Source: a virus (taxonomy: Duplodnaviria; Heunggongvirae; Uroviricota; Caudoviricetes). Taken from it: DNA of 46,841 nt. Of the stretch, positions 1-46,841 are shown piece after piece (positions within the stretch are counted from its first letter, which is position 1; the number at the start of each line of letters is the position of its first letter). Position numbers and translations under genes: made by a program. The stretch lies in IMG/VR virus record IMGVR_UViG_2648501797_000005, positions 1-46,841 of that record. One strand, given 5' to 3'. The notes under the pieces were generated by a model. It ran no database searches, was not told where the DNA came from, and worked only from the letters and a program-made list of their open reading frames with translations.

Positions 1-90
1 TCACTCTGCCAGATGGCGCAATGCCATCTGGTATCACTTAAAGGTATTAAAAACAACTTTTTGTCTTTTTACCTTCCCGTTTCGCTCAAG
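1..90. other. host chromosomal flank (bio/ybhB side of lambda attB); perfect inverted repeat CCAGATGGC-gcaat-GCCATCTGG at 9..31
   Basis: Sequence to the left of the att core (CGCTCAAG read on the + strand, i.e. the B' arm, continuing CGAAACGGGAAGG on the other strand) matches my recollection of the E. coli side of attB-lambda; no phage-like coding. Confidence 0.55.
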
Positions 91-105
91 TTAGTATAAA
101 AAAGC
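91..105. other. att core (common O region) of the P-O-B' junction (attR in lambda convention)
   Basis: TTAGTATAAAAAAGC = reverse complement of lambda core GCTTTTTTATACTAA; flanked by B'-type sequence on the left and P-arm-type sequence on the right. Confidence 0.8.
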
Positions 106-250
106 TGAACGCGAAACAGCAAAAGCCAATAATATCAATGTGTTAAAATACATTTAGTCTAAAAAATAGACTGCATGATACTACAAAACACAACATATCC
201 AGTCACTATGAATCAACCACTTAGATGGTATTAGTGACCTGTAACAGAGC
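106..250. other. attP P arm (Int arm-type / IHF / Xis binding region), diverged from lambda near the core
   Basis: 186..248 is the reverse complement of lambda P-arm sequence CTGTTACAGGTCACTAATACCATCTAAGTAGTTGATTCATAGTGACTGGATATGTTGTGTTTT (from memory); 106..185 is AT-rich and only partly lambda-like. Confidence 0.6.
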
Positions 251-292
251 ATTAGCGCAAGGTGATTTTTTGTCTTCTTGCGCTAATTTTTT
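251..292 (+). terminator. sib/tI-like hairpin plus T-run just beyond the P arm
   Basis: ATTAGCGCAAG...CTTGCGCTAAT stem followed by TTTTTT on the + strand; position equals lambda sib relative to att. Confidence 0.45.
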
Positions 293-405
293 GTCAATGC
301 ACTGGGTTAGTTGAATTTACAACCATGCTCAGTATCTCGATAAGCGCAGGTAGATGATGCAGTGGTGGGCTGATTACATCGATGGTCGTGCAGGAGTGTA
401 AGCCA

Positions 406-1437
406 TTACGCGAATTCTTCCACGATCGCCATGCCAGTAGCACCATCACCACCGGTAAATGCCGTACCGGTAAACCCAAGGTCATACGCGCCACCACCAC
501 CGGATCCGGGAGCTGCGCCAGCAATACCGGCCTGAGAACCCGCCCGACCACCGCCGCCAAAATACGACGCCCCGCCGTTGCCCGTCAGAAGGCTTGAGCC
601 TGTCTGTCCATCTGAGCCGGTACCACCGTTGATCCTGATATCTCCGGTCGCCGCCGTACCTCCGGCGCCGCCGGCGGTATTGGACACGCCTGACTTCACG
701 CCGCCTTTCCCGCCAGGAGCTGAGAACAGGCTGGCAAACGAGGTAGCACCACCATCCGCACCACTTACTGCGCCAACTCCGCCCTTACCACCCTTTCCGA
801 CAGTAATCGCGTAAGAACTGGCAGCAGACAGGTCAACCCATACGATAATGGTCGCGCCCGCGCCGCCGCCAGCACCGGAGAAGGTTTCTGTATTGTTGGA
901 GGCCTGGCAGCCGCCACCGCCGCCACCGGCACCGGTCAACGTTACTTTTGCATAACGGGCCAGAGGAGATCGCGTATAGGTTCCGTTTGCATAGAAAGCT
1001 TTTGGAGCGCCAAGTGAACGCCCGACAAAACCAGAGGAATCAGATATTCCGAGGTTATAACGGGCTTCATTTATCGCATCCTCACCGGCATCTTTAATTT
1101 CTGACAGGTTATTGCTGATCTGCAGGAACGACAACAATGATCCGGCGGTCATTAAATTCGCGACAATGTCATTCGTTGACCATACGCGTGCCGTAGTTCC
1201 TTCCTGACCACGAATTACTGTCATCACGTCACCGGATACAGACGTGACGTGCATAATTTCAGAAATTGTTTTCGTGGCCGCGTCGGTTATCGTTAATTTG
1301 AAATAACTCTGCCCAGATACAGGGGACGGGAATAAAGACCCCGCTCCAGTACCCACGGTAATAACGGTAGCGGACGCGCTAATACCAGCAGCGAGAACAC
1401 TCTTTGCGTTATTATTGGCTAATAGCTTCAGCGCCAT
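406..1437 (-). CDS. tail fibre protein, glycine-rich C-terminal region, N-terminal domain shared with the 2918..5380 fibre
   Basis: 343-aa ORF; N-terminus MALKLLANNNAKS...SYFKLTITDAAT parallels MALTLLATNNAES...SYFKLTLTDAAT of the larger fibre; long Gly-rich stretches. Confidence 0.6.
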   Translation of the reverse strand: MALKLLANNNAKSVLAAGISASATVITVGTGAGSLFPSPVSGQSYFKLTITDAATKTISEIMHVTSVSGDVMTVIRGQEGTTARVWSTNDIVANLMTAGSLLSFLQISNNLSEIKDAGEDAINEARYNLGISDSSGFVGRSLGAPKAFYANGTYTRSPLARYAKVTLTGAGGGGGGCQASNNTETFSGAGGGAGATIIVWVDLSAASSYAITVGKGGKGGVGAVSGADGGATSFASLFSAPGGKGGVKSGVSNTAGGAGGTAATGDIRINGGTGSDGQTGSSLLTGNGGASYFGGGGRAGSQAGIAGAAPGSGGGGAYDLGFTGTAFTGGDGATGMAIVEEFA

Positions 1438-1448
1438 ATATACCCCAG

Positions 1449-1766
1449 TTAAATAATAGAATTATCGGAACGAACATCGCAGATAGTAAACGTCACGACG
1501 CCGATGACAGTAACATCGTCCAGGGCTTCGCCCTCGATCGCTTCACCATCTTCAGTAATCAGTGACTTTCCTCTCAGCGTGGCAAGCTCCGTCCCGCCGC
1601 CGTGCTGTATAAGTAGTTGGCTACCCTGCTTTGGCTTCAGGGAGATATCCAGTACAACGTAACCACCAGATCGCTCGAAAACTAGCGTGTTTGGGCCGAC
1701 ATTGCAGATCGAGTTAACAGACAACCTTTGCTCAACGTAGTCCGTCGCTGGTGAAGGGAATCCCAT
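1449..1766 (-). CDS. hypothetical protein (105 aa), second gene downstream of the LexA box
   Basis: ATG at 1766 overlaps the TAA of the upstream gene; GGAGGG Shine-Dalgarno; no family recognised. Confidence 0.45.
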   Translation of the reverse strand: MGFPSPATDYVEQRLSVNSICNVGPNTLVFERSGGYVVLDISLKPKQGSQLLIQHGGGTELATLRGKSLITEDGEAIEGEALDDVTVIGVVTFTICDVRSDNSII

Positions 1767-2005
1767 TAGATCACCCTCCCCATGTTGGCCATCATCCACA
1801 AACGGTTTTCGCTATGGTCGGTGGTTTTGTCGACAAAGTACGTCTGCTCTCTAGATATCCACGCATTAGCCTCTGCGTCGGTAAAGTGCAGCCCAAGCCG
1901 GCGCAGCGCTGACACAAAATCCTTTGTGTGCAGGTACTGGTAGCCTTTGGAGTTGCGCAATACCGACTCGCGGAAAGCCGCGGCGATGTCTGACTGTCGA
2001 AGCAT
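1766..2005 (-). CDS. hypothetical protein (79 aa), first gene downstream of the LexA box
   Basis: ORF with GGAGGG Shine-Dalgarno 7 nt upstream of ATG 2005; no family recognised. Confidence 0.5.
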   Translation of the reverse strand: MLRQSDIAAAFRESVLRNSKGYQYLHTKDFVSALRRLGLHFTDAEANAWISREQTYFVDKTTDHSENRLWMMANMGRVI

Positions 2006-2023
2006 GATCTGCCCTCCGATAAA

Positions 2024-2043
2024 TACTGTTTTTATATACAGTA
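2024..2043. promoter_or_regulatory. LexA (SOS) box overlapping a putative promoter for the 2005->406 gene set
   Basis: TACTGTTTTTATATACAGTA fits the CTGT-N8-ACAG consensus with perfect palindromic arms; sits in the 107-bp gap upstream of the minus-strand 79-aa gene. Confidence 0.6.
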
Positions 2044-2112
2044 GTTTTAAGTGAGCGGCAGATCAATGCTGGTTGTGGCTATCAATCCCTGCGTCAGTAG
2101 CAAACTATTGTT

Positions 2113-2916
2113 TTAGCTATAGCGCCCATTAACCAGGTTGATGTCATCTGAAAGAATCTCTAAGGCATTTTTACTTGTTAGCGTCAGGTCATCTAGTCGA
2201 CAGCGATACACTCCACCATTCACCGAGAGTGATGTCGTTGTTATTTCAGCATCCCCCAGCCGCGCCAGAGTAATTGCTGCCGGATAAGCAACAATCGCTG
2301 AGAATGAGCTCTCATACTTCAGTACGCTATCAAGGTAGAGGCGCGATTTCTGCATTGTCCCATCAGAAGAAACTACGCGCTCAACAGCAACCTGGTGGAC
2401 ATTCCCATCAAAAAGCCCTGACAGGAATGAGTACGCATTAATCACCTCTCCGTGGTTAATCACCTGCAATGCGCTCGCGGCAGTTGTTGAAGAGAATGTC
2501 GGGCGCAGCCAAAACAGCGTGTTCGCTGCGTTACTGGGTGTGCCATTTGTCAGAGCCACCAGGAATGAGTTGGAAGTAGCAGCAGCAGCACCTGTTACTT
2601 TCAGCCAGAACGTATACAGATAATTTGTCATCCCTGATGTGGCAATCATTGATGCCGGGAGATTAATTCCCTGCGCATGAACTGAGTTCAGTTCGTACCC
2701 ATTACCAGCTGCTGTCAGATCAGAGTTAGCTGTCGCGTTGTCGTCGACATAGCACATGTTTTTGATTTGCGCACCAGCAACGAGGTCTGCCCCAGCGCCA
2801 GACCATGTGTTATGGAATGAAATTAACCCCTTCGTCCCACTATTAATCGAGCCATCACGATAAAGAATATCGCCAGTTGCGACAATTACACCATTTCGTT
2901 TCTCAAACGGACCCAT
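2113..2916 (-). CDS. hypothetical tail-fibre-associated protein (267 aa)
   Basis: Starts immediately after the stop of the 820-aa fibre; Ser/Thr/Asn/Gly-rich. Confidence 0.45.
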   Translation of the reverse strand: MGPFEKRNGVIVATGDILYRDGSINSGTKGLISFHNTWSGAGADLVAGAQIKNMCYVDDNATANSDLTAAGNGYELNSVHAQGINLPASMIATSGMTNYLYTFWLKVTGAAAATSNSFLVALTNGTPSNAANTLFWLRPTFSSTTAASALQVINHGEVINAYSFLSGLFDGNVHQVAVERVVSSDGTMQKSRLYLDSVLKYESSFSAIVAYPAAITLARLGDAEITTTSLSVNGGVYRCRLDDLTLTSKNALEILSDDINLVNGRYS

Positions 2917-2917
2917 T

Positions 2918-5380
2918 TTACACCCACCCTAATAATTGAAATTTCTGGTAAATAAATTCAGCGTTTACGTCCGCGCCAGCCTGCAATGCATATTCAGGGG
3001 CGTTAGATGTTTCTTTCGATTGGCTAGGATGCAGTCCGTCATACTTCAATGAAGTTGGAGGGATATCATTTCCAAAGTCAGAAACGTCCTGAGAATATGC
3101 TGGATTATAGTTGTTTACGAAGTTTTCCCTCATATCAACACTATCAATTTCGCACCATAACTCAGGGTATTTCTTTTTAATCATGCTGTTTGATAACATG
3201 ACGTTTGCATAACCTGCTGATCCACGGGGCTCAACACTGCTGTTAAAATCAGGCAGGATAATAACCTTCTGCCCAAGAGATTTAAGGTATTCAACTACAC
3301 CAATAGTGTCGCTGAGAACCTGCATTGACTGGCTAATATTATTCCTTCCCATCCAGAAAATATTTATACATTCAGGGTGAAGAGGGAAAGATGTTCCTGC
3401 CGGAATTCCTCCGGTAATAGCACCAGTGGTCACCGGATCGCAAATGAATGGCACGGCAACAGGCACGTTAACCGCATCACCAGATGCATCACGGGTGAAT
3501 GTGGCATTGGTTCCATCCCATGAAAAATTGCCTGGAATGCCAGCCAGAGAACCGTGGAACGGCGTCGATGCTGCGGCGTTGGCAAAATAACTCAGTGGCC
3601 CCGGGTTTGCCGGAGAAAGAGTTACCGAACCGCTGGCAGGAATGCTGCCGCCAACTGGAACGTAATACGCTCTGCGCCCACCCTGAGCAGCAGCTGTGCC
3701 AACGCTTGTGCGTGAGCTTTTGCCAAAGTTATAGGCCGTGTAGCCGGTTAGCTCCTGCAGGCGTGTCAGCATACGGGGGTTATCAACCATTGAATGGCCC
3801 CACCCGCAAATGATCGGCCTGGCCATTACAGAGTGCTCAGTCAGATCATTGATATAGCAATAATACTGCCCACCCGGTGCGCGATTAGTCTCCCTGTCCG
3901 ATTGCCAGATAACCTTATCATCATCAACGCGTGGCAAGGTTTCATTACTGGATGTATTGGTTACACGAACCTGCTGACCTGTATCCCGATCAAACAGGAA
4001 AACCTGCTCATAGCCTCCTTTCTCTTCGCTAAATGCAATGTAATCAGGCTGACCTGAATTTGTCAGGTCCGATGATTTCAGCGACTCGATAACAACCAGG
4101 TTTTCAGATGTGGATGCCGAAATGTATCCACTATCTGCATACTCATCAGGTGAGAGAAACGTTACTGACTCTGGAAGAGGTGATAATGCGTCAGTAACAC
4201 CCTTTATCTCTGTAAAATCGCTTCCTTCAATTACAGCGTCATCAACGACAATTTTGCTAAAATAAATGGTGGTGCCTTTAATGCCAACAATAATTCTATT
4301 GTTTTCAGAAAAAGTTGCTGAGTCATACCCTGAATCCGAAAATTCAGATATATCGACAAAAGTCGAAGCCTGTAAAAAAGGAACGATTCCAAGAAGGCTT
4401 TGCCCAGAAATCAAAATATCATTTCCTGAAAGGATTTCAGCAGAAAATTCATCTGCGCTGATTTCCCCTGTTTTGATTTTTTGGAAGAACCACTCAACAC
4501 CTTTCCTGGATAGTAATATTTTTTTATTTTCATCTAGTATAGCCTCTTCCACCCCAGAATCTTTATATTCATCAGAAGAAAAGAATTCTGATGCCTGTGT
4601 TATATTTAACAAAGGGGAGTAAGGAGCAATTGATTCATCTACATACTTCTTAGATGGAATTTTCAGACCAGTGGGTTCAAGAGTGCCACTATTGTTAATT
4701 ACTTCAATAGCCAGTGCGCTGTCATCCGGGCTACGGTAAAATGCAGTAGCACCAGACAGAATATTGCCAGCATCGGCGTCGGCCTGTGCCGCCTCCAGCG
4801 TCGAAAATTCGCGGATGGTATTAGTTATAGACCCCTGTCCAGGGTACTCAGCAACCTCTTGTGCTACGCCTGAGTTATTTTTGTAATAACGGAAAGCAAG
4901 GACATTTCCTGTCCCCTGGGGAACGCGGAAGTATTGCCCGCTCGTCGTCGCTGCAAGGCCAGCCGCCGTATCAGCAAAGGTTGATTTATTGTCACCAAAC
5001 TCCGACGCGCTAAGTGCATATCCCTGTGCCTCTTCCGCTGAATCAGATGCCTGTTTTGCAAAATCAGCAATCACATTCAGCGTGTCAGCGGTCATCATGT
5101 TGGCAACCATGTCGTTGGCCGCCCACGCACGCGCCAGCGTTCCTTCTTGCGCACGTTCAATCGTGAAGATGTCCCCAGCCTTGGCTGTCACGTTCACGAT
5201 CTCAACCTGTGAGCCGGTGGCGGCATCGGTGAGAGTGAGCTTAAAATAGCTCTCGCCTGCCACAGCATCAGGGAACTCGGCACCAGTTCCTGCGCTAACG
5301 ATCAGCGACGTGTCGGTTGCGCTGATAGCAGAAGCCAGCGTGCTTTCTGCGTTGTTTGTAGCCAAAAGGGTTAGTGCCAT
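2918..5380 (-). CDS. tail fibre / tailspike protein (820 aa), possible esterase-like C-terminal domain
   Basis: GGAGGA Shine-Dalgarno before ATG 5380 (the 827-aa track ORF starts 7 codons earlier); shared N-terminal anchor with the other fibre; C-terminal DGLHPS resembles the SGNH block V motif (inference only). Confidence 0.65.
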   Translation of the reverse strand: MALTLLATNNAESTLASAISATDTSLIVSAGTGAEFPDAVAGESYFKLTLTDAATGSQVEIVNVTAKAGDIFTIERAQEGTLARAWAANDMVANMMTADTLNVIADFAKQASDSAEEAQGYALSASEFGDNKSTFADTAAGLAATTSGQYFRVPQGTGNVLAFRYYKNNSGVAQEVAEYPGQGSITNTIREFSTLEAAQADADAGNILSGATAFYRSPDDSALAIEVINNSGTLEPTGLKIPSKKYVDESIAPYSPLLNITQASEFFSSDEYKDSGVEEAILDENKKILLSRKGVEWFFQKIKTGEISADEFSAEILSGNDILISGQSLLGIVPFLQASTFVDISEFSDSGYDSATFSENNRIIVGIKGTTIYFSKIVVDDAVIEGSDFTEIKGVTDALSPLPESVTFLSPDEYADSGYISASTSENLVVIESLKSSDLTNSGQPDYIAFSEEKGGYEQVFLFDRDTGQQVRVTNTSSNETLPRVDDDKVIWQSDRETNRAPGGQYYCYINDLTEHSVMARPIICGWGHSMVDNPRMLTRLQELTGYTAYNFGKSSRTSVGTAAAQGGRRAYYVPVGGSIPASGSVTLSPANPGPLSYFANAAASTPFHGSLAGIPGNFSWDGTNATFTRDASGDAVNVPVAVPFICDPVTTGAITGGIPAGTSFPLHPECINIFWMGRNNISQSMQVLSDTIGVVEYLKSLGQKVIILPDFNSSVEPRGSAGYANVMLSNSMIKKKYPELWCEIDSVDMRENFVNNYNPAYSQDVSDFGNDIPPTSLKYDGLHPSQSKETSNAPEYALQAGADVNAEFIYQKFQLLGWV

Positions 5381-5403
5381 GTATCCTCCGGGATTAGGCA
5401 ATA

Positions 5404-5427
5404 AAAAAACCGCAAGCGCGGCCTTTT
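5404..5427 (-). terminator. short hairpin with 7-T run between baseplate genes and the fibre gene (weak, could act on either strand)
   Basis: CCGC-aagc-GCGG stem flanked by A7 and CCTTTT on the + strand. Confidence 0.25.
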
Positions 5428-5441
5428 AAATGGTGAATATT

Positions 5442-5708
5442 ATGAATAATGCTTCTATTGCTATTTTAAAAATACTTTTAGGAACGCTATCTACTTTATT
5501 AATACTCCTTTCTTGCGCCTTGCTTACTATTTTATTTGGATTTCTTTTTCAGCAAGGAATGCCGCCAATAGATATGATAAAAATGTCATCCATTTTGTTT
5601 TTATCAATAGTTGTGCTGCATATAATTTGTCAGTGCGTTAAATCTCATTTGTATATAACAATAGATAATCGAGATAAAAACCTAGTCAAATATCTCAACC
5701 GTGACTGA
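5442..5708 (+). CDS. small two-TM membrane protein encoded on the opposite strand in an AT-rich island
   Basis: ORF in strongly AT-rich DNA; GGTGA before ATG 5442 (ORF opens at 5430); two hydrophobic segments; 27-nt convergent overlap with the 5682..6386 gene. Confidence 0.4.
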   Translation: MNNASIAILKILLGTLSTLLILLSCALLTILFGFLFQQGMPPIDMIKMSSILFLSIVVLHIICQCVKSHLYITIDNRDKNLVKYLNRD

Positions 5709-6386
5709 CTGGTAAAACGGCATGTGCAGCAGGCCGCTATCCATGGCCTGCTTGAAGAAAATGGCGAACTCGAAATCCTCGGTGATCACAAAAGCCGTAT
5801 CCTTCTGGTTGTACTTCCTGGAGTTATAGGCCGATGCGTTATAGATAGCGCTCCGTGTGAACTGCCTCCGCCCCTTATAGATGGAAATCACGATACCGCC
5901 ATCCACAAACTGGATCGATATACTCCACCGCTGGTCGTTGAGGATGTCTGTGCCATTCACTCCCAACAGGAACCGCAGAATCCGCCGCTTTATCCATGGG
6001 ATAGAGAAATAGAAGCCGTCACCTTTGTAAAAATTCCAGGTCATGATCCGCTTAAAAAGGTCATCGGAGACAACAACCTGGTTAGACTGGTCAATCACCC
6101 GGTACTCATTGAATGCCAGTTGGTTAAATTCGAAAGTGTTATATGGGCCTATCTCCTGCTGTTCGCTGCTGGAAATCACCGGCGGCAACACGCCATAAAT
6201 GCCATGGGCAATCCATCGGAGCTGATCTCCGGTGTTGTAGTCACCGATGAAAATCGGCAGGTTGGCATTAACCATCCAGTCATAAATGCCCTGCGCCATC
6301 GAGTTATACGCAGTAAAAAACGCCCGCAGATTGTCATCGTCGTTGTATTGCGTATACATATACGACCGGATGATATCGTCCAGCAT
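5682..6386 (-). CDS. tail/baseplate protein (234 aa)
   Basis: Position between baseplate-like genes and fibre; size and order only. Confidence 0.45.
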   Translation of the reverse strand: MLDDIIRSYMYTQYNDDDNLRAFFTAYNSMAQGIYDWMVNANLPIFIGDYNTGDQLRWIAHGIYGVLPPVISSSEQQEIGPYNTFEFNQLAFNEYRVIDQSNQVVVSDDLFKRIMTWNFYKGDGFYFSIPWIKRRILRFLLGVNGTDILNDQRWSISIQFVDGGIVISIYKGRRQFTRSAIYNASAYNSRKYNQKDTAFVITEDFEFAIFFKQAMDSGLLHMPFYQSVTVEIFD

Positions 6387-6387
6387 G

Positions 6388-7806
6388 CTACGCCCCTGTT
6401 ACGATCACGCCATCCGACGCGATATAAAAATAACTGAACTTATCGCCGCTGATGATATTCGTCCCGGCATCCGGTGGCGTTATCACACCATTGACGGTGA
6501 CCACGACGTTTAGAGTGCTGATCAGCCCCATGTCGATTGTCGAGTTAATCGCCTGCAAGAATGCGTCTTTCAGGTTGTTAACGTTCAGCGGTTTCCCGGC
6601 GAATATGCCATTCACATACTGAATCGTAGGCGCCGAGACCAGAGAGGCGACCGTGGCATCAGTCAGGTAGTTAACACTTTCGGTCCCCCACTGATACGTC
6701 ACTGTGACCCGCTGCAGCAATGGTGTCACGAACGGGATCACGTAGTTATCAGGCCAGTCATTCACCGTCACGGTATTGTTTCTGACGTTCGGCGTCACCT
6801 CGCCGCCGCCTCCCCAGGTCCCGGATGAAGTGGTGTCAATTCCGATGGAAAAAGTGTGAGGAGACAGTACCGTCACGGTCAGAGGAACGTCATTAATGCC
6901 TGTCATCCCGGTAACGCCAGTGATCCGGATAACCTGGCCATCAGTGTAACCATGAGTCAGGTCTGTGCTGACGACGCCAGGATTTGCATTCGTGATCCCA
7001 GTTACATTCAGTGAACACCCTTTCAGCCGGCTGATATCCCCCGCAGACTTATAGAGCGCGCCAGCAATATCGTAAATATCACCGCCGGCGCACATGACTA
7101 TCCACTTATCCCCGTCCTGAATGACAGAAACCAGGCGCGCCTGCACGTTATCAAGGCTGGTGAGATATTGCCGGATAAATCCAGGATATCCCTGAACGGT
7201 AGCCATCTGCGCCTGCCATACGCGATCACGAAACTGATAGTTCGTTTCCGGATCAGCACCCGGAGTGCCGGCGATCGGGTTGGTGCAGGTGATGGTGACG
7301 TCAGACGGTAGACTGGATATGATCTGGTTAACCGTATTTACTGGCACCGCCCAGGTCCCGGTCTCCGTTCCCTCGCATGATACGCTGGCAGACACTCCAG
7401 ACGACGAGATAATCGTCGCATCACTGACTGAATAGGTATAGGTCCCATCAGAAACAATAAACCCCTGTGGGATAACAAATCCCGCCGGGCCGGAAAACTG
7501 AACCGGTACTGTTGTTGTGCCAGCCGTTTTCTGCCCAGGGATACCAGCCTGCTGTGCAAGAAGCTCCAGCATGGCCAGGTTAGCCTTTAGCGGCCCCACC
7601 GAGTTAATCAGGTCAACCCTCGCCTGATCGCAGACGATAAGTGCGCCGACATCAGTGCTGGCCACGTCTTCAATCAGAGAGCCAGGCAAATCAGTTGTGA
7701 GTCCCGGAGATAGCGCAATGGCCTGGGAAACGAGCTGTGCTCGTAGCTCTTCCGCCGTCAGAGGAACCGGGCCCGCTGACGTATAGCTGACTGGTAAATC
7801 GCTCAT
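6388..7806 (-). CDS. baseplate protein (472 aa), possibly baseplate-J-like
   Basis: Translationally coupled (4-nt overlap) within the tail gene run; size and order only. Confidence 0.4.
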   Translation of the reverse strand: MSDLPVSYTSAGPVPLTAEELRAQLVSQAIALSPGLTTDLPGSLIEDVASTDVGALIVCDQARVDLINSVGPLKANLAMLELLAQQAGIPGQKTAGTTTVPVQFSGPAGFVIPQGFIVSDGTYTYSVSDATIISSSGVSASVSCEGTETGTWAVPVNTVNQIISSLPSDVTITCTNPIAGTPGADPETNYQFRDRVWQAQMATVQGYPGFIRQYLTSLDNVQARLVSVIQDGDKWIVMCAGGDIYDIAGALYKSAGDISRLKGCSLNVTGITNANPGVVSTDLTHGYTDGQVIRITGVTGMTGINDVPLTVTVLSPHTFSIGIDTTSSGTWGGGGEVTPNVRNNTVTVNDWPDNYVIPFVTPLLQRVTVTYQWGTESVNYLTDATVASLVSAPTIQYVNGIFAGKPLNVNNLKDAFLQAINSTIDMGLISTLNVVVTVNGVITPPDAGTNIISGDKFSYFYIASDGVIVTGA

Positions 7807-8135
7807 ACGGCCACCTGTGTAATTATTTTTGAACCTGCGTTTGTGATTGCCGAGATGTTATAAACAGGCGGGTCGTCGCTGATCAGTGCAATCTGCAGCG
7901 AGGGAAAATACTGGCTGAACTGTTTTTGAATACGGTTTACGTAATACGTAGGCAGGATTTGCTGGATCACCGACCCGGCGGCCGGTATTCCGTTGTTCGC
8001 ATAAAAGGGCGACTCCTGCGGTGCCAGTTTCAGATTCTGGATCAGGGTGGTCAAATACACCGAGTCATTAAACCCATATTCGTCGGTTTCCACCAGGACC
8101 CACTTCCCCTCAGAGTTTCGGCCATAGGTTCTCAC
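7803..8135 (-). CDS. small baseplate protein (110 aa), possibly gpW/gp25-like wedge
   Basis: Size and position; ATGA-type overlaps at both ends. Confidence 0.35.
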   Translation of the reverse strand: MRTYGRNSEGKWVLVETDEYGFNDSVYLTTLIQNLKLAPQESPFYANNGIPAAGSVIQQILPTYYVNRIQKQFSQYFPSLQIALISDDPPVYNISAITNAGSKIITQVAV

Positions 8136-8848
8136 TCGGTGATACTCCCGTTAAACGTTGAAGTCGGCCCCCCGGTATCATTTCCATCGTTGCCGTTTGA
8201 ATGCTCATGGCTGTTAAGCCAGGCCAGAAGCGACTGCCACCCGGCGTGCATGATTGCCGGGCTGGTGCTGGCCACTGAATCCTGCAGGTGACCTGCATCT
8301 CCTGAAAGGCTCCATTTGCTACCTGTCAGTGAAAAAACTGTCCCGCCAACAGTTACAGTGAAGCTGTCAGGTGTGGAAATGGCGATGCTGTCAGGCTTCA
8401 GGAGAAACGTCGTGTTGCTGCCGCTGTCGCGCAGCGTTACACCATCCGGGCCGTATACCGTCACCACCTGCCCGTCGACACCCTGCCACTCGGTATTACT
8501 GATCGGCAAGAAAACAAGGGCGCTTAAGTTTGCTGGCGGAGTCATATCCGCAATGCCGCCTCCCTGACCGCTAACCCCGCCAATGTAAGTATCTGCGGGG
8601 ATAACAATCCCCTTGTCCCCCGGCTGCATAGGGTAACGAATATATTGAGGGCCGAATAAGGGGATAGTCACTTGCGGCAAAACATATGGGATATCCCTTA
8701 GCTCAAAGGAGACGGTGATCATATTCCCTGTTTGCTTGACCACGCTCGCCGGAAGAACTTTCCCTGATTTTTGAAGCGCATTTTCAATCTTTCTTTCAGT
8801 AAACCTGTTCATGCTTGAGGCAAAATTAAGCTTGTTGTCGATGCTCAT
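8132..8848 (-). CDS. baseplate/tail protein (238 aa), possibly spike or hub component
   Basis: Order and coupling only. Confidence 0.35.
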   Translation of the reverse strand: MSIDNKLNFASSMNRFTERKIENALQKSGKVLPASVVKQTGNMITVSFELRDIPYVLPQVTIPLFGPQYIRYPMQPGDKGIVIPADTYIGGVSGQGGGIADMTPPANLSALVFLPISNTEWQGVDGQVVTVYGPDGVTLRDSGSNTTFLLKPDSIAISTPDSFTVTVGGTVFSLTGSKWSLSGDAGHLQDSVASTSPAIMHAGWQSLLAWLNSHEHSNGNDGNDTGGPTSTFNGSITE

Positions 8849-9882
8849 GCACTACCTGCCTTAATGAAAGGGGAAGCCTCAATAATTGTTACCCATGCCT
8901 CTGCCGTTGGTTGCCTGCTATTCCCTAACAGGCGAACGGAGTTCACAATAAAGTCGCCAGTAAAGGCAGAGTCTTCTCGATACTGAGAGTACGAAGAGGC
9001 CTGTATCAACGGAGTGCTTTTTTTAGGCATCAGGATGTGATCGCCAACCTGAATATCACCGCGCATTACGCACGCCATGCTGATTGTGTTAAATGCCACC
9101 CATGTCGGCTGCCCTATCAAATCCTTGAAATCTATTTGGGTTGGGCTGTTGCTTCTGGCTACGGCGCTGGAAACAGAAGTCTTATCCGGGTGGTTATCAT
9201 AATCGTTATCCCATACCCGGATCTCATTACCATTCACTATTGCGATCTCTACACCAGAGTACCCGCTATCGCGAATTCTGGAACGTGAAAAAGCATTAAG
9301 GTCCTTGGCCAGGGTGACAATGTCATCACAAAACAGCCCCCGGTAATGATTAAGGATTAGCCGGTCGCTTATGTTGATATTGTACGTATACCCTCTGATG
9401 TTCATAAAACACTGCGTGAGGGCTACAGAAAGCTTCTGCCCCTCCTTCCAGTCAAAGGTTAAAGGAAGGGGTACGGGTTTGTTATTTGGCACGTTCTGGA
9501 CAGGACCAACCACGATTATGAAGTCAAGTCGTAACTCAATACCCTGCCAGTTACCAAATACCTGATTTATCACGCCATCCAATACCAGTTTTGGTGCGGT
9601 AACCTTGCCAGCCAATGGCAGCCCGTCTTTCATCCCAAGGAATATTTTAATTTTTTTGCCAAAAAAATTCTGGCGAGCCTGCTGCATTTCTTTTGGGCCA
9701 ATACCCCAGATGGTCAGGTGAGTTTCGCCCTGGGGAGTCGATTCACCGTACCTGAGGATATCAAACTCAATCATCAGGGCGCCGGGGTTGTAAACTCCGT
9801 TCTTATGGCTACTGTATTTTATCGTTCTTTCCGGAGAGGCACCTTCAGCAGGAATAGTTATCTCAATATCATAATATCTCAT
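8845..9882 (-). CDS. tail protein (345 aa)
   Basis: Order and coupling only. Confidence 0.35.
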   Translation of the reverse strand: MRYYDIEITIPAEGASPERTIKYSSHKNGVYNPGALMIEFDILRYGESTPQGETHLTIWGIGPKEMQQARQNFFGKKIKIFLGMKDGLPLAGKVTAPKLVLDGVINQVFGNWQGIELRLDFIIVVGPVQNVPNNKPVPLPLTFDWKEGQKLSVALTQCFMNIRGYTYNINISDRLILNHYRGLFCDDIVTLAKDLNAFSRSRIRDSGYSGVEIAIVNGNEIRVWDNDYDNHPDKTSVSSAVARSNSPTQIDFKDLIGQPTWVAFNTISMACVMRGDIQVGDHILMPKKSTPLIQASSYSQYREDSAFTGDFIVNSVRLLGNSRQPTAEAWVTIIEASPFIKAGSA

Positions 9883-10157
9883 GAACTGTTTACCTCAATC
9901 AGTCCATTCTGTTCGCGCCAGTACATGGAGGACGAATTAAACACTCCGGAGATAATATTTATTCCACCGTTAAGCTCGGAGCCAACGAGCGGGGTATTTA
10001 GAATGGTATTCCCAGAGCCATCTGTAATGAGGACATACCACCTCAGCCCGGCAATGTTCCATTTAACCTGGCAGTTATAGACGGTGCCATCAAGGATCGG
10101 TGTAAATGTCATGCTTTGACGATCATTGCCGGTAAACGGATAATTCTGGGTTGTCAT
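9879..10157 (-). CDS. small tail protein (92 aa)
   Basis: Order and coupling only. Confidence 0.35.
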   Translation of the reverse strand: MTTQNYPFTGNDRQSMTFTPILDGTVYNCQVKWNIAGLRWYVLITDGSGNTILNTPLVGSELNGGINIISGVFNSSSMYWREQNGLIEVNSS

Positions 10158-10864
10158 GGCCCTACCCCCAACTTACCCAATAGGCCGGTTATTGCTTCCG
10201 ATACAGAGCTCCCGAGAGGCGTGTTGCCAAGAGCATTGGCGGTATTAGTCCAGGATGGGTCGGTTACCATATCCCCGGCGCCAATCTTGTTTAAAAAATT
10301 GTTCACGGCCTGCTCTGCACCATTATCGGTTATCAGTGGCTGCTCGAAATCCCATATCCATGAACGCTGTGGTAATGGATCGTTACCAGAGGTAATGTCC
10401 CTCACTACACGCAAAATGCAGTTGCTATAGATAACGGATGGGGTGGCGACGATAAACGTGCCGCCTAAGTTAGAATGCGCCTGAAGGACAGACTGCAAAG
10501 CACTCATAGTGACTAGCTTTGTCATCGCCCCGGTGTTTTCATTGACCGGGGCCTCCATTACCAACGAAACGCGCAAAGGCTGAGCAAGCAAGGCGTTCGC
10601 AGCTACTACCTGGTTGGCGAAAGGGTATCTGGCAATTTCATAATCAACCATTGTGGCGCCCTGAACCGGGCGCCAGTGGCAGAAATATTTATCCAGATCG
10701 GTTAGGTTTATGGCTCCTCCAAGCAGCCCCGTAACAAAGCTCGCGCTCTGCGTCAAAGCGACGATCGGGAGCATTCCTCCAGGAATGGCCTGCGCTATCC
10801 CTCCGCAAAGTATTACTGGGGATATTTCAAAACCCAGCTTATACATTTCACGTGTGAATCCCAT
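10154..10864 (-). CDS. tail protein (236 aa)
   Basis: Order and coupling only. Confidence 0.4.
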   Translation of the reverse strand: MGFTREMYKLGFEISPVILCGGIAQAIPGGMLPIVALTQSASFVTGLLGGAINLTDLDKYFCHWRPVQGATMVDYEIARYPFANQVVAANALLAQPLRVSLVMEAPVNENTGAMTKLVTMSALQSVLQAHSNLGGTFIVATPSVIYSNCILRVVRDITSGNDPLPQRSWIWDFEQPLITDNGAEQAVNNFLNKIGAGDMVTDPSWTNTANALGNTPLGSSVSEAITGLLGKLGVGP

Positions 10865-12681
10865 TACCTCGCCCCCAATTGCGCTGAAGTTACCACTGCA
10901 TTCCCACCGGTATTGTTATAGATCTGAATGACTGTGCTCTCAGAAACTCTGCTACCAGCCCCTTCTTTTTGAGATATAGCAGAAATGAGTTTCGCGATAA
11001 CCTGAGGATCATTGAGATTCAGTTTCTGATTCTCATTAAATCCAGTAGTTTTAACCACATGCCGAATATACTCAGCGGTATTATTTTCCTTAGGAGGAGC
11101 CCATTTTCTTGCAATATCTCCTACCGTATTTATTCCTTTAGCGCCATACATTTGAAGTTGCTTTGTCGCCGCCAGTACGCCTTCATCCAGCGTTGGGAAG
11201 ACGGCAAATTTACCGCTTCTCGTATTCTCGCTGCTATATCCTTCAGCCCACCGCAGATTTCCCGGATTATTAAATCGATCTGCAATAGTCCTGTTTCTGT
11301 CGGAAGTATTTGCAGGTGTGGGATCAACAGCTTTAACGGTTCCATCTTCAAAGAAGCGCCTAACACCCTTGAGCCAGCCCCATACATGCGGGTCATCATT
11401 GCTTCCAGGAGTATAGGATTTTCCCGTTTTCGGATCGATGATGGTGCTTGGGCTCAACATCGTTGACCCGGATGATATATCCGCAGTAGAGATACTCGCT
11501 TTCCCTGTTACCCAATCAATAACCTTGCCAATTAGATTTCCCATTTTCTCTACTTTGTCCATAAAGTTGCTTACATCTGTGGAAAATTCAGGAGAAGCGA
11601 GGTAATTACCGAATCGCTCAATGCCGCCGGCCAGCGCATCAATCCACTTGCCGAGTTCGGGTGATTTCAGAACGGTATCGATCGCGCCTGACAGCGCATC
11701 AGACAGCTTGCTCAGTTGCGGCGTGAGTGGCCCAAGGCCGCGCACAAACGTGTTCCTGATGCTCTGGCTGCTGTAGTCGAGTTGGACGTTAAAATCCTGC
11801 CACTGGCGCGCCTGCTGGTCGGTAATTTGCAACATACGCGCATCCTGCTGCGCGCGCTTCTCCATGGCGGTGATCTCTTCATCGCTCATGTTTTTGAAGC
11901 GGTTCAGGTCGTCCAGTGTAAAGAAGTTTGTCAGGCCGTGCGCCTGTGCGCCCTGCAGCGTGCTGCCGTTCTGCACGAAGATATCGCGCGCATTACGGAT
12001 CATCTGCGGGAGCAGTTTGGCCGGGTCCTGGTCGGGGTTGTTAATCCCCATCGCCTGAAACGTCCAGCGCTTCGACAGGTCCATTTGCGAATCGCGGATA
12101 GCGCCCAGCGTACCCGCCGGATTACCCAGCGCTTTCTGGTAGTTTATGGCGGTGGAATCAAGTGCGCCGATGCTCGTCCCGAGCCCGAGAGAGGTAAACC
12201 GCTGGGCGCCGGTGGTGGCCGCCAGCCGGTTGATGCCAAACAGGCCGCCAACGCCCAGGACGCCGGTAAATATCCCGACAATACCACCCCAGGACAGAAG
12301 GCTGGCCGTCGCTTCCTTGATATGCCCTGCCAGCGATTTAGCGTCTTTCGTCGCATCGCTGAGGAAGCCCTTCGCAGATCGGGTGCTTTTGTTGAATTCG
12401 TCCTGCTTTTTCTTCGAGTCTTCCAGGTTGGTATTGAGCCGATCGATACCGCTGTTGATGGTCAGAATGGCCTCGGCCACGGCATTAAACTCCGCGCCTA
12501 ACTCCTTCGCCTCACCTTTGGCCTTTTCGGTCTGCTTGCTGCTTTCTCCAATACCAACGGCAGCTACCCGCCATGCTTCCGGTAAATCATCCAGCGCGCT
12601 CTGGTACTCGCGAAACCTTTCCATAAACGCGACAAACTTGTCGTCATTTACGTCAATGTCAACGATCGACTTAGCTACCAT
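10864..12681 (-). CDS. tail tape measure protein
   Basis: Coiled-coil N-terminal half followed by Gly-rich hydrophobic segment (SWGGIVGIFTGVLGVGGLFGI) typical of tape measure proteins; start taken at in-frame ATG 12681 with AGAGG Shine-Dalgarno (track ORF opens at 12747). Confidence 0.55.
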   Translation of the reverse strand: MVAKSIVDIDVNDDKFVAFMERFREYQSALDDLPEAWRVAAVGIGESSKQTEKAKGEAKELGAEFNAVAEAILTINSGIDRLNTNLEDSKKKQDEFNKSTRSAKGFLSDATKDAKSLAGHIKEATASLLSWGGIVGIFTGVLGVGGLFGINRLAATTGAQRFTSLGLGTSIGALDSTAINYQKALGNPAGTLGAIRDSQMDLSKRWTFQAMGINNPDQDPAKLLPQMIRNARDIFVQNGSTLQGAQAHGLTNFFTLDDLNRFKNMSDEEITAMEKRAQQDARMLQITDQQARQWQDFNVQLDYSSQSIRNTFVRGLGPLTPQLSKLSDALSGAIDTVLKSPELGKWIDALAGGIERFGNYLASPEFSTDVSNFMDKVEKMGNLIGKVIDWVTGKASISTADISSGSTMLSPSTIIDPKTGKSYTPGSNDDPHVWGWLKGVRRFFEDGTVKAVDPTPANTSDRNRTIADRFNNPGNLRWAEGYSSENTRSGKFAVFPTLDEGVLAATKQLQMYGAKGINTVGDIARKWAPPKENNTAEYIRHVVKTTGFNENQKLNLNDPQVIAKLISAISQKEGAGSRVSESTVIQIYNNTGGNAVVTSAQLGAR

Positions 12682-12804
12682 TGAAGAAACCTCTTTCTTT
12701 GAGCGCGGCGAGAAGGTAGCGCTGCCGGTACTGCGCCGGGCTGGCATACTCCTCGCCGGTGATCTCCCTTATCACCTGCCAGAAGCCCTCATTAGACGCC
12801 CAGT

Positions 12805-13377
12805 CTAAGAGGGTATAAATGATGTTTCCGGCTGGGCATTCTGGGTCTGGGTATCGGTAACCGGCTTCGACGTCTGCAACGAATCGCGGAACGCCGTAAC
12901 GCTCGATGAGGTTAGTTGCCCATCGTACATTTTGATCACCGTTCCCACGGTCGGTGCGATCAGGTTTGCCTTCTGAATAGCAGAGGAAACCATAAAAAAA
13001 ACCACTTCGCCTTCGATCTCACGATACTCATCAGGGTCGATAATCCCCTGATTAAATGCCACCTCAAGGGGTGTGGTTTTCCACTGGCCGCCGACGTTAT
13101 GGATAACGACCGTCAGTCGCTGAATTTCATCTACGATGTTCGGGCCTGCCCGACCGTTATCGATTTCCGCTTTCAGGCTCTGCCTCAGCATCATCGCGGC
13201 GATTCTGGCGGCGCCAAGACCACCCACCTGCGAGATGAATTTTGTGAACAGGTTCCCCAGCAGGATGCAGTGTTCTTCCACCACCTCATAGGGGAATGGC
13301 GTCACATGCAGGTAAACGATCGAGCCGTCATCGCGGGTAACGCTGGTGACCAGATTCAGTTTCTTGTCGATTTTCAT
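12805..13377 (-). CDS. tail assembly chaperone-like protein (190 aa)
   Basis: Position between putative tube and tape measure. Confidence 0.35.
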   Translation of the reverse strand: MKIDKKLNLVTSVTRDDGSIVYLHVTPFPYEVVEEHCILLGNLFTKFISQVGGLGAARIAAMMLRQSLKAEIDNGRAGPNIVDEIQRLTVVIHNVGGQWKTTPLEVAFNQGIIDPDEYREIEGEVVFFMVSSAIQKANLIAPTVGTVIKMYDGQLTSSSVTAFRDSLQTSKPVTDTQTQNAQPETSFIPS

Positions 13378-13380
13378 GCA

Positions 13381-13818
13381 TTACACCCACATGTTGTCGT
13401 TAGTGACCATGTAGCCGCTGATGGTTACCACAAAAGCCGGGTCCATCCCGCTGAAAGCCAGCTCGTTGAAGTTGACCAGGTAGCAGTTGAGCAGCGTGAT
13501 ATTGCCGAACGTCGTTGCATCCGGCGTCACCACGATTTCACCCAGCGACGTGTCGGTTAAAAAGCGCTGCCGGTAGCTTTCGCCCAGCCCCTGAGTTTTC
13601 AGAAGATGCACGGTCAGCGTTACCTGCTGATACGGTGCCTGGCTGCCGACGGTGCCGGTCATCGTAGGGATGATGTCGGTTGCCGGGCCGTCAGGACGCA
13701 GGCTAATGCCGTCCTTTGCCAGGTACGACGCCGAAACGTTCAGCGCCGGTGTATCCGTGACGGAAAGAGCCCCGCGTACGCGGTTAAGAAAGCCCTGCGG
13801 TACTAATGGGTTCGCCAT
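13381..13818 (-). CDS. putative tail tube protein (145 aa)
   Basis: Size and position directly downstream of a 464-aa protein. Confidence 0.35.
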   Translation of the reverse strand: MANPLVPQGFLNRVRGALSVTDTPALNVSASYLAKDGISLRPDGPATDIIPTMTGTVGSQAPYQQVTLTVHLLKTQGLGESYRQRFLTDTSLGEIVVTPDATTFGNITLLNCYLVNFNELAFSGMDPAFVVTISGYMVTNDNMWV

Positions 13819-13821
13819 TTT

Positions 13822-15216
13822 TTACGCCCCTACAAAGTTCGTTACGTTCACGTTAAACGTGATGGATTCGAAGCCGCGGCGCGGCGTCATGACTGCGCTC
13901 AGCCCGTTGTATTTTCCTTCCTGATAATCGGAGGGGTTCAGGCTGTTGTAGTTACTGAACGGAACGGCGTTGATCACGGCGTTGCCGGCGTAAGTGCCTT
14001 TGTCATACTCGGTGTTGAAATCTTCCTGCGTCAGTTGCGTGTCAATGACGCGACCGAGGATCAGCCCGTAGCTGATGCCATTACGCAAGGTTTTCAGAGC
14101 GCGACGCTGTAGGCGGTCAATGCCCTTCTGCTCGTAGTACAGCGGGTTAACGGTCGTGTTGGAGCCGTTGATGATTTCATTCGCCAGGTCGAGCTCAAGG
14201 TTGATCGCCGTCCACGCCACCGAATACCAGTAGTTGAACGGGTTACCGTCGAGCATGCGGCCGGTGAACAGCACTTTGTTACTGAGACCACCTTCGGCGC
14301 CGGTACCGATGTAGTTGATGTTGCTGTCCTGAAGCGATTTCAGCAGTGCGCTGTTGCCTTCCAGCGGATACTCAGTCAGGCCGTACATAAAGCGGTACGA
14401 CATCGGCGGCACCATGTTGCTCGACCCCGGGTCGTTTGCCAGGGATGACTGGAACGGGCCGGCCATGGAAAACTCGCTAGCCGGAATATCCGGAGCCTCG
14501 ACGCCAGCAAAGACAGTTTTGTTTTTCGTCGCTGTCCACGCTTCATAGGTCGCGATCGTTGTGGTGACAAAGAAGTAAACCAGACTTCCCGGCGAAGTAT
14601 AGAGGCTGGTCAGGGTTTTAAATTCATCGACCGAATCCCATTCGCGCGGCACCAGATAGGAGAAAAACTTCTGGTAGGTGTTACCCAGGGAGACGTCTTC
14701 AGCAATGAAGGTTGTCAGCGCTGCGACAGCTGCCTCCATGGACACATCGCCCAGTTCCAGCACATAAACTGCCCGCGTTTTCCCCTGGGCCCAGAACGAG
14801 GTATTCATCTGGGAAATTTCGGTCTGTACTACCGTTTTTACCGTACCCATTGCCGTTGCGCTGCCGGGGTTGGCCGTCAGCGGATAGGTGAAGGTGTTGG
14901 CACCTGTCACCGTAGCGGTATAGGCGCCATTGTACCCCGCCGGAGTCGCGCCGGAGATGATCACCGGGACCTGTGAACCGTTAGTCCATCCGTGAGCGGC
15001 AGCCAGCGTGACCGTTACCACGCCAGTATCCCAGGCGAGCGTCGAGATGGTTTTCGCCGGTGCGAGAATGTCGGCCAGGTCGGTTTCACTGGTCAGCAGC
15101 TGATATTCACCGGCATTCAGCGTCGTGCCGCCCATAGAAATCATCGCCCCGGACTTTAACAACTGCGAGGGCTTCGGCGGATTCGTCACCGACACGTTAA
15201 TATTAACAATTGCCAT
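13822..15216 (-). CDS. putative tail sheath protein (464 aa)
   Basis: Size and position ahead of tube-like and tape-measure genes; not verified by motif. Confidence 0.35.
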   Translation of the reverse strand: MAIVNINVSVTNPPKPSQLLKSGAMISMGGTTLNAGEYQLLTSETDLADILAPAKTISTLAWDTGVVTVTLAAAHGWTNGSQVPVIISGATPAGYNGAYTATVTGANTFTYPLTANPGSATAMGTVKTVVQTEISQMNTSFWAQGKTRAVYVLELGDVSMEAAVAALTTFIAEDVSLGNTYQKFFSYLVPREWDSVDEFKTLTSLYTSPGSLVYFFVTTTIATYEAWTATKNKTVFAGVEAPDIPASEFSMAGPFQSSLANDPGSSNMVPPMSYRFMYGLTEYPLEGNSALLKSLQDSNINYIGTGAEGGLSNKVLFTGRMLDGNPFNYWYSVAWTAINLELDLANEIINGSNTTVNPLYYEQKGIDRLQRRALKTLRNGISYGLILGRVIDTQLTQEDFNTEYDKGTYAGNAVINAVPFSNYNSLNPSDYQEGKYNGLSAVMTPRRGFESITFNVNVTNFVGA

Positions 15217-15220
15217 TTAC

Positions 15221-16159
15221 TTATTTCTCCGGGTCAATGGACGGAATTGCAGACGTGATCAGCTGGCGCGCTAAGTTACGCATCCGTTGCTGGTAATAAT
15301 TGATTTTGAATTTGATGGTCTTACGCATGGCGATGATGTTGAGCTCGTTCTGAGTGACTCGCTCATCCTGCACGACGGGAATATTCATGATCCCCATCTC
15401 CGGGGCATCTCCGGTCGTATAGTCCTGCACATACCGCACGAAGTCTTCAATGCTGGCGTTACGCAGGCCGGTGACCGAAAGCGTGACATCTTCCGATACC
15501 AGCTGATACTGGTTTTGCTTCTCGTCCAGATAGAACGCGCCGGCGATCGGTGACGTGTTACTGCATTTCACTGTCGCATAGGGCGGCGAAAGGTTCTGCG
15601 TTGAGAGCATCGCCGGGAACATCGGCATGTACTGATTCAGGGCCAACCAGATCGGCAACGAGCTCGACACCACCACGTCAGAGAGGTCTATGTCATCCGC
15701 AGAGTTGATGATCTGCGACCGCATGTGCGGGAAAATTGCCTCTCCGGTGTAGTGGTACAGGTTCGCCGGCTCATTCAGCCCGGTACGCCGGGAGAACGAG
15801 AACTGAACGCCAAAAAACTCGCCGATGTACAGCACCTCTGACCCGATGTCGTTAAACGGGTCGATGTCCGCCTGCGCGGTGAACGTCACCGCGTTGCGAT
15901 CGTACAGTTGCTCGTCGTCCTGAATGGTTTCGGTCGTCAGGTGCAAATAACCTTTCACATCTACCGTATCCGGCTCATTGTTCGGATCGTCTGACAGGAC
16001 CGAGGCTTTCACCCAGAACACGAATCCATCGAGCGGAAGTACCTTTCTGATGTACTTCGTGAACGTCACCACCTGGAACCGGCTCAGATCATCCAGCCCC
16101 TGTGTCAGGGTAGCGTTAAGCTCGGTTTTGGCGTTCTGTAACTCACTCAGGGAAGGCAT
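15221..16159 (-). CDS. virion morphogenesis protein (312 aa)
   Basis: Located between head and tail gene runs. Confidence 0.4.
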   Translation of the reverse strand: MPSLSELQNAKTELNATLTQGLDDLSRFQVVTFTKYIRKVLPLDGFVFWVKASVLSDDPNNEPDTVDVKGYLHLTTETIQDDEQLYDRNAVTFTAQADIDPFNDIGSEVLYIGEFFGVQFSFSRRTGLNEPANLYHYTGEAIFPHMRSQIINSADDIDLSDVVVSSSLPIWLALNQYMPMFPAMLSTQNLSPPYATVKCSNTSPIAGAFYLDEKQNQYQLVSEDVTLSVTGLRNASIEDFVRYVQDYTTGDAPEMGIMNIPVVQDERVTQNELNIIAMRKTIKFKINYYQQRMRNLARQLITSAIPSIDPEK

Positions 16160-16577
16160 TCAGCACCCCGCTTACCCAGGCTCGCATAGCTGCCTGATAG
16201 GTTCCTGTGTCAATGAACGAAGGGCGTGGCGGCCCCTTTTTGCCTTTAAAGCGCTTCGATATTCCCTCAAGCGCGCGGCGCGTTGGTACGCCAGGGAGGC
16301 CGTTCATCTCGGTGTTATCGAGGAAGCCGACAAAGAGATCGTGAACTTTGGACATTGACTCAGAGAGCGGGTCTTTTGCCGGCGGCGCGCCAGCGAACAT
16401 GTTTTCAAGCGCTGCGGCCAGGTCTTTGCTCATCAGCTCAGCGATGTCGTTCCCGTAGCGGTCAAAGAACGTCTGCATAATCTGATACCTCGCTTCCAGC
16501 TCTTCCGCTACGCTCCCCGTCGTGGTGTCCTCGTCCTCGTAGGGGATATCGATAACGCCCAGATGAAAGGTGATCAT
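16143..16577 (-). CDS. head-tail joining / completion protein (144 aa)
   Basis: Start at ATG 16577 overlapping the upstream TGA; position. Confidence 0.4.
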   Translation of the reverse strand: MITFHLGVIDIPYEDEDTTTGSVAEELEARYQIMQTFFDRYGNDIAELMSKDLAAALENMFAGAPPAKDPLSESMSKVHDLFVGFLDNTEMNGLPGVPTRRALEGISKRFKGKKGPPRPSFIDTGTYQAAMRAWVSGVLNAFPE

Positions 16578-17002
16578 GTCAGACCCCACAGGCTCCCGAA
16601 CTGCTGAGCGAACATCAGGTAGCGACGGCCCCACGGGTCCTGGAGCATCTGCAGATCTGCCAGCGACAGGTCTTTGAAGAAATCAGGGACCAGGCGCTGT
16701 GCGCTGGTAGAGTTATCCCCGGCTCCCGTGATAACCCCGGCTTTGAAGTCATTCAGCCCATATTGTTTACGGAACTCAGCAAACACAGCCTCTGTCCCGT
16801 AATTGATGAGAAACGATGCCCCAAGGTTATAAACCGCGATGCTGTACATGTTAGGCATAACGCACGCGATGTCCGGGTTAACCCATTCAATGGCGCCGCC
16901 ATAGGCGAGAGAAAAAGACGGCGAGTCGTCGGGAACCTGGTCGGGGGTGATGCCCATATCAGATCGAACGAATTCGATGAATCCCGACAGACTGGTGGTC
17001 AT
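16574..17002 (-). CDS. head-tail connector-region protein (142 aa)
   Basis: Position and coupling. Confidence 0.4.
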   Translation of the reverse strand: MTTSLSGFIEFVRSDMGITPDQVPDDSPSFSLAYGGAIEWVNPDIACVMPNMYSIAVYNLGASFLINYGTEAVFAEFRKQYGLNDFKAGVITGAGDNSTSAQRLVPDFFKDLSLADLQMLQDPWGRRYLMFAQQFGSLWGLT

Positions 17003-17481
17003 TTCTTCTTGCTCCCGGCTTTCGGCGTGACAATTTTTTCGTTGATGGTCGGGTCGTCTGAATGGTCATCGCGCCCCTTGGCCTGCTCTGCGCTGAATTC
17101 CATGTCACCTTCGTAGCCGATACCGCTTTCGCGCAGTGTGTTATCCAGCGCGGCGACGGATGCCTGCCGGCGGTTATGAGCCCCGCGGGTCAGATGACCA
17201 TCGTTATCGCGAATGGTTTTCTCAATAACGCTGGCGGAAACGGGTTTGTTGATGCTGTAGCACAGGCCGACAAATGCCTGGCTCTGGTCGATTTTGGTTG
17301 AGTCAACCAGACCGTAAACCTGATGATGCTGAATAACCGCTTCGACTTCTTCGGTCGAGCCATCCAGAACCTGCATCTGTGAGCCGTGCTCAATGGGGAT
17401 CTGGCGAAGGCGCCCGGTTTCCAGCTGGCGGAAAGTGAAGATGTGGCGCTGCTTGGTAGTGTTGGCGATGTACAGTTTCAT
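16999..17481 (-). CDS. structural protein (160 aa)
   Basis: Immediately downstream of the putative major capsid gene. Confidence 0.4.
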   Translation of the reverse strand: MKLYIANTTKQRHIFTFRQLETGRLRQIPIEHGSQMQVLDGSTEEVEAVIQHHQVYGLVDSTKIDQSQAFVGLCYSINKPVSASVIEKTIRDNDGHLTRGAHNRRQASVAALDNTLRESGIGYEGDMEFSAEQAKGRDDHSDDPTINEKIVTPKAGSKKK

Positions 17482-17553
17482 TGTTTACCCTTCGTAAAAA
17501 AGCCCCTGCACAGCGAACCATGCAGAGGCTTAAGCACTTCTCAATTTCGCGTT

Positions 17554-18585
17554 TTAGGAGCTGTATGCCATCGACAGGATGGTGATAGCTTCCGGACGGA
17601 CTGCCCAGCCAGCCGTAGAGCGCATTTCTGACAGCACGTCGATAGCGCCCCCGGGGATTGGCGTCGGGATTTCCATCGGTGCCGCCATGTCGGTGAACAT
17701 CAGGGCATTAGCCGCCAGAGACGGGCTCAGTTTGGCGAATTCGTTGGTGTTCACGGTGGAGTTAACCATCGGCACTTCCACTTCCGGGATGGTGATAACC
17801 ACCGCGTCAGTACCGCCGGCACCGGCGCCGATCAGCGTGTCGTCGTACACCCAGTCAACCTGAACATTCGCGCCACGGAGAACCTCTTTCACGGTGCCGC
17901 CGACGGTATCAGTACCGCCGCCAGGACGCTGATAAGATGTCAGCTGAACGATCTGCTGAATCTCCATCGCGCCCAGCACTCGCTGCGGCCCGAGGATAAC
18001 AACACGCTGCTGGCGACCCAGTTGCATGGTGCGGGTCAGCGCGGCCTGTACATGGCCCAGCAGATAGACAGCCATCTGTCCATGGTCGTAGGTCAGCACA
18101 GTGGTGTTGCTGTTGCTGTCCGGCGGCAGGGTTTCGGTGGTCGCGCCTGCGGTGTTCAGCAGACCTTCGCCGCCTGCCGGGTTCATGCCGTACAGCAGCG
18201 CAGAACGCAACTGCTGGAAGATGCCCTGACGCATGCCGAGACGCTGAGCTTCTGGCAGTGCCACGTTCCAGTTACCGGCCGCCGCGGTGTCGTGGTGATC
18301 GTAGATACCACGGCAGCGGAACAGGTAGGTTGGAGTGGAGATCATGCGCGCCTCGAGCGCCACGCTCGGCAGCTGGTTGGCGTTGCCGGACTGGCTGGAG
18401 GTTACCTGGGTACGAATATCCAGGCGGCGCATATAAACGTACTGGTCGCCTACGCCAAGGCGGACCTGCGGGTTACCGCTGGCGATGGTTTCGAACGCAC
18501 CGGACGCCTGCTGGTAACCAATGATCAACTCCGGCGCAATATACGACGGGTTGACGATGGTGTAGCTGGGGGTAATTGCAGCCAT
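17554..18585 (-). CDS. putative major capsid protein (343 aa)
   Basis: Size and position after scaffold-like gene. Confidence 0.5.
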   Translation of the reverse strand: MAAITPSYTIVNPSYIAPELIIGYQQASGAFETIASGNPQVRLGVGDQYVYMRRLDIRTQVTSSQSGNANQLPSVALEARMISTPTYLFRCRGIYDHHDTAAAGNWNVALPEAQRLGMRQGIFQQLRSALLYGMNPAGGEGLLNTAGATTETLPPDSNSNTTVLTYDHGQMAVYLLGHVQAALTRTMQLGRQQRVVILGPQRVLGAMEIQQIVQLTSYQRPGGGTDTVGGTVKEVLRGANVQVDWVYDDTLIGAGAGGTDAVVITIPEVEVPMVNSTVNTNEFAKLSPSLAANALMFTDMAAPMEIPTPIPGGAIDVLSEMRSTAGWAVRPEAITILSMAYSS

Positions 18586-18598
18586 TTAAAGCTCCCGA

Positions 18599-19459
18599 TT
18601 AAAGTAAGACCAGCGCGCAGCTGTCGGTGTTGTTCCAGGTAAGGAAGCCCGTAGCGCTGTCATAGCTGACAGTTTTAGAGTTCCCGCTCTCGATGGAGAT
18701 GACTTTCACCGGCAGGGTGATGTCTGCCTGAGCCACAGCGCCGATAGTGCCCTGCGTGGTCGCGGAGCCGCCCGGCGCGCTGGCAGGCGCATAGGTGAAG
18801 GTTGTCGTACTCGGTACGGTCAGCACAACGACGGTGCCGTTATAGGCAGCCGGAGCTACGCCGCTGATCTTCACGTACTGGCCTGCAGTCAGACCATGTG
18901 CAGAGGCAGTGGTGGCGGTGGCCACGCCGTTCGAGTAGGTAACAGCGGTCGTGTCAATGTCAGCACCGGCAAAAGCCGCCGCGGCTGCGGTGGTCACCTG
19001 GTTATTGACGAAGTCCCACGCCAGCGGCGTTTTCACCGATGCGCCAGCGGTTCCCAGTGCGACCACCTGCGCTGACGCTTTCAGCGGAACGCGCATGTTG
19101 GAGCCAAGGCGATAGAATGAAACGCTCATGCCGGACGCATACAGCGGAACCGGTGATTGCGGAGTGGTAAGCCCGTTGTGGGCCTGGTTGAAGACGGTGA
19201 AGCCTTCGAGCTCAGCCAGTGATACAGCGCGACGAATAGTCGACCCGCGAGGACTGGAGTTCACGCCGGGCAGCAACTCGGCAACCGGCAGGCCACCCCA
19301 CAGCGGTTTGGTTTCGGTGGTGGCGACAGTGCCGGACGCCAGGTTAAAGCGGTTTGCCGGATCATCCAGAGCAACGCCCTGAATGAAGCCATCAGACTGC
19401 ACACCGAAGGAACCAGCGGCATTCGTGGTCGCCATCGGGTTAAGAGATAAATTAGCCAT
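18599..19459 (-). CDS. virion structural protein (286 aa), possibly decoration or second scaffold
   Basis: Ala/Thr/Gly-rich protein between scaffold-like and capsid genes. Confidence 0.4.
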   Translation of the reverse strand: MANLSLNPMATTNAAGSFGVQSDGFIQGVALDDPANRFNLASGTVATTETKPLWGGLPVAELLPGVNSSPRGSTIRRAVSLAELEGFTVFNQAHNGLTTPQSPVPLYASGMSVSFYRLGSNMRVPLKASAQVVALGTAGASVKTPLAWDFVNNQVTTAAAAAFAGADIDTTAVTYSNGVATATTASAHGLTAGQYVKISGVAPAAYNGTVVVLTVPSTTTFTYAPASAPGGSATTQGTIGAVAQADITLPVKVISIESGNSKTVSYDSATGFLTWNNTDSCALVLL

Positions 19460-19474
19460 GCTTCAGAGCTCCCG

Positions 19475-21091
<1,617 letters not shown>

Positions 21092-21100
21092 TTAATGCTC

Positions 21101-21922
21101 CTATGCTGCTTTCATGGACTCCAGGAACTTGCGGCCCTTCTGGGTCAGCATGTCCTCGGGAATGCTGCGGAGGTTGTACAGATAGGTGACGTAGCACCGA
21201 CAGAAAACCTCTTCGCCAGGCTGCGTAATTTCGTCTAGATAGCCGGCAGGGCCAGCTTTGACATAGCCATTTTTCTGCGCCCAGTTCCCGCGGATGAGAT
21301 AGACCAGCTTGTCACGTTCCTTGTGATCTTCCCGGTAGTCGTACCCTGGCTGGCGCCAGTGGCTATGCCACTCGGCAGCAATCGCGTTGTTGCCCTTCGC
21401 GATGATGTTGTCGATATTGGCGATCAGCTTATGGCCCTGGTCAATCATCACGCGGCGCGCTTCATAGTCCACCTTCTCGGCGGCCTTCTGAATGTGCGCC
21501 GCCGTCTCCCGCATCGTTCCCTGAATGCCGGTCAGCGCAATGCTGTCTGCTGAGGGAATGCTGCTGGCCCATCCGCTAAACCGCGACAGAGTAGTGTCGA
21601 TGGCTTTCTTGCGATTCAGCTTTATCAGGTCAGCGCTGGCCAGGATGCGGCGATCCAGCTCGCTGCGTAACTTCGGCTCCATGTAGTTCAGCGTGAAGCG
21701 TGAAAGCCCCTTGTGGCGCTCCAGCGCTCCAGCCTTGCTCACCTGCAGGTCATAGGTCTTACGCAACCGATCCGACACCATGCTCATGTAGTCGTCATCG
21801 GTTTCGCTTTCGGCCGCCTGCCGGATAATGGCCTGCCATTGCTCCAGCTCCTGCCTCGAGGTGTAGCCATTGCGCAGAAAGAACTTCACCGCCTCGCGTA
21901 CGGTTCGCGTGAAAGTCTTCAT
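21101..21922 (-). CDS. head morphogenesis / minor head protein (273 aa)
   Basis: Directly follows portal with ATGA overlap. Confidence 0.45.
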   Translation of the reverse strand: MKTFTRTVREAVKFFLRNGYTSRQELEQWQAIIRQAAESETDDDYMSMVSDRLRKTYDLQVSKAGALERHKGLSRFTLNYMEPKLRSELDRRILASADLIKLNRKKAIDTTLSRFSGWASSIPSADSIALTGIQGTMRETAAHIQKAAEKVDYEARRVMIDQGHKLIANIDNIIAKGNNAIAAEWHSHWRQPGYDYREDHKERDKLVYLIRGNWAQKNGYVKAGPAGYLDEITQPGEEVFCRCYVTYLYNLRSIPEDMLTQKGRKFLESMKAA

Positions 21923-23334
21923 AGCATCATCCCGCCGCCGGGCTCTTCATCCCGTGGCTGTTCAGGCCGGTTAGCCTTTAACGAGTCGATATCGAGATCA
22001 AGTCGCTGCGGGAACAGGCTTTCGTTAGCGTTCGCATTGGTCTGCGCCCACTCGATAAGAAGCGCGCGGTTCTCATCATCCGTGTTTACCTGCGGGAGAA
22101 GGACTTCCAGCATGCTGACGATGGCCTTAAAGCGGATTTCGTCGACCTTCACTTTTTCGCTTTCCGGCTCTTTCAGGGATGACGGCCAGCGATATTCGAA
22201 GTTGTTAATCCATGAGGAGAAATACAGGCTGTACGTGTTTTTAAGCTCCGGGAAGTCAGCACGCAGAGAATTGAAAAACTCAATGCTCCAGGCGCGATAC
22301 TGGCAAATACGGATGAAATAGTCATACAGCGGCTCAAGCCACTCGCGGATGTTGTCGATGTAGACTGCAACAGATCGAGCGTCTTCCGTCCCCTCGCCGA
22401 AGCCCTGGGCGAATGTTTCCGAGTTCAGAATGATAGCCGGCATGTCAGCTGCCGCAGCGATATTCTCCAGAATGTGATTCCGGGAGGAGTCGAGCGGCTT
22501 TTCCAGGTTGCTCAGGTCGATGGATTCGATGCTGTCATTTGCGCCGATCTGCAGGACTTCGCCTGTCTTCCCTCGCTTCAGCATCATTCGTTTGATGCCG
22601 CTGAGCTTTTGCATCATGTTGTTGACGACTGAGCTCGGTCCCTGAATCTTCGTTACCAGCAAGCCACCCTTCACGGAAACCATGTCATCGGTGCGCATGG
22701 TCTGGATGAAGGATTTCAGCGGGAACAGAGCGCGCTGGTAAACGCTGCGTCCGGTAAAGCCAAAGGCCGCAGAGTTATAGGCCAGATAAATCGGGTCCTC
22801 GTTCTGTTGCACGACGCAGCGGGATTTGTGATACGGCTTGCCCGCCACTCTGATCCCGTCGACCTTCTGGAAGTCCTGCGCGTTCGGATCCTGGTTCAGG
22901 ACGATGCTTCCGGCAGTGTTCAGCGGGTCGAGAATGTTGAATGTCACGTTGTGCTTATACAGCGTGCGGTAGTCCACCGCAGAGGACGGCTCCTGGTTAT
23001 CAACCAGCATTGCGATCGCCGAAACACCGTAAATGCGAGAGATGCGCGCCGCATTAGCGATGTGCTTATCGGCGCCCAGTGCTTTCCACTCCCGCTCAAA
23101 TGCATCGCGGAGACGCTGCTCAATGCCATACGCCTGCGAAATGTGAACCGTGCGCGACTCGTTCATCGCCATCTTGATCGGGCGATCTACCATTTTCCCG
23201 CCAAGCGGGTGGAAGAGGTAAATCGTTTTGCAGGTCTGATAGCCAGCCGACATACCCGGCTGAATATCATCACTGTCCAGGAGCGTGATCAGCTCCGGCG
23301 AGCAACTGCCGATTGCGATATCATCTTCGTTCAT
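21919..23334 (-). CDS. portal protein (471 aa)
   Basis: Size and position immediately after terminase large subunit. Confidence 0.6.
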   Translation of the reverse strand: MNEDDIAIGSCSPELITLLDSDDIQPGMSAGYQTCKTIYLFHPLGGKMVDRPIKMAMNESRTVHISQAYGIEQRLRDAFEREWKALGADKHIANAARISRIYGVSAIAMLVDNQEPSSAVDYRTLYKHNVTFNILDPLNTAGSIVLNQDPNAQDFQKVDGIRVAGKPYHKSRCVVQQNEDPIYLAYNSAAFGFTGRSVYQRALFPLKSFIQTMRTDDMVSVKGGLLVTKIQGPSSVVNNMMQKLSGIKRMMLKRGKTGEVLQIGANDSIESIDLSNLEKPLDSSRNHILENIAAAADMPAIILNSETFAQGFGEGTEDARSVAVYIDNIREWLEPLYDYFIRICQYRAWSIEFFNSLRADFPELKNTYSLYFSSWINNFEYRWPSSLKEPESEKVKVDEIRFKAIVSMLEVLLPQVNTDDENRALLIEWAQTNANANESLFPQRLDLDIDSLKANRPEQPRDEEPGGGMML

Positions 23335-23345
23335 TGGTTTTCTCG

Positions 23346-24677
23346 CTAGAGTGCGTCGCCGCTACCGAACGCGATGATCAGCCCGTAGGTGTAATCATCC
23401 AGCAAATCGTCGGCGCGCTTGTGCGCGTTCTTATCGGCAAGGTGGAATCGTGATACCTGCTTATGCAGATGGTTTGCTGTTTCGCCCTTGAAGACTGCCG
23501 TCTTCTCGTAGGCGTATCGGGATATTTTCGCCAGCCCGCGGTAGTGATACCCAGAGGCCATAATGGCGCGCTCGTCCTTCCCTTTGCTGGTCAGGGCGGA
23601 TTCAATTTTGTTGACCGGCCATCCCAGGCTCTCGCCTTTCTGCAGAAGGATGCTGCCCATACTGGCGTCTTCAATGAAAACGCCGAGGCTGCCATTTACA
23701 GCGACGCACTGGCCGGATAGCTCATTCAGCCGGGTGAAAACGGACGGAATCCACTCTTCCAGCAGCGCGCCGTCGATCTGCACCACATCCCAGTCAAGAA
23801 TGGTCAGGCGCTGAATTCCGGGCCGGGTGTCTACGGCGTAGTAAACCACCGCCGTGCCGTCGTGCTCAGTACCGCCCTTAACGGCGGTATCCATGACAGC
23901 GAAAACGGCCTGGCACATCTCAGGGTAATCGACAGGCTGATCCTGGTTTTCACCCTCGAACCATTTGCGGACGTCGAACAGCGACGCAGCGGACCAGTCG
24001 ACGAACTCGGCCAGGAACTCCTGCCGGAAAACGCGAGGATCGTTGTTCTGTCGCTCTTTCTCCAGCTCCTCGGGAGGAACGAAGGGGTTTGATGACGTCG
24101 GCGCGTGATGCTCATGGAAGCCGAGGTCTTTGTTATGGCAGATGGCATAGAAGAAATTTTCTTCGTCCACACCGTCAGGCGTTGAGAATACGTAAGCCCG
24201 GCCCTTTGTCGTCAGCAGCGTCGGCTTAATCGACTTCGGCCAGATTTCCTTCAGCATTTCAGGCGACTTGGTAAACGCCGCCTCATCGATCAGGATAATT
24301 TCGTACTCACGACCACGACCGGCCAGTTTGTTGTCGTTGGTGACCCAGAAGTCAATCTTCCCGCCGTTCTTCAGCAGCAGGCGCTTTTCCTGCCGGCTGA
24401 AACTCTTTTTCAGCGGCAACAGGATTTCTTCCAGCTTGTCGTAGATCTCCTGGTACTGGCGATACTCAGCAGTGAAGATACCGACCCGGCCTCCCAGCTC
24501 GATGTCCATGCCCGGGCGCCGAAACTGCGACGTTGCGTAGGTCACCGCGGCGCTCGACAGCATGAAGGTTTTCCCCCAGCGTCGACCACAGCGAACCGCA
24601 TTCAACTGGTGATCCCAGGAATCAGACCAGACCGTTAACTGCCCGTTGTGTAGCGTGGGTAGGTAAATGTCGGCCAT
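23346..24677 (-). CDS. terminase large subunit
   Basis: 443 aa with Walker A-like CGRRWGKT near the N-terminus; follows small-subunit-like gene. Confidence 0.75.
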   Translation of the reverse strand: MADIYLPTLHNGQLTVWSDSWDHQLNAVRCGRRWGKTFMLSSAAVTYATSQFRRPGMDIELGGRVGIFTAEYRQYQEIYDKLEEILLPLKKSFSRQEKRLLLKNGGKIDFWVTNDNKLAGRGREYEIILIDEAAFTKSPEMLKEIWPKSIKPTLLTTKGRAYVFSTPDGVDEENFFYAICHNKDLGFHEHHAPTSSNPFVPPEELEKERQNNDPRVFRQEFLAEFVDWSAASLFDVRKWFEGENQDQPVDYPEMCQAVFAVMDTAVKGGTEHDGTAVVYYAVDTRPGIQRLTILDWDVVQIDGALLEEWIPSVFTRLNELSGQCVAVNGSLGVFIEDASMGSILLQKGESLGWPVNKIESALTSKGKDERAIMASGYHYRGLAKISRYAYEKTAVFKGETANHLHKQVSRFHLADKNAHKRADDLLDDYTYGLIIAFGSGDAL

Positions 24678-24680
24678 GAT

Positions 24681-25421
24681 TTATCTTCCCGGTATTGGCA
24701 GCGAGTTATGCACGACGATCGCGTTATCCTTGTCGCCGTCTTTCAGTACATCAATTTCGAGCTCAACCTTTTCGGTCGCGGCTTCGCGGTAAGCGGCATC
24801 AACGCGCTGCTTGATAATCGCCGCCTTGGTGTACTCCAGCGACTCAATGCGCGCAGTGTTGCGATGCATGGCTTTCTGCGCCTGAGAGATGAGGTCGTGC
24901 AGATCTTTGGCCTGCTCGCTGGCGGCTGTCTCCAGCTCTGTCTGCCAGCGCCCGATATTCTCTGCCGCTGTCAGGCTCGCCGCTCGCAGCCAGAAAAGCT
25001 CATCGTCGAGCGTGAGCATCTGGGCATCTTCGGTGATGGCGTCAGAGAGCAGCATCCGGCGGCCATAGCCACCATGCTTTAATGCGTTCTGGTTGCCAGG
25101 CTGGAAGGCGTTCGTCGGCGGAGCAGTGCGCGATCCGCGTATCGGTTTCGTTTCTGGAGATTTTGAGTGGGCGCCTGTGTCGGGCTGGTGTTTTTTCACC
25201 TCCCCGTTTTTACTGACCCCGCCTTTCTCCTTCTGCGAATTCGCAGATTTGTTCGCACTTTTTTTTTGCGAATTCGCACCGTAAGTCGTGACTTTGATAT
25301 AGCGTTTCGCAGATGAGTAATTCAGTCCCTGCGCTGCGCACCAGTCTTTCGGGGATATTCCTGTTTTGGCATGCTCGGCGAGGAACTGGTGTTGCAGTGC
25401 TCCCCAGTCCGGTTTTGCCAT
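24681..25421 (-). CDS. terminase small subunit (non-lambda type)
   Basis: 246-aa protein with N-terminal HTH-like region immediately upstream of terminase large subunit; unlike lambda Nu1. Confidence 0.5.
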   Translation of the reverse strand: MAKPDWGALQHQFLAEHAKTGISPKDWCAAQGLNYSSAKRYIKVTTYGANSQKKSANKSANSQKEKGGVSKNGEVKKHQPDTGAHSKSPETKPIRGSRTAPPTNAFQPGNQNALKHGGYGRRMLLSDAITEDAQMLTLDDELFWLRAASLTAAENIGRWQTELETAASEQAKDLHDLISQAQKAMHRNTARIESLEYTKAAIIKQRVDAAYREAATEKVELEIDVLKDGDKDNAIVVHNSLPIPGR

Positions 25422-25478
25422 AGTCCTTACCTCGTTGTGACATTATCGAGCCACCTCTGGAAGTGGCTCTGTAATGCC

Positions 25479-25946
25479 TTACTTCAGGCACTGCGTGGTG
25501 ATGTATTCCTGCAGGGCTCTCAGGGCTGTTTGGTCGCTGAGGATTCCGGACCGGATACCGAGAACGTTTCGTCCAGCAACTGCAGAGAGTTCGACGGTGG
25601 CATCATTGCCCATGCCGGAGGCGCTGGAGGTTTTGGCTGAGGCTGGCACAGGGCATTTTCCTTTGACGAGCACCCGACCACCATTATCAAGCTTGCGCCG
25701 AAGAGCATCATTTTCAGCTTTCGCATCCGCTAACTCCTTTGTGTATTTAGCATCGAGTGCATCTGCATCACGCTGGCGCTGCTGCATGTCAGTAATGGTG
25801 GCGTTCACCTTCTCCAGTTCACTGGCCTTGTTATCGCGCTGCTCTTTGTAGGCGATGGCGTTATCACGGTAATGATTAACAGCCCATGACAGGCAGACGA
25901 TGATGCAGATAACCAGAGCTGAGATAATCGCGGTTACTCTGCTCAT
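25479..25946 (-). CDS. Rz: Rz i-spanin
   Basis: N-terminal [30 protein letters not shown] matches lambda Rz; C-terminal half diverged. Confidence 0.85.
25520..25726 (-). CDS. Rz1: Rz1 o-spanin lipoprotein embedded in the +1 frame of Rz
   Basis: MRKLKMML...VVGCSS lipobox followed by Pro-rich segment, nested inside Rz. Confidence 0.7.
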
Positions 25947-26419
25947 ACCTCAATCTCTCTGACCGTTCCGCCAGCTTCTTTGAATTTTGCAATCAGGCTG
26001 TCAGCCTTATGCTCGAACTGACCATAACCAGCCCCCGGCAGTGAAGCCCAGATATTGCTGCAACGGTCGATTGCCTGACGAATATCACCGTGGTCAATCA
26101 TCGGTAAAGCGCCACGCTCTTTAATCTGTTGCAGTGCCACAGCGTCCTGGCTTTTCGGAGAGAAGTCTTTCAGGCCAAGCTGCTTACGATAGGCATCCCA
26201 CCAACGGGAAAGAAGCTGGTAGCGTCCGGCGGCTGTTGATTTGAGTTTGGGGTTTAGCGTGACAAGTTTGCGAGGGTGATCGGAGTAATCAGTGAATAGC
26301 TCTCCGCCAACAATGACGTCATAACCATGATTTCTGGTTTTCTGCCGTCCGTTATCAGTTCCCTCTGACCACGCCAGCATATCGAGGAACGCCTTACGTT
26401 GATTATTGATTTCCACCAT
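25943..26419 (-). CDS. R: endolysin (lytic transglycosylase R)
   Basis: Near-identical to lambda R as I recall it ([24 protein letters not shown]...). Confidence 0.9.
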
Positions 26420-26726
26420 CTTCTATTCCGGCTTTTTTAGCAGCGAAGCGTTTGATAAGCGAACCAATCGAGTCAGTACCGATGTAGCCGATGAACACGC
26501 TCGTTATATAAGCGAGATTGCTACTTAGTCCGGCGAAGTCGAGAAGGTCACGAATGAACCAGGCGATAATGGCGCACATCGTTGCGTCGATTACTGTTTT
26601 TGTAAACGCACCGCCATTATATCTGCCGCGAAGGTACGCCATTGCAAACGCAAGGATTGCCCCGATGCCTTGTTCCTTTGCCGCGAGAATGGCGGCTAAC
26701 AGGTCATGTTTTTCTGGCATCTTCAT
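26403..26726 (-). CDS. S: holin S (dual-start MKM motif)
   Basis: [39 protein letters not shown]... matches lambda S107. Confidence 0.9.
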
Positions 26727-26953
26727 GTCTTAGCCCCAATAAGGGGATTTGCTCTATTTAATTAGGAATAAGGGCAAAACGGCAGGAGGTTGTTAGCGCA
26801 ACCTCTTGCCACCCGCTTTCACGAAGCCAGCCATTGCGCTGGTTTTCTTTTATGCAAAGCACACCGCACCGTAGCCACAGCGGATAAGGTGATTATTTTT
26901 GTCTGTCTGGTATTTGGTTTGATGTGCTTTCAGAAAGGTCGTGATTAAAACGC

Positions 26954-26981
26954 AAAAAGCCCCGAGCTATTAACTCAGGGC
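26954..26981 (-). terminator. tR'-like intrinsic terminator about 40 nt downstream of the pR' start (short 6S-like leader)
   Basis: Minus-strand hairpin AGCCCTGAG...CTCGGGGCT followed by TTTTT. Confidence 0.5.
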
Positions 26982-27017
26982 TTTATTTAACGAGTGCATT
27001 TATCCATCGTTGAGTCA

Positions 27018-27046
27018 AATTTACCCAACTTTATTCAAAAAGTCAA
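27018..27046 (-). promoter_or_regulatory. late promoter pR' (with overlapping qut region)
   Basis: Minus-strand TTGACT - 17 bp - TAAATT followed by TTGACTCAACGATGG, as in lambda pR'. Confidence 0.6.
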
Positions 27047-27088
27047 TATCATGCCGTTAATATGTTGCCATCCGTGGAAATCATGCTG

Positions 27089-27712
27089 CTAACGTGTGAC
27101 CGCATTCAAAATGTTGTCTGCGATTGACTCTTCTTTGTGGCATTGCACCACCAGAGCGTCATACAGCGGCTTAACAGTGCGTGACCAGGTGGGTTGAGTA
27201 AGGTTTGGGATTAGCATCGTTACAGCGCGATATGCGGCGCTTGCTGGCATTCTTGAATAGCCGACACCTTTGCATCTTCCGCACTCTTTCTCAACAACTC
27301 TCCCCCACTGCTCCGTTTTGGCTATATCAACCGCACGGCCTGTACCGTGGCAATCTCTGCATCTTGCCCCCGGCGTCGCGGCACTACGGCAATAATCCGC
27401 ATAAGCGAATGTTGCGAGCACTTGCAGTACCTTTGCCTTAGTATTTCCTTCAAGCTTTGCCACACCACGGTATTTCCCCGATACCTTGTGTGCAAATTGC
27501 ATCAGATAGTTGATAGCCTTTTGTTTGTCGTTCTGGCTGAGTTCATGCTTACCGCAGAATGCAGCCATTCCGAATCCGGCTTGTGATTGCGCCATCCCCA
27601 TAGCAGCCATCACATCAGTACCGGAAAGAGAGTCGGAAGCCGTAGCCCGTGGTGAGTCGCTCATCATCGGGCTTTTTGGCGAATGAAATTTAGCTACGCT
27701 TTCGAGTCTCAT
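27089..27712 (-). CDS. Q: late antiterminator Q
   Basis: 207 aa, near-identical to lambda Q as recalled ([28 protein letters not shown]...). Confidence 0.9.
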
Positions 27713-28374
27713 GCGCCTTCTCCCTGTACCTGAATCAATGTGAGGTTTCCGCAGAACACTGCGCCGGTATCGATATACATTTGGTTGGCAAATTTAAGTG
27801 GTTTCACTGCTGGCGTATGACCAAAGATAAACGTGTCCGCGCCTTTAATTTCTTTCACGATCCCGTCTTGTGAGTTGCTGATTCGTTCGCGGTTCCAGAT
27901 TACCTGCTGATGATCAACTGGCTTTCCAAATTCGTATTCGTCACAAGGATAATCGGCGTGGCAGATGACATATTTTTTACCTTTGCTCACCAGTTCGATG
28001 ATTAACGGAAGTTCTTCTGCTTTATGGGCAAGAGCTTTAGCCAGAATTTCTTTGTCGTAATCGAGATTAAAGAACCAGACACCGCCATTAAGCAGCCAGT
28101 GATTGACGTTTCCACGTTCTGATAAGCCATCAATCATCATGTGCTCATGGTTTCCACGTACAGCTCTGAACCAGGGGAATGTGATTAATTCCAGGCATTC
28201 AACGTTCTCTGCACCACGATCAACCAAATCGCCCACCGAGATAAGCAGGTCTTTTTTGTTGTCGAATCCAATCGTATCCAGTTTGTTCATCAGGTTCGTG
28301 TAGCATCCGTGCAGATCGCCAACTACCCAAATATTTCGGTATTTGCTGCCATCAATTCTTTCGTAGATATTCAT
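27709..28374 (-). CDS. ninI: Ser/Thr protein phosphatase NinI
   Basis: GDLHG and GNHE metallophosphatase motifs; lambda NinI-like. Confidence 0.85.
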
Positions 28375-28976
28375 GCAGCCTCACTTCTGCTGTTTCGCAG
28401 TTTTTTAAGTTTCTGTTGATACTCCGCCTTGATGGTCCTGCACTCTTCGACAGTCCAGCGATGGCGGTTATGGTTTGATTCGATTTCGTCTACTGCTTCC
28501 TGCCCGATGCGGTTAATCAGTTCGACGCGATACGGAACGAGATTTCCGCTTTTGTGCTGGTTGCACACCACGCATTGCTTGTGAATATTGCGTTCATCAA
28601 ATCGGAGTTGAGGTGCCGCAGCAGTTGTCCGGTAATGTCCGGCATCCCACTGAGCAGACGTGAGCGTTCCGCACGAGATACATGGTAAGTCGCGGTCTCT
28701 TTCTCTGATGAAGGCGTTTACGGCTTGTTGGGCTTGTTTAATCCAGTAACTGCGGGGCTTTAAGGCGAGTTTTCGAATCTTCAGTTTATCTTTCTGTTTC
28801 TGCTCCTCTCGTCGTCGTTTCTTCTCTGCTGCTTTTTCCGCTTTTTTTCGCTGTTTACTTTGTAGTTTGAGTGCTAACTGAGTTCCGTGTTCCGGGCAGC
28901 ACCACCACTGATTTGAGAATGCCGGGTGAAACCATTCCTTGCATATTTTGCATTTCCTTCGCGCTGGTTTAGCCAT
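28371..28976 (-). CDS. ninG: NinG (Rap) recombination-associated endonuclease
   Basis: [10 protein letters not shown]...FHPAF...WWCCPEHG... lambda NinG-like. Confidence 0.85.
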
Positions 28977-29145
28977 CGTCTTCTTCCTCGTACATTGAGC
29001 TATTCGGATCGCTCATCAGTTCTGCGCAGCAGTGCTCACACACGTGAACTTCCAGCACATGCAGCTTCTGACCGCAGTTAGCGCACGTTAAAGCCCGCTC
29101 GACGCTTTCTTTCTGGTATTGAAGGGATTGGGATGGGCTAAGCAT
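28969..29145 (-). CDS. ninF: NinF-like zinc-ribbon protein (58 aa)
   Basis: [58 protein letters not shown]; overlapping start/stop with neighbours. Confidence 0.6.
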
Positions 29146-29510
29146 TATTGGATTCTCTGCATCATGAGAAAGACAATCATGGCGGCGCGGAGGGGATTTT
29201 CATGTATAGCTCGCTTAGATTTACAGTAGGCCACACCGCGTGCACCCCACTCGTCTTCATCGAGATTGATAATGCTAATCCTGTATTTTTCAATAATCGG
29301 CCATGCGTCTGCTGGGTTTGCGCATGGGTTAAAGGATCCGCGCTCAACTTCTACTTCAACTGCGTCTCCGTTTACAATGTCTCCCTCAAATGAGACAAAC
29401 ACCATATCGCCATTCTCACCTTCTTTGTAATCCGGTGATCCGTTATGAATGGCTTCGAATACCGCCACGTTAATTTCAAAATCACTTAACTGTGAATAAT
29501 CCATTGTCAT
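29145..29510 (-). CDS. hypothetical nin-region protein (121 aa)
   Basis: Start at ATG 29510 in ATGA overlap with ninE stop; acidic. Confidence 0.5.
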
Positions 29511-29683
29511 TTCCTCGCACGATGTCTTAGCCACCGGATATCCCACAGGTGAGCCGTGTAGTTGAAGGTTTTTACGTCAGATTCTTTTGGGATTGGCTTG
29601 CGTTTATTTCTGGAGCGTTTCGTTGGAAGGTATTTGCAGTTTTCGCAGATGATGTCGGTGATACTTCGTCGCTGTCGTCTCAT
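29507..29683 (-). CDS. ninE: NinE (58 aa)
   Basis: [58 protein letters not shown] matches lambda NinE as recalled. Confidence 0.65.
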
Positions 29684-30525
29684 GCCGCATCCTCAAAATT
29701 AAATCCAAGCTGACATGAAAATGCTTCACATGATTCAGAACACGAACCTGAATCATACTGTCGCATTGATGTCATTCTTGAGGCTAACTCATCTCTTGAT
29801 ATATCACTAAACAAGGCAATCAGTGATTTAAGTGTATTATTCCCTCGATACATAACCGGTTCCTTTCCTGTTTTTATTTCTGTATCAAGGATGTTGATAA
29901 ATGCATCTGCAAGTTCTGGCTCATCCATGGCTGCCAGCGCAACCTTTTGCATACTTTTTTTTATACAGAAAACACAATTACCAAGATGCTCCTGTATGCC
30001 AAGATCAAACTTCTGCCCACTCCACCAATCAAGCACATCCTGTTTTTCAAAATCGCTTATATCAGCCAGGTACCGAAAACCATTAGCCCTTTTAAGCCTG
30101 TTTGGTTCATCTGTGCGAATGCCAAGCCATGTGATGTAATTTCCTTTCCCAAACTTTTCCTGACAATATTTGGTGAATGGAACAGACTTCATTCTGTCGG
30201 TACAGAACGCACCGCCGATATATGGATGTCCGTATTTATTTAACATCCTTTTCCACGGTATAAGATCTGGACCAATATCATTGACACCTATCTCTTCATA
30301 ACTACTGGCCTTCCCCATTTCTGGATTAGGTATTACACGAAGGCAATGTAAGTCTATTTTCCAGTTACTGACGATATTTCGGATGAACTCATATGTTTTA
30401 GGGTGCTCTGCCCCTGTATCCATGAAAACGTAATGCACGTCTTCACCTGCCTGTCGCTTTTGCTCCATTAGCCAGAGCAAATATGCTGACGTCCTGCCAC
30501 CTGAGAAACTAACGACATTTATCAT
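29680..30525 (-). CDS. ninC: NinC, PAPS-reductase-like (PP-loop) protein
   Basis: [10 protein letters not shown]-loop motif; strong AGGAGGG Shine-Dalgarno before ATG 30525 (the 311-aa track ORF opens earlier at 30615). Confidence 0.7.
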
Positions 30526-31049
30526 GCAGCCCTCCTGACACCCTGCCCGATCGCCATCAATGCCGCTTTGGATACGGTAGTAAACATCCGTCGAGGACTG
30601 ATGAACGGTCGCCAAATCAGCAGCATGGAACCTTTGCTGTTTCCCTTTTTCTCTATCCCTGTCGATGGTTCGATAAAATTAATCCGTCCATCAGTGATAA
30701 TGCGAACTTCGTCGACACTCTCCAGAGCCTTGCTGAACCATCCGACAGACATATCCTCTGGCACAAGCATCACTACCGTCTGTCGCTGTTGTATACACTG
30801 CTCAGCGGCTTTTTCCACCCACGGCCTGATATTGCTGTACGGTGGGTTATTCCAGATTGCACCGTGGCTTACCCACTCAGAATTGAGCGCGTCGTCAGCC
30901 TCAGTTAGCCAGTGAGCGCACAGAGCATTTTTGTCGCTCGCTGCCGAATCCAGCCAGAATCCAAACTCAATATCCAGTGCATCAAAAAGCCAAAGCGGCG
31001 TTTGCCAGCAGTCCTTGTCGTGTGCTGGCGTATTTGATTTGATAGTCAT
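30522..31049 (-). CDS. DNA N6-adenine methyltransferase (Dam-like, orphan)
   Basis: NPPYS catalytic motif; ATGA overlaps with ninB stop and ninC start. Confidence 0.7.
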   Translation of the reverse strand: MTIKSNTPAHDKDCWQTPLWLFDALDIEFGFWLDSAASDKNALCAHWLTEADDALNSEWVSHGAIWNNPPYSNIRPWVEKAAEQCIQQRQTVVMLVPEDMSVGWFSKALESVDEVRIITDGRINFIEPSTGIEKKGNSKGSMLLIWRPFISPRRMFTTVSKAALMAIGQGVRRAA

Positions 31050-31504
31050 GCTGCCCGATCTCCCCATCGCGCTTTCCATTCGAGAGCCAGTCGCGCTTCG
31101 TCTGACCATTTAACGCCACGTTCTGTACCGAATGCCTGTATAAGCTCTAATAGCTCCGCAAATTCGCCTACACGCATCCTGCTGGTTGACTGGCCTATTA
31201 CCACAAAGCCATTCCCGGCAAGGTTAGGAACAACATCCTGCTGCTTTAATGCTGCGGTAAACACACACTTCCAGCTTTCTGCATCCAGCCAGCGACCATG
31301 CCATTCAACCTGACGAGAGACGTCACCAAGGCAAGCCCAAAGCTTTCGATTCTGGTCTAAGCTGCGGTTGCGTTCCTGAATGGTTACTACGATTGGTTTG
31401 GTTGGGTCTGGAAGAATTTGCTGTACCGCGTGAATAGCGTTTTGCTGATGTGCTGGAGATCGAATTTCAAAGGTTAGTTTTTTCATGACTTCCCTCTCCC
31501 CCAA
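31046..31504 (-). CDS. ninB: NinB (Orf) recombination mediator
   Basis: Near-identical to lambda NinB as recalled (MKKLTFEIRSPAHQQNAIHAVQQILPDPTKPIVV...). Confidence 0.85.
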   Translation of the reverse strand: MGEREVMKKLTFEIRSPAHQQNAIHAVQQILPDPTKPIVVTIQERNRSLDQNRKLWACLGDVSRQVEWHGRWLDAESWKCVFTAALKQQDVVPNLAGNGFVVIGQSTSRMRVGEFAELLELIQAFGTERGVKWSDEARLALEWKARWGDRAA

Positions 31505-31562
31505 ATAAAAAGGCCTGCGATTACCAGCAGGCCTGTTATTAGCTCAGTGATGTAGATGGTCA

Positions 31563-33014
31563 TCAGAATCCTCCTTTCTTCTTGGATTGCGGTTCCTCGC
31601 GTTCACGGCGGCGCATTTCAGCAGACTGTTGGTCTGTGTCATAAATAGCGCCATTTGCCTGAATGCAATACACCGTGCCGGTATTGCCATGACGATTGAG
31701 ACGAAGGATTAGTTCGGTTTCACCAGGTGGAACACTGTCATCAAAAGCACCTTCACGATGGATCCCCACCCAATAATCGCAATCCTGTTCAATCTGCCCT
31801 GTATCGCGCGAGTCACTTGGTAATGGGCGTTTATTGGTTCGGCTTTCCAGTGCGCGGTTAAGCTGTGTCAGAAGCACAACAACGCAATCAAGCTCTTTGG
31901 CAAGGTTCTTCAGTCCTTTGGTGATCATGCCGTAAGCAAGGTCGTTGCGATCGGCCTTCTCAGCGGTCATTAGTGTCAGGTAATCGACCAGAATCATGCC
32001 AACACATCCTTTTTCTCGCTTGATTCGACGGCTTTCGCTGACGATTTGAGCCAGAGATAATCCCGGCGTGTCGTCGATGTAAAGCATGTCGATTTCACTC
32101 AAGCGATTGGCTGTTTCGATCGCCCTGTTGAAGTCACCATCGTAATCACCCTGATAGCCGTCATCAGCGTCATTTGTCGCCGGAATGTAAAAAATATTCG
32201 GGTTAACACCTGACTTCTGTCCTACCAGCTTTTCCAGTATCTGGTCGCCAGGCATTTCAAGACTGAACATCAGAGCGGGCTTTTTCTCATGCACTGCGCA
32301 GTTGATTGCCATCTGGCTGTATAGCGTCGTTTTCCCCATCTTAGGGCGAGCGCCAATGACAAACAGAGAGCCTTTCACCAGACCTTTCGGTGACAGCATC
32401 CTGTCCAGCGATGGGATCCCTGTGCTCATTCCTCGTTGTTCGCCTGACGGGTCAAATCGCTTCTCAAGATCGCTAACCCAGTCTTCCATGACCTCACCAA
32501 ATGAGCGAAGGCCGCGACGCGATCCGGTTTTTGCATGGTCTGTCAGTTGCGTGAAAATCGACTGAATAGCTTCGTACTTCTGTGTTGCAGTCATTCCGTT
32601 GCGGGAATAGAGCAATTCCGTCGCTTCAGTCATGCGGTTGATGGCGTAGCGTTCCATTGCGGTTTCGCGAACCTGCATTGCATAAGCAACGATGTTTGCT
32701 GCGCTTGGCGTGTTCTTTGCGATCTCAGCGATATAAGCAAAACCGCCAACAGACGCCGTTAACGATTTACGCTCCAGCTCATCGAAAAGCGTCAGGCCAT
32801 CTACTGGCTTTTGCTCCCGGTGCATTCTGGTTATTTCTTCGAAAAGGATTTTGTGTGGTCGGCTGTAAAATGAATCAGGCTTCAGCATCGCCAGAACTTT
32901 CTGGACGCGCTCACTGCTGTCATCATCCAGAAGCAATCCACCAATCACCGCCTGCTCTGCCTCGATGCTATGGGGCGGCGCATAAAAATTATCGGTCATC
33001 GTGTTCACCCTCAC
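31563..33014 (-). CDS. replicative DNA helicase, DnaB family (P22 gene 12-like)
   Basis: Walker A GARPKMGKTT, DnaB-like N-terminal domain and RecA-like core. Confidence 0.85.
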   Translation of the reverse strand: MRVNTMTDNFYAPPHSIEAEQAVIGGLLLDDDSSERVQKVLAMLKPDSFYSRPHKILFEEITRMHREQKPVDGLTLFDELERKSLTASVGGFAYIAEIAKNTPSAANIVAYAMQVRETAMERYAINRMTEATELLYSRNGMTATQKYEAIQSIFTQLTDHAKTGSRRGLRSFGEVMEDWVSDLEKRFDPSGEQRGMSTGIPSLDRMLSPKGLVKGSLFVIGARPKMGKTTLYSQMAINCAVHEKKPALMFSLEMPGDQILEKLVGQKSGVNPNIFYIPATNDADDGYQGDYDGDFNRAIETANRLSEIDMLYIDDTPGLSLAQIVSESRRIKREKGCVGMILVDYLTLMTAEKADRNDLAYGMITKGLKNLAKELDCVVVLLTQLNRALESRTNKRPLPSDSRDTGQIEQDCDYWVGIHREGAFDDSVPPGETELILRLNRHGNTGTVYCIQANGAIYDTDQQSAEMRRREREEPQSKKKGGF

Positions 33015-33879
33015 GAACTTTCAGGTAGGTATTATCGTTAAGCAGGAAATCAAATCCCTTTTTGTGCCAGACGGTTCCGCGTTGATGGTTTGGACGCTCT
33101 TCGAACATCCATCGGCAATTTTCGCCTACGTAGCTCAAATAATTTCTCCAGTCCTGCATCGTGAACCCATGCCCGTCAAGCTGGCGGGTTATCACTCCGG
33201 CTTTGCGCCAGAACGTTCGGATCTGGTTTTTACGCTTGTCATTCAGTGCGCGGATTCTTGGCGCTTCAGGAAGGATTTCGTGGTAAGCATCGACAACATC
33301 CTGACAGCTAACGGAAGGTTTTTTCTTGTCAGACTTTTTGTCTGCTGCGGTACTCTCTAATACGTCAGTATTAGAGATATTATTTATATTATTGTTTATG
33401 GACAACCGTTGGACAACCGTTGGACAATCTCCTCTGAGAGCCGCGCCATTACTGGTGTTTGCGTTGGACAACCGTTGGACAACCGTTGGACAATTTTTTG
33501 CCTGAAAATCGTCATATTTAACGATTGTAAACAGGCTAAATTTCTTCCCCATCGAGCAAATATTAAGCATCCCTTTCGACTCAAAAGTCCGCAATAAGCT
33601 CCGAACTTTGTTGTCGGGGATGAATGTTTCTCTGACCAGCGACGGGCGTCCAGTTATCATCTGACCGCGATCAACAGTTATCGGCCCGATATCCGTATTG
33701 ACGACAGTAGATTTGTGATTAGCCTTGAGGATTAAGTGAAGCCAAAGATGTACTGCCTGAGAGTCCTTATAGAGCCTGCTGTCCATAAACTGGCGGTGTA
33801 TAGAGACATACCCCATACTGGATGCCTCCTGATGTTGTACAGGGTTATGCCTGTAATCAGCTAACTTAACGACGCCCAT
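32989..33879 (-). CDS. replication initiator, O-like, with origin iterons inside the coding sequence
   Basis: Position after cII; encloses the iteron array and AT-rich tract; not lambda O sequence. Confidence 0.6.
   Translation of the reverse strand: MGVVKLADYRHNPVQHQEASSMGYVSIHRQFMDSRLYKDSQAVHLWLHLILKANHKSTVVNTDIGPITVDRGQMITGRPSLVRETFIPDNKVRSLLRTFESKGMLNICSMGKKFSLFTIVKYDDFQAKNCPTVVQRLSNANTSNGAALRGDCPTVVQRLSINNNINNISNTDVLESTAADKKSDKKKPSVSCQDVVDAYHEILPEAPRIRALNDKRKNQIRTFWRKAGVITRQLDGHGFTMQDWRNYLSYVGENCRWMFEERPNHQRGTVWHKKGFDFLLNDNTYLKVREGEHDDR
33400..33498. repeat. origin iterons: about six copies of an 11-bp direct repeat GGACAACCGTT in two clusters, next to an AT-rich tract (33371..33399)
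   Basis: Direct tandem repeats visible in sequence, inside the O-like gene, as in ori-lambda architecture. Confidence 0.65.
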
Positions 33880-34059
33880 GTTTCACTCCTGCTTTGGCTA
33901 GTCTGTAAACACCAACAAGGCGCTCTGCGAACGCCCTGTTATTTGCTGCGGCTACCACTAATCCCTCAGGTGAATCAGGGTGTCGAATCTCTTCTTTTTC
34001 CTGGTATTTCTTACGACGTTTTGTCATAATTACTCCTGTGGATTGATCCAGTAATTCCC

Positions 34060-34356
34060 TCAGAATTGCATATCAATTTGCTTAAAATCCTCGGTGGCGG
34101 CCGGGGATTTTTTCTTTGTGATTTCATCAAGCGCATACTTAAAAGCCCTGCTAATCGGACTGATGTCTGATGCCATTCCGAAAGCACACAAGACCGAAGC
34201 AATAAATCTCCAGTCCGTTCTGCTTATCTTCGATTCATGACAGCCAATCATCTTTGCCAGACCGCGCTGGGTAAGCGTTGACAGGTTGATGAGTAAATCA
34301 GTTTCTGCGCGATCAATTTCTCGCTGTGTTGGCTTGCTGTAACTTGCTTGTGTCAT
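34060..34356 (-). CDS. cII: CII-like transcriptional activator (diverged from lambda CII)
   Basis: Position after cro/nutR; C-terminus KKKSPAATE...QIDMQF resembles lambda CII C-terminus. Confidence 0.55.
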   Translation of the reverse strand: MTQASYSKPTQREIDRAETDLLINLSTLTQRGLAKMIGCHESKISRTDWRFIASVLCAFGMASDISPISRAFKYALDEITKKKSPAATEDFKQIDMQF

Positions 34357-34440
34357 TTGTTAATTTTCCAATAGTGAATAGTTAGTTGAAAGGTATGCGT
34401 GGAAACGCATATGGCCTTAGTTGGTCAGATATATTGGGAC

Positions 34441-34455
34441 TCGCTTTGTCAGCGA
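34441..34455 (-). promoter_or_regulatory. putative nutR boxB hairpin (P22-type)
   Basis: Minus-strand CGCTGACAAAGCG resembles the boxB at nutL; between cro and cII. Confidence 0.35.
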
Positions 34456-34493
34456 CGTAGGACGAATGTCCATTGTGAAAATAGCGGTGTTAC

Positions 34494-34703
<210 letters not shown>

Positions 34704-34720
34704 TTAGTACATGCAACCAT

Positions 34721-34784
34721 TATCACCGCTAGAGGTAAAATAGTCAACACGCACGGTGTTAGATATTTATCCCTTGCGGTGATA
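34721..34784. promoter_or_regulatory. right operator OR1 (34721..34737), OR2 (34745..34761), OR3 (34768..34784) with divergent pR and pRM
   Basis: 17-bp sites TATCACCGCTAGAGGTA, CAACACGCACGGTGTTA, TATCCCTTGCGGTGATA; OR2 and OR3 match lambda, OR1 differs at one position from my recalled lambda OR1. Confidence 0.8.
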
Positions 34785-34791
34785 GATTTAA

Positions 34792-35508
<717 letters not shown>

Positions 35509-35585
35509 GGCCAGCAACGAATCACAACAAACACATGGGGCGGCGGATTAAGGGTGATGGAGAATCGAAATAAGTTGAGGTCAAC

Positions 35586-35741
35586 ATGAACACGTTCAGC
35601 ATAATCGCGATACCTTTTTTTGCCCTTTCAGTGGTTCTGTTGACTCTTGGCGCTACCAGGAAGAACCAAGCCAGCTTCATCGTTGGCGGCGTGTTTATGG
35701 CGTCATGCGTGGTTAATGCCATTATCGGCATGTCTCTTTGA
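35586..35741 (+). CDS. small two-TM membrane peptide (51 aa) in the rex slot
   Basis: GAGG Shine-Dalgarno before ATG; MNTFSIIAIPFFALSVVLLTLGATRKNQASFIVGGVFMASCVVNAIIGMSL. Confidence 0.45.
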   Translation: MNTFSIIAIPFFALSVVLLTLGATRKNQASFIVGGVFMASCVVNAIIGMSL

Positions 35742-35933
35742 GCGCTATGAGATCAGGCATCCTCGTTACTTTGTCATGTGTGACAGCCTGGTATGCACTC
35801 TGCGAGCTTTGATGTGGTTTACCACTTTAATAGTCACCGTATCACTAAACTGATTAGCTTTACTCATACTCTTGTGGATTCGCTATTTCTGATGTCAATG
35901 CAAAAAAATACTAAGGAAACAAAAAGGATACTT

Positions 35934-36200
35934 ATGTCAGATAACACTATTAAAATCATACCTCAGCACATGACCGCCACATCAGTTCTTATTACGCCTG
36001 ATCGTGCTGAAACAATCATTACTTTTTACCGCCATGAATTTGAGCATCACATGCAGCCTGATGAGCAAGGAAAGAATAGCTTCCAAGTAAAAGTTGAGTT
36101 GACCCCTAACATGTCAGTCTCAATGAGCCCGGATCAAGCTGTTGCATTAGTAAAATCATTACAGGTAGCTCTCAGGGATAATGGGCTATGGAAAGACTGA
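35934..36200 (+). CDS. hypothetical soluble protein (88 aa) in the rex slot
   Basis: AGGA Shine-Dalgarno before ATG 35934 (track ORF opens at 35793); stop overlaps the next gene start. Confidence 0.45.
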   Translation: MSDNTIKIIPQHMTATSVLITPDRAETIITFYRHEFEHHMQPDEQGKNSFQVKVELTPNMSVSMSPDQAVALVKSLQVALRDNGLWKD

Positions 36201-36838
36201 AGCCAGTTTCTTCAGTTCAACCTACCTCAGGAACAACATCATCAGTTCTTCCAAGTATTATAGTTAGTGCAACCCTAGCAGCGACAACCGTTTCTCCTTA
36301 TGGGGATCCATCTCAGTACCAAAGTATTGGTATTGATGCTAAGGTATCAAATAGAGTTTCATACGCCATGGACGAAACGGGTTTGCGCCCAAGTAAGGAA
36401 GATGTAGCGATGAAGAGTGATACCCTGGAGGTAAGCGTGAGCGGAATGTCCAGAGAAGAACTTGACGCAAAGCTTTCACAAAACAAATCAGAGGTAGAGT
36501 CTATTGCTGCGGAAATGCGTCGCGAATCAGCTGACTTTAAAACCTATTATACTCAGCAATTTTCTTCTATTGAGAGAGGTATTGCTGAAATTAAAGGTGA
36601 AATCGGCGGTTTGAAAACGGGACTTACAACGACTCAGTGGGCGATGGCCGTTGGCTTGACTTTAGTTACTGTGATTCTGTCTGGCGTGATGTTAGCCTCA
36701 AGTTGGATTATCTCCGGCAATGACAAGTCACCATCAGTAACCAGCCCGGCTCCAATTATAATACAGGTACCGACACAGCAACCATTAACGAGCGCTCCAA
36801 CTAACCAATCGTCATCACAACAAGCTCCTAAGCAATAA
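36188..36838 (+). CDS. bitopic membrane protein (216 aa): coiled coil, single TM, Pro/Ser/Thr/Gln-rich tail
   Basis: Start overlaps upstream stop; TM WAMAVGLTLVTVILSGVMLASSWII; same strand and presumably same transcript as cI. Confidence 0.55.
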   Translation: MERLKPVSSVQPTSGTTSSVLPSIIVSATLAATTVSPYGDPSQYQSIGIDAKVSNRVSYAMDETGLRPSKEDVAMKSDTLEVSVSGMSREELDAKLSQNKSEVESIAAEMRRESADFKTYYTQQFSSIERGIAEIKGEIGGLKTGLTTTQWAMAVGLTLVTVILSGVMLASSWIISGNDKSPSVTSPAPIIIQVPTQQPLTSAPTNQSSSQQAPKQ

Positions 36839-36840
36839 AT

Positions 36841-36869
36841 AAACCCGGCCACCGCGCCGGGTTTTCTTT
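36841..36869 (+). terminator. intrinsic terminator closing the cI-cassette transcript
   Basis: ACCCGGCC...GCCGGGT hairpin followed by TTTTCTTT. Confidence 0.55.
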
Positions 36870-37020
36870 GCCTCACGTTCGCCCCAAAACACATAACCAA
36901 TTGTATTTATTTGAAAATTAATAGATACAACTCACTAAACATCGCAATTCAGATCTCTCGATCACCTCCCAAGCCACACACCCCTGCAAAAAAATAAATC
37001 TATATAAAAAACATACAGAT

Positions 37021-37083
37021 AACCATCTGCGGTGATAAATTATCTCTGGCGGTGTTGACATAAATACCACTGGCGGTGATACT
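37021..37083. promoter_or_regulatory. left operator OL3/OL2/OL1 with pL (-35 TTGACA 37055..37060, -10 GATACT 37078..37083)
   Basis: AACCATCTGCGGTGATA, TATCTCTGGCGGTGTTG, TACCACTGGCGGTGATA match lambda OL sites. Confidence 0.85.
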
Positions 37084-37151
37084 AAACACATCAGCAGGAC
37101 GCACTACTCACCAGGGCGGTGAATATACAACGATTCGAATATGAATCTACG

Positions 37152-37166
37152 GCGCTGACAAAGCGC
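37152..37166 (+). promoter_or_regulatory. nutL boxB, P22-type
   Basis: GCGCTGACAAAGCGC hairpin in the pL leader, matching the P22 boxB as I recall it. Confidence 0.5.
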
Positions 37167-37331
37167 AATAACCAAAGTGAACTTTGGGGTGTGGTGAAGG
37201 GTTCATGGACGGGAATATGTCGCACGTAAAGCGGCGAGGCCTGCGGGACTATTGCCGAATTGAAGTAGGCCGAAACAGGTCGAAATGGGTCTCCCACCTA
37301 CCACACCACCAAAGTTCATCAGGAGGTCTAT

Positions 37332-37715
37332 ATGACACGCAGAACTCAGTTCAAAGGCAATTCACGTTCTCGTCGTCGTGAGCGTTTAAAGGCAAAGGCA
37401 TTAGCTAACGGCGTACTGGCCCGCGAAGAAGCAATAAGTTCAGAAGTATTACACCGCCCTACTCTAAGCAGAGCGCAGATTCAGGCTAAAGGTACTCACG
37501 AAACGCCTGAGCGCATAGAAGACGCTAAGCCAATTAAGTTCATGGCACAGGACGTGATCTGGCAACAGAAAGAATACAGACGCAATCTGGAGAGAGCGGC
37601 CATTGTGTACGCGAATGAGTTTGGGCATAGGCAACCAGAAACTGGTGTATGTCTTCCAAATGTAGCTCTTTACGCGGCAGGCTACAGGAAATCAAAACAA
37701 CTGACAGCAAGGTGA
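37332..37715 (+). CDS. N-family antiterminator (P22 gene 24-like, not lambda N)
   Basis: First gene after pL; Arg-rich N-terminus (RRTQFKGNSRSRRRERLKAK); C-terminus VALYAAGYRKSKQLTAR resembles P22 gp24. Confidence 0.7.
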   Translation: MTRRTQFKGNSRSRRRERLKAKALANGVLAREEAISSEVLHRPTLSRAQIQAKGTHETPERIEDAKPIKFMAQDVIWQQKEYRRNLERAAIVYANEFGHRQPETGVCLPNVALYAAGYRKSKQLTAR

Positions 37716-37843
37716 CTTGTGTTGGTCGCCAGAAAATGAAATTAGGCAGCAAACCACTTATTTGAGGTGATATATGGAAGAAGAATTTGAAGAGTTCGAA
37801 GAGCATCCGCAGGATGTGATGGAACAATACCATGATTATCCGT

Positions 37844-38044
37844 ATGACTACGACTATTGATAAGAATCAATGGTGTGGACAATTCAAGCGATGCAATGGA
37901 TGCAAGCTGCAATCGGAATGCATGGTTAAGCCTGAAGAAATGTTTCCTGTAATGGAGAATGGGAAATATGTCGATAAATGGGCAATACGAACGACGGCAA
38001 TGATTGCCAGAGAACTTGGTAAACAGAATAACAAGGCTGCCTGA
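37844..38044 (+). CDS. ral: Ral restriction-alleviation protein
   Basis: MTTTIDKNQWCGQFKRCNGCKLQSECMVKPEEMFPVME... matches lambda Ral as recalled. Confidence 0.85.
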   Translation: MTTTIDKNQWCGQFKRCNGCKLQSECMVKPEEMFPVMENGKYVDKWAIRTTAMIARELGKQNNKAA

Positions 38045-38180
38045 TGGTGGCCTTTATTTTTGGCATAAACAACAGAATAAACACAGCACTGTGTATTCAT
38101 TCCAATGAGTGAATACACGGAGCAATGTCGCTCGTAACTAAACAGGAGCCGACTTGTTCTGATTATTGGAAATCTTCTTT

Positions 38181-38206
38181 GCCCTCCAGTGTGAGGGCAT
38201 TTTTTT
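38181..38206 (+). terminator. intrinsic terminator-like hairpin within the pL operon
   Basis: GCCCTC-cagtgt-GAGGGC followed by ATTTTTTTG. Confidence 0.4.
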
Positions 38207-38218
38207 GATGGAGGATAT

Positions 38219-39187
38219 ATGAGTGAAGTAACAGATTTAGTTGTTATTGAAAAAGCAAATGCAATGACTGTATTTCAGTCTGCCGACCAGATTGAAGAAA
38301 TCCTTCAAAGGGTTGAACGTGAAGTTATGTCCTTTGTGCCTGATATCACAACGGCAAAGGGCAGAAAGGAGATCGCTTCTCTGGCGTATAAAGTTGCGCA
38401 GACGAAAACATATCTCGATGGTCTTGGCAAAGACCTTGTTGCTGAACTGAAGGAAATTCCAAAGCTAATTGATGCCAACCGCAAGACAGTGCGTGATCGC
38501 CTTGATGAGCTGAAAGCCAAGGCGCGCCAGCCTCTTACTGATTATGAGGAGGAACAGGCACGGATTAAAGCCGAAGAAGAAGCTAAGGCAGCAGCTGAAG
38601 CTCTCGCAAAGCAAATTGAGTCTGACCATGAAATAGCGATTTTGATGGATCGCGAATTTGACCGCCAAAGAGAAGAGGCAAGACTCAAAGCGGAGCGGGA
38701 AAAGCGAGAGCATGAAGAACGCTTAAAAAGAGAAGCTGAAGAGAAAGCCAGAGCAGAAGCCGAAGCAAAGGCAAAAGCCGAAATTGAAGCAGCAGCAAGG
38801 CGAGAAGCAGAAGCTAAGGCCGCAGCGGAACGTGCAGAGCGTGAACGCATTGAAGCCGAGCAACGAGCACTGCGCGAAGCAAAAGAGGCAGCAGAACGAG
38901 CTGAAAGAGAAAAGCAGGCTGCAATTGAAGCAGAACGCAGAAAAGCACAGGAGGAGGCTGAACGAATCCGGCGCGAGGCTGAAGCAAAAGAGCAAGCCAG
39001 AATAGCAGAAGAAAAAAGAATCAAGGAAGAAGAAGAGCGTAGAGCAAAGGATAAAGCTCACCGGAAAGAAGTAAATAACAAAATACTTGCTGACCTTATC
39101 AAGGTTGGCGCATCAGAAGATGTTGCTAAAAATATCATAACAGCCATCGTAAAAGGCGAAGTATTCGCAACAAAAATAACCTACTAA
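38219..39187 (+). CDS. hypothetical protein (322 aa) with long Glu/Arg/Lys/Ala-rich coiled coil
   Basis: GGAGG Shine-Dalgarno; globular N- and C-terminal segments around a roughly 180-aa charged repeat region. Confidence 0.5.
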   Translation: MSEVTDLVVIEKANAMTVFQSADQIEEILQRVEREVMSFVPDITTAKGRKEIASLAYKVAQTKTYLDGLGKDLVAELKEIPKLIDANRKTVRDRLDELKAKARQPLTDYEEEQARIKAEEEAKAAAEALAKQIESDHEIAILMDREFDRQREEARLKAEREKREHEERLKREAEEKARAEAEAKAKAEIEAAARREAEAKAAAERAERERIEAEQRALREAKEAAERAEREKQAAIEAERRKAQEEAERIRREAEAKEQARIAEEKRIKEEEERRAKDKAHRKEVNNKILADLIKVGASEDVAKNIITAIVKGEVFATKITY

Positions 39188-39211
39188 TAAAACCAACATA
39201 AGGAACCACCC

Positions 39212-39343
39212 ATGATTTACGCAATCGCGGGAGGCGCTCGCATGGGTGCCTTCCAATTAAATGAATCTTTACTTGAACGAATCACCCGTAAATTACGTGA
39301 CGGATGGAAAAGAGTTGAGGTCTTATTATGCGCAATGAAATAG
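39212..39343 (+). CDS. cIII: CIII (FtsH inhibitor)
   Basis: MIYAIAGG...ESLLERITRKLRDGWKR central helix matches lambda CIII. Confidence 0.7.
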   Translation: MIYAIAGGARMGAFQLNESLLERITRKLRDGWKRVEVLLCAMK

Positions 39344-39480
39344 CCATCAATCACCAGATGCTTCGTGCAGCACAAAATAAAGCAGTAATAGCCAGATTTA
39401 TTGGTGATTCCAAAATGTGGCTTGAAGCAAATAAAGCGATGAAATCAGCTATCAACCTTCCGTGGTATCGCAGGAAATGA
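39328..39480 (+). CDS. Kil-like small protein (50 aa)
   Basis: Overlaps the cIII 3' end as lambda kil does; ARFIGDSKM resembles my recollection of lambda Kil. Confidence 0.4.
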   Translation: MRNEIAINHQMLRAAQNKAVIARFIGDSKMWLEANKAMKSAINLPWYRRK

Positions 39481-39555
39481 GTTTTACAGATAACTGGTCA
39501 GACGAAGAATTCATTCGTCAGATGAAAGAATTAATCGGTAACGAAGGAGATATTC

Positions 39556-39726
39556 ATGTCACTTGCAACCACAGTGAAGGAGAGCAAGTTACAGAGACGC
39601 ATGTACACGCAGAAAGCTCTCTGGTATCGCCATAATGGCGACCGCGAAGGAATGCGGGTATGCCTTAATTTGTCCCGAGTCGAAGTATTAAATCAGCGTT
39701 ATTTCCTTGGGCCGTGTCCATTCTGA
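39556..39726 (+). CDS. hypothetical small protein (56 aa)
   Basis: Strong AAGGAGAT Shine-Dalgarno; ends 8 nt before the annealing-protein gene. Confidence 0.35.
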   Translation: MSLATTVKESKLQRRMYTQKALWYRHNGDREGMRVCLNLSRVEVLNQRYFLGPCPF

Positions 39727-39734
39727 GGTGAATT

Positions 39735-40442
39735 ATGGATTTGAATAAATTCGATGAGCCATTCAGCCCTGAAGATATCGAATGGCGAATACAGCAAAGC
39801 GGTAAAACACGCGATGGCAAAGTGTGGGCTATGGTGCTGGCTTATGTCACGAACCGGGCAATCATGAAACGCCTGGACGATGTTTGCGGCAAAGCAGGAT
39901 GGCGCAATGAATACCGCGATATTCCCAACAACGGCGGCGTTGAATGCGGCATATCAATAAAGATTGATTCCGAATGGGTAACCAAATGGGATGCTGCTGA
40001 AAACACGCAGGTAGAAGCCGTCAAAGGTGGTCGTTCCGGTGCAATGAAGCGCGCTGCCGTTCAGTGGGGAATCGGTCGGTATCTGTATAACCTTGAGGAA
40101 GGTTTCGCACAAACATCTCTCGATAAAAAGCAGGGATGGCACAGGGCAAAACTCAAGGATGGAACAGGATTTTACTGGCTCCCTCCATCGCTGCCGGGAT
40201 GGGCAATACCAGCATCAGATAACAAACCATCACCAGAAAATACCAACCAGAAATCTCCATCGGTTGACTGCGAACAAATCCTGAAAGACTTCAGCGATTA
40301 TGTGTCAACAGAAACTGACAAGAAAAAACTCATCGAGCGTTATCAGCGTGACTGGCAATTAATGGCTGGCAACGAGGAGGCGCAGGCTAAATGCGTTCAG
40401 GTAATGAACATCAGAGTTAACGAACTAAAACAGGCGGCATAA
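39735..40442 (+). CDS. single-strand annealing protein, Rad52-like (Sak-type)
   Basis: EDIEWR...GWRNEY...KRAAVQWGIGRYLYNLEE pattern resembles Rad52-family phage proteins; occupies the bet position. Confidence 0.55.
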   Translation: MDLNKFDEPFSPEDIEWRIQQSGKTRDGKVWAMVLAYVTNRAIMKRLDDVCGKAGWRNEYRDIPNNGGVECGISIKIDSEWVTKWDAAENTQVEAVKGGRSGAMKRAAVQWGIGRYLYNLEEGFAQTSLDKKQGWHRAKLKDGTGFYWLPPSLPGWAIPASDNKPSPENTNQKSPSVDCEQILKDFSDYVSTETDKKKLIERYQRDWQLMAGNEEAQAKCVQVMNIRVNELKQAA

Positions 40443-40958
40443 ATGGCAAGCAGAGGCGTAAATAAGGTGATCATTATTGGTCGCCTTGGGCATGATCCAG
40501 AAATCAGATATTCACCATCAGGAACGGCATTTGCAAACCTTACAGTTGCTACGTCAGAACAATGGCGTGATAAGCAAACTGGAGAGCAAAAGGAGCAGAC
40601 GGAGTGGCACCGCGTGGTAATGAGCGGAAAACTGGCAGAAATTGCCAGCGAATATCTGCGAAAAGGCTCTGAGGTTTATCTTGAAGGAAAATTGCGGACA
40701 AGAAAATGGCAGGATCAAAGCGGACAGGATCGGTTCACTACCGAAGTCATCGTGGGCGTTGGTGGAACCATGCAAATGCTTGGTGGCAAGCAAGGAGGCA
40801 ATGAACAGTCTTCACCTCAGCGAAATGACGGTCAGCAACAAAGACAGCAACCTCAGCAGCAAGGGAATCACAGCGAACCACCTATGGATTTTGACGACGA
40901 TATCCCCTTTGCACCAGTAACTCTCCCTTTCCCTCGTCACGCTATTCACGCAATTTAA
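40443..40958 (+). CDS. ssb: single-stranded DNA-binding protein
   Basis: OB-fold N-terminus, Gly/Gln-rich linker, C-terminal DFDDDIPF tip. Confidence 0.9.
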
Positions 40959-40966
40959 GGACTTAC

Positions 40967-41515
40967 ATGAATCACTTGATGGTTGACCTTGAAACAATGG
41001 GCAACGGGCCATACGCGCCAGTTATTTCTATTGGGGCGGTATTCTTTGACCCGAATACCGGAGAAACAGGAGAAGAGTTCTCGGTAAATATCTCGCTTGA
41101 GTCATCAATGCGATATCGGGCGCGTCCTGACGCTTCAACGATTTTATGGTGGCTGGAACAGAGTGAAGAAGCCAGAAAATCGCTAACCAGCAACACTCAG
41201 GAGCTTTCAACGGCTCTTTCATGGTTATCTGAATTCATCATAAAGAACGCCAACCACAAACTCGTTCAGGTTTGGGGGAATGGAGCATCATTTGACTGCG
41301 TTATTCTCCGCAACAGTTATTCGCTGACAGGGCAGCCAGTTCCGTGGCAGTGGTGGAATGACCGCGACGTAAGAACAATCGTCGAACTTGGGAAGGTAAT
41401 AGGATTCGATCCTAAGCGAGATATGCCATTCAAAGGAACTCGCCACAACGCGCTTGATGATGCCATCCACCAAGCCAAATACGTTTCAGCGATCTGGAAA
41501 AAGTTAGCTAAATAA
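40967..41515 (+). CDS. 3'-5' exonuclease, DnaQ/DEDDh-like
   Basis: N-terminal MVDLETMG motif and C-terminal H...D motif (HNALDDA). Confidence 0.65.
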   Translation: MNHLMVDLETMGNGPYAPVISIGAVFFDPNTGETGEEFSVNISLESSMRYRARPDASTILWWLEQSEEARKSLTSNTQELSTALSWLSEFIIKNANHKLVQVWGNGASFDCVILRNSYSLTGQPVPWQWWNDRDVRTIVELGKVIGFDPKRDMPFKGTRHNALDDAIHQAKYVSAIWKKLAK

Positions 41516-41531
41516 TCAACAGGAGAAAACC

Positions 41532-41828
41532 ATGCCAGCGCCTCTATATGGTGCGGACGACCCGCGCCGCTGTTCCGGCAATTCCATATCGGAGGTGCTG
41601 GAAAATATCAAGAATAATCTCGACGCGTTTCTTGCTCTGCCACCAGAAACAAAAGAAGAACGGAAGTACCGACGCGATATACAACTCGCAGAAAAACAGG
41701 AAAAAGACCGAATAAACGAAACATCAATCCGACCATTCCGCAAATCCACATATACCCACTTCCCTGAATATATCGACCCGCGCCTGCGTAATTACCGCTC
41801 ACGCTATGGCGCTATCAGTAATGACTGA
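41532..41828 (+). CDS. hypothetical early protein (98 aa)
   Basis: ORF in the co-directional early-left operon. Confidence 0.4.
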
Positions 41829-42003
41829 GGAATTTACCATGAGAGGACTTGCATACAATCCCGGCATTCTTCCGGCAGAAATGATTATTCGCCAACGCGT
41901 AAAGCCAATGCCATCGAGAGAGGAATTGCTTAAGAGAAATTCTTTTCCGTCAGTAAATCAAAACAAATATCTGAATGCGATGTGGCGGAGTGGGAAGAAA
42001 TGA
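41806..42003 (+). CDS. hypothetical small protein (65 aa)
   Basis: Overlapping-start operon ORF. Confidence 0.3.
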
Positions 42004-42440
42004 AACAAATGTCACTAATTGAGATGGATGGTTTTCTGAAAGGTAAATGCATCCCACGAGATTTAAAGGTTAACGAAACAAACGCTGAATATCTGGTGCG
42101 TAAATTTGCTGAAGCGGAGGCCAAGTGCGCGGCGCTAGCAGCGGAGAATGCGGGGCTGAAGTCTGGCGATATGGACGAAATCAATGTTATCAACCGTGGA
42201 GGGCAGGCATATTGCGTAAAAGATGGAGTGCAAGTTAATCCCATGTATGCAAGAGGGTGGAATGACTATCGCGCAAAGTCTCTGCAATCAGACACCACAG
42301 CCACCGATGCTTTCCTGGCTGAAGTGTGGGCTCAGGGTGTGGAGATGCTCTACGCAAGCAGAGCGGCTCAGTGGTCTGATGAATTGTTAGCTGAGCTTAA
42401 TGAATTCGCCACTCAGCTTCGCGAAGGAGGTGCGGCATGA
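41982..42440 (+). CDS. hypothetical early protein (152 aa)
   Basis: Operon ORF. Confidence 0.4.
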
Positions 42441-42673
42441 GCAATCAGATTAATCCTGCCATAAGAATTGATGCAGATGGTAATGCCAGAGACGTCGACA
42501 ACGCTTACGAGGAGGGAATCTACGCCGCCGTAATAGGCCTCGATGTAACTGACAATCCGTATTCAACAGATGATCCACTCAACCGTAAGCTTTGGCTAAA
42601 GGCTTTCGCTGGGGTCAAAAGTGGAAAGATCAGAAGCGCCTCCCAGTTACGCAAAGGAGGTGAGCAAAAATGA
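42437..42673 (+). CDS. Rmf-fold-like small protein (78 aa)
   Basis: GIYAAVIG...NPY...W pattern resembles ribosome modulation factor-like phage proteins. Confidence 0.4.
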   Translation: MSNQINPAIRIDADGNARDVDNAYEEGIYAAVIGLDVTDNPYSTDDPLNRKLWLKAFAGVKSGKIRSASQLRKGGEQK

Positions 42674-42987
42674 CAATCACAAAACAACGAGTAGAAGAAA
42701 TCATATCCAGCATTGAAATGTATGGACATGGTGCAGGGTATACCGTTGACGAGGTTTATGACCTGGCTGTACTGGTGCTGAATTTATCAAATATCGCAAA
42801 CCTGAAGCGATACGAGCTTGATATGGATGGTTGTGACTCGTGCGGTCAGGATTGTGGCGCTGACATGACTGAAGATTCTGATGGCGATTATGTCCTGTTT
42901 GATGACGTGGTTAAGTTGTTTGAGTTTGATACAACCACTCAGAAGCTAGAAAGCCCAGCAAAGGAGGCAGCCAGTGAGCGAGATTGA
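42670..42987 (+). CDS. hypothetical acidic protein (105 aa)
   Basis: Operon ORF; Cys-rich DGCDSCGQDCG segment. Confidence 0.4.
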   Translation: MTITKQRVEEIISSIEMYGHGAGYTVDEVYDLAVLVLNLSNIANLKRYELDMDGCDSCGQDCGADMTEDSDGDYVLFDDVVKLFEFDTTTQKLESPAKEAASERD

Positions 42988-43513
42988 CTATCAGGCACTG
43001 CGTGAGGCGGCGCAGAACGCGAAAGATTTAGGTGGGATTAAGAATTACAAGCGAGGCGAGCAAGCTGTTGCCGAATTTGAGTCCCGGATAACGCCACACA
43101 TTGTGCTGGCGCTTCTGGATGAACGGGAAAGAAACCAGCAATACATCAAACACCGCGACCAGGAGAACGAGAATATTGCACTAACGGTTGGGAGGCTGCG
43201 TGTGGAGCTGGAAGCAGCAAAAAAACGCATAGCAGAACTGGAAGCCGAACCTGTAAGCCAAACTTACAAGTTGAACGAGCTGTCGGGCAACTCTCCGGTA
43301 ACTCCGGATGGTTGGATAAGCTGTAGTGAGCGGATGCCAGAGGACGGTCAGCACGTAATTATTTTATGTGATGGCGCATTCGTTCTTTATGCGCAATATC
43401 GAGACGGTGAGTTTTTTGATGTCGTCCGCAATGGTGAGGAGTTCTTCGAAACGCAGAGCCGCAATGTAACCGACTGGATGCCTCTACCAGAACCGCCGCA
43501 GGAGGTGAAGTGA
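42974..43513 (+). CDS. DUF551-like early protein (179 aa)
   Basis: C-terminal WMPLPEPP typical of DUF551 early-region proteins. Confidence 0.45.
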   Translation: MSEIDYQALREAAQNAKDLGGIKNYKRGEQAVAEFESRITPHIVLALLDERERNQQYIKHRDQENENIALTVGRLRVELEAAKKRIAELEAEPVSQTYKLNELSGNSPVTPDGWISCSERMPEDGQHVIILCDGAFVLYAQYRDGEFFDVVRNGEEFFETQSRNVTDWMPLPEPPQEVK

Positions 43514-43791
43514 TGGACTCCTTCGCGAAATATACGATTATTGACTGGATAGCATTCCTTCAGGTTTTGCTCATCTGGTTTTATATGGCTTACAGGAGTG
43601 GACAGTGGATTGTCAGTGTAGCCTGTAGAAAGGGATGGCGTTGGTGGAACCGAAAGAATAAAAAAGCACTGGCATTGGATTCGTTTTACGAAGCATTCAA
43701 TCTTAACAGCCTTCAGCCTGGTTCTGTCATTGTAGTCACCACTCAAAGCGGCATGACCATTCAGATTCATAAACCAAAAGAGGAAAAATGA
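43513..43791 (+). CDS. hypothetical membrane-associated protein (92 aa)
   Basis: GGAGGTGA Shine-Dalgarno; hydrophobic N-terminal segment. Confidence 0.4.
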   Translation: MDSFAKYTIIDWIAFLQVLLIWFYMAYRSGQWIVSVACRKGWRWWNRKNKKALALDSFYEAFNLNSLQPGSVIVVTTQSGMTIQIHKPKEEK

Positions 43792-43877
43792 TGTGGCCTA
43801 TATGTGTTAATTGCGGACGGATGTGCCTATCTGGATGGTGCCGAAAGTGCGACAAATGCACGAAGCAAAGACAATAA
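43788..43877 (+). CDS. Cys-rich micro-protein (29 aa), possible zinc ribbon
   Basis: MMWPICVNCGRMCLSGWCRKCDKCTKQRQ with GAGGA Shine-Dalgarno. Confidence 0.3.
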   Translation: MMWPICVNCGRMCLSGWCRKCDKCTKQRQ

Positions 43878-43949
43878 CAATCCTCGCACTCGCGGGGATT
43901 TCTTTTATCTGAACTCGCTACGGCGAGTTTTGTTTTATGGAGATGATAA

Positions 43950-44117
43950 ATGCACTTCCGAGTCACAGGTGAATGGAATGGAGAGCCATTCAACAGAGTT
44001 ATCGAAGCAGAGGACATCAATGACTGCTATGCCCACTGGATGCTGTGGGCGCAGATAGCACATGCAGACGTAACCAATATTCGAATTGAAGAACTGAAAG
44101 AACACCAAGCCGCCTGA
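43950..44117 (+). CDS. small protein (55 aa) upstream of xis, orf55-like position
   Basis: ORF followed immediately by a hairpin terminator. Confidence 0.35.
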   Translation: MHFRVTGEWNGEPFNRVIEAEDINDCYAHWMLWAQIAHADVTNIRIEELKEHQAA

Positions 44118-44130
44118 TGGCGGTTTTTTC
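44107..44130 (+). terminator. hairpin plus T6 upstream of xis
   Basis: CCGCC-tgat-GGCGG followed by TTTTTT. Confidence 0.35.
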
Positions 44131-44156
44131 TTGCGTGTAATTGCGGAGACTTTGCG

Positions 44157-44375
44157 ATGTACTTAACACTTCAGGAGTGGAACGCACGCCAGCGACGTCC
44201 AAGAAGCCTTGAAACAGTTCGTCGATGGGTACGCGAGTGCAGGATATTCCCTCCTCCGGTTAAGGATGGAAGAGAGTATCTGTTCCACGAATCAGCGGTA
44301 AAGGTTGACTTAAATCGACCAGTAACAGGTAGCCTTTTGAAGAGGATCAGAAATGGGAAGAAGGCGAATTCATGA
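44157..44375 (+). CDS. xis: excisionase
   Basis: 72 aa, matches lambda Xis as recalled. Confidence 0.9.
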   Translation: MYLTLQEWNARQRRPRSLETVRRWVRECRIFPPPVKDGREYLFHESAVKVDLNRPVTGSLLKRIRNGKKANS

Positions 44376-45423
44376 GCGCCGGGATTTACCCCCTAACCTT
44401 TATATAAGAAACAATGGATATTACTGCTACAGGGACCCAAGGACGGGTAAAGAGTTTGGATTAGGCCGAGACAGGCGAATCGCAATCACTGAAGCTATAC
44501 AGGCCAACATTGAGTTATTTTCAGGACACAAACACAAGCCTCTGACAGCGAGAATCAACAGTGATAATTCCGTTACGTTACATTCATGGCTTGATCGCTA
44601 CGAAAAAATCCTGGCCAGCAGAGGAATCAAGCAGAAGACACTCATAAATTACATGAGCAAAATTAAAGCAATAAGGAGGGGTCTGCCTGATGCTCCACTT
44701 GAAGACATCACCACAAAAGAAATTGCGGCAATGCTCAATGGATACATAGACGAGGGCAAGGCGGCGTCAGCCAAGTTAATCAGATCAACACTGAGCGATG
44801 CATTCCGAGAGGCAATAGCTGAAGGCCATATAACAACAAACCCGGTCGCTGCCACTCGCGCAGCAAAATCAGAGGTAAGGAGATCAAGACTTACGGCTGA
44901 CGAATACCTGAAAATTTATCAAGCAGCAGAATCATCACCATGTTGGTTAAGACTTGCAATGGAACTGGCTGTTGTTACCGGGCAACGAGTTGGTGATTTA
45001 TGCGAAATGAAGTGGTCTGATATCGTAGATGGATATCTTTATGTCGAGCAAAGCAAAACAGGAGTAAAAATTGCCATCCCAACAGCATTGCATGTTGATG
45101 TTCTCGGAATATCAATGAAGGAAACACTTGATAAATGCAAAAAGATTCTTGGCGGAGAAACCATAATTGCATCTACTCGTCGTGAACCGCTTTCATCCGG
45201 CACAGTATCAAGGTATTTTATGCGCGCACGAAAAGCATCAGGTCTTTCCTTCGAAGGGGATCCGCCAACCTTTCACGAGTTGCGCAGTTTGTCTGCAAGA
45301 CTCTATGAGAAGCAGATAAGCGATAAATTTGCTCAACATCTTCTCGGGCATAAGTCGGACACCATGGCATCACAGTATCGTGATGACAGAGGCAGGGAGT
45401 GGGACAAAATTGAAATCAAATAA
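44353..45423 (+). CDS. int: integrase (tyrosine recombinase)
   Basis: 356 aa, near-identical to lambda Int as recalled; overlaps xis 3' end as in lambda. Confidence 0.95.
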   Translation: MGRRRIHERRDLPPNLYIRNNGYYCYRDPRTGKEFGLGRDRRIAITEAIQANIELFSGHKHKPLTARINSDNSVTLHSWLDRYEKILASRGIKQKTLINYMSKIKAIRRGLPDAPLEDITTKEIAAMLNGYIDEGKAASAKLIRSTLSDAFREAIAEGHITTNPVAATRAAKSEVRRSRLTADEYLKIYQAAESSPCWLRLAMELAVVTGQRVGDLCEMKWSDIVDGYLYVEQSKTGVKIAIPTALHVDVLGISMKETLDKCKKILGGETIIASTRREPLSSGTVSRYFMRARKASGLSFEGDPPTFHELRSLSARLYEKQISDKFAQHLLGHKSDTMASQYRDDRGREWDKIEIK

Positions 45424-45496
45424 TGATTTTATTTTGACTGATAGTGACCTGTTCGTTGCAACAAATTGATAAGCAATGCTTTTTTATAATGCCAAC
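45424..45496. other. attP P' arm
   Basis: Reverse complement of lambda P' arm ...GCATTGCTTATCAATTTGTTGCAACGAACAGGTCACTATCAGTCAAAATAAAATCATTA. Confidence 0.7.
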
Positions 45497-45511
45497 TTAG
45501 TATAAAAAAGC
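45497..45511. other. att core of the B-O-P' junction (attL in lambda convention)
   Basis: TTAGTATAAAAAAGC followed by AGGCTTCAA (B arm of attB-lambda). Confidence 0.8.
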
Positions 45512-45557
45512 AGGCTTCAACGGATTCATTTTTCTATTTCATAGCCCGGAGCAACCT

Positions 45558-46841
45558 GTGAACACATTTTCAGTTTCCCGTCTGGCGCTGGCATTGGCTT
45601 TTGGCGTGACGCTGACCGCCTGTAGCTCAACCCCGCCCGATCAACGTCCTTCTGATCAAACCGCGCCTGGTACCTCTTCTCGCCCGATTCTGTCGGCAAA
45701 AGAAGCGCAGAATTTCGATGCTCAACACTATTTTGCATCCCTGACACCAGGTGCTGCAGCGTGGAATCCTTCCCCGATTACCCTGCCTGCGCAACCTGAC
45801 TTTGTTGTCGGCCCGGCGGGCACTCAAGGTGTAACGCATACCACGATTCAGGCGGCGGTAGATGCGGCAATTATCAAGCGTACCAACAAGCGCCAGTATA
45901 TTGCCGTGATGCCTGGTGAGTATCAGGGAACGGTATATGTCCCTGCCGCTCCGGGTGGAATTACTCTGTACGGTACAGGTGAAAAACCGATTGATGTGAA
46001 GATTGGGCTTTCCCTTGATGGTGGCATGAGCCCTGCCGACTGGCGTCACGACGTCAACCCGCGCGGCAAATATATGCCAGGTAAACCAGCGTGGTATATG
46101 TACGATAGCTGCCAGAGCAAACGCAGCGACAGTATCGGTGTTCTCTGCTCTGCGGTCTTCTGGTCACAAAACAATGGCCTGCAACTGCAAAATCTGACCA
46201 TCGAAAACACGCTGGGCGATAGCGTAGATGCAGGTAACCATCCGGCGGTGGCACTGCGTACTGATGGTGACCAGGTACAGATTAACAACGTTAACATTCT
46301 CGGTCGTCAGAACACCTTCTTTGTCACCAACAGCGGTGTGCAGAACCGTCTGGAAACGAATCGTCAGCCGCGTACGCTGGTGACCAACAGCTACATTGAA
46401 GGGGATGTGGATATCGTTTCTGGTCGCGGCGCAGTGGTGTTCGATAACACCGAATTCCGCGTGGTGAACTCACGTACTCAGCAAGAAGCGTATGTGTTTG
46501 CACCGGCTACGCTGTCCAACATTTACTACGGTTTCCTCGCCGTAAACAGCCGTTTCAATGCTTTCGGTGATGGTGTGGCGCAACTGGGCCGCTCGCTGGA
46601 TGTTGATGCCAATACCAACGGTCAGGTGGTGATCCGTGATAGCGCCATCAACGAAGGTTTTAACACGGCTAAACCGTGGGCCGATGCGGTGATCTCTAAT
46701 CGTCCGTTTGCGGGTAATACCGGCAGCGTAGATGATAACGACGAAATACAGCGCAATCTGAATGACACTAACTACAACCGCATGTGGGAATACAATAACC
46801 GCGGCGTGGGTAGTAAAGTGGTTGCAGAGGCGAAGAAGTAA
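45558..46841 (+). CDS. ybhC: host lipoprotein, pectinesterase-fold family (YbhC-like)
   Basis: Signal peptide plus lipobox LTACSS; located where ybhC lies next to attB-lambda; stop codon is the last triplet of the window. Confidence 0.7.
   Translation: MNTFSVSRLALALAFGVTLTACSSTPPDQRPSDQTAPGTSSRPILSAKEAQNFDAQHYFASLTPGAAAWNPSPITLPAQPDFVVGPAGTQGVTHTTIQAAVDAAIIKRTNKRQYIAVMPGEYQGTVYVPAAPGGITLYGTGEKPIDVKIGLSLDGGMSPADWRHDVNPRGKYMPGKPAWYMYDSCQSKRSDSIGVLCSAVFWSQNNGLQLQNLTIENTLGDSVDAGNHPAVALRTDGDQVQINNVNILGRQNTFFVTNSGVQNRLETNRQPRTLVTNSYIEGDVDIVSGRGAVVFDNTEFRVVNSRTQQEAYVFAPATLSNIYYGFLAVNSRFNAFGDGVAQLGRSLDVDANTNGQVVIRDSAINEGFNTAKPWADAVISNRPFAGNTGSVDDNDEIQRNLNDTNYNRMWEYNNRGVGSKVVAEAKK

What the first reader, a model, noticed from the sequence alone, without database searches (positions are those of the whole stretch)
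38219..39187. Large charged coiled-coil protein heads the early-left recombination operon
A 322-aa protein with a roughly 180-aa Glu/Arg/Lys/Ala repeat core lies between ral and cIII, where lambda has small ea genes, and precedes a Red-less recombination set. Because Gam is absent, this or a neighbouring small protein may provide RecBCD or other host-nuclease protection. The repetitive coding DNA may also vary in length between isolates.
Basis: inference. Interest (0 to 1): 0.4.

Follow-up and report, generated by a model that had tools for sequence, protein, structure and literature searches.

The report
Rigid-helix partner of phage recombination genes
The 322-residue protein is real and belongs to a very large, unnamed family of phage early proteins that almost always sit beside, and are sometimes fused to, the phage's own DNA-recombination enzymes; it is not a stand-in for the missing Gam protein, and its long charged helix is fixed in length, not variable.

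Summary
The ORF (38219-39187, +, 322 aa) is real and lies between ral and cIII, behind a tL2-like terminator. It is about 99% identical to Sf6 gp33. It is a full-length homologue (51% identity, also 322 aa) of phi80 Agt/Mog, which GenBank annotates as 'anti-toxin for Gam'.

No Pfam, NCBIfam, PADLOC, PDB-sequence or fold match was found. The usual label 'TolA' is a composition artefact.

The family has at least 5,050 clusters at 50% identity. Its plan is constant: an N-terminal helical domain, a roughly 150-residue E/A/R/K helix, and a 55-residue C-terminal domain.

**New findings**
- In 173 of 180 distinct gene arrangements an annealase of any of four or five families lies within a few genes.
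- In five contigs the protein is fused to a YqaJ-type recombination exonuclease.
- Helix length is quantised in alpha-helical turns (period 3.6-3.65 residues), replicated in 45 species. Alanines form a stripe with the same period.

It fails in two places. Abc2, an anti-RecBCD protein, is present at 41532-41828, and relatives co-occur with Gam. Gene length is nearly invariant (969 bp).

**Best reading**
A rigid helical adaptor of the phage DNA-end-processing and recombination machinery. Its partner is unknown.

The parts
38180..38206 (+). Intrinsic terminator-like hairpin plus T-run just upstream of the gene (tL2-like). It implies that expression depends on N antitermination.
   Evidence: a 7-bp stem with 5 GC pairs, followed by TTTTTTT; the Sf6 record annotates the equivalent site as 'homology to phage lambda tL2A'.
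38210..38215 (+). Shine-Dalgarno sequence GGAGGA, 3 nt before the ATG.
   Evidence: sequence read directly.
38219..39187 (+). Agt/Mog-family gene (322 aa plus stop). PHROG 1376; about 99% identical to Sf6 gp33; 51% identical over its full length to phi80 Agt.
38219..38572 (+). N-terminal conserved domain (aa 1-118). Two short helices (12-20, 22-37) pack on the start of a long helix. Invariant or near-invariant residues are R49, K63, G70, K71, K78, D85, R88, L95, R103, P105, L106 and E110, mostly spaced 7 apart, so they lie on one helix face.
   Evidence: Alignments. AF2 N-domain model pLDDT 87. 5,050 cluster representatives match at E <= 1e-3.
38573..39019 (+). 149-residue helical linker (aa 119-267). 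It contains the conserved motif E-x-DHE-x-A-x-L-M-x-x-x-FDR (aa 134-148; predicted helix break at 142-146), then the E/A/R/K helix with an alanine stripe.
   Evidence: 149 residues is the modal family length.
39020..39184 (+). C-terminal conserved domain (aa 268-322). Consensus: RE-AD-x-x-H-R-x-x-I-N ... G-x-x-E-E-x-A-K-x-x-x-x-A-I-A-x-G-x-I-x-x-x-x-I-x-Y. It ends exactly at the C-terminus.
   Evidence: The domain ends at the C-terminus in 162 of 166 family members. Weak resemblance to RuvA domain III.
39212..39343 (+). cIII
   Evidence: Pfam Lambda_CIII, E 4e-15.
39328..39480 (+). kil
   Evidence: Pfam Lambda_Kil, E 1.7e-20.
39462..39635 (+). 57-aa ORF in the 'arf' position. It is HK97 gp42-like and overlaps an alternative 56-aa ORF at 39556-39726.
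   Evidence: PHROG 2123, E 9e-42. Sf6 annotation.
39735..40442 (+). Rad52/Rad22-type single-strand annealing protein.
   Evidence: Pfam PF04098, E 4.9e-26. PHROG 1097.
40443..40958 (+). Phage SSB.
   Evidence: ORF translation. Homologous to the Sf6 gene annotated as SSB.
40967..41515 (+). Rv2179c-like 3'-5' exonuclease.
   Evidence: Pfam PF16473, E 5.8e-73.
41532..41828 (+). Abc2, the P22-type anti-RecBCD (RecBCD-hijacking) protein.
   Evidence: Pfam PF11043, E 1.2e-43. Role as stated in PMC5928155.

Best explanation
The gene encodes a member of a very large, uncurated family of proteobacterial phage early proteins. Its only named member is phi80 Agt/Mog.

The family is an accessory component of phage homologous-recombination modules (exonuclease plus annealase).

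**Shown**
- The protein is cytoplasmic and all-helical.
- A conserved N-terminal domain carries a stripe of invariant basic residues.
- A conserved 55-residue C-terminal domain ends at the C-terminus.
- The two domains are joined by a continuous helix of about 150 residues, roughly 22 nm long. Its length changes only by whole alpha-helical turns.

**Inferred**
- It works as a rigid adaptor or ruler. It holds two binding sites at a fixed distance and angle, or forms a non-heptad, alanine-cored helical bundle.
- It acts on the dsDNA-end-processing step that every module type shares. That step uses the phage's own YqaJ/lambda-Exo-type nuclease where one is present, to which the protein is fused in some phages. 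In Abc2-type modules such as this window's, the step uses host RecBCD as redirected by Abc2.
- In Gam-bearing phages it tempers or directs Gam.
- It does not depend on a particular annealase, because the same protein cluster is found with Rad52-like/Erf, RecT or Sak4 modules.

In this window it is made only after N-dependent readthrough of the tL2-like terminator, together with cIII, kil and the recombination genes.
For: **Family and architecture**
- Full-length homology to phi80 Agt: 51% identity, E 6e-64, both 322 aa.
- 5,050 cluster representatives match the N-terminal domain.
- The three-part plan is conserved across 47 diverse members.
- AF2 models are all-helical, with pLDDT 83 and 87.
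- There is no transmembrane segment.

**Synteny**
- In 173 of 180 distinct arrangements an annealase lies within -3 to +5 genes. In 160 of 180 it lies at +1 to +3.
- Four or five annealase families are involved, and they mix within single Agt-like clusters.
- The association holds in unrelated phages:
  - JBD44: Agt-like, Erf, exonuclease
  - Vibrio phage Seahorse: Sak4, SSB, Agt-like
  - Iodobacter phiPLPE: RecE, Bet, Agt-like, RdgC
  - Serratia phage Eta
  - Alcaligenes phage Piluca: Agt-like, Bet, exonuclease

**Fusion**
- Five contigs encode one ORF that combines a YqaJ exonuclease domain (Pfam PF09588, E 1.6e-8) with the Agt-like N domain, helix and C domain.

**Gam**
- When present, Gam is the next gene in 40 of 41 cases.
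- The phi80 record calls agt 'anti-toxin for Gam' and gamL 'toxic without Mog'.

**Helix**
- Linker lengths fall on a 3.6-3.65-residue lattice. R = 0.67 for n = 150, with p <= 0.0005 against a jitter null.
- The result was replicated in 45 species: R = 0.86, and R = 0.73 on 16 unique lengths, p <= 0.0002.
- Alanine positions show the same period.

**Positional analogy**
- In Firmicutes phages, annealase modules are headed by Mu-Gam-like, DUF2483, DUF1351 or Gp157 genes, which the authors propose have analogous functions (PMC8093625).
Against: - No experiment on this protein was found in the literature I could read.
- The basis of the phi80 'antitoxin' label could not be read, because the paper (PMC3510586) is not held.
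- Much of the synteny sample is lambdoid. There, any early-left gene lies near the recombination genes, so adjacency alone is weaker than the raw count suggests.
- No binding partner could be predicted, because no multimer modelling was available.
- Fold and sequence searches give no informative relative.
- Lambda, P22 and HK97 recombine without such a gene, so it is not essential to the reaction.
- A weak partial homologue in Acinetobacter phage WUPSU sits next to tail genes.
- Preservation of helical phase could reflect continuity of an alanine seam in a self-associating bundle. It need not reflect a fixed orientation of the N and C domains.
Confidence: 0.6

Rival explanations
1. It is a dedicated modifier or antitoxin of the phage's RecBCD-directed protein (Gam in phi80-type phages, Abc2 here). 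It binds that protein and limits its toxicity to the host or times its action.
For: - The phi80 GenBank annotation reads 'anti-toxin for Gam; Mog (modifier of Gam)', and gamL reads 'toxic without Mog'.
- Gam is the immediately following gene in 40 of 41 loci that have one.
- Abc2 is present in this window.
Against: - 134 of 245 loci with at least 4.5 kb of downstream sequence have neither a recognisable Gam nor Abc2. These include all 68 loci of the Pseudomonas cluster.
- Abc2 lies five or six genes away, not adjacent.
- Lambda Gam is tolerated without any such gene (general knowledge).
- One protein cluster pairs with Gam, with Abc2, or with neither.
- The fusion partner is the exonuclease, not an inhibitor.
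Confidence: 0.17
2. It is itself a host-nuclease blocker or DNA-end protector that replaces Gam. This is the first reader's idea, and it parallels the Mu-Gam-like genes that hold this position in Firmicutes phages.
For: - It is positionally analogous to the Mu Gam-like genes that head annealase modules (PMC8093625).
- Invariant basic residues in the N domain could contact DNA.
- No Gam is present in the window.
Against: - It co-occurs with Gam in 37 of 245 loci and with Abc2 in 74 of 245, so it is not an alternative to them.
- It has no similarity to lambda Gam, Mu Gam/Ku or Gp157.
- The protein is net acidic, with 78 D+E against 71 K+R.
Confidence: 0.08
3. Its role is unrelated to recombination. 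It could be a host-takeover or anti-defence factor that merely shares the early-left operon. One example is a decoy or sensor-blocker for defence systems that monitor recombination proteins. Another is an envelope or division factor, alongside kil and cIII.
For: - It is flanked by ral, cIII and kil in this window.
- Databases label it TolA.
- One weak homologue lies beside tail genes.
Against: - It has no transmembrane segment and no TolA domains.
- It gives no PADLOC hit.
- cIII and kil are absent from the Pseudomonas, Vibrio, Iodobacter and Alcaligenes loci, while the annealase or exonuclease remains adjacent.
- The exonuclease fusions argue for a direct link to recombination.
Confidence: 0.1

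Closest known systems
phi80 Agt / Mog (PHI80_40, AFV29176.1), 'anti-toxin for Gam'
   Same: - Homologous over the full length: 51% identity, E 6e-64, with the same 322-aa length and the same N domain, helix and C domain.
- It lies in the same early-left operon, upstream of the recombination genes.
   Different: - In phi80 the next gene is gamL, followed by RecT and Exo.
- Here there is no Gam at all. The module is Rad52-type annealase, SSB, 3'-5' exonuclease and Abc2.
- The experimental basis of the phi80 label could not be checked.
Sf6 gp33, IME10 Orf53, and the mEp043, mEp213 and mEp234 'hypothetical/TolA' genes (PHROG 1376)
   Same: About 99% identical, with the same neighbours.
   Different: Nothing of substance. 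These are the same gene in other mosaic phages, and all are uncharacterised.
DUF1351 (PF07083) of Firmicutes phages, e.g. MM1p11
   Same: - Similar size (295-364 aa).
- Helical, with a charged central region.
- Immediately adjacent to Erf, RecT or Sak annealases.
   Different: - No detectable sequence relationship. There is no Pfam hit in 47 family members, and hhalign probability is 1-5%.
- DUF1351 lacks the conserved C-terminal I-x-Y domain.
TolA (the name given by NCBI and others)
   Same: A long Ala/Glu/Lys-rich helical segment, like TolA domain II.
   Different: - No N-terminal membrane anchor: maximum 19-residue hydropathy is 1.03.
- No TolA C-terminal domain and no Pfam hit of any kind.
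- It is a phage early gene. The name is a composition artefact.
ER/K single alpha-helix (SAH) spacers, and non-heptad (hendecad, alanine-core) coiled coils
   Same: - 88% E/A/R/K, 0.59 oppositely charged i/i+3-4 pairs per residue and 7% hydrophobic residues.
- AF2 predicts one continuous helix.
- The periodicity of 3.6-3.65 residues matches an undistorted helix or an 11/3 repeat.
   Different: - The oligomeric state is unknown.
- An alanine stripe is not typical of SAH domains.
- No solved relative exists.
RuvA domain III (the RuvB-binding domain)
   Same: The C-domain profile picks RuvA domain III as its best natural match in the PDB. The shared pattern is h-x-x-L-h-x-x-G-h-x-x-x-x-A-x-x-h-h-x-x-I (E 0.03-0.09).
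   Different: - hhalign probability is only 21%.
- Only two helices align.
- Several of the hits are the same E. coli/Salmonella sequence.
- This is a lead, not a finding.

Membership tests
Agt/Mog family (phi80 PHI80_40; PHROG 1376) | Homology of the N-terminal domain | tested here: met
   PHROG 1376, E 2.4e-109 over the full length. BLASTP against phi80 Agt, E 6e-64.
Agt/Mog family (phi80 PHI80_40; PHROG 1376) | Colinear three-part architecture: N domain at the N-terminus, long charged helix, C domain ending at the C-terminus | tested here: met
   Alignment of 47 members. The N domain starts within the first 30 aa in 158 of 166 members, and the C domain ends at the C-terminus in 162 of 166.
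Agt/Mog family (phi80 PHI80_40; PHROG 1376) | Location in a phage early operon next to recombination genes | tested here: met
   Window gene order. 173 of 180 arrangements have an annealase nearby.
Agt/Mog family (phi80 PHI80_40; PHROG 1376) | Immediately upstream of a gam gene whose toxicity it counteracts | tested here: not met
   No Gam is present in the window. Adjacency to Gam holds only in the subset of relatives that carry Gam. Antitoxin activity is not testable with these tools.
TolA | N-terminal transmembrane anchor | tested here: not met
   Maximum 19-residue Kyte-Doolittle mean is 1.03, below the roughly 1.6 threshold.
TolA | TolA C-terminal (domain III) fold | tested here: not met
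   No Pfam family at E <= 10 for the whole protein. The C-terminal 52 aa hit only DUF6074, at E 0.18.
DUF1351 (PF07083) | Match to the Pfam model | tested here: not met
   0 of 47 family members match at E <= 0.01.
DUF1351 (PF07083) | Profile-profile similarity to bona fide DUF1351 proteins | tested here: not met
   hhalign probability 0.3-5% against MM1p11 alone and against an alignment of 10 DUF1351 proteins. That alignment is shallow, so very distant homology is not excluded.
DUF1351 (PF07083) | Adjacent to an annealase gene | tested here: met
   This is positional analogy only.
RecBCD inhibitors and hijackers (lambda Gam PF06064, Mu Gam, P22 Abc2 PF11043) | Sequence homology to any of them | tested here: not met
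   No Pfam hits. Abc2 is a separate gene at 41532-41828.
Sipho_Gp157 (PF05565) | Sequence or profile homology | tested here: not met
   hhalign probability below 1% against Gp157-like neighbours. Gp157-like genes co-occur with this family in the same loci.
Classical heptad coiled coil | Hydrophobic a/d positions with 3.5-residue periodicity | tested here: not met
   13.5% hydrophobic residues at a/d in the best register. Length lattice: R(3.5) = 0.49 against R(3.6) = 0.86. The alanine periodicity peaks at 3.6-3.65.
ER/K single alpha-helix | High E/R/K content with dense i/i+4 salt-bridge pairs and few hydrophobic residues | tested here: met
ER/K single alpha-helix | Monomeric and stable in solution | not testable with these tools
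   This needs CD, SEC-MALS or AUC. The alanine stripe leaves self-association open.
RuvA domain III-like C-terminal domain | Significant profile similarity | tested here: inconclusive
   hmmsearch against PDB sequences, E 0.03-0.09. hhalign probability 21%.

The most novel reading that the evidence does not exclude
The Agt-like family is an unrecognised, widespread extra subunit of the exonuclease-annealase recombination machines of proteobacterial phages. It would be a rigid helical ruler of about 22 nm, with length and rotational phase under selection. The ruler would physically couple the end-resecting nuclease (phage Exo, or RecBCD captured by Gam or Abc2) to a second site on DNA or on a host factor, and so set the geometry of end processing. 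Adding it might improve or alter dsDNA recombineering systems, which currently leave it out.
Probability: 0.3. Interest if true: 0.75.

Novelty: new member of a known kind. Interest (0 to 1): 0.55.

Why it matters
Phage recombination modules (Red, RecET, Erf, Sak, Sak4) are textbook systems and the basis of recombineering. They are usually described as an annealase plus an exonuclease, or SSB, plus an anti-RecBCD protein.

This family has thousands of sequence clusters and is present in about 10% of complete E. coli genomes. It rides with all of these module types, is fused to the exonuclease in some phages, and has no curated domain model and no described mechanism.

If it is a real component of these modules, three things follow:
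- It could explain the reported toxicity of phi80 Gam when expressed alone.
- It would add a testable player to phage end processing and to the interplay with RecBCD.
- It might change how recombineering cassettes are built.

The turn-quantised helix is also a clean natural example of selection on the length and phase of a helical spacer. It can be tested directly with in-phase and out-of-phase indels.

For annotation, the widespread 'TolA' label should be dropped.

Tried and rejected
**Database searches that gave nothing**
- Pfam, NCBIfam and PADLOC on the whole protein, on its two ends and on 47 relatives.
- PDB sequence search with the N-domain profile: only chance hits.

**Relationships tested and rejected**
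- TolA: no membrane anchor and no TolA domain.
- Tandem-repeat array with variable copy number.
- DUF1351: recalled from memory as a possible relative and tested with hhalign, not supported.
- Gp157: not supported.
- RuvA domain III resemblance of the C domain: kept only as a weak lead.

**Literature**
- Searches for phi80 agt/Mog and for Sf6 gp33 found nothing readable. The phi80 genome paper is not held.
- The HK620 Sak4 paper does not mention the gene.

**Other dead ends**
- P0391, an 804-aa RecE-like protein placed in the same 90% cluster as phi80 Agt, shows no visible Agt-like segment. It was set aside as a clustering oddity.
They were replaced by a degenerate DNA pattern search.
Full report
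**The observation**

The window is a mosaic lambdoid phage or prophage, and its + strand corresponds to lambda's leftward strand. It carries:
- lambda-type cI (34795-35508)
- an N gene (37332-37715)
- ral (37832-38044)
- the ORF in question (38219-39187, 322 aa)
- cIII and kil
- a small 'arf-position' ORF
- a Rad52-type annealase, SSB and an Rv2179c-like 3'-5' exonuclease
- Abc2

. The closest phages over this arm are HK106, HK97, IME10 and mEp234.

The ORF has a strong Shine-Dalgarno sequence. It lies directly behind a hairpin plus T7 terminator, which the Sf6 record annotates as tL2A-like. It should therefore be expressed only after N-mediated antitermination.

The charged core is real. Residues 149-278 are 88% E/A/R/K. 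The DNA there has an A-over-T skew of up to 0.75. It is not a tandem repeat. No Gam homologue exists in the window.

**Identity**

The protein is about 99% identical to Sf6 gp33, IME10 Orf53 and unnamed genes of mEp043, mEp213 and mEp234. It falls in PHROG 1376, 'unknown function'. At 95% nucleotide identity or more it is present in 527 of 5,426 complete E. coli genomes.

It matches nothing in Pfam, NCBIfam or PADLOC. None of 47 diverse relatives has a Pfam hit either. Public records mostly call it 'cell envelope biogenesis protein TolA'. It has no membrane anchor and no TolA domain, so that name reflects composition only.

The one informative relative is phi80 PHI80_40. It is 51% identical over the whole length, E 6e-64, and also 322 aa. 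GenBank annotates it as 'agt, anti-toxin for Gam; Mog (modifier of Gam)'. The next gene, gamL, is annotated 'toxic without Mog'. I could not read the paper behind that label. From memory, its abstract mentions an E. coli-toxic gene revealed as a gap in the sequencing contig. I give this as recollection only.

**The family**

An exhaustive HMMER search with residues 1-150 found 5,050 cluster representatives (50% identity clusters) at E <= 1e-3, and 3,615 at E <= 1e-10. An alignment of 47 diverse members shows a constant plan in four parts.
1. An N-terminal domain of about 118 residues. Invariant or near-invariant residues are R49, K63, G70, K71, K78, D85, R88, L95, R103, P105, L106 and E110. 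Most are 7 residues apart, so they lie on one helix face, and most are charged.
2. A short conserved motif, E-x-DHE-x-A-x-L-M-x-x-x-FDR.
3. A long E/A/R/K/Q helix.
4. A 55-residue C-terminal domain that ends at the C-terminus with I-x-Y, in 162 of 166 members.

AlphaFold2 predicts an all-helical protein (H12-20, H22-38, H46-141, H147-295, H300-311; pLDDT 83). The N domain modelled alone reaches pLDDT 87.

Fold searches returned only family members or generic helices. The C-domain profile has RuvA domain III as its best natural PDB match (E 0.03-0.09). hhalign gives only 21% probability, so I keep this as a lead only.

**Genomic context**

I collected about 310 loci from IMG/VR and GenBank phages. 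I called co-directional ORFs and classified the neighbours.
- Among 180 distinct arrangements with enough flanking DNA, 173 have a recognisable single-strand annealing protein within -3 to +5 genes. In 160 it lies at +1 to +3.
- The annealases belong to the Rad52-like/Erf (95 arrangements), Bet-like RecT (37), RecT (32) and Sak4 (5) groups, plus one unidentified family (4). Pfam confirmed the Bet-like group as RecT family.
- A single Agt-like cluster (85% identity or more), including the window's own, is found with Rad52-type, RecT or Sak4 modules. The protein is therefore not matched to one annealase.
- Where a Gam gene is present (phi80-type, or lambda-type as confirmed by Pfam PF06064), it is the very next gene in 40 of 41 cases.
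- Abc2 usually lies at +5 or +6.
- 134 of 245 loci have neither Gam nor Abc2.

Because lambdoid early-left operons always hold recombination genes, I also looked outside them. Adjacency persists in:
- Pseudomonas JBD44: Agt-like, Erf, exonuclease
- Vibrio phage Seahorse: Sak4, SSB, Agt-like
- Iodobacter phiPLPE, a phage outside the lambdoid group: RecE, Bet, Agt-like, RdgC
- Serratia phage Eta
- Alcaligenes phage Piluca: Agt-like, Bet, exonuclease

One weak partial homologue, in Acinetobacter phage WUPSU, lies beside tail genes instead.

**A fusion**

I searched one genome per species with a degenerate DNA pattern for the motif R-x-P-L-T-[DE]-W-E-x-E-Q. Five contigs, from Methylococcaceae and unclassified proteobacterial MAGs, encode a single ORF of about 510-546 aa. 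It contains, in order:
- a YqaJ-like recombination exonuclease domain (Pfam PF09588, E 1.6e-8, residues 44-190)
- the Agt-like N domain (about residues 274-373)
- the helix
- the C domain, at the C-terminus

. Such a fusion is classical evidence that the two proteins work together.

**The helix**

I measured the distance between the end of the N-domain profile and the start of the C-domain profile. The values cluster at 120, 127, 131, 138, 142, 145, 149 (the mode, and the window's value), 156, 160, 164, 167, 171 and so on.

A periodogram over 2.5-12 residues peaks at 3.60-3.65.
- All 150 values: R = 0.67, p <= 0.0005 against a null that jitters each length by plus or minus 5.
- Lengths seen at least twice: R = 0.61.
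- Unique lengths: R = 0.34, p = 0.0045 at a fixed period of 3.6.

The genome set (45 species) reproduces this: peak at 3.60, R = 0.86, and R = 0.73 on 16 unique lengths, p <= 0.0002. R at 3.5 is only 0.49. Indels in the linker therefore preserve the alpha-helical phase.

Within the linker, alanine positions have the same 3.6-3.65 periodicity (power 4.1, against a shuffled maximum of 1.2). Strongly hydrophobic residues show almost none. In the window protein alone the alanine signal peaks at 3.65 (41 of 1,000 shuffles reach it).

Two readings fit:
- a single, rigid ER/K-type helix whose two end domains must keep a fixed relative angle; or
- a non-heptad (11/3-like) bundle with an alanine core, whose seam must stay continuous.

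A classical heptad coiled coil does not fit. Either way, the length is constrained rather than free. phi80 Agt and the window protein differ by 24 gap positions in their alignment, yet both are exactly 322 aa.

**What it most likely does**

The shown facts are:
- a conserved two-ended helical architecture
- near-universal linkage to recombination modules of every annealase type
- fusion to the resection exonuclease
- strict adjacency to Gam where Gam exists
- selection on helical length and phase

From these I infer a rigid adaptor that acts at the step all these modules share, the processing of double-stranded DNA ends. In modules with their own YqaJ/lambda-Exo-type nuclease it would work with that enzyme. 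In Abc2-type modules such as this one, RecBCD is hijacked rather than blocked (PMC5928155), and there it would work with that captured nuclease. In Gam-type modules it would temper or direct Gam, which would account for the phi80 label.

This fits a published observation for Firmicutes phages. There, annealase modules are headed by one of several unrelated genes (Mu-Gam-like, DUF2483, DUF1351, Gp157), which the authors propose have analogous functions (PMC8093625). I tested whether the present family is a distant DUF1351. The two share size, helical character and position, but hhalign gives no support. The family is also unrelated to Gp157, with which it co-occurs.

- The position and the link to recombination hold.
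- The specific logic does not hold. Abc2 already supplies the anti-RecBCD function here, and relatives coexist with Gam.
- The expectation of isolate-to-isolate variation in repeat number is contradicted.

**Verdict**

This is a real and common gene, already present in sequence databases but functionally undescribed. This copy is an ordinary member of the Agt/Mog family in a Gam-less, Abc2-type module.

The family-level findings were not found in the literature I could search. They are the universal association with recombination modules, the exonuclease fusion and the turn-quantised helix. Together they make the family a good experimental target. Confidence that it is a recombination or DNA-end accessory factor is about 0.6. 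The partner and the exact mechanism remain inferred.

Noticed in passing
window 35793-36200 and 36188-36838 (+): Two co-directional ORFs (135 and 216 aa; PHROG 26809 and 5820, unknown function) follow lambda-type cI in the position of rexA/rexB. The second has a hydrophobic C-terminal stretch. They may be a prophage-expressed exclusion or defence cassette that replaces Rex.
   Followed up: partly
L328 (- strand ORF at 5652), L335, L376, L380, L384: Single ORFs of about 510-546 aa in Methylococcaceae and other proteobacterial contigs fuse a YqaJ-like exonuclease domain to a complete Agt-like protein.
   Followed up: yes
L226:5950-7680: A 576-aa ORF joins an Agt-like N domain and helix to the C-terminal part of the protein that is normally encoded by the next gene. 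That protein is a 405-417-aa coiled-coil family with an RNA-polymerase alpha-CTD-like helix-hairpin-helix (Pfam E 1e-4, below the cut-off). This is a single case and could be a deletion between two charged-helix regions.
   Followed up: partly
L010, L008, L025 and similar loci (gene after RecT): Sipho_Gp157 homologues (Pfam E 3e-42) occur in the same enterobacterial recombination modules as the Agt-like gene. The two are therefore not alternatives to each other in these phages.
   Followed up: partly
window 38542-39024 (-) and 38723-39061 (-): Long antisense ORFs (160 and 112 aa, rich in S/A/L/F/C) lie within the charged-helix coding region. They are by-products of the GAA/GCA-rich sense strand and are not credible genes.
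   Followed up: no
window 39462-39635 and 39556-39726 (+): Two overlapping small ORFs (57 and 56 aa) lie just upstream of the annealase, in the position of P22 arf. Sf6 annotates both, and PHROG 2123 is labelled 'recombinase' without evident basis.
   Followed up: no
protein P0391 (804 aa): A RecE-like 'exodeoxyribonuclease VIII' is listed in the same 90%-identity cluster as phi80 Agt, although it shows no visible Agt-like segment. This is probably a clustering artefact, but it is odd given the exonuclease fusions found elsewhere.
   Followed up: partly
alignment A1, e.g. JBD44 gp65 (L003:5001-6065), P0184, P0190, P0219, P0249, P0256: A subset of family members carries an extra insert of about 60 residues just after the N domain, with a conserved pattern (...D-E-x-W-x-E-F-x-x-E-A-x-x-A-K...). 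In a few members a second copy lies further along the helix. Its role is unknown.
   Followed up: no
window 40967-41515 (+): The recombination module holds an Rv2179c-like 3'-5' exo(ribo)nuclease, not a 5'-3' YqaJ/lambda-Exo-type enzyme. It is present in only some of the otherwise identical modules.
   Followed up: no

Follow-up and report, generated by a model that had tools for sequence, protein, structure and literature searches.

Organization of the block

The window, by which we mean the whole 46,841-nt stretch of DNA that was analysed, holds a complete 45.4-kb prophage with lambda immunity that is integrated at lambda attB and in which the att core is present twice (91-105 and 45497-45511). 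At 41532-44117 the prophage carries nine ORFs of 29-179 aa on the + strand, each preceded by a recognisable Shine-Dalgarno (SD) site. [quoted passage not shown] Upstream are genes of the pL operon, among them those for the N peptide (37332-37715), the anti-restriction protein Ral (37832-38044) and cIII, and a recombination module on the + strand (39735-41515) encoding a Rad52-type annealase with a resemblance to Erf that is limited to the C-terminal 79 residues (PF04098, E 5e-26), an SSB (PF00436, E 1e-38) and a DnaQ/Rv2179c-like 3'-5' exonuclease (PF16473, E 6e-73). Downstream on the same strand are xis (44157-44375) and int (44353-45423), the products of which are 97% and 98.6% identical to Xis and Int of lambda. 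An earlier note on this DNA had described nine small, tightly packed genes in the early-left accessory position of a lambdoid phage, and this description is borne out: genes for N and Ral precede the block, xis and int follow it and an att core stands at either end, and eight of the genes adjoin each other at spacings of -14 to +10 nt, including ATGA, GTGA and TGATG overlaps. The ninth gene is set apart by a 72-nt gap containing two strong hairpins. Inside the block no sigma-70-like promoter was found on the + strand, and Rfam gave no RNA family at E <=0.1 over 36500-46841. By analogy with lambda, the block would be transcribed from pL with read-through of the hairpins, and it is probably the promoter-distal portion of the early-left (pL) transcript that is antiterminated by N.

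Profile searches on the products, a check that the note had proposed, identified Abc2, DUF2737, Ead/Ea22, DUF551 and DUF4752, and all ORFs except ORF4 and ORF8, i.e. seven, match families with E-values under 1e-19. Catalogued Pfam or PHROG families were counted for eight of the nine products, with ORF4 as the exception; ORF8 itself has no match in either collection. Given these families and the characterized Abc2, which is the sole product of the block with a known mechanism, the view that most products are not recognisable was overstated, although six or seven of them are indeed without known function. Three start codons are corrected here. The most likely start of ORF2 is 41839 rather than 41806; its homologues in P22, HK106 and RefSeq have 54-56 aa, the Pfam and PHROG matches start at residue 12, and with the revised start abc2 and ORF2 no longer overlap but are 10 nt apart. 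For ORF3 the most likely start is ATG 42000, in an ATGA overlap with the ORF2 stop codon, and not 41982, in agreement with the PGAP start in L001, and ORF7 is annotated from ATG 43513.

Abc2 and a DUF2737 protein

The first gene, abc2 (41532-41828, + strand, SD AGGAG), codes for the 98-aa anti-RecBCD protein 2 and ends the recombination module as its last functional gene. The product matches PF11043 with 147.6 bits (cut-off 25; E 1.2e-43; residues 1-98 on profile positions 1-97), phrog_656 (E 4e-49) and, over its full length (98 vs 97 aa), PDB 8b1t (E 4e-40). It is 69% identical to Abc2 of P22 and 73% to that of HK106, or 69-74% to the studied alleles, and the same allele (at least 95% identity) occurs in five of 80 related loci. 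The Rad52-type SAP, the SSB and the exonuclease are encoded directly upstream in the early-left operon, an order found also in P22 and HK106. P22 Abc2 binds the RecC subunit of RecBCD and alters the response to Chi, and its Pro68 engages the host protein PpiB (PMC9836394). Compared to P22 Abc2 (PDB 8B1T / 8B1U), the protein of the window has an identical stretch of 17 N-terminal residues, a conserved C-terminus and the Pro68 motif (IRPFRK aligned with IRPFRK), and both genes adjoin phage recombination genes; in contrast, the substitutions concentrate at about residues 23-66, in the helices that touch RecC in the structure, and the window lacks the partner gene abc1. Because identity is only 69-74% and the differences lie mostly in these central helices, binding to RecC is an assumption for this allele. 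By inference from the P22 homologue, Abc2 would bind RecC of the host RecBCD with PpiB engaging Pro68, and we propose that by blocking the Chi response it would allow the phage annealase, SSB and exonuclease to use DNA ends.

ORF2 (41839-42003, + strand) encodes a DUF2737 protein of 54 aa with a pI of 11 that is homologous to P22 orf56, to which it is 75% identical, and to HK97 gp38 (PF10930, 106.8 bits, cut-off 25, E 5e-31; phrog_1117). The two genes abc2 and ORF2 may be regarded as closing the recombination module. In all 80 IMG/VR loci abc2 is immediately upstream of the DUF2737 gene with identical spacing, and the two are also adjacent in P22, HK106 and FJ_Ec_21. However, DUF2737 also occurs without any Abc2 Pfam match in phage contigs of ~44 kb; linkage, and not a common function, may thus explain the pairing, and the idea that DUF2737 is an obligatory partner of Abc2 or a replacement for Abc1 was dropped as unproven. 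In a full-text literature search, functional work on DUF2737 or DUF4752 did not come up.

Six accessory genes

Judging from their SD sites and the ATGA, GTGA and TGATG junctions, the six "ea" genes that follow are translationally coupled. ORF3 (42000-42440, + strand) encodes an acidic mosaic protein of 146 aa (phrog_614, E 5e-49) with 81% identity over 129 aa to a RefSeq protein in L001 and a weak match to P22 EaE. Its residues 41-150 match the C-terminal part of phrog_368, the N-terminal part of which matches ORF6, and by this alignment the C-terminal part of ORF3 is common to Ea22-type proteins. ORF3 has no Pfam or PDB match, and the PGAP name of the L001 homologue, 'HNH endonuclease', was rejected, neither protein having a Pfam match.

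ORF6 (42974-43513, + strand; 179 aa) is an Ea22-type protein in which an N-terminal Ead/Ea22 and coiled-coil part (PF13935; residues 2-88, 71.9 bits, cut-off 27, E 1e-19) is joined to a C-terminal DUF551 domain (PF04448; residues 113-176, 76.2 bits, cut-off 22, E 3.7e-21), the latter confirming the DUF551-like protein that had been noticed in the translations. The N-terminus is 59-60% identical to residues 1-81/88 of lambda Ea22, whereas the C-terminus resembles P22 EaA; DUF551 stands where lambda Ea22 has the dimerization domain solved by NMR, and no PDB match to that domain was found. ORF6 corresponds to the 'Ea22_V2' architecture of Stx phages, i.e. an Ea22 part plus DUF551 (PMC10834534). 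Experiments on the lambda and Stx-phage proteins have shown that Ea22 is tetrameric and pro-lysogenic (PMC7093339, PMC10834534).

ORF7 (43513-43791, + strand) is the hydrophobic 92-aa protein of the earlier description and belongs to DUF4752 (PF15944, 124 bits, cut-off 27, E 2.6e-36; phrog_667); it is 99% identical to HK106 gp31. A single N-terminal hydrophobic segment, with a Kyte-Doolittle 19-residue maximum of 1.78 at residues 8-26, probably spans the membrane. ORF5 (42670-42987, + strand; 105 aa, phrog_3126, E 3e-65) is strongly acidic. Its relatives form 247 clusters, all named 'hypothetical', and copies with 72-85% identity are present in the phages Seszw, Segz, Sa179lw, S192, KFS-SE2 and Vi II-E1. 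An AlphaFold2 model of ORF5 based on 27 sequences has a mean pLDDT of 51.1 and is too poor for use. PDB sequence searches with ORF3, ORF4, ORF5 (profile), ORF6, ORF7 and ORF9 gave nothing or spurious matches of W-rich WD40 type, and a literature search on the P22 ea gene names gave nothing relevant.

ORF4 (42437-42673, + strand) encodes a rare 78-aa protein with an acidic Rmf/CrpP-like core (NAYEEG...DNPY...NRKLWLKgF). For the suggested Rmf-like fold, the profile matches stay below the curated cut-offs (PF04957, 19.7 vs 27.9 bits; NF041886, 21.9 vs 28 bits), and 13 of 14 members of the ORF4 family match Rmf/CrpP at E 0.01 or better, all sub-threshold. With Rmf/CrpP (PF04957, NF041886, NF041887) ORF4 shares the spaced motif A-Y-x-x-G...G...(D/C)-N/x-P-Y...W-L-x-G-(F/W) over ~36 residues. 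A helix-loop-helix is predicted for ORF4; the AlphaFold2 model, from a 14-sequence alignment, places helices at residues 20-34 and 47-62 with a mean pLDDT of only 51.3. ORF4 differs in having an extra N-terminal RIDxDGNxR hairpin, a core pI of 4.1 as opposed to 10.8 for E. coli Rmf, and no basic 16S rRNA-binding surface; the hhalign probability of ORF4 vs E. coli Rmf is just 8.6%. Because the core is acidic, we rejected an Rmf-like action on the ribosome as the leading idea. A literature search for CrpP/Rmf in phages returned nothing relevant, and no PHROG matches ORF4. The gene is very rare: it is present in three of 5,426 complete E. coli genomes, its relatives amount to 13 clusters among 5.8 billion proteins (10 clusters in an exhaustive profile search), and it occurs in early-left, nin and other early gene arrays. 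ORF4 is under purifying selection with pN/pS of 0.22-0.37.

ORF8 (43788-43877, + strand), which is coupled to the DUF4752 gene through an ATGA overlap, encodes a 29-aa micro-protein with the core MWPICxxCGRxCxxxWCxKCDK and five conserved Cys. DNA-pattern scans for copies of ORF8 found 75 IMG/VR contigs with 19 peptide variants, and homologues of 24-29 aa, each with an SD of its own and mostly unannotated, are present in the unrelated virulent phages C1, KFS-SE2, CF-SP1 and Citrobacter Tr1. The ORF8 DNA hardly varies between lambdoid copies, where most of the few differences are non-synonymous singletons, and PGAP left ORF8 unannotated in L001; likewise the extended starts of ORF2 (41806) and ORF3 (41982) are without homologue support. 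These observations would fit a scenario in which some of the nine ORFs, notably ORF8 and the 5' extensions of ORF2 and ORF3, are chance frames and not genes. We consider this scenario very unlikely. Selection was measured with the virulent-phage homologues, the DNA of the lambdoid copies being nearly invariant: across four unrelated lineages of phages the reading frame, all five Cys and an SD have been retained, the stop codon follows the motif by 2-7 codons, and pN/pS is 0.07-0.35 with synonymous sites close to saturation. The other ORFs have the family matches described above or, in the case of ORF4, are under purifying selection, whereas PHROGs gave no match for five antisense ORFs or for a + strand ORF (43804-44058) that overlaps in another frame. 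The Cys-rich peptide noticed at the outset is thus a real, conserved and mostly unannotated micro-gene that is under purifying selection and common to virulent phages, and this is a new point.

The lambda-derived end

Homology to lambda begins at 43874, with orf55 inside a 527-nt stretch of 96.8% identity, and the recombination junction to lambda DNA thus falls right on the stop codon of ORF8. Two terminator-like hairpins on the + strand follow, the first (43879-43900; 9-bp stem, then a T-run) directly after this stop codon and the second (43911-43930; 8-bp stem, then a T-run) 20 nt upstream of orf55. The 79-nt region with both hairpins folds at -27.3 kcal/mol (z -5.2), and both are also found in lambda between ea8.5 and orf55. 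ORF9 (43950-44117, + strand; 55 aa, phrog_676, E 1e-39) is the homologue of lambda orf55 (lambdap35), with 94.5% identity over 55 aa to NP_597778 and the same site upstream of xis. A third terminator-like hairpin (44107-44126, + strand), weaker than the other two (z -2.5), overlaps the orf55 stop codon upstream of xis. By analogy with lambda, only polymerase modified by N would proceed to the hairpins, orf55, xis and int. The sole published functional idea on Orf55 is a speculative model of a T7 Gp2-like RNA polymerase modulator (PMC8614690).

A mosaic of three modules

In total, we suggest with good confidence that the block is a mosaic of three joined modules and not one operon of nine unknowns: (i) the tail of the recombination module with Abc2 and DUF2737 (41532-42003), (ii) the six translationally coupled "ea" genes (42000-43877), and (iii) lambda DNA proper with the two tandem terminator-like hairpins and orf55 (43874-44117), followed by xis and int. 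The mosaicism is clear: in none of the phage records or complete E. coli genomes is at least 80% of 41400-44400 found in one place. There is one IMG/VR contig with 99.7% identity over 39212-45511. The single nine-gene operon initially proposed does not hold: ORF9 goes with the xis-int segment of lambda, and Abc2 and DUF2737 go with the recombination module, in line with Abc2 being counted within lambdoid Rec modules alongside DnaQ-like nucleases (PMC12315714). The reality of the genes, their families, the module boundaries, the coupling and the selection are observations, and the placement of abc2 and the DUF2737 gene in the recombination module is, besides the corrected starts and the mapped junction to lambda DNA, the value of the analysis for annotation.

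The block shares its position and direction in the early-left operon with the 'ea' region of P22, HK97 and HK022-type phages. In P22 the gene order is erf-abc1-abc2-orf56-eaE-orf45-eaF-eaD-eaI-eaA-eaG-eaC-xis-int. Window and P22 have in common abc2 followed by DUF2737 (orf56) with an identical 10-nt spacer, proteins of Ea22/EaD type and with DUF551 (EaA C-terminus), and a run of small, tightly coupled genes that ends at xis-int. In contrast, the window has no abc1; a Rad52-type annealase, an SSB and a 3'-5' exonuclease replace Erf and Arf of P22; most cassettes differ, with ORF4, ORF5, DUF4752 and ORF8 absent from P22; and the distal end is orf55-xis-int of lambda instead of eaC-xis-int. [quoted passage not shown] The window has an Ea22-type protein with the architecture published for Stx phages, and its orf55 and two upstream hairpins are 95-97% identical to those of lambda. 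The NMR-solved C-terminal domain of lambda Ea22 and the core cassette orf60a-orf63-orf61 with ea8.5 are missing; a tblastn search of the entire window with the lambda proteins gave no match for orf60a, orf63, orf61 or ea8.5. The block is an ordinary mosaic version of the well-known lambdoid accessory stretch between recombination and excision genes and as a whole matters little, being one more ea / exo-xis variant with an abc2 that is already well studied.

Possible functions of the accessory genes

All biochemical activities of the block products are inferred here. The six coupled and non-essential 'ea' genes may be seen as horizontally shuffled cassettes for small, mostly acidic or membrane-anchored products; soon after infection or induction these products would most likely bind to components of the host. 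Among them, the Ea22-type ORF6 would probably shift the balance between lysis and lysogeny, like its relatives in lambda and Stx phages. ORF5 and the 29-aa ORF8 are found in virulent siphoviruses and a myovirus, and since strictly virulent phages carry them, both must work in lytic growth.

Extending this to the whole block, the products could, in the manner of the exo-xis genes of lambda and Phi24B, tune lysis-lysogeny, the efficiency of induction and host physiology (cell division, transcription, stress response) and not counteract host immunity. The site between recombination genes and xis is that of lambda, the studies published on the equivalent lambda/Stx-phage region suggest modulation of lysis-lysogeny and not anti-defence, ORF6 contains the Ea22 N-terminal and coiled-coil part of a protein with a published pro-lysogenic effect (PMC7093339, PMC10834534), and ORF9 is the Orf55 modelled as an RNA polymerase modulator (PMC8614690). 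Such a developmental role of the region is possible but somewhat doubtful: orf60a, orf63, orf61 and ea8.5, the first three being the conserved lambda/Stx exo-xis core, are absent, DUF551 takes the place of the Ea22 C-terminal domain, which is reported to be required along with the remainder of the protein, and ORF5 and ORF8 are carried by strictly virulent phages, which have no lysogeny decision.

Alternatively, the block could be an anti-defence island in which most of ORF3, ORF4, ORF5, ORF7, ORF8 and ORF9 inhibit specific host immune systems. It shares a transcript with the anti-restriction protein Ral and the anti-RecBCD protein Abc2, several small products are strongly acidic as are DNA-mimic inhibitors (pI 4.1 for ORF5 and 4.7-4.9 for ORF3, ORF6 and ORF9), and single cassettes are shuffled both from one accessory array to another and across temperate and virulent phages, a patchy distribution that is typical of counter-defence genes. 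Yet none of the products is similar to any characterized inhibitor in Pfam, NCBIfam, PHROGs or PDB, and the studied relatives, Ea22 and the lambda exo-xis genes, affect lysogenization and induction and not immunity, so that we regard an island of this kind as rather unlikely. PADLOC returned no matches; its library holds defence proteins only and the result says nothing on anti-defence. Of the host-takeover and anti-defence functions expected in the earlier note, anti-RecBCD activity is represented by Abc2, whereas the other genes have no PDB relatives and no usable structure models.

A narrower reading, which we judge to be unlikely, takes ORF8, ORF5 and ORF4 as small host-takeover or counter-defence effectors exchanged across phage lifestyles; temperate lambdoid and strictly virulent enterobacterial phages have ORF8 and ORF5 in common. 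If it is correct, ORF8 would encode a peptide of zinc-knuckle type that Pfam, PHROGs and the annotations of most genomes lack, and ORF4 a charge-inverted relative of a ribosome-hibernation factor with a target other than rRNA. The three genes are cheap and well-defined candidates for screens of host-directed phage accessory functions.

The identities of ORF1 as Abc2, ORF2 as DUF2737, the N-terminal half of ORF6 as Ead/Ea22 and ORF9 as lambda orf55 are additions to the first inspection of the sequence, which had missed them.

Position and reality of the nine genes

Two copies of the lambda att core GCTTTTTTATACTAA are present in the window (91-105 and 45497-45511), against a chance expectation of none, and ybhC starts at 45558, after the second core, so that the window contains an entire 45.4-kb prophage inserted at the lambda attB beside ybhC. 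Compared with their lambda counterparts, Int shows 98.6% identity and Xis 97%. On the + strand, a lambda-type cI (34795-35508) is followed by genes for an N peptide (37332-37715), Ral (37832-38044), a cIII homologue (~39212-39361) and a recombination module of a Rad52-type annealase (39735-40442), SSB (40443-40958) and an Rv2179c/DnaQ-like 3'-5' exonuclease (40967-41515). This order places the block of small genes at 41532-44117 in the early-left (pL) operon, at its promoter-distal end, in agreement with the early-left location proposed in an earlier note made from the sequence alone.

Three features upstream of the block deserve mention. (i) Lambda itself has rexA and rexB directly after cI; here this position (35586-36838, +) is taken by three non-rex ORFs: a hydrophobic one of 51 aa, one of 135 aa, and one of 216 aa whose C-terminal part includes a hydrophobic stretch. 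A Pfam search gave no significant match for any of the three, which may constitute an exclusion or defence cassette expressed by the prophage. (ii) A 322-aa ORF between ral and cIII (38219-39187, +), with long charged repeats and a very high content of E, K, A and R, has no Pfam match and probably forms a coiled coil. (iii) The annealase is chimeric, with a Rad52_Rad22 N-terminal domain and an Erf-like end, where the last 79 residues share 62% identity with the P22 Erf C-terminus.

All nine tightly packed + strand ORFs of the earlier note (ORF1 to ORF9) were confirmed, each preceded by a Shine-Dalgarno sequence at the correct distance. Homologues and profile matches moved the starts of ORF2 to 41839 (54 aa), of ORF3 to 42000 (146 aa, with an ATGA overlap) and of ORF7 to 43513 (92 aa). 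Junctions among the first eight genes are 1-14-nt overlaps or a 10-nt spacer, the six from ORF3 to ORF8 being translationally coupled, and a 72-nt gap precedes ORF9. Five ORFs on the opposite strand, and a sixth that overlaps on the + strand in a different frame, gave no PHROG match, and neither a promoter-like site on the + strand nor an Rfam family was found inside the block. We regard it as highly improbable, and as largely excluded, that any of the nine is not a genuine gene.

Most of the products fall into catalogued families, and the earlier description of the block, although accurate overall, overstated matters in calling most of them not recognisable and missed the only characterized gene, abc2.

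Abc2 and the boundaries of the block

ORF1 (41532-41828) encodes Abc2, anti-RecBCD protein 2 (PF11043, E 1e-43; phrog_656). It matches PDB 8B1T at E 4e-40, is 69% identical to P22 Abc2 and keeps the IRPFRK motif including Pro68. By analogy with the established P22 protein, it would bind RecC together with PpiB and redirect RecBCD to favour the phage annealase. The genes of the window are ordered as on the early-left map of P22 (erf-abc1-abc2-orf56-ea genes-xis-int), and because a recent survey of recombination modules in lambdoid phages places Abc2, along with DnaQ-like 3'-5' nucleases, in the 'Rec module' (PMC12315714), we group abc2 with the three genes upstream of it and not with the genes that follow.

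ORF2 (41839-42003) encodes a DUF2737 protein homologous to P22 orf56 and HK97 gp38. All 80 IMG/VR loci recovered by DUF2737 (L094-L173) have abc2 as the immediate upstream neighbour, always at the same distance. Across these loci DUF2737 shows 96-100% identity, Abc2 is 67-99% (median 74%) identical to the window allele, and a near-fixed DUF2737 beside a variable abc2 suggests that abc2 alleles are swapped or diverge quickly. DUF2737 also occurs in ~44-kb phage contigs without an Abc2 Pfam match.

At the other end, lambda-like DNA (96.8% identical) begins at 43874, 3 nt ahead of the ORF8 stop, and its lambda counterpart starts just after ea8.5. ORF9 (43950-44117), which is 94.5% identical to lambda orf55, thus belongs to the lambda orf55-xis-int segment, and the end of ORF8 marks a mosaic junction. 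Two tandem hairpins with T-runs follow on the + strand (43879-43900 and 43911-43930; the 79-nt region containing both folds at -27.3 kcal/mol, z -5.2), and then come orf55, whose stop is overlapped by a weaker hairpin, and xis. By analogy with lambda, transcription would start at pL, with N antitermination carrying polymerase through the hairpins. For Orf55 itself, only a speculative Gp2-like model has been put forward (PMC8614690). The window lacks ea8.5 and the exo-xis core genes orf60a, orf63 and orf61, which are conserved in lambda and Stx phages.

The region as a whole is of an ordinary, well-catalogued kind and its mosaic combination is new: at least 80% of 41400-44400 was found in one place in no phage record and in none of 5,426 complete E. 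coli genomes; 576 phage records and 3,573 of these genomes contain pieces of it. One IMG/VR contig matches 39212-45511 at 99.7% identity. Minor novelties are the abc2-DUF2737 linkage, the rare Rmf/CrpP-like gene ORF4 and the Cys-rich micro-gene ORF8.

Possible functions of the block

The idea that such a block holds host-takeover and anti-defence functions has direct evidence in Abc2 and the upstream Ral, and none in the other products; we consider it unlikely that the block is an anti-defence island. A region for developmental control is a somewhat doubtful possibility, which is supported for the Ea22-type gene ORF6 only and contradicted for ORF5 and ORF8. ORF6 (42974-43513) consists of an Ead/Ea22 N-terminal and coiled-coil part followed by DUF551, an arrangement described in Stx phages as 'Ea22_V2' (PMC10834534), and Ea22-type proteins confer a pro-lysogenic bias in lambda and Stx work (PMC7093339). 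By extension from these phages, ORF6 may form an oligomeric scaffold of coiled coils that favours lysogeny. For ORF2, ORF3, ORF4, ORF5, ORF7 and ORF8 the best-supported reading is that of small, exchangeable, non-essential early proteins, which most likely bind host targets.

ORF5 (42670-42987; phrog_3126) is strongly acidic (pI 4.1), falls among 247 clusters, none of them named, and is 72-85% identical to genes of virulent siphoviruses of Salmonella and E. coli. Homologues of ORF8 (43788-43877), of 24-29 aa, mostly unannotated and each with its own Shine-Dalgarno sequence, occur in Deseoctovirus C1, Skatevirus KFS-SE2, Swiduovirus CF-SP1 and the myovirus Citrobacter Tr1. Because virulent phages keep both genes, ORF5 and ORF8 must act in lytic growth.

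The Cys-rich 29-aa peptide pointed out earlier is a real micro-gene confined to enterobacterial phages. Its family, which has no entry in Pfam or PHROG, shares five invariant Cys in the motif MWPICxxCGRxCxxxWCxKCDK and is under purifying selection (pN/pS 0.07-0.35, with synonymous sites near saturation). A scan with a degenerate DNA pattern showed that 75 IMG/VR contigs carry the gene, which encodes 19 variants of the peptide there, and gave only one match, Kluyvera sichuanensis, among 185,579 species-representative genomes (family loci L090-L093 and L179-L253, plus the window). Virulent sipho- and myoviruses and lambdoid prophages share the family, and in the prophages the gene is always 3' of that for DUF4752, here ORF7 (43513-43791), a protein with a single N-terminal hydrophobic segment. 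In related phages, this site is occupied by the 29-aa ORF or else by a gene with an ASCH domain.

ORF3 (42000-42440; phrog_614) has a C-terminal part that is common to Ea22-type proteins via phrog_368. The RefSeq name 'hNH endonuclease' on its homologue in E. coli FJ_Ec_21 (L001, 3098-3559) looks like an annotation error, given that neither protein has a Pfam match.

ORF4 (42437-42673), which has no PHROG, belongs to a rare family under purifying selection (pN/pS 0.22-0.37). Of 5.8 billion proteins, just 13 clusters belong to it; an exhaustive profile search through 1.84 billion representatives gave 10 at E 1e-3 or better, and the gene is present in five IMG/VR contigs, one phage record and three of 5,426 E. 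coli genomes. Matches bearing on the proposed Rmf-like fold are sub-threshold: the Rmf/CrpP model picks up 13 of 14 relatives with E-values of 0.01 or less, but every score, including those of ORF4, is below the cut-off. In hhalign, ORF4 against E. coli Rmf gave a probability of 8.6%. The motif core is acidic (pI 4.1, versus 10.8 in Rmf), making Rmf-like rRNA binding unlikely. Relatives lie in the nin region of an Atlantibacter hermannii prophage (L177), after a DnaB-type helicase gene, and in the ~44-kb phage contigs (L174-L176), in a long early array of small genes including those for DUF551 and DUF2737; a Phage_phiTE_015 gene is nearby in both contexts. The exhaustive search also found a metagenomic protein of 1317 aa (P0140) with five or more repeats of Rmf/CrpP type (AYxxGxxAxxxGxxxxDNPY...WxxGW).
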